The notes under the pieces: model-generated | The model's database searches: none | What the model was told of the DNA's origin: nothing | What the model saw: the letters and a program-made list of their open reading frames with translations, nothing else | Made by a program: the position numbers and the translations under genes | DNA from: a virus | Lineage: Duplodnaviria; Caudoviricetes | IMG/VR virus record: IMGVR_UViG_3300011437_000019 | Coordinates: 1-34,466 of that record | DNA length: 34,466 nucleotides | Reading direction: 5' to 3' (one strand) | Part shown: positions 1 to 34,466 of the stretch, piece by piece | How positions within the stretch are numbered: the stretch's first letter is position 1 | How the letters are laid out: each line of letters starts with the position of its first letter

Positions 1-471
1 GTCGAACCAGGCTGTACCGTTAGCACCGTCAGCGCGCAGGAGTTGACCAGCAGCGATGCCGGTAGCGTCTAGGTCGTCGGCTTCCTTGGTACCCAGGTTG
101 GCGAGGTCGCTGACAGCGAACTCTGCTTGCCACTCGGTACTGTAATCTTCCCAGGTCACCCCACCAGCGCCGTCGCTGACCAGGATCTGGTCTATCGGCT
201 CGCCGGTGGAGAGTAGGTCGTCCCCCTCGCCGCTGAAGCCCGCTCCCGGAGATTGCCACGAGGCGGAACCGGCGCCGTCCGTGGTAAGGACGAGACCAAT
301 TAGCTCGCCGGTTGACTTGACGTTCACCCCCTCAACGAACTCCCAGCTTGCTCCGCCTGCGCCGTCCGCGGTCAGGACCTCAAACTGCTGCTCTCCGACC
401 GAGGTGACGGCTGTGCCGGCTACGCTGCCGCCGCCGGGGGCGCAGTCGTGGCTGTTGACGAGGTCTGACAT
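1..471 (-). CDS. Tail fibre/spike-like protein, N-terminal part (runs off the left edge; absent from the ORF track)
   Basis: Manual translation from ATG 471: MSDLVNSHDCAPGGGSVAG...VLTADGAGGASW...VLTTDGAGSASW...ILVSDGAGGVTW...LLRADGANGTAW. Four copies of the [VI]LxxDGxGxxxW repeat typical of phage fibres; frame open to position 1. Confidence 0.75.
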   Translation of the reverse strand, partial: MSDLVNSHDCAPGGGSVAGTAVTSVGEQQFEVLTADGAGGASWEFVEGVNVKSTGELIGLVLTTDGAGSASWQSPGAGFSGEGDDLLSTGEPIDQILVSDGAGGVTWEDYSTEWQAEFAVSDLANLGTKEADDLDATGIAAGQLLRADGANGTAWFD

Positions 472-592
472 CTAAGCGTGCTCGCAGGTAAGGAGATTGA
501 TCAAGGGCAAGAGCAGAAGTGACCAGCGACAACTTGAAGGTCGCGCGTACCTGCATAGGTCTGGCAGGCCGGGACCATCTGGAGGTCGCGGC

Positions 593-776
593 TCACCGGT
601 TACCTCGACCGCTAGGGCGGTTCTTGTTGCGCTGGTTAGTAGCGGAGCGGTTCTTGCTCTCACCCGCCCTACCGCCAGCCGCGGTAGGCGTAGGGGTAGG
701 GATACCGAGGTTGTGTTGACGACGGCGCTCGCTAGCAGCGCCACCGTCCATGGGACGCGATCGAATTTGAGACATG
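593..776 (-). CDS. Small basic hypothetical protein
   Basis: ORF (MSQIRSRPMDGG...) fills the gap after the peptidase-like gene; no recognisable motif. Confidence 0.3.
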
Positions 777-782
777 ATCAGT

Positions 783-1097
783 TCAAGGTTTTGAGAAGGA
801 TTTCCAAACATCCGGGTGATCCACGGCAAAGGCGCCCAGCCCGTTCTCTAAAGCTAGAACTTGCCGCTCGCTTAGGGGGCTACCTCCTAGGTCAGACACG
901 GCGTGCAGTAGCTCATGCAGCAGCACCAGGCTCCGCTCTCGGCGGCACAGGCCAGGTGCTACCCTGATCTCGTAGCCAGCGTCCGTGTGAGCGAACTCCC
1001 CGACCAGCTCCCGGTTCTTGCCGGTGTTGGCCGAGGGCTCCTTCAGGCGAACCTTGATCAACCGGGAGCCGACGCGCAGGAGCAGGGGGAAGCGCAT
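783..1097 (-). CDS. HExxH zinc metallopeptidase-like phage protein
   Basis: LLHELLHAV motif followed by E (SERQV). Start at ATG 1097 (MRFPLLL) preferred over GTG 1157. Confidence 0.7.
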   Translation of the reverse strand: MRFPLLLRVGSRLIKVRLKEPSANTGKNRELVGEFAHTDAGYEIRVAPGLCRRERSLVLLHELLHAVSDLGGSPLSERQVLALENGLGAFAVDHPDVWKSFSKP

Positions 1098-1254
1098 GTG
1101 CACCTTTACGGAATCTTTACACGGGGTAAATGTTGGGTTCGCGGCGGTGCCGCTCACGGTCCCCCGCTAGCTTGGAACTAGGGTGCCGAAGTGCCCGCCC
1201 TAGTAGTGACCTCGGCTCGGGGCGGGGGGGCGGCTAGGACGCGACCGAGAGGGC

Positions 1255-1372
1255 TACTTGGTAGCCTTAGGTAGCCTTGTCTAGCTGTAGGTGATGTTCT
1301 TCAGTAGCACTAGGTAGCCTTAGGTAACCAAGGTAGCTACTAGATTGCTAGATAAAGACTAGTAAAGACTGA
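1255..1372. repeat. Short degenerate tandem repeats (GGTAGCCTTA-like, TAAAGACT x2) with about 10-bp period
   Basis: GGTAGCCTTA/GGTAGCCTTG at 1260-1279; TAGGTAGCCT-TAGGTAACCA-AGGTAGCTAC at 1311-1340; TAAAGACT at 1353 and 1363. Stop-rich non-coding tract. Confidence 0.7.
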
Positions 1373-1702
1373 GCGGGAGTAACTAAGGTTGCAATTAGTA
1401 GGGGGCCCCTTCATGGACGGGTGACGAGGTAGGGGGCAGCAGGTCCCCGACAAGGCCGGCGAGCTGTTGAGCTCAGTGGTTGGGGGCCTGTCGGGGTGCT
1501 GCTTCATGGACAGGCCACCAAGCCGGTTAGTTTAGGTATGGACAAAATTTCCCTAAATTAGCTATAACTCGCTAGGATGCACGCGGACAGGGGGGGTCGG
1601 TAGGGGAGTACAGGCCCCCCTCCGCTGCGTTGATCCTAGCGTAGGTACCCCCCTCTGGCGGGGTCGCCAATGGGGTCAAAAAGGCTGTTTTAGGAGCGAC
1701 CC

Positions 1703-1731
1703 TTGACACCTCGGGTTGACCCGAGTATTTT
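1703..1731 (+). promoter_or_regulatory. Sigma70-type promoter with a palindrome in the spacer
   Basis: TTGACA (1703-1708), 17 nt, TATTTT (1726-1731). Spacer holds CTCGGGT-TG-ACCCGAG. ATG at 1738. Confidence 0.65.
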
Positions 1732-1737
1732 GGAGTG

Positions 1738-2118
1738 ATGTTACCGCCTGAACCTGAAGACCCCAAGCTACCGCCGCCGGGCATCCCCCTGGTTGGTCAA
1801 TTCTTCCTAGGCTGGGATGAGCATGCCGTCGTCGTCTACCGAGCGCCTAAGAAGGGCCGACCGATCCCGGTGGCCTACTTCGTTGAGCTCGACAACGCCC
1901 TGGCTTGGGTGCTGAAAAAAGTGACCCTACGCCAGCGCCGGTCCAAGGCGGGCGGCTCACTCGCCGCCTTGGTAAAGGCTCATCGCCGGGCGGTCGCTAA
2001 CCTGGAGGGCTTCAAGGTCCGCTACGAGGCGGCCGCCAAGGTGCTGACCAAGATGGCCCTTGACAACCCCAGGAAGCTGGCCAAGATGGACCTTGACAAC
2101 CCCAGGAAGCTTGAGTAA
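1738..2118 (+). CDS. Hypothetical protein
   Basis: Clean ORF downstream of the promoter with coding-like codon usage; C-terminal duplicated KMxLDNPRKL. Confidence 0.7.
   Translation: MLPPEPEDPKLPPPGIPLVGQFFLGWDEHAVVVYRAPKKGRPIPVAYFVELDNALAWVLKKVTLRQRRSKAGGSLAALVKAHRRAVANLEGFKVRYEAAAKVLTKMALDNPRKLAKMDLDNPRKLE
2048..2111 (+). repeat. 33-bp period tandem duplication
   Basis: CCAAGATGGCCCTTGACAACCCCAGGAAGCT (2048-2078) and CCAAGATGGACCTTGACAACCCCAGGAAGCT (2081-2111), one mismatch. Confidence 0.9.
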
Positions 2119-2121
2119 GCT
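2093..2121 (+). promoter_or_regulatory. Sigma70-type promoter for the beta-helix gene
   Basis: TTGACA (2093-2098), 17 nt, TAAGCT (2116-2121). ATG at 2128 with no Shine-Dalgarno. Confidence 0.6.
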
Positions 2122-2127
2122 TACGCT

Positions 2128-2985
2128 ATGACCATCTATCTGTCCTCTCCGTCCCCCCTGGCCTCCCAGACCGTCCTGACCAAGAACTTCCAGGTCAAGG
2201 GAGCCTCAGATGGGCAAGCCTTCCAGAACACGACCTTCTCGTCGTCCTACACGATGGTCTTCCAGACGATGCCGGCCGGAGTTGGTCACACGAACCTGAC
2301 CTTCAAGGACTGCTTCATCAACGGCAACACCCACCCCGGAAACAAGTGGGGCGCCCACTGCATCGGCATCATGTCTGGTCGCGCCGACCGGGTTTACGCC
2401 ACGGCTCACAACGAGCACGCCTTCTACTGGGAGATACCCGGCGGCTACGAGTTCGTCGACTGCACGTCCGAGGCCGGCTCGCAGGGATGGCAGATTGAGG
2501 ACCGCGAGTTCACGTCCAGCGGCGCCAATATGTGGCCGACGGGCTACGACCGCAGCCAGATGAAGGACGTCACCTGGCGCCGCTGCTGGGCCCGCGAGTG
2601 TGGGCAGCCATACGGGGACCGGCCGTCCTATGCCTTCGCTTTGTATCGGGAGGCGGGTCACTACTTGCTGGAGAACTGCCAGGTGACCCGCGGACTGGAC
2701 AACGGGATGAGCTCGGACCAACACATGCGGGCCTTACTCATGCGGGGTAAGGCGCCGACCTTGGAGATTCACGGCGGAGTCTTCGACTATGCGGAGCCCG
2801 ACCGGGCCCTGGTTTACCTGATGAGCGGGGCTGGGGCTTTGATCACGCGGGCACACTTCCCCCGCGGGGTGATCGAGATTGGCAAGGACATGAAGAACGT
2901 GGTCATCAAGGGCTGCACCGGGGGGGCTGTGATTCGCACCCCGGACGGTAAGAGCCGGCCGGTCACCCAAGGCATCGAGTACTGA
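2128..2985 (+). CDS. Right-handed parallel beta-helix (pectin lyase-like) protein
   Basis: Repeated strand-turn motifs: NLTFKDCFI, YEFVDCTS, DVTWRRCWA, HYLLENCQV, NVVIKGCTG. Confidence 0.65.
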   Translation: MTIYLSSPSPLASQTVLTKNFQVKGASDGQAFQNTTFSSSYTMVFQTMPAGVGHTNLTFKDCFINGNTHPGNKWGAHCIGIMSGRADRVYATAHNEHAFYWEIPGGYEFVDCTSEAGSQGWQIEDREFTSSGANMWPTGYDRSQMKDVTWRRCWARECGQPYGDRPSYAFALYREAGHYLLENCQVTRGLDNGMSSDQHMRALLMRGKAPTLEIHGGVFDYAEPDRALVYLMSGAGALITRAHFPRGVIEIGKDMKNVVIKGCTGGAVIRTPDGKSRPVTQGIEY

Positions 2986-2987
2986 TT

Positions 2988-3045
2988 TATGTCGTCGAAC
3001 GACATATTATGTCATTCGACTAAGGAGCCTACTATGTCATCGAAC
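2988..3045. promoter_or_regulatory. Palindromic/direct repeat cluster (operator- or recombination-site-like)
   Basis: GTCGAAcGACATA-T-TATGTCaTTCGAC (2994-3020); three TATGTC-led copies at 2988, 3008 and 3033. Confidence 0.55.
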
Positions 3046-3639
3046 CGCCTACGTTCCCTACTCGTCTGGCTGCTCCTGTGCGTGGCCTCGTGGGTCATCG
3101 TGATCGTGGGCGTCGACGCGGTGGTCTACGGCATCGTAGAGCTGGTTCAGCGCCTATCGGCGCCGGCCCGGCTTGACTCGCTTCCGGCTGGGTCCCGGAC
3201 GTCGTTTCCCGACCACCGCTTCCAGGGTGTTCGGTTTCCCCTCCTTGCCGCCGAAGACAGCCTTGGCCAACCAAGCTCGGGCCTCGCGCTCGTACCGCCT
3301 GGCCTTCCCCTGGACTGCGGCCTTGACCTCGTCCTGCCGCATGCGTTCACTGAACCAACCTACCGCGCCGGCGACGGCCTCGATCCGGTCGTCGTGTGCC
3401 AACGCCCCGCGCTCGCGGGTGAGGCGGGTCATCTGGTAGAACAGTTGGTACAGGTGCCCCTTGTCCCCCCTGGCCGGGTCGTACTTCTGGTCCCTGAGGA
3501 TAAGACCCCTGTCTACCACGAGCCGGTGCTGGTTCATGACGGGCTCCAGCACGTCGATGATCCGGAGCTCCTTCTGCCCGACGCTGTGTATCCCTTCGAC
3601 GGTGCAGGGGTATATCGCCATCATCACCGGCCGCAGTAG
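3034..3639 (+). CDS. Membrane protein with N-terminal hydrophobic helix; 3' part antisense to terL
   Basis: Strong RBS TAAGGAG (3021-3027) before ATG 3034; LLVWLLLCVASWVIVIVGV transmembrane segment. No stop until about 485 bp inside terL. Confidence 0.5.
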   Translation: MSSNRLRSLLVWLLLCVASWVIVIVGVDAVVYGIVELVQRLSAPARLDSLPAGSRTSFPDHRFQGVRFPLLAAEDSLGQPSSGLALVPPGLPLDCGLDLVLPHAFTEPTYRAGDGLDPVVVCQRPALAGEAGHLVEQLVQVPLVPPGRVVLLVPEDKTPVYHEPVLVHDGLQHVDDPELLLPDAVYPFDGAGVYRHHHRPQ

Positions 3640-5220
3640 CTCCTCGAACATCCCGTCCCCGAAGTTAGTCTCTACCAGCACCCGGTTAGCCTTATGGACC
3701 TTAGCCGTCTCCGCGATGCGCTTCAGCGCGTCACCCTGATAGCCCCCGGAGAAACCTTGGCAGTCGGACAGGTACAAGCGACCGTGGAGGTGCTTGACGA
3801 CAGCAAAGGCCAGCTCATCCTGGCCGCGCCCCGCGGGGTCGACGTAGAGGACCGACTCCTGGTAGGGGCTGCGCTCCGCCGAGATGGCTGCCGGCCGATG
3901 GTAACGGTCTCCTTCCAGGCCGGTGAGGGGCAGGTCACGGATTTCGAGGTCTGGTCCTCCGCCCCAGGACACCTTGTCGGGGGCAGTCTCCAGGTCGAGG
4001 TCCATCACCACAAGGTCGGCAAGCTTCAGAGGGTAACGGTCCGCGTCGCTGAGCGTCGTGTCCAGCAAGAATTGCAGGGCAAAGGTGCTGGCCCCGATGC
4101 TGAGCTCGCGGCGGAGCAGGTCGTCGTCGTTGAACCGGCCGGGCTCGGTCGGCTGACCGGGGAAGCGGGCGCTGAGGCTGCCTCCGGCGAGGCTGGGGTC
4201 GTCCAACAGGCGCTGCAAGATCAGGGGAGCCAGACGCCGGCAGCCCGACTGGAACGGCTCGGGCGGGACTACTACGAGACCCTCGCCGAGGAGCGGGCTA
4301 CCGAGGCTGTCAAGACCGAGAGGTTGCCCGGCAGGGTTGACCAGGTCGCGGCTGGCGGGGACGTCCTCACCAAGAGCAGTGCCCCCGCGGGGGAGCCGAT
4401 CGTCACCGGGGGGAGCCGTGCGGCGGTCTTGCGCGCCGCCTTCAACGCTAGGCGCCGCCGCGGTCGGGGCTAGCTCGCCTGAGGCGTAGCGGTTTATCTG
4501 GTCGAGGGGTGGATACCGCGCCGGCCAGACGCGGACGCTGAAGCCCTTCTTAGGTAGGTCCACGTAGACCGACAGCTCGGTCTGAGGGGTGCCGAGGAGG
4601 ACTAGGCGCCCGCCCGGCAGCACGATCGAGTCTAGCTGCTTCCTGGCGGCCTCGATGCGGTCCCGACCGCCTTGAGTGTAGGCTTTGGACTCTGTCTCCA
4701 GGTCGTCCGCTACGATCATCTTGCCGCGACTGCCGACCAGTCCGCCCGATACGCCGACAGACTTCAGGCTGGGCGCCTTGCTGGGGTGTCGGCCAGCTAC
4801 GTCGAAAGCTTTCACGGACGAGCGCTGCTCCCGGGATGGGGCCAGGTGCCTGAGCTCCGGTACGCCGTCGAGCAGGGCCAGCACGAGCTGCGACATCGTC
4901 GCCGCATCGTCGTACGTAGCGCTAACGGACAGCACAGGCGCATCGATGTCGCACAACCACTCCCAACAGATGAGCGTGGAAGTCAGGGTCGACTTGGCCA
5001 ACCCGCGGAAGCCTTGGACCATGACGCGGTTGTTAGGCGCTTCGTGCGGCCAACGGCTCATGTCGGGACCGCGTTGGAGGAACTGCGCTACGTCGTACTG
5101 AATATCGGTCGGCTCGGGGAGGCCGAGGATCTGCCAGGCTCGGTAGACCAGGTTGCGCAGGTCGCCGTCGAACGCCGCGGTCTCGGGGTAGCGGTCGATG
5201 AGGGCTCGGTAAGAGACCAC
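3154..5220 (-). CDS. terL: Terminase large subunit (T7 gp19-like) with an 80-aa insertion
   Basis: Walker A-like GFRGLAKS, Walker B IVADDLE, GTPQ, WPARYP, nuclease DPAGRGQDE and HDDRIEA motifs. Confidence 0.95.
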   Translation of the reverse strand: MVSYRALIDRYPETAAFDGDLRNLVYRAWQILGLPEPTDIQYDVAQFLQRGPDMSRWPHEAPNNRVMVQGFRGLAKSTLTSTLICWEWLCDIDAPVLSVSATYDDAATMSQLVLALLDGVPELRHLAPSREQRSSVKAFDVAGRHPSKAPSLKSVGVSGGLVGSRGKMIVADDLETESKAYTQGGRDRIEAARKQLDSIVLPGGRLVLLGTPQTELSVYVDLPKKGFSVRVWPARYPPLDQINRYASGELAPTAAAPSVEGGAQDRRTAPPGDDRLPRGGTALGEDVPASRDLVNPAGQPLGLDSLGSPLLGEGLVVVPPEPFQSGCRRLAPLILQRLLDDPSLAGGSLSARFPGQPTEPGRFNDDDLLRRELSIGASTFALQFLLDTTLSDADRYPLKLADLVVMDLDLETAPDKVSWGGGPDLEIRDLPLTGLEGDRYHRPAAISAERSPYQESVLYVDPAGRGQDELAFAVVKHLHGRLYLSDCQGFSGGYQGDALKRIAETAKVHKANRVLVETNFGDGMFEELLRPVMMAIYPCTVEGIHSVGQKELRIIDVLEPVMNQHRLVVDRGLILRDQKYDPARGDKGHLYQLFYQMTRLTRERGALAHDDRIEAVAGAVGWFSERMRQDEVKAAVQGKARRYEREARAWLAKAVFGGKEGKPNTLEAVVGKRRPGPSRKRVKPGRRR

Positions 5221-5223
5221 GCG

Positions 5224-5505
5224 CTACAGCCCGACCGCCTCACGGTACTCTTCGCCACCTTCCTCGTCGGGTTGGCGGAAGGGCAGGCCATCAACCAACG
5301 TCGGGCCGCGTGCGCGACTGAAGCCGGGGGCGTCGGTGCGGATACGGTTGTCGGCGAGCATCTGGCGTGCTTCCTTGAGCTCCGCAGGCGTCAGGGAGTC
5401 CAGCTCGGCCTTGTTGGCCAGCTTCTCGCAGATGGCCTTGTGCAGCCGGATAAGGTGCTGCCGGGATGCTTCCATCTGGTCAGCGTCGTCGGGTTCTTGA
5501 CTCAC
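5224..5505 (-). CDS. terS: Terminase small subunit (gp18-like)
   Basis: Directly upstream of terL; LH...TPAELKEARQMLADNRI...LPF pattern of T7-like TerS. Confidence 0.8.
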   Translation of the reverse strand: MSQEPDDADQMEASRQHLIRLHKAICEKLANKAELDSLTPAELKEARQMLADNRIRTDAPGFSRARGPTLVDGLPFRQPDEEGGEEYREAVGL

Positions 5506-5696
5506 GGTTTGACTCCAATCTTGGTCATGATGTATGAGGACAGCGCCGCAACGACGGCCGCAGCGCCTAAGACTTTCGACCAGGCCCGCTCTAAGCTGCC
5601 AACCCGGTGTTGTATGTCCGCTTGGAACAACATCAGGCTATCCACCTTGGCCTCCAAGCGTCCGAGGGCTCGAATGATCTCCGTCTCTTCGTTCAT
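5502..5696 (-). CDS. Small coiled-coil plus C-terminal transmembrane protein (holin position)
   Basis: 64 aa, LGRLEAKVD coiled coil then hydrophobic VLGAAAVVAALSSYI; lies between tail fibre and terS. Confidence 0.55.
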   Translation of the reverse strand: MNEETEIIRALGRLEAKVDSLMLFQADIQHRVGSLERAWSKVLGAAAVVAALSSYIMTKIGVKP

Positions 5697-6808
5697 GCGA
5701 GTTGCTCCACCAGGACGAAGGTCTGCGCTTCGACGTCGATCGGCTCGGCAGCTTGGTTGACCTTAGCGCGCAGGACCAGCACTTTAGGCGTCCCGCTGAC
5801 CACGACCTTCAGCACGGCCGTCTCGCTGTACCGGGGCTCGTGTGGCGGTGCGTCGTTGGTAGCCAAAGTGGCCAACGCGCCGTTGTAGTATGACACCTGG
5901 GCCGGACCGTCCGTGCCGTCGGTCAGCCGCCACAGGAGCTCTGTGACCAGCGGTCCCGCGTCGGCGCTGACGAAGCTGACGTTGACGGTTAGCAGGTAGG
6001 TGCCGTCCTCTTCAAGCGTGATCGTGTCCGTACCGAGGGTATAGTGCGGGGTCGCGTTGTTGTGTTCGATCACCGTGCCGGCGGCGAAGTCTAGTCGGGT
6101 CCCGGCGCTCTCGTACCAGGTGCCCGACGCGCTGAACTGCACCACCGTGGCAGTGACGTTGGCGCGAATCATCGGACGGCCCGCCTGGAGCGCGGTGATC
6201 GCCGCCTGCGCCGCAGCCATCTGCGTCTGCAAGGTGTCTACGCCGATGTCCGCCTCGACCTGAGCGGGCGTCCGGGTGACCCACGCGCCCGCCTTGACCT
6301 GGATGAACTTGTCGTTGTCCGCCCCGGTCACCGGCGGCAGGTTTCCGGCCACGATGGCAGCCGCCTGTAGTTGCGCCAGCGTTGTCGCATCCTGCTGGTC
6401 GACCGCGTCCGCGACGTTGGTGATCCGATTACCTTCCGCGTCCCAGTTACCACTACCGTCGTCCAGGAGCTGCAAGCTCTCTGCCGAGTCGTCCTGGGTC
6501 TCCTCGTGCTGGTAGACGAGCTGGAGGTACATGGTGTCCAGGTCCTCGGCCAAGATGCTCGACCCCTCGATCCAGTCCACGATCGGATCGGTCGGGGTGA
6601 CCCGCTTGATCTCGACGTACTCGCCGCCCGTCGCGGGGGTGACCAAGGTGACCTGCGTTCTCGCAGAGTTGACCGTGAACTCAGTCGGCTGCGTCAGCTC
6701 CACCTCGTCGACGAAGACGTGAATGTGGTCGCTGGATAGGGACGGGAAAGTTATTGCGAACACCGTCTGCGCCGGGGCTGCGGTGTAGGCGACGCGAGAG
6801 AGAGCCAT
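5693..6808 (-). CDS. Tail fibre protein (T7 gp17-like N-terminal adaptor)
   Basis: FAITFPSL...IHVFVD, IKRVTP, L.AEDLD...LQLVY..EE, WDAEGNRITNVADAVDQQDATT motifs; position after the gp16-like gene. Confidence 0.88.
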   Translation of the reverse strand: MALSRVAYTAAPAQTVFAITFPSLSSDHIHVFVDEVELTQPTEFTVNSARTQVTLVTPATGGEYVEIKRVTPTDPIVDWIEGSSILAEDLDTMYLQLVYQHEETQDDSAESLQLLDDGSGNWDAEGNRITNVADAVDQQDATTLAQLQAAAIVAGNLPPVTGADNDKFIQVKAGAWVTRTPAQVEADIGVDTLQTQMAAAQAAITALQAGRPMIRANVTATVVQFSASGTWYESAGTRLDFAAGTVIEHNNATPHYTLGTDTITLEEDGTYLLTVNVSFVSADAGPLVTELLWRLTDGTDGPAQVSYYNGALATLATNDAPPHEPRYSETAVLKVVVSGTPKVLVLRAKVNQAAEPIDVEAQTFVLVEQLA

Positions 6809-6812
6809 GTGT

Positions 6813-9800
6813 TTACTGGCCGGTCAAGGCCTCAAAGGGGTTAGCGAGGGATCGGCCGAGAAGGCTGCGGGACTGTGGCTTGCCCGTGAGTTGCTGGAGT
6901 CTTTGCTTCCTCGTGACTTCCTGCTGGTGCTGCCGGATCGCCGGGAACTCTTGCAGGACCTGTCGCCACGCGGCGAGGCGGTAACGCGAGATGACGCCTC
7001 GTACGAGTGACACGCGAGGCGACTCAGCGTCGGCATTACTTACCGGGCTTAGCGACTGATAGTAGGGCGACTTGAGGAGGTCGGTGAGGGCGGACCGGAT
7101 CGACTTGCCTCCGACCTTGACACTGCCGTGCAGCTCCCCCCAGCGGTCGAAGGCGCTCTGTCCGGTGCGCTTCGAGCGAATGTTGGTGAGCTCTAGACCG
7201 TCCTTGATGCGCTTAGGCGGACGGAAGCCGTAGCTGAGTTGGGCCAGCTCTCGGTTGATTGGGTCGTTGCTTACCTGCCGGTAGGAGACGGGCAGCACCG
7301 CGTTGGCGACCGCGAAGGCTTGGTCAGGCGTAGCCCCAAGTGATTGGGGGCGCAAGATCGGCTCCCCCAACAGGTTGCGGTACGGTTCGAGGTTGTCGCT
7401 CAACCCCGGCAGTTTAGCTTGGAGGGCGTCCCACAGACCGCGCACATCCCTCATAACGGGGTCGGTGGGGTCCACCAGGCCCTGCTTGAGGATGTTGGGG
7501 ACGAAGCTGGCGGCCATCCGCTGGACGTAGCGTTGTACGATCTTCTCGTCATCCCCAGCGCTCGTCAGCATCTGCATCGTCTCAGACAGTCCCTGCATGT
7601 AGGTCTTGCTGGCGAAGTTGTTAGCGACCGCGGCCAGCAAACCATACGTTACTGTTTCTAGCTCGGATTGGTCGTCCTCCTCCGCGTACCGTGCTCCGTC
7701 GACCATGTCCGCCGCTAAGCCCAACACCATAGCGAACGGGTCGAAGCGGGCATAGCTGAGGTACTTTTCACCGACCCGGATCGAGTACGGTTGCCACCCG
7801 GCGTTCTCCAGCAAGCGTCGCTGTTCGAGGTCGCGCGGGCCGGCGCCTGTGAGGCGGCCGGACGAGGCGGCGACGTAGGTGGTGGCGAGTGCCCCGATGC
7901 CGGCCGCGATCCGCCCCTTCGCTTCGGCGGAGCGCCTGACATCCCCGGACAACATGTCCTGCACGAAGCGACTTTGGCTGTTGCGGAGGGAGGCGAAGCG
8001 CTCGGGAGCCATCTTGAGCGCCATGACCTTCGCCACGCCCGGGAGGTCCAGGCGTTGCGCCGCAGACGTCGTAAGGTTGACGGACGTTCTGATGAAGGGC
8101 ATGATCAACCGGAATGTCGGGTGGTTGAGTGCCATCGAGTTTAGGCGGGCAGAGAAGCTTCCTGGCCGAAGGGGGGTCGTGGCGGCCACCTCGTTAGCGT
8201 ACTTCATGGCGCTGCCGCCCAGGGCGGAGAGCGCGGAGAAGCTGATCTCGCCGGCTTCGATCTTACTGCCGGCCCACTTCTGCGCAAAGTCTGAAGCCGA
8301 GCGCGGGTCGGTTATGCCGCGCTGCCGGGCGGCCAGCAAACCGCGGTCTAGGACGTTCTTGGTCGACAAGGCTTGCCCTTGGTCGACGAGGAGCTCCATG
8401 TTGTCCGCGACGAACTTCGACATCGCCTCCGGGTCCAGGCCACGCTTGGACGCCTCTCGCATGAGCATAGCCCGCGCGGAGGTCCGGTAGGTCATCTGCT
8501 TGGCCATCTCGTCGACGCCGCCGAGAAGGTTGCCGGGTATCGAGAACAGTCGAGATAGGTGTTTAGCACCGGTCGCTATCACCGAGTCCTCCGGCTCGAC
8601 CTGGTACAGGGCCCGACGCTCCGCGTTCGTGGACAGCTCACCTAGGGTACGCGAGCCCGGCTCTAGGATGTGGTCGCCGCCCATGGCCACGATCTTGCCG
8701 GCCTTGAAGGACTCCGGAGCGAAGTAGGCGAGTCCCGTGATCTCCCGGAAGGCGTCCGCGACGACGTCTGACCTCGCACTCAAGGCGCCGCCCAGCATTA
8801 GCTCGAACGGGCGGTAGACCGTGCTGGCTAAGTTTGACAACAGGGTCATCACGGGCGTCTTCGCACCCGACAGCATGGCGAAGTATCGGTACTCGTGAGT
8901 CCAACCCCAGAAGCCTTTCTGCTTGAGCAGCTTGGTAACCCCGGCGGCACCGGAGCCGTCCAAGGCTTCCTTGAACAGTTTTGCTGTACGCAGCATCACG
9001 TTACGACCTCCGACCGTGTCCAACTCATCGGTCCAGTTACGCGGCAGGTCGAGTGGCTTAGTCCCCAACGTCCGCAACGCCCGTCCCGTCTCGGTGCGTA
9101 GGCCGCGAATAGCCGGGGTCAGCTCTTTCAGGAAACCGACGACCTCGGCGAATCGCACCATGTCTTTATCGCTACCCTCGCCGCGCAGGATGACGTCTGC
9201 CAGCTTGCCTGCTTGCTTGCTGTAGGCATTCATCGCTCCACGGAACATCTCGGCGCGGGCGTTAGCGCGGATCAGTTGGTCGACCGGGTCGCCCGTCTCC
9301 TTGATCGAGCGTAGGAGTTGGTTACCAAGTTCTTCTGGGGAGGCGTGCGCGATGTCAGCCAGCTCCGCTAGGGTCTTCTCCGCGCGCTCGTCCAGACCCT
9401 GCTTGAGGAAGCCTTGTTTCTTTAGGTTGGCGATGTCGGCTTTGGCGGCGTGCTCGGCAAGCCCCTCCATGACGCGAACAGCCTGCAAGCCCGACAGCGG
9501 GCCACCCCAGTGACTCAAGTTGAGGTCGGTCGCTTCCAGCTCGTTCGCGATCAGCGAGGCCGTCGACAGGTCGCGGGGGTTGAGTTTAGCCTTCATCCCA
9601 GCCTCTCGCCGCTCGGCGATGCCGACCAGGAAGTCATTGACTTTCGCCTGGTCGACTCCCAAGCCCACCAGCAAGTCGGCCTCGGAGGCGGCGGCCGTCG
9701 TCGCGGTCTCGGGCCGCAGCTCGGGTGGCACGGTCGGCTTGCTAGGCGGGGGCGGCGCAACGGCAGGGTCCGCGTGCTCGGCCGCGGATTGCAAGGCGTC

Positions 9801-10616
9801 CGTCTCGGGACCGTTCAACCACGAGTCCTCGGGCTCTGGTTCTAGGCCGCGGGCCACGTCCTCGTCCTTGGCAGTGTTCAGGAGCTGCCGGGCTTCCTCG
9901 TCGGGCAGCTCGGCCTTGAGGGCCTTTACCGCGGCGCTGGCGGCTTCCTCGGCTCCCTTGCCCGCGTCCAGGGCGGCCTTGCGCGCCTTGCGCCCCGCGG
10001 CGACGGCCTTGACCCCTCGGAAGATCGTGTCGATCATGTACCCCGCCCCGAGCCCTTCTAGTACCTGCTCCAGACGGCCGCGCAGCTCCGACTCGTCCTC
10101 GTCGGCGGCGAGGATGTCGGTGACCGGGTTGGCCAGGATCGGGATGTTCTGGATCAGGTTGGACAAGCGCTCCTCGTGGCCGTCGAAGACGGTGAGGTCG
10201 GTGAGAGCTCCGGCGATCAGGCCACGGCGTACCGGGGTGGCGAACAGCTTGGCCGCTCGCCCGAGCTTGCCAGCGGTGGAGGCGAACTTCAAGGCGCCGC
10301 CGATCGGTACGAAGCCGGTGGCGAAGTTGACCGCGCCTTCCATGAAGCCGCCGAGGGCCGTCCGAGATGTGCCGAAGACGCGCTCGTCGTAGTCCGGTAG
10401 GGCGTCCCCGACTATAGCGTCGGCCAAGCCGTAGGTGTCCTGGATCGCTGCTTCAACGCCGCGCGGGACGGCCAGCACGGCGTCGGTCGCTCGGTCTAGG
10501 AAGCTTAGCTTACCCGGTGCTCGGGGCGCAGACTCGACGGGCGGCTCGGGTGTCCGCGGTTGCACCGGGGTCGGCGCTAGGTCCGCGAAGAGTTCCTCAT
10601 CAGACCAGTTTACCAT
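6813..10616 (-). CDS. Internal virion (ejection) protein D, gp16-like
   Basis: 1267 aa; MPFIRT, LTGAGP, GWQPYSI, YLSYARFDPF motifs; synteny. Confidence 0.82.
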   Translation of the reverse strand: MVNWSDEELFADLAPTPVQPRTPEPPVESAPRAPGKLSFLDRATDAVLAVPRGVEAAIQDTYGLADAIVGDALPDYDERVFGTSRTALGGFMEGAVNFATGFVPIGGALKFASTAGKLGRAAKLFATPVRRGLIAGALTDLTVFDGHEERLSNLIQNIPILANPVTDILAADEDESELRGRLEQVLEGLGAGYMIDTIFRGVKAVAAGRKARKAALDAGKGAEEAASAAVKALKAELPDEEARQLLNTAKDEDVARGLEPEPEDSWLNGPETDALQSAAEHADPAVAPPPPSKPTVPPELRPETATTAAASEADLLVGLGVDQAKVNDFLVGIAERREAGMKAKLNPRDLSTASLIANELEATDLNLSHWGGPLSGLQAVRVMEGLAEHAAKADIANLKKQGFLKQGLDERAEKTLAELADIAHASPEELGNQLLRSIKETGDPVDQLIRANARAEMFRGAMNAYSKQAGKLADVILRGEGSDKDMVRFAEVVGFLKELTPAIRGLRTETGRALRTLGTKPLDLPRNWTDELDTVGGRNVMLRTAKLFKEALDGSGAAGVTKLLKQKGFWGWTHEYRYFAMLSGAKTPVMTLLSNLASTVYRPFELMLGGALSARSDVVADAFREITGLAYFAPESFKAGKIVAMGGDHILEPGSRTLGELSTNAERRALYQVEPEDSVIATGAKHLSRLFSIPGNLLGGVDEMAKQMTYRTSARAMLMREASKRGLDPEAMSKFVADNMELLVDQGQALSTKNVLDRGLLAARQRGITDPRSASDFAQKWAGSKIEAGEISFSALSALGGSAMKYANEVAATTPLRPGSFSARLNSMALNHPTFRLIMPFIRTSVNLTTSAAQRLDLPGVAKVMALKMAPERFASLRNSQSRFVQDMLSGDVRRSAEAKGRIAAGIGALATTYVAASSGRLTGAGPRDLEQRRLLENAGWQPYSIRVGEKYLSYARFDPFAMVLGLAADMVDGARYAEEDDQSELETVTYGLLAAVANNFASKTYMQGLSETMQMLTSAGDDEKIVQRYVQRMAASFVPNILKQGLVDPTDPVMRDVRGLWDALQAKLPGLSDNLEPYRNLLGEPILRPQSLGATPDQAFAVANAVLPVSYRQVSNDPINRELAQLSYGFRPPKRIKDGLELTNIRSKRTGQSAFDRWGELHGSVKVGGKSIRSALTDLLKSPYYQSLSPVSNADAESPRVSLVRGVISRYRLAAWRQVLQEFPAIRQHQQEVTRKQRLQQLTGKPQSRSLLGRSLANPFEALTGQ

Positions 10617-10617
10617 G

Positions 10618-13404
10618 TCAGATTTCGGGGTTCGCCCGGTTGCGGTTGATAGCGTCGGTCTGGGCCTGCATCCACTCTCGGATGGCGCCAGGATCGTCGG
10701 GGATGTTGAACTTCTTGCGGAGCGCCTCCATCTTCTCGGGGCGTTGGGCCGCGTCGTTACGCATGGTCTGCACGGTAGGCCACATAGGCGTCGCGTACGG
10801 GTCGACGTCCTCGGGTCGCACCGTGATCTCCGCGGACTCGTTGACCAAGGCGGCGTGCTGTGCCAGCAGCTCGTCGATGTTGACAGGCCCGAAGGCCCCC
10901 ACGCTGCCGATGCGGGTCATCCCCACGCGCTTCAACGCTTCGGCCCGCTTAGCCGTCCTAGCTGACTCGCTGGTCTCCCGGAACTGCCGCGACCGGGTCA
11001 CGGTCATCTTGCCGTCGAGCACGGCCTGCGCCGGAACCCCGATCAGGCGGTACATGCTCATCGCGGCTGCGTCCCGGTCGGGGTCGTCCCTCAACTTGAA
11101 CACTTCCGAGGCGAACCGGTCTTCCACCTCGTACCTCTCGGTCCGACGGACAGGGTTGCGCTGCACGAACCGGCCGTAGTTGGAGTAGGTGTCACGCTTG
11201 ACTTTGGGGTGCCGACCCAGTAGGGGCTCGTCGCCGCGGAACGGGGCAGGGTCCTGAAGCCGGAGGTTCCAATCGGCGTGTTTCTGCCGCGCTGCGGCCA
11301 GGTCCACCGCGATCTTCTGCGCCTCCGGGATGCTCTTGCCCGCCTTGAGAGCCTCCTCGGTCGCGCTGCTTTCTGGGGTTGTCCCTTGTAGCTCGTCGAG
11401 GATCTCGGGCACAGCGCCGTCTAGCGAGCGGGGGAACTGCCGGGGGTCGGTTGTGGCGCGGTTGGTGTCGATCCAGAGGTCCAGTTGGCGCCGGAACTGA
11501 AACACGGCGTCGCTGGCGCGCTCGAAGTCCTGTTGAGTCGTAGGCTCCCCCTCCACCTTACCCTCGTTCAGGGCCTGGTTGTACAGCCGCGACTCGGCGT
11601 CCTGCACGCTCTCGCGCTTGTAGAGGACGTCCCGGTCCGAGGCCGTCTCGTTCTGCTGAAGGTAGTGCTGCTTCTCCTGCGACCCGATCTTGCCTTTGGC
11701 AAAGGCGCGTTCGATGAACTCCCGGCCGTCCTGCCCCTTGTCGTTGAGCTCGCGCAGCTGGTCCAGGAACTCCTGGCGCTGCTGCGTCTGACCTTCGCGG
11801 AACTTGGTGGTCTCGGTGTTGATCTGTACCTCGCGCTGATTGATGAACTCCCTAAGCTGCTGCTCTGCGTTGGGCTGCCCCCGGAGGCTGGCGGCGAAGG
11901 CGTAGTAATCGCGGTTGAAGGATTCGACCTCGCCCCGGACCCGGATGCGCCACTCGACGTCGACGTCCGACGCATACTGAGAGAACTCTTGCTCCTTGGC
12001 CTTGAGGCGTTCCAGGGCCTCGTTGCGCGGGCCGAAGCCCTCGATGAGGGGCTCCAGCGACGCGGCCTGCGCCAGGTCGGCCTTCATGGCGGCCAGGTCC
12101 TTAGGCAGGATAGCGATGTTGGGATCGGTCAGGCCCGCCTCATAGTACGCCTGTGCGCCCTCCACGTCCCCGGCCACGATCCTGGCCTGGAAATCTTTTA
12201 GGAAGCCGGGGGTGGTCGACTGCGACTCCTCGACCTTCTTGGCGGTCTCGCGCAGCTTCTGAAGCAGGATGCCGCGCAGCTTGGGGTCGGTCACCTCGGC
12301 CTTGAGCCGGACCTCTTCCTCAGCCACATCGGCCGCGTAGGAGGCGCCGGAGTCGAGGGTCTCGGTGAAGGAGGTGATCCACTCCCCCTCCCGAGCGTCG
12401 ACGGCCGCCTTGACCTCCAGGTCGGGCTTCTGCGCCTCGCGGACGCGATCGCGGTCCTGCTGAGCGATGAGGTCATCGCGAAGCTGTTCGATAGCCAGGC
12501 CCGTCTCGGGGTCGTCGCGCAGGGCCAGGCCCTCTACCTTGAGCTGTTCGGCGTCTTCGAGGAGCAGTAGGGCCGACTCGGCGCCGCCCTCGGCGCGACG
12601 CGCGCGAGCGACGGACAACCGCAAGGCGTCCAGCACCAGCCCGCGGGGGTCCTTGACTGTCTTCTCGGTCATCGCCTGCTGAACGTGGGCGCTCAGTCCC
12701 TGGAGCATGTCAGGCGTGACATCGTCCGCCATGGCGACCTCGTCGAACTTCTGCGCCATCTCCTTGGTCAGGTTGGAGCGGTGGAACTTGTCCTCGGCGT
12801 CTAAGCGCAGCTCGGAAGCCGCTAGGCGGGCCTTGGCGTCGAACTGCTCTCGCAACCCGATCGCGGCATCGCGGCCGTAGGTGTTCTGCAAGACCGGGTT
12901 GTCCGCGATCTTGGCGTACTCCTCCTGCATGATCTGTTCGATGTCGGCCGGCTCCTGCGGCTGCCCGTCGGGGCCCACCACCTGAGCGGTCTCTTCAAGG
13001 CGTGCCGAGACGCCGGCCTGGTAGGAGGTCACCAGTTGACGCGCAGCCGCCTCGTAGTAGCCGACGCGGCCCCAGGGGCTTTGGAGCGGCTTGATCTTAC
13101 CTTCCTCGACCAGCTTGCGGAAGGCTTTGCGGTTCGCCTTGGGGTCCTCGACCGCGGCAGCTTGCGCCTGTGCCGCAAACTGCGGGTTCTCGACGGCGAA
13201 GGCCCGGCCCGCTGCGAGCTGCTTCTCCTTGTCGCGCTCGGCCTTAGCGCGGAGGAAGTCTTGGATCGACGAGGACAGGCCGGCGAAGTCCTGGACCAGG
13301 TCGAGCCCCGCCTTGGACGGGCTCGCGAACGTGTCGACCGGCCGAGCTCTCGGGGAGAGCTGAGTGTCGATGCGCAGGTCTTGGACCTGCTGACGGCGTA
13401 CCAT
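10618..13404 (-). CDS. Internal virion protein C, gp15-like
   Basis: Long helical protein between the gp14- and gp16-like genes. Start moved to ATG 13404 (MVRRQQ), since the ORF-track extension overlaps gp14. Confidence 0.72.
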   Translation of the reverse strand: MVRRQQVQDLRIDTQLSPRARPVDTFASPSKAGLDLVQDFAGLSSSIQDFLRAKAERDKEKQLAAGRAFAVENPQFAAQAQAAAVEDPKANRKAFRKLVEEGKIKPLQSPWGRVGYYEAAARQLVTSYQAGVSARLEETAQVVGPDGQPQEPADIEQIMQEEYAKIADNPVLQNTYGRDAAIGLREQFDAKARLAASELRLDAEDKFHRSNLTKEMAQKFDEVAMADDVTPDMLQGLSAHVQQAMTEKTVKDPRGLVLDALRLSVARARRAEGGAESALLLLEDAEQLKVEGLALRDDPETGLAIEQLRDDLIAQQDRDRVREAQKPDLEVKAAVDAREGEWITSFTETLDSGASYAADVAEEEVRLKAEVTDPKLRGILLQKLRETAKKVEESQSTTPGFLKDFQARIVAGDVEGAQAYYEAGLTDPNIAILPKDLAAMKADLAQAASLEPLIEGFGPRNEALERLKAKEQEFSQYASDVDVEWRIRVRGEVESFNRDYYAFAASLRGQPNAEQQLREFINQREVQINTETTKFREGQTQQRQEFLDQLRELNDKGQDGREFIERAFAKGKIGSQEKQHYLQQNETASDRDVLYKRESVQDAESRLYNQALNEGKVEGEPTTQQDFERASDAVFQFRRQLDLWIDTNRATTDPRQFPRSLDGAVPEILDELQGTTPESSATEEALKAGKSIPEAQKIAVDLAAARQKHADWNLRLQDPAPFRGDEPLLGRHPKVKRDTYSNYGRFVQRNPVRRTERYEVEDRFASEVFKLRDDPDRDAAAMSMYRLIGVPAQAVLDGKMTVTRSRQFRETSESARTAKRAEALKRVGMTRIGSVGAFGPVNIDELLAQHAALVNESAEITVRPEDVDPYATPMWPTVQTMRNDAAQRPEKMEALRKKFNIPDDPGAIREWMQAQTDAINRNRANPEI

Positions 13405-13408
13405 AAGA

Positions 13409-13900
13409 TCAGGCTTTGGGTTTGGCGGGGGCCGAGTTGTAGCCGCCGATAGCGGCACTGGCGATCTGCAAGCCGACGCCAAGCGGGCTCTGGTGTGGGA
13501 CGGCGTTGAAACGGTCTTGTTGCTGGGCCTGGATGCCGAGGCGCTGCGAGGCCAGGTCGAGCTCCGCGGCGCGTAGGTCGTGCAACTTGGTCGCCGTATT
13601 CTCGGCCTGCTGTCTCTCGAAGTCGTTGTAGAGCGACTCGATCGTGTTGCCCGCGACGCCGCCTCCGGCCGCCCCGGCTTGGAGCGCACCGCGAGCCTGT
13701 TGGCTTTCCCGGACGACCGAACGGATCGACATGGCGGTTGCCTCGCGCTCCTGGTTCTGGCGTTGCTCGACGTTCTTGTACTGCGAGATGGCCGAAGCGG
13801 TGGCCTGCTTCTCGTTCTCGTCGGCAACTTCCTCCTGCGCGCGGGCGCTTAGGGCGGCCATACTGGCCATCGCGACAGCCATAGAGACGGGATCACACAT
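13409..13900 (-). CDS. Internal virion protein B, gp14-like
   Basis: MCDPVSMA start, Ala/Gln-rich, AAGGGVAGNT motif. Confidence 0.8.
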   Translation of the reverse strand: MCDPVSMAVAMASMAALSARAQEEVADENEKQATASAISQYKNVEQRQNQEREATAMSIRSVVRESQQARGALQAGAAGGGVAGNTIESLYNDFERQQAENTATKLHDLRAAELDLASQRLGIQAQQQDRFNAVPHQSPLGVGLQIASAAIGGYNSAPAKPKA

Positions 13901-14258
13901 GATGTTTTGTTAGATAGTTGAGGGCCGCTTGTAGGGTAACGCGATTGTCTTTGAAGGCTCCCAGTCCTCGATTACACTCACCACACAATAGTGCACGAAC
14001 CGCGCCGGTGGAGTGATCATGATCCACGTTGAGGGCAGTAGAAGAGGTTTGAGTGCAGATAGCGCAACGACCACCCTGTTGAACTAACATCTTATCGTAC
14101 TGACCTATCGTGAGGCCATAAGTTCTGCGAAGACGATAGTCTCGTTTCCGACCGGGATTGCGCTTCTCCCATTGACGCTGCCTTTCTAAACACTGTTGGC
14201 GGTTTTTATGATACCAGCGTCGCGCATACTCAGCTTGTTTCTTTTTGTCGGTACTCAC
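13893..14258 (-). CDS. Endonuclease VII-family free-standing (homing) endonuclease
   Basis: YGLT..QY..M...QGGRCAIC, VDHDHSTGAVRALLCGECNRGLG; lower GC. Start at GTG 14258 is inferred. Confidence 0.85.
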   Translation of the reverse strand: MSTDKKKQAEYARRWYHKNRQQCLERQRQWEKRNPGRKRDYRLRRTYGLTIGQYDKMLVQQGGRCAICTQTSSTALNVDHDHSTGAVRALLCGECNRGLGAFKDNRVTLQAALNYLTKHHV

Positions 14259-14715
14259 AGGCGTAATAGGTTGCAGAGACGAAGGGTCGCTCTTCGACCC
14301 CGAAGCGGTCCACAACGCGACCGAGTTCAAATTCGAGCCAACGTAGCCACCGTAAATGAACTGTGTTTCGACAGTCCACCATGTTAGTGACAAGGTCGTA
14401 GTCCGCCGCGACCTTCTCCAACCATTCCTTCGACTGGCGTAGGAAGGTGATAGGGAACGCCTCGATATCCTTAGACCCCAGGAGCCAGACGTAGCCGATC
14501 GTGGGGTCCAGGGTTGACTTGATCACGCCGAACATCGCCGCAGGTCGACCCTCGTACTCCACGGTCCAACACTTACCGTGCTGAAGACCGTGGAGTAGGG
14601 ACTTCATCGGGCTGTGCCCGCAGGCGGCCTTGACCTCGGCCTCGTCCTCGGGGCGCAGGCGATCGTGTAGGGCCAGCACGTCGTCCTCCGTGGCCGGACG
14701 GACTTCGACACTCAC
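14230..14715 (-). CDS. Internal virion protein A / gp13-like GNAT-fold protein
   Basis: LRPEDEAEV, VWLLGS, NMVDCRNTVHLRWLRWLEF; GTGA overlap with the tail tube B stop. Confidence 0.8.
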   Translation of the reverse strand: MSVEVRPATEDDVLALHDRLRPEDEAEVKAACGHSPMKSLLHGLQHGKCWTVEYEGRPAAMFGVIKSTLDPTIGYVWLLGSKDIEAFPITFLRQSKEWLEKVAADYDLVTNMVDCRNTVHLRWLRWLEFELGRVVDRFGVEERPFVSATYYACEYRQKETS

Positions 14716-17186
14716 GCGCCAAACCTCGCCGCCCGCCCGCGCAACTGCCCTTCCCACTCGCCGTTGATCAGGTTCAGCGGGAGCGGCCCCGGCGCGGACA
14801 AGGTCACGGTTAGTTGGTCGGCCCGACTCTGCACCGGGATTCTCAGTTTGCCGTCCGACAGCGTCAAGGCCCCCAAGACCGTCACGACGGAACCCGCCAC
14901 AGGCGAGGAGAATTCCTTGGTCGTCGCGGTGCGGCTGGCGGCGTTGATGGTGGCCCGGAGTCCGGCGGTGTCCTCAAAGAACACCTCCAGGGCGCGCAGT
15001 TGCCAACGTGGCTGGCCGACGCGCACCTGCCCACCGTTCGGCCCGGCTTCGCGAAGCACCGGCTTGGCGATGGTGATGAAGGACTCGTAGCCCTGACCTA
15101 CATAGAACAGGTCCGCTGACAGGTCACCGTTGACCGTGACCGTGTTGCTACCGGTCGAGACGGGCGTCAGGACGTGGCCGCCCTCCACCACGCCGCTCAG
15201 GGACTGCCGGGTCACGACCTGCATGTCGGCACCGGCTTCCAAGTCATACGGGAGCGTGATGACGGTCGTGTCCGGGCCCGCCGAGTAGACGGCGGTGACG
15301 CCAGTCGTGTCGTCCCGGACCCGGCGGTCCAGGTGAACGGTGTAGCTGGAGTCCTCATCGACCACGCCGGAGCCCACGCTCATGCGATAGAGGAATAGGC
15401 CCTCAGTCTGCTGCACCAGCAGGTAGAGCTTGTGCTCCAACCAACCGACGCTGCGGACTTCTGCGCCAGGCCCGAAGTCGTAGGTGCTCCAGGCGGACTG
15501 GATGCGCTGGTTGCCGCTGTAGAAGAGCTGGTAGACCCAGAGCTTGTTCAGGTCCCCGTCCGCGCGTCCGACCACGACGTTCTCCAAGTTACAGGCGGCA
15601 AGCTGCGTCAGAGACCCCTCGATGTAGCGCCTGGCGTGAGCCGAGATGTCCTCCGCGTCGAAGCTGATCTCCGTAGCCTGGAACATGTCGCGGATGCCGG
15701 AGAACTCCCCGTTGCCGTAGGGGAAGAAGACGCTGCGGCCCACCGTGACGGCCTCGACCCCGAACAGGTTCTCGTAATCCAGGGCGGGCTGGCTGGAGAT
15801 GGTGCTTGGCGTGATGAGGCCGGTGCTACTATCGACCAGGAACTGCGTCTGGCCGGAGAAGACGATGAGGCGCTCGTCCGAGGGAACCGCGTCGTGAAGC
15901 TGAACGACCTTGGTATGTGACAGAGCGACGTCGATGGGGTCACTGTCGGGGACCGAGGTGATCGTGGTGCGCCAGAAGTTGAAGAATAGGTTGGACTCAG
16001 AGAGGATCAAGTTCGGCCCGGACAAGAACCCCAGCCGGCCCTGGAAGAAGAAGAGGTCCTGGATGGTCCGGTCCTCGTCGACCGTCGACATGAAGCTGGG
16101 TTGCTCGTTAGTCGCCTCGTCGCCGACCAGGCGGTCGTCCCAGTCGATCACGGTCCACTCGAAGTAAATCTGGTCAGGCGTGCCGGTCACGGTCCCGAGC
16201 CCGTCGTCCTGCCGACGGGTCAGCTTGTGCGGCATCGTGGTCGCGTCGAAGGCGTACTCAATGTTCGGGGCCAGCGTCTCCGTCCAGACGCCGGTCTCGG
16301 TCGACTGCGCGTCACCGGTGTCGTTGTCGCCAACGAACTTGACGTAGTAGTCGTCGACCGTGCCGCCTTCCGGGTTGCCAACAATCTTGACGAGGAAGCC
16401 CTCGGCCGCCACCTGGGGCAGGTCCGTGAAGTTGCGGACCGTCTGCCATATGCGAATCATTGACTCGTCGCCGCGGCCGTCCGTCACGAAGAGCTTGCGG
16501 ATCTCAGCGTTGCAGACTAGGTCGATGACGGAGCCCTGTCGCGTGGCGGTGACGCCGCTGATGGTGTCGAGCTGGGTCTCCAAGGACTCGGCGATGTCCT
16601 CGTTGGTGTCGTAGCTGTCCTCGTCCGTCTTGAACGACGCCGTCAGCCCGGTGCCGGCTTGTAAGCGCAGGCGCACCTTGTAGGTTTGGAAGGGGCTGGA
16701 GGAGCGAACGAAGACCATCGCGTGGTCGCCACCGACGGGCTTGGTCGGGTCATCCGGGGACAGGGCGGCATCCATCGCGGTCACCTTGGTGGTGTTGAGG
16801 ATGATCGTCGTGTCCGCGATAGTCAGGGCGCGGAAGGGGCCGGTGTCGAGGTAGCTGAAGTCGGGGACGAACGGTGTCACCGGGTCGTGCACGGGGTACT
16901 GTGTTCCGTCTTCCCCGAACACCAGGATCTCGTCTTGCCGGATCACGGCGAGGTACTTCTCCTGCGCGTCGCGTGCGATGACGTGCAGCAGCACGTTCTC
17001 CGAGACGTCCACGTCGCCATCGATGGCCTTGACGACATGCTCCGTAGGCCGGCGTTGCTTCAGCCCGTCAGCCGGCGACGCCCACATGTTGTGTTGGGCC
17101 TCTACCTGGTTGTTCAGGCGCAGCGACTCAGGCTGTTGGCTGACCCCCCCGTACCAGTTAGGGATCGGCGTTCTTATGAGCGGCAT
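14712..17186 (-). CDS. Tail tubular protein B (gp12-like)
   Basis: GGVSQQP, GLKQRRPT, FFQGRLGFLSG, NFWRTT...DSDPID, QSAWS motifs; start at ATG 17186 (TAATG overlap). Confidence 0.93.
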   Translation of the reverse strand: MPLIRTPIPNWYGGVSQQPESLRLNNQVEAQHNMWASPADGLKQRRPTEHVVKAIDGDVDVSENVLLHVIARDAQEKYLAVIRQDEILVFGEDGTQYPVHDPVTPFVPDFSYLDTGPFRALTIADTTIILNTTKVTAMDAALSPDDPTKPVGGDHAMVFVRSSSPFQTYKVRLRLQAGTGLTASFKTDEDSYDTNEDIAESLETQLDTISGVTATRQGSVIDLVCNAEIRKLFVTDGRGDESMIRIWQTVRNFTDLPQVAAEGFLVKIVGNPEGGTVDDYYVKFVGDNDTGDAQSTETGVWTETLAPNIEYAFDATTMPHKLTRRQDDGLGTVTGTPDQIYFEWTVIDWDDRLVGDEATNEQPSFMSTVDEDRTIQDLFFFQGRLGFLSGPNLILSESNLFFNFWRTTITSVPDSDPIDVALSHTKVVQLHDAVPSDERLIVFSGQTQFLVDSSTGLITPSTISSQPALDYENLFGVEAVTVGRSVFFPYGNGEFSGIRDMFQATEISFDAEDISAHARRYIEGSLTQLAACNLENVVVGRADGDLNKLWVYQLFYSGNQRIQSAWSTYDFGPGAEVRSVGWLEHKLYLLVQQTEGLFLYRMSVGSGVVDEDSSYTVHLDRRVRDDTTGVTAVYSAGPDTTVITLPYDLEAGADMQVVTRQSLSGVVEGGHVLTPVSTGSNTVTVNGDLSADLFYVGQGYESFITIAKPVLREAGPNGGQVRVGQPRWQLRALEVFFEDTAGLRATINAASRTATTKEFSSPVAGSVVTVLGALTLSDGKLRIPVQSRADQLTVTLSAPGPLPLNLINGEWEGQLRGRAARFGA

Positions 17187-17806
17187 TAGTAGCGGCGGCG
17201 GAGGTGGTTCAGGGGCGACCGGCGCCACACTGCGCGGGCCACGGACCAACTGTGCGTGGCGATGTTGTAGTCCCCGGCCCTAGACTCCTCTCGCTGGATC
17301 TCAGCCAAGGCCTGGTGCTCCGACATGAGCAGGTTGCGCGACAGCGTCGGGTCCCCGAGCTGCTTGTCCTGGTACTCGCGGGCCGCACGAGCGGCGACGT
17401 ACTGGCGCACGGCGGCCGGGGAGTCCTCGAAGTCCAGCATGTACACGATGGTGCACTTGATGACGGACTGACCCAGGTCGAACGTGTGGTTCGTCAGGTC
17501 GTACAGCTTACCTTCGCGGACCGCCAGCTCGCGCCAGTTGGGGTGCTGGTGCTGGTCGGGATCGACGTGCGCGGCGTTGAGTGGGATCACCACCTCGCCG
17601 TTGACGTCTGGCTGCAACTCGACGTTGCACTCCCGGTTGTAGTACCACCCACGAGCTTGAACCGCACGGTTCACCTCGTCCAGGATCTGCACCGCGGACG
17701 TGACATCCGGGGCATCCGAGACGCCTAGAGAGGAGATAGGCTGCTCGCCGATGCCGGCCAGGATCATGTTCACGGCCTGGAGTCGGGTGAGGGGGGTGAC
17801 GGTCAT
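17186..17806 (-). CDS. Tail tubular protein A (gp11-like)
   Basis: LQAVNMILAGIGEQPI, VQARGWYYNRE, KLYD, YVAARAAR motifs. Confidence 0.93.
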   Translation of the reverse strand: MTVTPLTRLQAVNMILAGIGEQPISSLGVSDAPDVTSAVQILDEVNRAVQARGWYYNRECNVELQPDVNGEVVIPLNAAHVDPDQHQHPNWRELAVREGKLYDLTNHTFDLGQSVIKCTIVYMLDFEDSPAAVRQYVAARAAREYQDKQLGDPTLSRNLLMSEHQALAEIQREESRAGDYNIATHSWSVARAVWRRSPLNHLRRRY

Positions 17807-17827
17807 ATGCTCGTGGGTGGTAGGAGA

Positions 17828-17861
17828 GTAAGAGGGGCCAGGTAGAGGCTACCCAGCCCCT
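17828..17861 (-). terminator. Hairpin terminator after the capsid gene (T-phi position)
   Basis: Minus strand AGGGGCTGGGTAG-CCT-CTACCTGGCCCCT, followed by a pyrimidine-rich tail. Confidence 0.6.
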
Positions 17862-17868
17862 GTCAAGA

Positions 17869-18831
17869 CTACGCGACGTCGACCTCGATCGCCGCCTCGG
17901 GACGGAGTTGGCCGTGGCCCATCGCCATCGACGCAACCAGCAGGTCGCCGCGGTACTCGATCATGTACTCCTGCTCCATGCGGAGCCCACGGAGTTGGAT
18001 CGAACCGATAGCCGACTTGTGCCACGCAACCGCCACGGTGTCCGTGAAGTCGCCGGTCGTCGAGTTGGCTTCGCCGGCATCGGCCGTGAAGTTCGTGGTC
18101 GGCATGAGAGTCGTCTTGACGAGCTCCAAGCCGGCCGCGCGGAAGACGTCGCCTTCGTGGAAGACGCCGTTGCTGCCGCCACCGAAGTCGCGGTTGATGA
18201 GGGACTTGTCTTGGACGATCGCGTAGTAGGCTTGCGGAGCCATAGCCAGGTAGCGATCTTCCTCGGGAACGTGCTTCTCGTCGAACTTCTGCGCGATCGA
18301 GAAAGCCGTAGCGACGGCGGAGGCGCCGTTGGTAGCGAAGTCGACGTCGAGGATCGTCTCGCCGGCTTCTTGGCCCGTGATGTTCGGGGTCGTGTTGCGA
18401 CCGGTGAGCACCAGCAGGCGGAGAAGGCGGGAGTCGAGCTCGACGGCCATGGCCCGACCAAGCTCGGTCGAGTACTCGCTCTGGACATCCCAGTGCGACT
18501 TCAGCTCTTCGATGTCGGAGACGAAGGTCGCCGCCAGGAGCTCGCCGTCGACCACGATGACCTGCTCGTTCTGAGCGAACAGGTTCAGGTTGGCGTTGGC
18601 CGGGTCGAGGATGTCATCCCCGATCGTGTGGTAGGACGTCAGTGCGCGACCGACGGCCATGAACTGCGCCGACTTGGCGCGCGAGATGGAACGCTTGCGG
18701 ATCTTGGGAGCGATCTTGATGAGCTTCGCAAAGCTCGACAGGACCTCCCCGCTGAAAACTTTTAGCCACAACGCCGCCGGGTCTCCGGCGAGGTTGATTT
18801 GACCCGGTCTTGAGGGACTAGTATCAGCCAT
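17869..18831 (-). CDS. Major capsid protein (gp10-like)
   Basis: ALWLKVFSGEVL, KSAQF, DVQSEYSTELGRAMA, GHGQLRPEAA. Confidence 0.96.
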   Translation of the reverse strand: MADTSPSRPGQINLAGDPAALWLKVFSGEVLSSFAKLIKIAPKIRKRSISRAKSAQFMAVGRALTSYHTIGDDILDPANANLNLFAQNEQVIVVDGELLAATFVSDIEELKSHWDVQSEYSTELGRAMAVELDSRLLRLLVLTGRNTTPNITGQEAGETILDVDFATNGASAVATAFSIAQKFDEKHVPEEDRYLAMAPQAYYAIVQDKSLINRDFGGGSNGVFHEGDVFRAAGLELVKTTLMPTTNFTADAGEANSTTGDFTDTVAVAWHKSAIGSIQLRGLRMEQEYMIEYRGDLLVASMAMGHGQLRPEAAIEVDVA

Positions 18832-18869
18832 AGTATTAGAGAATAGGCATCAGTGTGTTGACCAAAGTC

Positions 18870-19409
18870 CTAATCGCCGACGAGATCCGCGGATTGTCGG
18901 GGCTTGCGCTCCGGTCCGGCTGCGGGGAACAGGGAATAAGGGTCGTCCGACGTCGCCGAAGTGGCGGACGCTCGGTGTTTCATTAGGTAGGAGATGGCGT
19001 TGAGCAGCAGCGCGCCGGAATCTTTGAAACCTCCGAGGCCGATATTACAGGCGTTACAGAGGATATCGCGAAACGCGCCGGTCTCGTGATCGTGGTCAAC
19101 GCACTTCTTGTGCTTAGAGAAATCGTGACCGCAAATTTGACACGCCACGGCCGCCTCATACGAGTCCAACGCACGCGCTATGTCGGCCTCACGCATACGT
19201 TTCGTTTTGAGGTTACCGCGCCGCGTCCAACGAGGATTCTTTTGGCGATAGGCGTACTGCCGCTGACGGTTGTCTCGAGCCCACTGCCGCGCTGAAGCAC
19301 AGCTACACGGTTTACAGACGTGCTGAACGTCGCTACGTTTACCGCCTCGTTTGTAGAACTCCGTCAGCGGCTTGGTCTCGCCGCACTCACAGCACTTCTT
19401 AGTATCCAT
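18870..19409 (-). CDS. Endonuclease VII-family free-standing (homing) endonuclease
   Basis: N-terminal KKCCECGETKPLTEFY...CKPC zinc ribbon; CQICG, VDHDHETG, LCNACNIGLG. Start at ATG 19409 or 19433. Confidence 0.85.
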   Translation of the reverse strand: MDTKKCCECGETKPLTEFYKRGGKRSDVQHVCKPCSCASARQWARDNRQRQYAYRQKNPRWTRRGNLKTKRMREADIARALDSYEAAVACQICGHDFSKHKKCVDHDHETGAFRDILCNACNIGLGGFKDSGALLLNAISYLMKHRASATSATSDDPYSLFPAAGPERKPRQSADLVGD

Positions 19410-19429
19410 AGGTTCCTCTCGATCCGCCC

Positions 19430-19777
19430 TCAAGCCGCCGGAGGACGCTCACGCTCAACCGCGATGTCCCGACGCCTCGTCATGTTCCTAAAGTACCACA
19501 TAGCGGCGCCGATCAAGCCGGCCGGGGTCCACGCGGCCGGGTCGGCGAGCTGGTCGAACAGCCCCTCGCCGCGCGCCTTGACGTCGACGGCGACCGCCGC
19601 CAGCTCGTCGCGATACTCCTCCAGGGCGCCCTCGACCTCCTCCTGCGAGGCGGCCCGGTCTTCCAGGACCTGCTCCAGCTTGCTTTGCGCGTCAGCGAGG
19701 CGTTGCAGGTCACCCGAGGTGGCCAAGCAGCCGGTCAGGAGGGGAAGCGTGCACAGGGCGAGTAGTAGTTGTTTCAT
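19430..19777 (-). CDS. Lipoprotein with coiled coil and C-terminal hydrophobic segment (spanin candidate)
   Basis: MKQLLLALCTLPLLTG-C lipobox; helical middle; AGLIGAAMWYF followed by RNMTRRR. Confidence 0.6.
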   Translation of the reverse strand: MKQLLLALCTLPLLTGCLATSGDLQRLADAQSKLEQVLEDRAASQEEVEGALEEYRDELAAVAVDVKARGEGLFDQLADPAAWTPAGLIGAAMWYFRNMTRRRDIAVERERPPAA

Positions 19778-19779
19778 GA

Positions 19780-20550
19780 CTAGAAGTTGGTTTGAGCGAT
19801 ACGGCGTTGGACCTGAGCACGATACCCAGCATCTTCCTTGTACTTGGGGTCTTGGATGGCCCTGGTCATCTCAGCCTCGCTGCCGAACGCGTGACCACCG
19901 CCACCACCAGACACGCCGGAGCCCTTGACAAAGCTCGGCTGACCACCCGCCTCGGCCTGCCAACGGCTAGCCAAGCTCTTGACGGCGAACTCACGAACGG
20001 CCGCGTCAGTGTTGTTGACCTGGCTGTTGAAGGCATGCACCTCGCTCGGACTAAGGCTGCTCGCGGCCCACCCGATCATCTGTTGATACCGCTCGGCGCC
20101 GCCCACCAGCTCGTGCCCACGCGAGACAACGCTTGAGGCCCGGGCCACCTGGCCATCGATGTAGGCCTCGGCAATGTGCCGGGGGATACCCTTCGAGGCC
20201 AGCTCGCTGAAGCTGTTCTCCGACAGGCGGCCCATCGAGTTGAACTCGGCCGTATACCGGTCCAACTCCAGGCCGGTCGGCGCTTGCGGTGCGGGCTTGC
20301 CATCGGTCGGCGCCGGCTTCGTCTGGCTGAGCTCGGTGATCTTACGCTGAGCCTCAGTGTACGCGGCTTGCAAGTCGGAGACCGAGTTGAAGTTGGGCGG
20401 CAGGGCGGGGTCGCGCTGCGCGGGGATCGACGGCGATGCCGGGGTCGGCTGCGCCTCGGTAGCCGGGGTCGGTTGGGTCTCAGGGGTCGGGGTGAGCTCG
20501 GCGCTGTTGCCGTTGCTCACGTCGCCATCCAGTTGCACTCTTGTAACCAT
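19780..20550 (-). CDS. Capsid assembly scaffolding protein (gp9-like)
   Basis: GRLSENSF, YIDGQ, VGGAERYQQMIGWA, DPKY...YRAQVQRRI. Confidence 0.92.
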   Translation of the reverse strand: MVTRVQLDGDVSNGNSAELTPTPETQPTPATEAQPTPASPSIPAQRDPALPPNFNSVSDLQAAYTEAQRKITELSQTKPAPTDGKPAPQAPTGLELDRYTAEFNSMGRLSENSFSELASKGIPRHIAEAYIDGQVARASSVVSRGHELVGGAERYQQMIGWAASSLSPSEVHAFNSQVNNTDAAVREFAVKSLASRWQAEAGGQPSFVKGSGVSGGGGGHAFGSEAEMTRAIQDPKYKEDAGYRAQVQRRIAQTNF

Positions 20551-20561
20551 GCTTTACCTCT

Positions 20562-22193
20562 CTATTGGGGTGGGGGAAGTTGCGCTTGCTGCGCTTGAAT
20601 TGCGTCCGCTACGCCTTTGACACCCTGCGCGGCGGCCGGGGTCTGGAGCGCTTGCATCTGCATCGCTTGTTGCCGTTCCGCAGCGATCTCTTCCTCGCTG
20701 CGCAGTATGTTCTCGGTCCGTATGCCGGCCTGGACGGCCAGGCGCTGCAACCAATTCCGTGCGTTGAGTTGCTGAGCGAAGGCTTCCGGACCAACGGCGG
20801 CCTGGCCCGCCGAGGCGAACCGAACCATCCTGTCGAACTCTTGCCCCCGGCCCAGGGCCTCGACGCCGGTGATGACGGACGGCTGGACGAACTCTCGCGG
20901 GATCGGCGGAAGGCGGCCTTCGCTCTGCATGGCCGACATGACCTGCTCGACTACCGGCAGCTGGAGCTCCTGCGCCATCACGGCGTACGCGCCGCCCAAG
21001 GCTTCCTCCAGCTCGCGCACGAGGAACCGAATCTCCTCCGCGGTGACGCGCTCCGCGTTGCGTTGCACCGTGCTGCCCATAAGGAACGCCTGGTCCAACC
21101 GCCGCTCGATCCTGTCCGCAGCCTCGTAGGCCACGCGCAGGTCGGGGTACTTGTTTAGCTGGTGCGTGTAGACGTCCCCCTCCTCGCCGGTCAGGACCTC
21201 CCCGGTCTCGGCCGAGGCGTACTCCTGTTGCGTCACGGTCGCACCAGGGCGGGTGAAGTGCACGACGCGGGCAGCCTCTACGCTGGCGTGCACGATAGAC
21301 GTCCAAAGTCCTTCAAGGCTGATCAGGTCGCCGAGGTGCTCCTCGACGATGCCGCGGCCGAAGTGCTCCCCGCTGACGCGGTTCATGCGCAGCGGCAGGT
21401 AGGGCATGTTCTTTGCAGACCAGCTGCCTCTAGTGCCCGGCAGCTCCTCCGACTTCCACTCCTGCCAGCCCTCGTAACGGTCCTTGCCTTTGCGTTGGAT
21501 GACGGTGAAGACCTCGACCGGCTCCTCCTGGCTGACGTCCTTCTCTGAACCGACCGAGTTGCCGTAGGAGTCGACCTCATTGCTTTGCAGGCCAGACATG
21601 ACCTTACCGCCGTCCATCGGGCCTGTGTTGGTGCCGACCTTGTCCTTTACCAGGGCCGGGTTCACCCGCTCCCGGATGATGATCAGCAACACGCTGCCCT
21701 CGGGGTCGCGCTCGACCACGAACTGATCTAGCTTGTAGCAGCGAGACTCGTCAGCCCGCTTGCGCGGTAGGTACCAGAGCACGTTGCCGGCCACCACCAG
21801 GTGACGGAAGACCTCGTACAGGCTGGGCCGTAGACCTCGACCCTCGACCTCACGGCTGACCGCCACGACCACCTTTTGCAGGCTTTGCTCGATCTCCTCG
21901 ACGGCCTCCTCGCCGGCTGCTTCCTGCACCGGGAACAGGTCTGCCTCGAAGCGAAAGAAGGGCTCGGAAGGCGGGAACAGGGAAACTAGCAGTTTCGAGG
22001 ATAGGTTGTTCACCCCTCGACTGCCGACCGACTGGTAGGGGGTCGGGAGCGACTTGTCGTCAAAGTGCCCCTCATCCGTGATAAGGTGCGGGATCGTTAG
22101 GCGTGAGGCGTCCCTAGCGCGCTCCAAGAAGGGCTCTCTCTTGGCCGCCATGCGCTCATAGGCGGCGCGAGCTTGCCCCGGCATCAACGCCAT
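20562..22193 (-). CDS. Portal / head-tail connector (gp8-like)
   Basis: QSVGSRGVNNLSSKL, GEHFGRG, AERVTAEEIR, TGVEALGR. Confidence 0.96.
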   Translation of the reverse strand: MALMPGQARAAYERMAAKREPFLERARDASRLTIPHLITDEGHFDDKSLPTPYQSVGSRGVNNLSSKLLVSLFPPSEPFFRFEADLFPVQEAAGEEAVEEIEQSLQKVVVAVSREVEGRGLRPSLYEVFRHLVVAGNVLWYLPRKRADESRCYKLDQFVVERDPEGSVLLIIIRERVNPALVKDKVGTNTGPMDGGKVMSGLQSNEVDSYGNSVGSEKDVSQEEPVEVFTVIQRKGKDRYEGWQEWKSEELPGTRGSWSAKNMPYLPLRMNRVSGEHFGRGIVEEHLGDLISLEGLWTSIVHASVEAARVVHFTRPGATVTQQEYASAETGEVLTGEEGDVYTHQLNKYPDLRVAYEAADRIERRLDQAFLMGSTVQRNAERVTAEEIRFLVRELEEALGGAYAVMAQELQLPVVEQVMSAMQSEGRLPPIPREFVQPSVITGVEALGRGQEFDRMVRFASAGQAAVGPEAFAQQLNARNWLQRLAVQAGIRTENILRSEEEIAAERQQAMQMQALQTPAAAQGVKGVADAIQAQQAQLPPPQ

Positions 22194-22195
22194 GG

Positions 22196-22423
22196 CTACC
22201 GACCAACCGAGGGAATGCGAAGACCACCGCCGCCGGCCGTCTGGTCAGCTCCGCCAAGCGGGGCGTTGCGCAGCGGCACCGCCAGCGCCTGCGTTCCCAT
22301 GCCGGCCCGCTTGCGCCGGCTCTCGGGGGAGACGGCCGGGGCGATGCCGAGGGCAGAGGCCGCAGGGGCGGCCGGAGGGGGCGGAGCCTTGACCGTGGGC
22401 GGGGAGAAGAGGGAGGAGCACAT
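22196..22423 (-). CDS. Small virion assembly protein (gp7.3-like position)
   Basis: MC start, Pro-rich, basic RRKR, GLRIP end; immediately upstream of the portal. Confidence 0.6.
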   Translation of the reverse strand: MCSSLFSPPTVKAPPPPAAPAASALGIAPAVSPESRRKRAGMGTQALAVPLRNAPLGGADQTAGGGGLRIPSVGR

Positions 22424-22458
22424 GGGGGTAGGTAGAGGCTGGTGTAAGTAAAGGAAGG

Positions 22459-22492
22459 GAGGCCACCCCCGGGCGAACCCAGGGATGGCCTC
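22459..22492 (-). terminator. Stem-loop between the replication and morphogenesis modules
   Basis: GAGGCCATCCCTGGG-TTCG-CCCGGGGGTGGCCTC followed by CCTTCCTTTACTT. Confidence 0.7.
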
Positions 22493-22517
22493 GTCGGCGA
22501 GGAGACAGCGCCGAGTA

Positions 22518-22772
22518 CTAGGACTTGATCTTGAGCTCCACCGTGCCGGCCCGCTGCGCGCGGCAGATAGCAGCGAGGTAGGCGACGACGCTTACCTGGC
22601 CCTGGAGGAACCTTACCCGACCAAGGTCGGCGTCAGGCGCCGGCAGGCGGTCCGGGAAGCGCTCCAGGAGTGCCTCCACGAGGTCAGGAGTGACCCTAGG
22701 GAACGTGGCGGCCGAGGCAGCGGGCGACTCGGGGGCCCGCCCGGGGAACAGGTGGGGCAGAAGGGTCTTCAT
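22518..22772 (-). CDS. Hypothetical phage protein
   Basis: ATGA-coupled to the upstream gene; LVEALLERFPDRLP...GQVSVVAYL resembles small genes preceding structural modules of T7-like phages. Confidence 0.65.
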   Translation of the reverse strand: MKTLLPHLFPGRAPESPAASAATFPRVTPDLVEALLERFPDRLPAPDADLGRVRFLQGQVSVVAYLAAICRAQRAGTVELKIKS

Positions 22773-23206
22773 AAAGGTGACGTGAGAGGTTGGAAGGTCA
22801 GGAAGGCCGAGGGGCTGCTGCGGTTCAGTGTCACCAGGGGCTCATCATAGTCCGGCATAGGCACCAAACGGAACCCTAGGCTGGTGAAGAGGCCGCAGTA
22901 GCATAACTTGTCCTGGTACCAGGCCGTCAAGAACTCAGCTTTGGCGCCGCGACTGGCACGCCAGCCGGGCAGGAACACCACGATGTCTGCGTCCATGACA
23001 CGCCGCTGGTCCCAAGTCATCGAGCGCTTCAGGTCCTTGGGAGACAGCTCGGCTCCTGCGTCAACCCCGGTCACATCGTCGTGCTCGATCGGAGACCAAA
23101 CCAGGTAGCCGAGTTTGCGTAGACGCGCGGCAGCCGCCTCGAAAGCGGGGCGGTTCCCGTTAGGTATGCCCCGCATCGGACCAGACAGATAGACGGACAT
23201 TGTCAC
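22769..23206 (-). CDS. DUF4406 / nucleoside 2-deoxyribosyltransferase-like protein
   Basis: VYLSGPMRG...N.PAF, SP, DADIVVFLPGWRASRGAKAE. Confidence 0.8.
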   Translation of the reverse strand: MTMSVYLSGPMRGIPNGNRPAFEAAAARLRKLGYLVWSPIEHDDVTGVDAGAELSPKDLKRSMTWDQRRVMDADIVVFLPGWRASRGAKAEFLTAWYQDKLCYCGLFTSLGFRLVPMPDYDEPLVTLNRSSPSAFLTFQPLTSPL

Positions 23207-23556
23207 GGCTTACGCTCCATCACCGAAGCCATCGCCATATACCCAAACGCGACGCAACTTTGCGCACCCTCCAGTTCACGCTGCAACAACGCGAGCGCGC
23301 GCCAAGCCACCTTGGCCGAGTGACGTACACCGTCCGTATCGACAGTCCCGCGTTGCAGCAGGTGGCGCACCAGGGCGTCCGCCTCGTCGGTGGACTTTGA
23401 CTTGTCCCAGTGAAGCGGTTGACCTGGGTTGTGCTGCTCGTTGCCGATACGGCTCACCTCGGCGATGACGCGCAAGGCGTCAGGGAAGTAGTCGAGGACG
23501 CCTGTGCATACAGGTTGGCCCTTACGTTGGGCGGCTTCGGACACTTTATCGGTCAT
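23203..23556 (-). CDS. dATP/dGTP diphosphohydrolase-domain (DUF5664-like) protein
   Basis: YFPDAL..IAEVS..GNEQHNPG..LHWD, DALVRHL, HSAKVAWRALA. Confidence 0.75.
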   Translation of the reverse strand: MTDKVSEAAQRKGQPVCTGVLDYFPDALRVIAEVSRIGNEQHNPGQPLHWDKSKSTDEADALVRHLLQRGTVDTDGVRHSAKVAWRALALLQRELEGAQSCVAFGYMAMASVMERKP

Positions 23557-24344
23557 CGGGGGCACCACGGCACAGCTTGTGCGCTACGGAGGTCGTTGGG
23601 TCGGGCGAAGGTCACATCGGACCACCTAAGGATACGCGCGACGCGAGCCTGCGTCAAGGCGTCGTCCGCGGTCAGCCCGGCTTTCTCATAGGCCTGCACG
23701 ATAGCCGACCACCACTCCTCAGGCGGCAGGTCAGCTAGGATCTTCTCGGCCTTGATCGGGCCGACACCCGGCAGTCCCTTGTACCCATCCGTAGTGTCGC
23801 CGGTCAGGGTCTGCATCATGTGCGCCCGGTCCGCGGCGATCTCGTCGATGGCGAGGAGCTCGTCACGGCGGGGGATGTAGAGCAAACCGGGGACGTTGCG
23901 GAGGTCCTTGTCCTCGCTGACGATGACCTTGACCAGCTCTCCGTTGGGCTTAGTGGCCAACATGCCGACCACATCATCGGCCTCAAAGGTAGGTATTGCC
24001 TCGCCGGTGACGCCGTCGTCGGTCATGCCGTCCCAGGCATACCCCATGAGGCCGGCATAGCCGACCGGCTTCTTGCCGGTGCGGTTCTGCTTATAGGTCG
24101 GTAGGATGTGGAGCCGCCAGTTGCGCTTGAGGTCGCTCATGCAGAACGTGGCGGTCAAGGCGTCGAGCCGCCGCATGATGCGCAGCACCTCGGCCCGTAG
24201 GGCCTGCTTGGCCTGGTCGAGGTCGAGACGTAGGATGATCTCGTGGTCGTCCCAGGACTCTTCCGTGGTCGCCTCGTGAGCGGCCTTGTAGAGGAGGGAG
24301 TCGCCGTCGATGAGAAGATGCTTGGGGATGCTAGGGTCGTGCAT
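23553..24344 (-). CDS. 5'-3' exonuclease (gp6-like)
   Basis: LLIDGD, YKQNR, EADDVVG, SEDKDL, TGDTTDGYKGLPGVG, QARVARILR. Confidence 0.93.
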   Translation of the reverse strand: MHDPSIPKHLLIDGDSLLYKAAHEATTEESWDDHEIILRLDLDQAKQALRAEVLRIMRRLDALTATFCMSDLKRNWRLHILPTYKQNRTGKKPVGYAGLMGYAWDGMTDDGVTGEAIPTFEADDVVGMLATKPNGELVKVIVSEDKDLRNVPGLLYIPRRDELLAIDEIAADRAHMMQTLTGDTTDGYKGLPGVGPIKAEKILADLPPEEWWSAIVQAYEKAGLTADDALTQARVARILRWSDVTFARPNDLRSAQAVPWCPR

Positions 24345-26164
24345 TAGTGTGTAGCACTCCAGTCGTTACCGATCTTGAATTCTCCAGTGAGGGGGCAACG
24401 AAGGCTGAAACGCTCCGTAGCGCTCTCGATCGCGGCCACCAGAAGCTTACCTACCTTATCCGCGTCCGTCGCGAGGCACTCGTACTGTAGCTCGTCGTGT
24501 ACGAACAGGACCTGAGCTGCGTCCAAGCCCGCGTCGCGGACCCAGAGGTCGGCCTGCACGACGGCGTGCTTCATCACGACCGACCCAAAGGACTGCAAGA
24601 GCGTATTTAGTGCGGCGTGCTCGCTGCGGGTAGGGACTCGCCGGCCGTCGAGTCCTTCTAAGTAACGGTTCGTGCGGTGCGCGTTCACGACCTTAGCTTT
24701 CAACTTGGCGAGCCCCGGCGTGCGACGTAGGAACTGCTCGGCCAGGAGCTTTGCTTGCTTGAGCGAGCAGCCCATCTCTTTGGCGAGTTTCTGTGTACCG
24801 GCCCCATAGACCCAACAATACAGAAACTTCTTCGCTTGCGTTCGACTCTCGAAGCCTCCCGCGATCTGGTTCGCCGTGTGCGGGTCCCCAGCCCCGACGA
24901 CCCGAGCGTAGGCCCCATCGTCCCACTCGGCCAGGTAGTGCGCCAGAGCTCGGAGCTCCAGGTTGGAGGCGTCCGCCCCGACCAGGACTCGCCCCTTTGG
25001 GGCGACGAACAGTGACCGACAGCGTGTACCCCACTCCGTCACCTTCGCCAGGTAGTCCGGCGGTAACGGCTTGGCGGTCTTGACGCTAGGGATGTTACCG
25101 AGATTAGGGGCGGAATGCGAGCATCGGCTCGTGACCGTACCCATAGGGTCGATCTTCCCACGAATGCGGTCGTCCTCGCCGACGTGCGCCAGCCAGGACT
25201 TAGACTTCTTCGTACTCTCGACGAGCATGGAGAGGCGCTTGCTTACCATAGCACGCTCCGCCATCCACTTCGCCTCAGGGTACGGCAGGGACATTAGTTG
25301 GAGCTCCGTCATCGCCGGCTTACCTAGTTCCGTGTACTTCGTAGGCTTCCAGCCATACTTTCGGGTCAAAGCCTCGGCGCAGTGGTCCCGGGAACCGGGG
25401 TTGAACGTGACCTGGAACTCCGTGCGGATCTTCTTCTTGGGCGTTACCCGGACGCGGTCGAACGGCGGGATGGCGGCATGCAGTTGCTCATCTAGCTCAG
25501 CCCGGCGGACCAACAGGTCGCGCACCAGGTCGTCCGCGGCCTTGCGGTCGAACAGGACGCCGTGAGTCTGCTGCTTGGCTAGGACAGCCGCGAATCGCGA
25601 CTCCAGCTCCAGAGCTTCGACAGGGGTGTACTTGGTTTGCAACCAGTCGTATAGATCGGCGCAGACGGCGACGTCTTGTAGGTTATAAGTGATCATCTCA
25701 TCCGTCAAGCGTTCCCACGATAACGGCTTGGCTTCTTTACGGTTCCCGATCCGCCAGCCCCAGGCTTTCAAGCTGTGTAGGCCGGTCAGTTCTGGCGGGA
25801 GATCCGACGTACCGGCGTTGCGACGCGCGAAGTCCAGCTCGCGAAGATTAGGGTAGCGCACTTTCGCGGCGAGCTGCGTATCGTAGAGCTTCGCCACCGG
25901 TAGGTCAGCGCTTAGTACCCCGCGCAGGACTGGTGCATCGAAACCTAGGATGTTGTGACCCAGCACGAGGTCGGCCGACTCGATCAAGCGGACTCCGTCG
26001 GCTAGGGTGCCGTCGGGTAGGATCGTGACGCCCTCTGGGGAATCATGAAAGATGTAGTTCCGGCCAAGTTCGTCCCGTGCGCCGATCATGTGGACGCTGG
26101 TTTGCCAGGCGGGACGCTGGAAGTTTTTGACTTCCGTGGTTTCCAGGTCGATGACGAGTTTCAT
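24344..26164 (-). CDS. DNA polymerase, family A (gp5-like) with 3'-5' exonuclease
   Basis: IDLET, GHNILGFD, YNLQD; motif A DASNLELR, motif B AKKFLYCWVYG, motif C VHDE. Start at ATG 26164 (ATGA overlap). Confidence 0.96.
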   Translation of the reverse strand: MKLVIDLETTEVKNFQRPAWQTSVHMIGARDELGRNYIFHDSPEGVTILPDGTLADGVRLIESADLVLGHNILGFDAPVLRGVLSADLPVAKLYDTQLAAKVRYPNLRELDFARRNAGTSDLPPELTGLHSLKAWGWRIGNRKEAKPLSWERLTDEMITYNLQDVAVCADLYDWLQTKYTPVEALELESRFAAVLAKQQTHGVLFDRKAADDLVRDLLVRRAELDEQLHAAIPPFDRVRVTPKKKIRTEFQVTFNPGSRDHCAEALTRKYGWKPTKYTELGKPAMTELQLMSLPYPEAKWMAERAMVSKRLSMLVESTKKSKSWLAHVGEDDRIRGKIDPMGTVTSRCSHSAPNLGNIPSVKTAKPLPPDYLAKVTEWGTRCRSLFVAPKGRVLVGADASNLELRALAHYLAEWDDGAYARVVGAGDPHTANQIAGGFESRTQAKKFLYCWVYGAGTQKLAKEMGCSLKQAKLLAEQFLRRTPGLAKLKAKVVNAHRTNRYLEGLDGRRVPTRSEHAALNTLLQSFGSVVMKHAVVQADLWVRDAGLDAAQVLFVHDELQYECLATDADKVGKLLVAAIESATERFSLRCPLTGEFKIGNDWSATH

Positions 26165-26601
26165 TTCAACCATCCCCAACGGCGACGGCTTTTTATCTGA
26201 TTTATGTGGGCTTGTGAGATATCATAACGCACAGCTAGCGTCCGCGAAGAAACGTCAGCTAACCGAATCTGTCGAACTTGCTCTTCAGATAGCTTTACAC
26301 ACCCGTTTCGGCTACCGCGCGCCGTCCGACCTTTTACCACCGCATCGGCCGAATTGTCTGCGGCCGTACCCTCAAACATATGCGAAAGTCGAACGCAAAG
26401 CCGATTGTCACATCGATGTAATAGGTGTCGAGTCGGCCACGTTCCCGTCGTTAGAAACCAAGCCACGCGATGTACTCGCCTAGGCGTCCCGTTTATCGCA
26501 AATTGACCGTAGCCTCCTCGCGTCTTGGATGCCCTCCACTCCCAGCAACCCGGCCCCTTCCGCACCTTGGCCCAGAACCTCTCTTCAAGCGAGCCCCTCA
26601 C
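26161..26601 (-). CDS. HNH homing endonuclease
   Basis: RFWAKV, CWEW, GYGQF, HRVAW, LHRCDNRLCV...H...GT..DN; C-terminal HTH-like segment. Confidence 0.9.
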   Translation of the reverse strand: MRGSLEERFWAKVRKGPGCWEWRASKTRGGYGQFAINGTPRRVHRVAWFLTTGTWPTRHLLHRCDNRLCVRLSHMFEGTAADNSADAVVKGRTARGSRNGCVKLSEEQVRQIRLADVSSRTLAVRYDISQAHINQIKSRRRWGWLK

Positions 26602-28103
26602 TCAAAGCCTCCGACCTCTTCGGCAGTCAACCGCCATGTCGTCGGATCAAACTTCAGCTGGCCTGCAATTCCGGTCATCCCGGTAGTCCGGGCCTTCAGA
26701 ACCTGTAACGTAGTGTTGCCACCTTCACGAACATCTCTAGACGCGCCAATTACGTCGAACGCCAGACCCTCTAGCATCCCGGAGCCTCGCAAGTCTGACA
26801 GCGAGAGCAGCCGACCCTCGTCGTTCTGTTTCCCCTGGCTGCCACTACGCTTGACGTGCACTACCAGTCCTAACCAGCAACCTACTTCTCTGACGAGAGA
26901 AGCGAACTGAACCATCATCAGATCAAGGTATTTGCGGTCGTCCTCCGACTGGCTCCCCACGACCACCGACAAGTTGTCGAGGAAGACGTGCGTGCATCCG
27001 AGCCCGACGGTGGCATACCGCATCTTGGACAGGATGGTCTCGGCGTTCATCTCCCCACCGCAGTCGTACATGACCAGCCGGTCCTTGACCTCCTCGAACG
27101 CCTTGCGTACGTCCGGCTTGGTCATGGCCCCCTGCTCAAGGTGTAACGGACGGTTGACGCGCGGGGTGAGCAGCTTCAGCAGGTTGGATTGAACGGTCCC
27201 TTCAAGGGCCAGCATACCGACCTTGTGTCCGAGGTCGAGCAGGTGGCTGCTGATCTCACAGCAGAGCGTGCTCTTACCAATGCCGGGCCCAGCCGCCAAG
27301 ATGGTTAGCTCCCCGCGGCGCATGCCGCGGAGCATCTTGTTGACCCCCGGGAAAGGGTACGGGACCGGGTCCCCGTCCTTCCACGCCGCCGCTACCTCCC
27401 AAAGCTCATCGCCCGACAAGATGCCCACCGGCCGGTACGGCTTGGCAGTCCACGGCGCCCCCGCCAGCTCCGCACTGCGCCCCGCCTGGAGCATCTCTGA
27501 GGCGTCCTTGAGCGGCAAGGTGGCAATATGCGCCTTCCCGGGCTTCAGCAGCTCCGCGCACTCTTGCGCGGCAGCTTGGCCCGCCTCGTCGGTGTCGAAG
27601 AGGAGCACGACTTTCTCGAAGCTCTCCAGGTACTCCAAGTTCACGCGGAACGCCTTAGCCGCGCCGGCCGCCCCAGACGGCACGGACACCGCCGGGAAGC
27701 CTTTATGCATAACCTGGCTCACGCTGAGCGCGTCGATCTCTCCCTCGGTCACGACCAGCATGGCCCCACCGTTGCGCGCGATGTGATCCCCGAACAGGCC
27801 GACCCGCTTCGGATCGCCGAGCCATAGGAACTTCTTACCCGGCAGGCGCACCTTCTGCGCCACGACCTCGCCGGTAACGCGGTCGCGGTAAGGCGCGACG
27901 TGGCACGGCTCTCCGTGGTACTCGGAGAAGCCGTACCCGAACCGCCCGCACGTCTCCTCGGTCAGCTTTCGCGCCGCGATGCCGCGCACCGCGACCTGGA
28001 GCAGGCCCTTAGCGGTCGGGGCCAGCCGCGTGCCCCCGCCCTGCGCAGAATCACGCTCGTCCACAGAACTCGTACCGGACGTACCGGGCTCCAGCGAGGT
28101 CAC
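26598..28103 (-). CDS. DNA primase-helicase (gp4-like), lacking the N-terminal zinc-binding domain
   Basis: TOPRIM TEGEIDA, FDTD, KDASE; helicase GPGIGKST, LALE, FLDN, VVH, DLRGSG. Confidence 0.93.
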   Translation of the reverse strand: MTSLEPGTSGTSSVDERDSAQGGGTRLAPTAKGLLQVAVRGIAARKLTEETCGRFGYGFSEYHGEPCHVAPYRDRVTGEVVAQKVRLPGKKFLWLGDPKRVGLFGDHIARNGGAMLVVTEGEIDALSVSQVMHKGFPAVSVPSGAAGAAKAFRVNLEYLESFEKVVLLFDTDEAGQAAAQECAELLKPGKAHIATLPLKDASEMLQAGRSAELAGAPWTAKPYRPVGILSGDELWEVAAAWKDGDPVPYPFPGVNKMLRGMRRGELTILAAGPGIGKSTLCCEISSHLLDLGHKVGMLALEGTVQSNLLKLLTPRVNRPLHLEQGAMTKPDVRKAFEEVKDRLVMYDCGGEMNAETILSKMRYATVGLGCTHVFLDNLSVVVGSQSEDDRKYLDLMMVQFASLVREVGCWLGLVVHVKRSGSQGKQNDEGRLLSLSDLRGSGMLEGLAFDVIGASRDVREGGNTTLQVLKARTTGMTGIAGQLKFDPTTWRLTAEEVGGFE

Positions 28104-28302
28104 GCGAGCGGATGCTTTGGATCTTCCAGCCTTCTTGGCGCAGCTCGAAGACGCGCGCGGCCAGGCGCGGGATCTTGTACACGATCAGTGCCTCCATCGG
28201 CGAGATGTTACCCTTCTCCTTCAGGTGCGCCAGCACGGTCTCGCACTGCGAGCGTGTAGCAGGGTCGATGATGTAGAGGGTCTTCACAACACGGTTATCC
28301 AT
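28051..28302 (-). CDS. Small helix-turn-helix protein
   Basis: QCETVLAHL...ISPMEA...RLAARVFELRQEGWKI winged-HTH pattern. Confidence 0.78.
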   Translation of the reverse strand: MDNRVVKTLYIIDPATRSQCETVLAHLKEKGNISPMEALIVYKIPRLAARVFELRQEGWKIQSIRSRDLAGARYVRYEFCGRA

Positions 28303-28682
28303 ACACCAACCTCGCTCTCAGTTACTGCATACTGCTTCGACTGACTGCCACAGACCACCTGCGCGTCATCCGTGTAGGCGATACCGGTCAGCGCATCCTC
28401 GACGGCGCGGGCCAACTTCAAAGCGTCCGGCTTCACCGTATGCTGGTCCCGCGTCACCGTCTTGCCGCGCGGCAGGTGGAAATCCAGTATCAGCTGAACC
28501 GGCCCCGCGTCGCGGCGGGCCACCACCTTACGGGCGGCCGCTTTGACAACCGCTTGCCAAGCCTTGACCTTCGGGTTCGCATCTACGATAGCCACGCCCA
28601 TCTTACCCGTCTTGCGGCGAACCGGGAAGCCCTTCTTAGAGCCTCCCGGCTGCGGTAGACCTGCGACGAAGAACCGAGGCAC
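28284..28682 (-). CDS. rusA: RusA-family Holliday junction resolvase
   Basis: GLPQPGGSK, KPDALKLARAVEDALTG..YTDDAQV; start at GTG 28682, just after the SSB stop. Confidence 0.85.
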   Translation of the reverse strand: MPRFFVAGLPQPGGSKKGFPVRRKTGKMGVAIVDANPKVKAWQAVVKAAARKVVARRDAGPVQLILDFHLPRGKTVTRDQHTVKPDALKLARAVEDALTGIAYTDDAQVVCGSQSKQYAVTESEVGVWITVL

Positions 28683-28683
28683 G

Positions 28684-29307
28684 TTACTTGAAGTCCGCGT
28701 CCGGGCCGGCGTCCGTGGTCTCTTCCGTCTCAAAGGACTCCGAGGAGTACCCCTCTTCTTCGTCAAACCCTGTGAGGTTTCCGACGAACGCAACCAGCTT
28801 GATCACCTGTACAACGTTCATGTACAGCGTCACCCCGGCTTCGAGGTTGCCGTCATCCGTGGTGCGCGTGTACTCCGCCACCGTGTGCTTGATTCGCAGC
28901 TCGGAGCCGGCGCCAATCTGCGGTCCACGGTAGGGGCCCTTACGCGAGTCGATGATCGTCGGCGTCATCTCAACAGTCTCGCCGTCCTTGTCGTAGCTGG
29001 CGTTGAGCTTGAACCTGGCCACGATGAACCCAGTGTCCACGCCGTCCTCGTCCTGCTCCGTCTTGAACGGCAAGCGTGTTTCGATGGTGACACCCTTCTT
29101 GGCCGTGCGCTTGGCGGCAGCGGCCTCGGCGGTCACGACTTCCTCGATCGTCTGCATCCACTCCTGGACCTTGGGGTCGGAGATGTCCAGACGCAGGCCG
29201 GTGCTGAAAACGCCGCGCTTGTTGAACTTGGTGTCGGGCTTATCGAGACGCGGGTAGACCGCGACGCCCTTCTCGGTGATCAGTTTGAGTTTCTGCTTGG
29301 TAGTCAT
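28684..29307 (-). CDS. Single-stranded DNA-binding protein (gp2.5-like)
   Basis: YPRLDKPDTKF, IGAGS, VQVIKLV, acidic C-terminal tail ending DFK. Confidence 0.88.
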   Translation of the reverse strand: MTTKQKLKLITEKGVAVYPRLDKPDTKFNKRGVFSTGLRLDISDPKVQEWMQTIEEVVTAEAAAAKRTAKKGVTIETRLPFKTEQDEDGVDTGFIVARFKLNASYDKDGETVEMTPTIIDSRKGPYRGPQIGAGSELRIKHTVAEYTRTTDDGNLEAGVTLYMNVVQVIKLVAFVGNLTGFDEEEGYSSESFETEETTDAGPDADFK

Positions 29308-29315
29308 GATTCCTC

Positions 29316-31772
29316 TCAACTAAAGAAATGGGCGCTTTCTAGCACCTCGGTTACGGACATCTTACCATATGCCGGCAGCGCCGACAACGTGTGTTTCTTC
29401 AACGGCCCTTGAACCTCGTCGCGAAACGCAGCCAGCACATCCCGGCTAAACATCTCCGCGTAGGCGTCACGAACAGCCTGATAAACGATACCGAGCTGCG
29501 CGGCGGGAGCGCCGAACGAGTCATGTATGGCGGTCAACTGGTTCGCGCCGCGGTCCAGGCTGGTGCAAACCGTGCCCACCATGGCGGCGGCGTCAAGGCT
29601 GTGTACAAAGTTGGGTGCGATCGCGTTAGCCTGGCGCACCCGGTTGACCTCGGCGGTCTCCTGCCGCATCTTGGCTCGCCTCACGCCGTGCCCCAGGGTG
29701 GTCTGCACTTTCAGGGAATGCCACTTCTGGTAACTTTGCACGACCACGAAACCGCTAGGGGTCGTCCAAGCCACGGACAGGTTCTCAGCGGAGTAGGCGT
29801 CCGCGACCTCTCGCAGCCAGTCCATGCAGACCCGAGCCGACCGGACAACGGCATGAATCGCCTCCCAGAGGTGATCGGTGAGATAGGAGGTGGCCTTGGC
29901 GAGCTCGTACCCAAACGGGGTATCCCCCATCTCCTTGGCCCGCTCCTCGGCCCACTCAAGGACATACTTTCGCGCACTGTAGATCGTTACCCCGTACGGT
30001 AGGGTCATGACGGGACGTTTGGCCGCCTCGCGCGGCACACGGCCGTCTACGAAGCTGAGCCAAATCTTGGCCGTCTGGTCGCCGTTGACTGCGGCCAGGC
30101 GTAGACGCTCCGTCACCACGTCGGCGACGTCCTGGTAGATGTCGCGCGGTAAGTCTGACGGTAGGCAGTTGGTGGCAGCCCCAGCTACCTCGTCGCGCAG
30201 GAGTAGAGAATAGACCTGTAGCCCGTTGTTAGTGCCATCTAGGCGCAGCGGTAGGCGGCCTACGAACGTTCCCGGCTTAGCGGCCTTGAACCGGGCCCAC
30301 TCGTCGCAGAAGGCTAGAAACTCCCACGGCGCCGACGCATCCTGCCACCACGCCTCTTGCTCGGGGTCTGCCGCGACGGCCATGATGTCTTGCTCGTGTT
30401 CCTCAACCCACCGCGCTCGGTCCGCGAAGCTGACCTTACTGTGACCCCAGCAATTAGCCCCGTAGATAGCCAGCCAACGCTCCGCGTCCTCGTCCACCAT
30501 GCGCGCTCCGACCCCGAAGCGTAGTAGGCCACGATCCTCGGAAGAGCCTTGCGGCGAGAGGAAGTGCGGTACGGGGTAGGCCCGGCCACGGAAATCTAGC
30601 TGGTGCGGATAATAGAATCGCTTGGTCAAGAACCGGGTAGCCATGACCATCCGGTGCGCGTGCTGGAGGCGCCGCGAGCGAGCCGAGAGGTTGCGCCGCT
30701 TAGCGCCCCAGTAAGCGCGCAGCCAAGCGCGGCGCATCGCATACACTTCCGGGTCCTTCAAGTTGACCGCTTCCTCCCAACGGTCCGGCACGCTGGTCGG
30801 CTTGGGCGGTAAAGCCTCGTCCTCGCGCGAGGGTAGGTCACAGACATGCTGCCCTCGTTCGCCGTAAGCGAGCATGACCCGGTAAACGAAAGGGTTGACC
30901 TCCCACGCCGTCCCTTGTAGGGCGTTGACGGCCTGGATCGAGGTGGCCAGCGAGACCGGGCTCAACTCCCGCCGCTGGGAGCGTGAGCGCGACTTGACGA
31001 GCGGCTTGCGATAGAGCAGGTTAGTGTGGTAACCTCCCTCAGTCAACGACTGCCACGGCACCGGCGTGTCCACCGTCGGGGTGTAGTAAGGCGCGAAGGC
31101 CGCCGCCGCGGAGCCGCTCTTCTCGATCCACGCCAGCGTCTCCTTGGTGACCACCACGACGCGCTCCTGACGCAGCTTCGGTCCGGAGGCGATACGCACG
31201 ACCACCTCAACGAGCCCCGTAGACTGAATGACAAGCTCCAACAGCACCATGCCGATCACCATGCGCTGCTTCTTCGTCCACGGCTGCCAAGCCACGCCGG
31301 TCCGCTTCATCGCTGCCATGAGGCGTTGGCGCACCGAGGCGTACCCCAAGTTTTGCCGCGTCGCGCGCTTGAGCTCGTGGTTGAACTCCTTGCGCGCCGC
31401 ACGGCGGAACGCCTGGTAGCGCAGCTCGTCTTCCACCCGACTACCCAGCTGCGCGACCAACGAGTTGTACAGCCGCTCACGGGAGAGACTGTCGAGGAGG
31501 AACTGGCAGGTAACCAAGGCCACCGTGGCCGGCACAGCCTGGGTCAGAGGCACCACGTTGTCGACTCGACGGCCCTTTGCCTTGGCCTTCTTCCAATCAG
31601 TCAACGCTATCGTGACGCGACTAACGGCCTGACGCAGGAGGTTCTGGTGCGAGGGTAGGACCCCCTCGGACTGGCCTTCTACAGCGCGACGTTGACGCCT
31701 CGCGTAGCGCGCAAAGCCGAGGTCTGCCATGGCTTGCTCAAGCCGCGCCTCGTCTAAGGAGTAGTCGCTCAT
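29316..31772 (-). CDS. Single-subunit DNA-directed RNA polymerase (gp1-like)
   Basis: DFRGRAY, motif A DGTNNGLQ, motif B KRPVMTLPYG, PNFVHSLDA, motif C IHDSF. Start at ATG 31772 (ATGA overlap). Confidence 0.97.
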   Translation of the reverse strand: MSDYSLDEARLEQAMADLGFARYARRQRRAVEGQSEGVLPSHQNLLRQAVSRVTIALTDWKKAKAKGRRVDNVVPLTQAVPATVALVTCQFLLDSLSRERLYNSLVAQLGSRVEDELRYQAFRRAARKEFNHELKRATRQNLGYASVRQRLMAAMKRTGVAWQPWTKKQRMVIGMVLLELVIQSTGLVEVVVRIASGPKLRQERVVVVTKETLAWIEKSGSAAAAFAPYYTPTVDTPVPWQSLTEGGYHTNLLYRKPLVKSRSRSQRRELSPVSLATSIQAVNALQGTAWEVNPFVYRVMLAYGERGQHVCDLPSREDEALPPKPTSVPDRWEEAVNLKDPEVYAMRRAWLRAYWGAKRRNLSARSRRLQHAHRMVMATRFLTKRFYYPHQLDFRGRAYPVPHFLSPQGSSEDRGLLRFGVGARMVDEDAERWLAIYGANCWGHSKVSFADRARWVEEHEQDIMAVAADPEQEAWWQDASAPWEFLAFCDEWARFKAAKPGTFVGRLPLRLDGTNNGLQVYSLLLRDEVAGAATNCLPSDLPRDIYQDVADVVTERLRLAAVNGDQTAKIWLSFVDGRVPREAAKRPVMTLPYGVTIYSARKYVLEWAEERAKEMGDTPFGYELAKATSYLTDHLWEAIHAVVRSARVCMDWLREVADAYSAENLSVAWTTPSGFVVVQSYQKWHSLKVQTTLGHGVRRAKMRQETAEVNRVRQANAIAPNFVHSLDAAAMVGTVCTSLDRGANQLTAIHDSFGAPAAQLGIVYQAVRDAYAEMFSRDVLAAFRDEVQGPLKKHTLSALPAYGKMSVTEVLESAHFFS

Positions 31773-32218
31773 TGGGGCCAATCCACCGTTAGTTGGAGAG
31801 TGAGGAGATGTCCGCCGAGCTGGCCCACGTCTGGGATGAAGCCCAGGCGCGCACCAACCCGCCACAAGCTGACCTCGACCGCCGGCCCAGCCAGAGGCAC
31901 GATAGAAGGCTCCTGACTTGTGTCGCTCGGGTAGAGCGAGGCACCAGCCAGGAGCCCAACGGAGAACGCAACCTCATCGCTGTAGTATACACTACGCCAA
32001 GCCCCGACGGCAAGGTAAGGCGCCATATCACCAAAACTGTTGCGGAACCCGCCAGCCTCCGCGGTCCAGCACCCCCGCTGCCACGAAACGGCCAAACCTG
32101 GGTTACGCTCCTCCAAGCCAGCCGGGTACTCGTGCCGGGAGGCGAGGGGCAGCACCAAGGCACTGGGGGCACAGCTCGCCAGGGCGACCAAGCCTACAAG
32201 CGTCGGAAGAAGTGACAC
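31769..32218 (-). CDS. Exported small beta-barrel protein, PagP-like
   Basis: Signal/lipobox LVALAS-C; SRH...EERNPG, GGFRNSFG; alternating amphipathic strands; terminal LTLQLTVDW. Confidence 0.55.
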   Translation of the reverse strand: MSLLPTLVGLVALASCAPSALVLPLASRHEYPAGLEERNPGLAVSWQRGCWTAEAGGFRNSFGDMAPYLAVGAWRSVYYSDEVAFSVGLLAGASLYPSDTSQEPSIVPLAGPAVEVSLWRVGARLGFIPDVGQLGGHLLTLQLTVDWPQ

Positions 32219-32640
32219 GCCGCCTCAGTAGCCGCTACGCTGTTCCAATGGCGCGACACGCGGGACGGATGCGGCGCCCACGCGATCCAGTGACCGCCTA
32301 CCACCAGGAACCACTCATAAGGCGGCAGCGACGCCGGGCCGAACATGAGCCGTCTAACGGCTTGACCAAGCAAGACCACATGGGTCACCCCCGGTGGGGC
32401 CTGCTCCAGCACGTCCAGTAAGCTCGTCCGGGCGGATCGCCCCGTCGGCGCCACGTCCCCTCCACCCGGCGCCGGTCCGGGCCACTGCGACAAGACGTTG
32501 CGGAGCACGAAGCGCGCTTGAAACTCCTCTGCACTCAGGCCGCACCACCATGCCAGCATGGAGCCCGTGCGCCCCGTCAAGGGTCGCTTCGGGTCCGACG
32601 TGCGCGACGGCGCTTGTCCCACGATCATTACGTGGTTCAC
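32194..32640 (-). CDS. Uracil-DNA glycosylase superfamily protein
   Basis: MIVGQAP (motif 1), GRTG, VVLLG..V, PHPS (motif 2); start at GTG 32640 overlapping the upstream stop. Confidence 0.75.
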   Translation of the reverse strand: MNHVMIVGQAPSRTSDPKRPLTGRTGSMLAWWCGLSAEEFQARFVLRNVLSQWPGPAPGGGDVAPTGRSARTSLLDVLEQAPPGVTHVVLLGQAVRRLMFGPASLPPYEWFLVVGGHWIAWAPHPSRVSRHWNSVAATEAACHFFRRL

Positions 32641-33005
32641 TACTCGCACACCGTTTCCGCGTGCCCATGATACAGGCGCCGCTCGTCGTCCGGCTCGTCT
32701 ATGTCGTGCGAACACACTTGACACACACCATGGTGGCACCGGAACGAGTGCGTCTCGCAGTGTAAGCCGTACTGCTGGATGACGGCGCGCATGGCCCGGA
32801 TCGCAGGCGCTGTAGCGGCCGAGGTGTCGAAATACTTGAGCCAACCTACGTAGGTAGCTGCCACCTTATCCTGCTCCGGTTGCGTCAACCTCGACAGGGA
32901 CCAACGCTGCTCTTGGCCCGCCATGAAACGCACGGCATGCCGCGACAGGCGCTTCTGCAAGTGCCGCGGCGTCAAGCGACCCGACCACTTGCCGCGCCTA
33001 GCCAC
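32640..33005 (-). CDS. Hypothetical protein with Cys/His-rich C-terminus
   Basis: GTG 33005 after GGAG; HCETH...CHHGVCQVCSH. Confidence 0.55.
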   Translation of the reverse strand: MARRGKWSGRLTPRHLQKRLSRHAVRFMAGQEQRWSLSRLTQPEQDKVAATYVGWLKYFDTSAATAPAIRAMRAVIQQYGLHCETHSFRCHHGVCQVCSHDIDEPDDERRLYHGHAETVCE

Positions 33006-33144
33006 AGAGCGGCTCCAACCTGACAACCCAGTGACCCCACTTGCGATCGGCAGCGCGGTGCGCATCGGCTACGCTGTCGGCCCACAAGAGGGTGCTAAAG
33101 TCAGGACCGGCAGGCGAATGCGCGTAAACCAGGAACGGTATCAT
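32998..33144 (-). CDS. 48-aa hypothetical protein (absent from the ORF track)
   Basis: ATGA-coupled to the integrase stop: MIPFLVYAHSPAGPDFSTLLWADSVADAHRAADRKWGHWVVRLEPLCG. Fills the gap exactly. Confidence 0.55.
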   Translation of the reverse strand: MIPFLVYAHSPAGPDFSTLLWADSVADAHRAADRKWGHWVVRLEPLCG

Positions 33145-33965
33145 GAGAGCCGCCCCGCTTTCTCGACCATATGTAACGCCTGCTGCAAGTCTTGCACACC
33201 CGCGTGCTGGTAGCGCATCGCGGACTGCACATCCTTGTGCCCAAGGAAGCGCATGACCACAGGTAAGGATACCCCGGAGGCCGCCAGCTTGGTGCCGAAA
33301 GTGTGGCGCAAAGCGTGCGGCACGAAGTCGCGGTCCGTAATGTTCAGCGCGACCATGGCACGGCGCCAGGCATGGTTGAGTTGACTCGACGTAACCGGGA
33401 ACGGGCGACGAGCCGACGGGCTACCTAGCGCGACCATGGCGGTAGGGGTGAGCGGTACGGTGCGCACCTCCCCATTCTTGGTGTGCGTGAAGGTGACCCG
33501 GGACGTAGGTAGGTCTACATTGGTCCACGTCAAAGCCAAGGCTTCACCCACTCGACAACCCGTGTCGGCGAGGAATTGCACTAACCGGCCTAGGGTGGCG
33601 TCAGCTTGACCAATCACGCCCACCATGCTAGCGACCTCCAACTCGGTGAGCACACGCGATCGAGCTCGCGGACGCGGCAGGCGCGGAACCGGCACCTTGT
33701 CAGGCACCTTGTACCCCCGCTCTCTGGCGTAACTCAGCAGCCCGGAGAGTACGGCCGCATGTCGCGCTACCGTAGCGGGCGCGTAGAGCGTCGCCAACTC
33801 GACCAGGTAACGGCGCAAGGTCGCCCCCGCTAGAGCGCGCGATACGGTTTTCTCTGTCCCGGCCCACCTTGCGTAGGCACGCAAAGCCGCTGCGGCGTGT
33901 TCCGCAGAGGCTATATAGGCGAAGCGGGTGGCTAACGCAGCGTCAACTAGGCGCCAGATGTTCAC
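33141..33965 (-). CDS. int: Tyrosine recombinase / integrase
   Basis: DTGCRVGE (R), TKNG (K), HALRHT (HxxR), LGH, RY catalytic Tyr. Confidence 0.95.
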   Translation of the reverse strand: MNIWRLVDAALATRFAYIASAEHAAAALRAYARWAGTEKTVSRALAGATLRRYLVELATLYAPATVARHAAVLSGLLSYARERGYKVPDKVPVPRLPRPRARSRVLTELEVASMVGVIGQADATLGRLVQFLADTGCRVGEALALTWTNVDLPTSRVTFTHTKNGEVRTVPLTPTAMVALGSPSARRPFPVTSSQLNHAWRRAMVALNITDRDFVPHALRHTFGTKLAASGVSLPVVMRFLGHKDVQSAMRYQHAGVQDLQQALHMVEKAGRLS

Positions 33966-34162
33966 ACCTTGAGCCTCCTAAGCGCGGCCCTAGTGGCGGC
34001 ACACGTGGCGGCATCCGTGGCGTCCCAAGTGGTGTCCCTAGTGGCGACCCAAGTGGTGTCCCTAGTGGCGACCCAAGTGGCGTCCCTAGTGGCGGCCCTA
34101 GTGGCGGCCCTAGTGGCGGCCCAAGTGGCGGCCTTGGTGGCAGCAAGGTTCTGTTGCTTCAT
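33962..34162 (-). CDS. Repeat mini-gene, last copy: MKQQNL-(xAAT)n
   Basis: AGGAGG RBS, ATGA overlap with the previous copy, GTGA overlap with the integrase start. Confidence 0.6.
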   Translation of the reverse strand: MKQQNLAATKAATWAATRAATRAATRDATWVATRDTTWVATRDTTWDATDAATCAATRAALRRLKV

Positions 34163-34395
34163 CGCGGAGACCTCCTAAGCGCGACCCAAGTGGCGGCCTC
34201 AGTAGCGACCCAAGTGGCGACCCAAGTGGTGGCCCAAGTGGCGGCCCTAGTGGCGGCCTCAGTGGCGGCCCTAGTGGCGGCATCCGTGGCGGCCTCAGTG
34301 TATGTCCAAGTGGCGGCCTCAGTGGCGGCAGCAGTGGCGGCCCAAGTGGCGGTCCTAGTGGCGACCCTAGTGGCGGCAAGGTTCTGTTGCTTCAT
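34159..34395 (-). CDS. Repeat mini-gene, middle copy: MKQQNL-(xAAT)n
   Basis: Identical RBS and N-terminus; ends LRRSPR with ATGA overlap. Confidence 0.6.
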   Translation of the reverse strand: MKQQNLAATRVATRTATWAATAAATEAATWTYTEAATDAATRAATEAATRAATWATTWVATWVATEAATWVALRRSPR

Positions 34396-34466
34396 CGCGG
34401 AGACCTCCTAAGCGCGGCCTTAGTGGCGGCATCAGTGGCGGCCCAAGTGGCGGTCCTAGTGGCGAC
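34392..34466 (-). CDS. Repeat mini-gene, upstream copy (partial, runs off the window)
   Basis: ...VATRTATWAATDAATKAALRRSPR-stop, same ending as the middle copy. Confidence 0.55.
   Translation of the reverse strand, partial: VATRTATWAATDAATKAALRRSPR

Follow-up and report, generated by a model that had tools for sequence, protein, structure and literature searches.

A putative antisense gene overprinted on an in-frame insertion in the terminase gene of T7-like phages

Why should the large terminase gene (terL) of a T7-like phage carry 240 nucleotides that its homologues lack, in frame and apparently coding on the opposite strand? The window (the whole stretch of DNA that was analysed, 34,466 nucleotides) comes from an uncultivated T7-like phage (34.5-kb record) with a single-subunit RNA polymerase, T7-type structural genes and, in addition, an integrase gene; its sequence occurs in freshwater-sediment and groundwater metagenomes, and none of the runs listed for it is an RNA run. 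The initial annotation, made from the letters alone, had offered three explanations of the insertion: a spliced or ribosome-bypassed element, a nested antisense gene or a tolerated linker between the ATPase and nuclease domains. The features discussed here are listed below; L176 is a related phage.

1703-1731, plus strand: sigma-70-like promoter match (TTGACA-17-TATTTT), a candidate source of plus-strand RNA (pattern scan)
1735-3639, plus strand: three open reading frames (ORFs) leading up to ORF-A, at 1735-2118, 2128-2985 and 3034-3639 (ORF list, codon scores)
3154-5220, minus strand: terL, T7-type large terminase, 688 aa in one open frame (phrog_38, PF22530, PhiV-1 and T7 chains)
3694-4473, plus strand: ORF-A, a putative in-register antisense ORF of 259 aa, the last 79 codons lying in the insertion, with a basic tail (sequence comparison)
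3694-3696, plus strand: likely ATG start, formed by the CAT codon of TerL His509, which is CAT in 3/3 phages with DNA (codon comparison)
4221-4233, minus strand: 3' flank with the conserved RLAP; it can pair with 4470-4482, and the pairing is not conserved (folding and shuffles)
4234-4473, minus strand: 80-codon in-frame insertion, TerL residues 250-329, a predicted disordered loop (alignment, AlphaFold pLDDT)
4282-4305, plus strand: antisense motif LAEERATE, LAERRAAE in L176 (window/L176 alignment)
4390-4413, plus strand: antisense motif GEPIVTGG (GEPVVTGG in L176), where the insert is most conserved (window/L176 alignment)
4471-4482, plus strand: TAG that closes ORF-A, followed in register by a TGA (4480-4482), the sole TCA serine codon of terL (codon count)

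The protein belongs to the T7-type terminases, which combine an ATPase with an RNase H-like nuclease: it matches phrog_38 (E 3e-89) and PF22530, and its top match is the TerL of PhiV-1. That some 240 nucleotides are inserted relative to homologues was borne out when 148 TerLs, chosen out of 272 proteins plus L176, were aligned: the linker from WPARYP to LAP comprises 92 residues in the window and 6-20 residues in 144 of the 148 sequences (mode 11, in 119 TerLs), the long linker being found in the remaining four. As described initially, LAP occurs twice, 80 codons apart, at TerL codons 250 (nt 4473) and 330 (nt 4233), and the plus-strand frame reads TPAARLERLGRDYYETLAEE...RRRRGRG, with its TAG exactly at the boundary (4471-4473). 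A misassembly, which would have explained the insertion away, was considered and rejected: single contigs of runs X1 (possibly the source sample of the window), X8 and X12 cross both junctions without differences or joints, run X24 matching in scraps only, four other assemblies (the IMG/VR/JGI copies L001, L002, L185 and L186) agree with the window at every position of the insert, and no strain variants were found within it. Searches of the rest of the genome (blastn, tblastn) for a source of the insert gave matches at chance level only.

In the AlphaFold model of TerL, based on the 148-row alignment (mean pLDDT 86.6, pTM 0.81, core mostly >90), low confidence is limited to residues 249-326 (pLDDT <50 over 249-276 and 278-326) and the C-terminal tail. 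The insert loops out where the ATPase domain ends, between two helices; it exits helix 239-246 and re-enters before helix 332-340, a position which, by terminase anatomy, we take to be the lid region of this domain. The idea of a tolerated linker therefore survives as far as a permissive loop is concerned, but not as a connection between the ATPase and nuclease domains, since the PF22530 nuclease match begins only at residue 460. Judging from this model, the extra stretch in the TerLs of the clade likely becomes a disordered loop on an intact motor, and the insertion is likely translated as a dispensable, predicted-disordered part of TerL. TerL is very probably read through the insert.

Inserts at the same site were found in P0003 (linker of 89 residues), L176 (199) and P0124, the TerL of L189 (99), and these, together with the window, constitute one branch (SH-aLRT 98 in a quick tree of 48 rows). 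P0003 is available as a protein only, and DNA comparisons cover the window, L176 and L189. All four inserts are in frame and without a stop; in L176, which was found by an unbiased Walker A DNA pattern, this frame-keeping is not an effect of ascertainment, whereas P0003 and P0124 were found as whole proteins, so that their open frame partly is. The extra sequence amounts to about 80-190 codons (234-564 nt). In L176 it holds two antisense ORFs with spacers, the TerL frame being unbroken, and the strand composition of the P0003 insert is ambiguous. The inserts are mutually unlike, the window/L176 pair excepted. Further clade members were added neither by four more DNA patterns and scans nor by GTDB genomes or a search of shorter proteins, and the JGI metagenomes yielded near-copies of the window and one short contig without a terL match, but no new clade member. 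On sequence comparison, the insertion site is a clade-wide variable slot, a point that the initial annotation had overlooked. The TerLs of this clade have other oddities at residues 45-80 and 180-197, namely an insertion of 10-11 residues before Walker A and the motif TQ[GA]GR[DE]R, as well as a Walker A variant, GFRGLAKST, in 3/4 members and a basic C-terminal extension.

Which strand of the insert is selected? The plus-strand codon bias reported at the outset is real: under the phage's own codon model the antisense reading of the insert scores 0.15 and the sense reading 0.05, whereas none of 630 overlapping 80-codon control windows shows such a reversal, and GC3 is 0.86 on the plus strand versus 0.73 on the TerL strand. 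The inserts of the window and L176 align in the antisense frame with a score of 89 and 39% identity (0/2000 shuffles as good) and in the TerL frame with a score of 65 (11/2000), and the antisense products have LAE.RA.E and GEP[IV]VTGG..AV.R in common. Between these two inserts, which are the one sequence pair of this test, 14 changes are silent in the antisense frame only and 3 in the TerL frame only, versus 9 and 95 in ordinary terL (Fisher p 6e-10), a pattern of purifying selection in the antisense frame; the TerL-frame alignment, biased the opposite way, still gives 4 antisense-only versus 2 TerL-only silent changes (p 0.002). The similarity is unlikely to be a leftover, because silent sites of terL between clade phages are at chance level. 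The opposite picture, a linker conserved in the TerL frame without plus-strand bias, had been named beforehand as one that would undo the antisense reading; the TerL-frame residues proved less conserved than the antisense ones. A plus-strand protein is thus quite probably under selection.

The earlier suggestion of a nested antisense gene held as regards the coding signal, but it missed the start, which probably lies 540 nt outside the insert, at ATG 3694; the antisense frame lacks a start within the window insert, and the inserts with DNA have none in common. The corresponding ATG is found at position 499 in L176 and 1420 in L189, and the products comprise 259, 276 and 243 aa in the window, L176 and L189, respectively. 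The open frame has an ATG made from CAT in 3/3 phages and a stop within the insert in 3/3. Two patterns, both noticed after looking, bear on its ends. Firstly, the two other histidine codons shared by clade terLs are CAC in all three phages and, among 129 NNY residues conserved in the three phages (all shared genes), only His509 has the rare T in all three, none of the other 128 having T in even two; P0003 also has histidine in this column. Secondly, each terL has a single TCA codon (1/40, 1/45 and 1/42 serine codons), always within 30 codons after WPARYP, where it yields an antisense TGA, and the TCA of L176 that matches window 4480-4482 is the stop of a second antisense gene, ORF-B. The antisense frame from the ATG to the insert is free of stops in 3/3 clade phages versus 4/18 GC-rich non-clade terLs (18 of 56 distinct terL loci); long open antisense frames (297, 258, 223 and 211 codons) are also present in other genes of the genome. 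The missing Shine-Dalgarno sequence at 3694 is no objection, because many genes of the window phage lack one too. Taken together, codon comparisons favour ATG 3694 as the start, with some reserve.

The 180 codons of ORF-A that overlap ordinary terL show little of the signal seen in the insert. Their four-fold site identity is 0.44 (0.42 elsewhere), and three-way identical codons number 37 versus 30.4 expected (z 1.8). Compared with L176, there are 56 TerL-only and 15 antisense-only silent changes, a slight antisense enrichment (p 0.025), and compared with L189 there is no such enrichment. Under synonymous randomisation with own codon usage, the antisense codon score reaches z 2.8 in the window, 0.0 in L176 and 0.8 in L189; a larger antisense-codon contrast with the 18 non-clade terLs is mostly composition.

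The second nested antisense gene, ORF-B (L176 1339-1602), lies in the same register as ORF-A and encodes a membrane-protein-like product of 87 aa with an N-terminal hydrophobic helix (KD19 3.27). It has an ATG start with a Shine-Dalgarno energy of -12.7, a GC3 of 0.86 versus 0.61 and a synonymous-codon score of 0.39 versus -0.10, and it ends at the TGA at the far edge of the L176 insert. The L189 insert likewise holds an in-register antisense frame, ending RRVRDGTIRR-TGA; no homology of this tail is detectable (771/1000 shuffles do equally well), and it has a weak codon score (0.07 versus -0.04). With ORF-B added in L176 and an unrelated ORF-A tail in L189, the loop would seem to work as a cargo slot.

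No family, homologue or ESM Atlas match was found for full-length ORF-A. Homologues of its tail were absent from 604 candidates of 43-167 aa and from 50,697 GenBank phage records (which gave none for ORF-B either), IMG/VR returned the clade's own loci only, and neither exact sequence, ORF-A or ORF-B, is present in a 15-billion-protein collection. ESM Atlas matches of the tail, to viral clusters (0.93) and to a T7 scaffold cluster (0.88), are a lead only, as recognition did not reach the threshold; the window phage has an intact scaffold gene of its own. AlphaFold gave ORF-A a pLDDT of 41.8 (3 sequences), with helices 182-208 and 242-255 at low confidence. Any named function for the antisense product would be doubtful.

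Upstream of ORF-A, the promoter match at 1703-1731 is one found versus 0.6 expected, and alone not beyond chance; its spacer contains a palindrome (1710-1725), possibly an operator. No promoter- or terminator-like sites were detected in or beside the insert of the window or L176, nor a plus-strand terminator-like site downstream up to 6000. The third leading ORF (3034-3639) resembles a small membrane-protein gene with a good Shine-Dalgarno sequence; its frame continues for ~160 codons antisense to the terL end, which it overlaps in register, and it is convincingly coding only before reaching terL. All eight strain variants in this overlap are silent in TerL, and 7/8 alter the plus-strand residue. 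Eight strain differences, all TerL-silent, are clustered at 3316-3424 in a gene that is otherwise nearly invariant, which resembles a recombined patch. The first leading ORF (1735-2118), which gave no alignment with ORF 507-950 of L189, carries at its 3' end (window 2036-2113) a 33-nt tandem unit (MDLDNPRKLAK-like) in two copies, and two more copies are present in the related assemblies L002 and L185.

Several further features of these genomes were recorded. L185 and L186 share ~96.7% identity with the window over 1-2113 and 99.7-99.8% further in. Three free-standing endonuclease VII or HNH genes (13893-14393, 18870-19433 and 26161-26601) are located amid core genes, and ~32 imperfect 12-nt units with a repeated spacer block (33960-34466) adjoin the integrase gene; the L189 record also opens with a short tandem array. 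No Shine-Dalgarno sequence was seen at the listed start of several genes (17869-18831 and other late ones, with the major capsid gene among them), possibly a clue to the type of host. The L189 phage has, at its early end, a tandem pair of paralogous genes made of hexapeptide repeats with xAxVFG units (L196 4692-6280, G001).

What, then, explains the insertion best? Our preferred reading, to which we assign a probability of roughly 0.65, is that an antisense gene (3694-4473) is overprinted on terL and that the permissive TerL loop houses its free C-terminus and further cargo. The insertion would likely be kept because the opposite strand encodes a putative accessory protein whose free C-terminal part lies there. 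ORF-A would be read codon-for-codon against terL between ATG 3694 and TAG 4473; TerL would dictate the first 180 codons, and selection on ORF-A itself would act only in the loop. Such in-register reading is tolerated in a GC-rich genome, because an opposite-strand stop needs a rare TTA, CTA or TCA codon. More speculatively, a plus-strand accessory operon behind a candidate host-type promoter at 1703-1731 would run head-on into terL, with ORF-A as its distal end. Its RNA would continue through terL, and ribosomes would start at 3694, read the 180 codons and then add the basic helical tail. The permissive loop may have let this tail grow and, in L176, also have taken in a membrane-protein gene. 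It may be speculated that translation of the long, weakly constrained part would keep the antisense RNA occupied by ribosomes as far as the tail and cargo, protecting it as has been proposed for narnaviruses; that the same RNA would damp terL until late; and that the accessory unit would be expressed early or in lysogeny. By analogy with olg1 of phage Fc02, the likeliest role would be an accessory function, either early or lysogenic; the two are equally plausible, because an integrase was not found in the L189 record (85% complete). As for the duplicated LAP, antisense Arg-Gly-TAG spells LAP backwards (CGG GGC TAG), which would explain the duplication without recoding, and the first LAP would most simply be a by-product of this kind, or else an old target-site duplication. 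The sequence TAG-CTC-GCC-TGA in the window could be the remnant left after loss of an ORF-B-like gene.

Among the alternatives, the one that survives best, though we find it improbable, is a relic. An inverted cassette or piece of a gene would have entered a permissive loop in register; its expression would since have been lost, and only the TerL frame would still matter. It would fit with inserts that are mutually unlike (except in the window and L176) and have no homologue elsewhere, with an unconstrained overlapped part and with a degenerate first LAP copy in L176 (SGNDLVP, SGELAP in the window), which could mark a target-site duplication. However, with TerL silent sites at chance, neither 39% antisense identity with changes that are silent antisense nor the rare codons CAT and TCA would be expected of a neutral relic.

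Slightly less probable is a short nested gene confined to the insert, which would begin at a non-AUG codon close to the boundary (ACG 4234 behind GGGGAG), the upstream frame being incidental. Selection is clear only inside the insert, the upstream codons evolve as TerL only, and a Shine-Dalgarno-like site (-7.5) precedes ACG 4234; L176, however, has CCG at this place, the inserts share no start and the conserved CAT of His509 is left unexplained.

We give still less credit to the view that the loop is selected as TerL protein, be it as an interaction loop or as a shield against Avs2, Avs3 and Upx, the antisense signal being secondary. According to an excerpt of PMC13601566, these three proteins sense the terminase, and Avs2 binds its ATPase domain via a large, shape-complementary pocket. 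The insert indeed appears at the end of the Avs2-bound ATPase domain and is kept in 4/4 clade members, but its TerL-frame residues are less conserved than its antisense residues. Such selection can hold alongside an antisense gene, and shielding may be a possible side benefit of the loop.

Weakest of all is removal of the segment, whether by splicing of RNA or protein or by ribosomal bypassing, which would bring the two LAP sites together. The flanks 4470-4482 and 4221-4233 do pair at 12/13 positions with one G-U, as first stated, and the pairing is formed in both the minimum free energy (MFE) and centroid structures; the L189 flanks also pair well relative to their own genome (7/338), and an excerpt of PMC10732093 describes a precedent, translational bypassing over 7-10-nt frame-breaking gaps in terL of Streptomyces phage Hau3. 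In the window the pairing is marginal, being equalled in 5/352 genome windows and by 37/500 shuffled flanks, and in the three phages with DNA it does not exceed shuffles (37, 242 and 66 of 500 as good). The fold of the insert region, a check proposed in the initial annotation, is no better than shuffles (z +0.48), and the same is true of the inserts of the three phages with DNA (z +1.07, -0.28 and +0.24). The LAP duplication is limited to the window and absent from its three relatives, L176 having SGNDLVP at the position of SGELAP. The absence of a group I/II intron core and of intein termini, both noted at first sight, was confirmed: there were 0 Rfam matches at E<=5 over 2900-5800, the fold z is not negative, none of the four inserts has an HN end and the window insert has no Pfam match. 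GAG-CTA and CGT-CTG are not matched take-off and landing sites, and the frame is kept without a stop in 4/4 inserts of different lengths, whereas the Hau3 gaps break it. Splicing or bypassing, the first of the explanations originally offered, is thus very unlikely, because neither the LAP duplication nor the end-pairing is conserved.

If the overprinted antisense gene is accepted, an essential, conserved phage motor would carry foreign genes within its own coding sequence, unsplit, unspliced and unrecoded, and such nested genes would escape gene callers. For the debate on long antisense genes, the locus would be a natural example that comes with its own control, as a TerL-synonymous change of CAT to CAC weakens the ATG to GTG. 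The T7-type terminase loop would tolerate at least 188 extra residues, which may be useful for tagging and for testing terminase-sensing defences. A bolder version, which we regard as possible but hardly the likelier outcome, is a two-way cargo slot, in which antisense accessory genes are gained, swapped and lost in register, TerL accommodates their mirror image as a disordered loop and the 180-codon reverse frame, which lies over the nuclease region, is kept open since its translation is needed to reach the cargo. If true, a dsDNA phage would be using an ambigrammatic strategy, one that might in addition hide its terminase from the sensors of the host.

Both antisense overlaps and nested genes have been described in phages before; open-access full text (main articles) yielded no account of an in-frame terminase loop that offers in-register antisense genes a variable slot. 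Small genes nested in a T7-type terL are exemplified by T7 genes 19.2 and 19.3 in gene 19, which are same-strand and out-of-frame and are not known to involve a TerL insertion, while ORF-A is antisense and associated with one. Phage morons resemble the clade cargo in being lineage-variable accessory genes in or near packaging genes, but they sit between genes and have a promoter and terminator of their own, and the insert lies inside terL, with no such site detected in or beside it in the window or L176. Interruptions of terL by introns or homing endonucleases are also known; in Ralstonia phage BOESR1, for instance, terL is annotated as two coding sequences, split further downstream by a same-strand endonuclease gene; clade terLs are one open frame, with the cargo on the opposite strand. 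T4 gene 60 and Hau3 terL have extra sequence in an essential phage gene (a terminase, too, in Hau3), but the gaps described in the excerpt of PMC10732093 and for T4 are of 7-50 nt and frame-breaking, whereas the inserts here are of 234-564 nt, in frame and without matched codons. In temperate Pseudomonas phage Fc02, an excerpt of PMC9936078 reports an opposite-strand coding overlap (olg1/gene 10), which is similar to ORF-A in its antisense arrangement and small accessory product, the strands being split between lysogeny and the lytic cycle; that overlap is situated in the lysis-lysogeny control region, whereas here an essential terminase has an in-frame loop holding antisense coding sequence and variable cargo. 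Finally, ambigrammatic narnaviruses have a long, homologue-less reverse ORF over an essential enzyme gene, and its translation is proposed to protect the RNA (10.1101/2020.12.18.423567); as may be the case for ORF-A, translation itself may be what counts; those are RNA viruses with a near-full-length reverse ORF, whereas the locus described here belongs to a dsDNA phage and combines a partial overlap with a separately selected tail.
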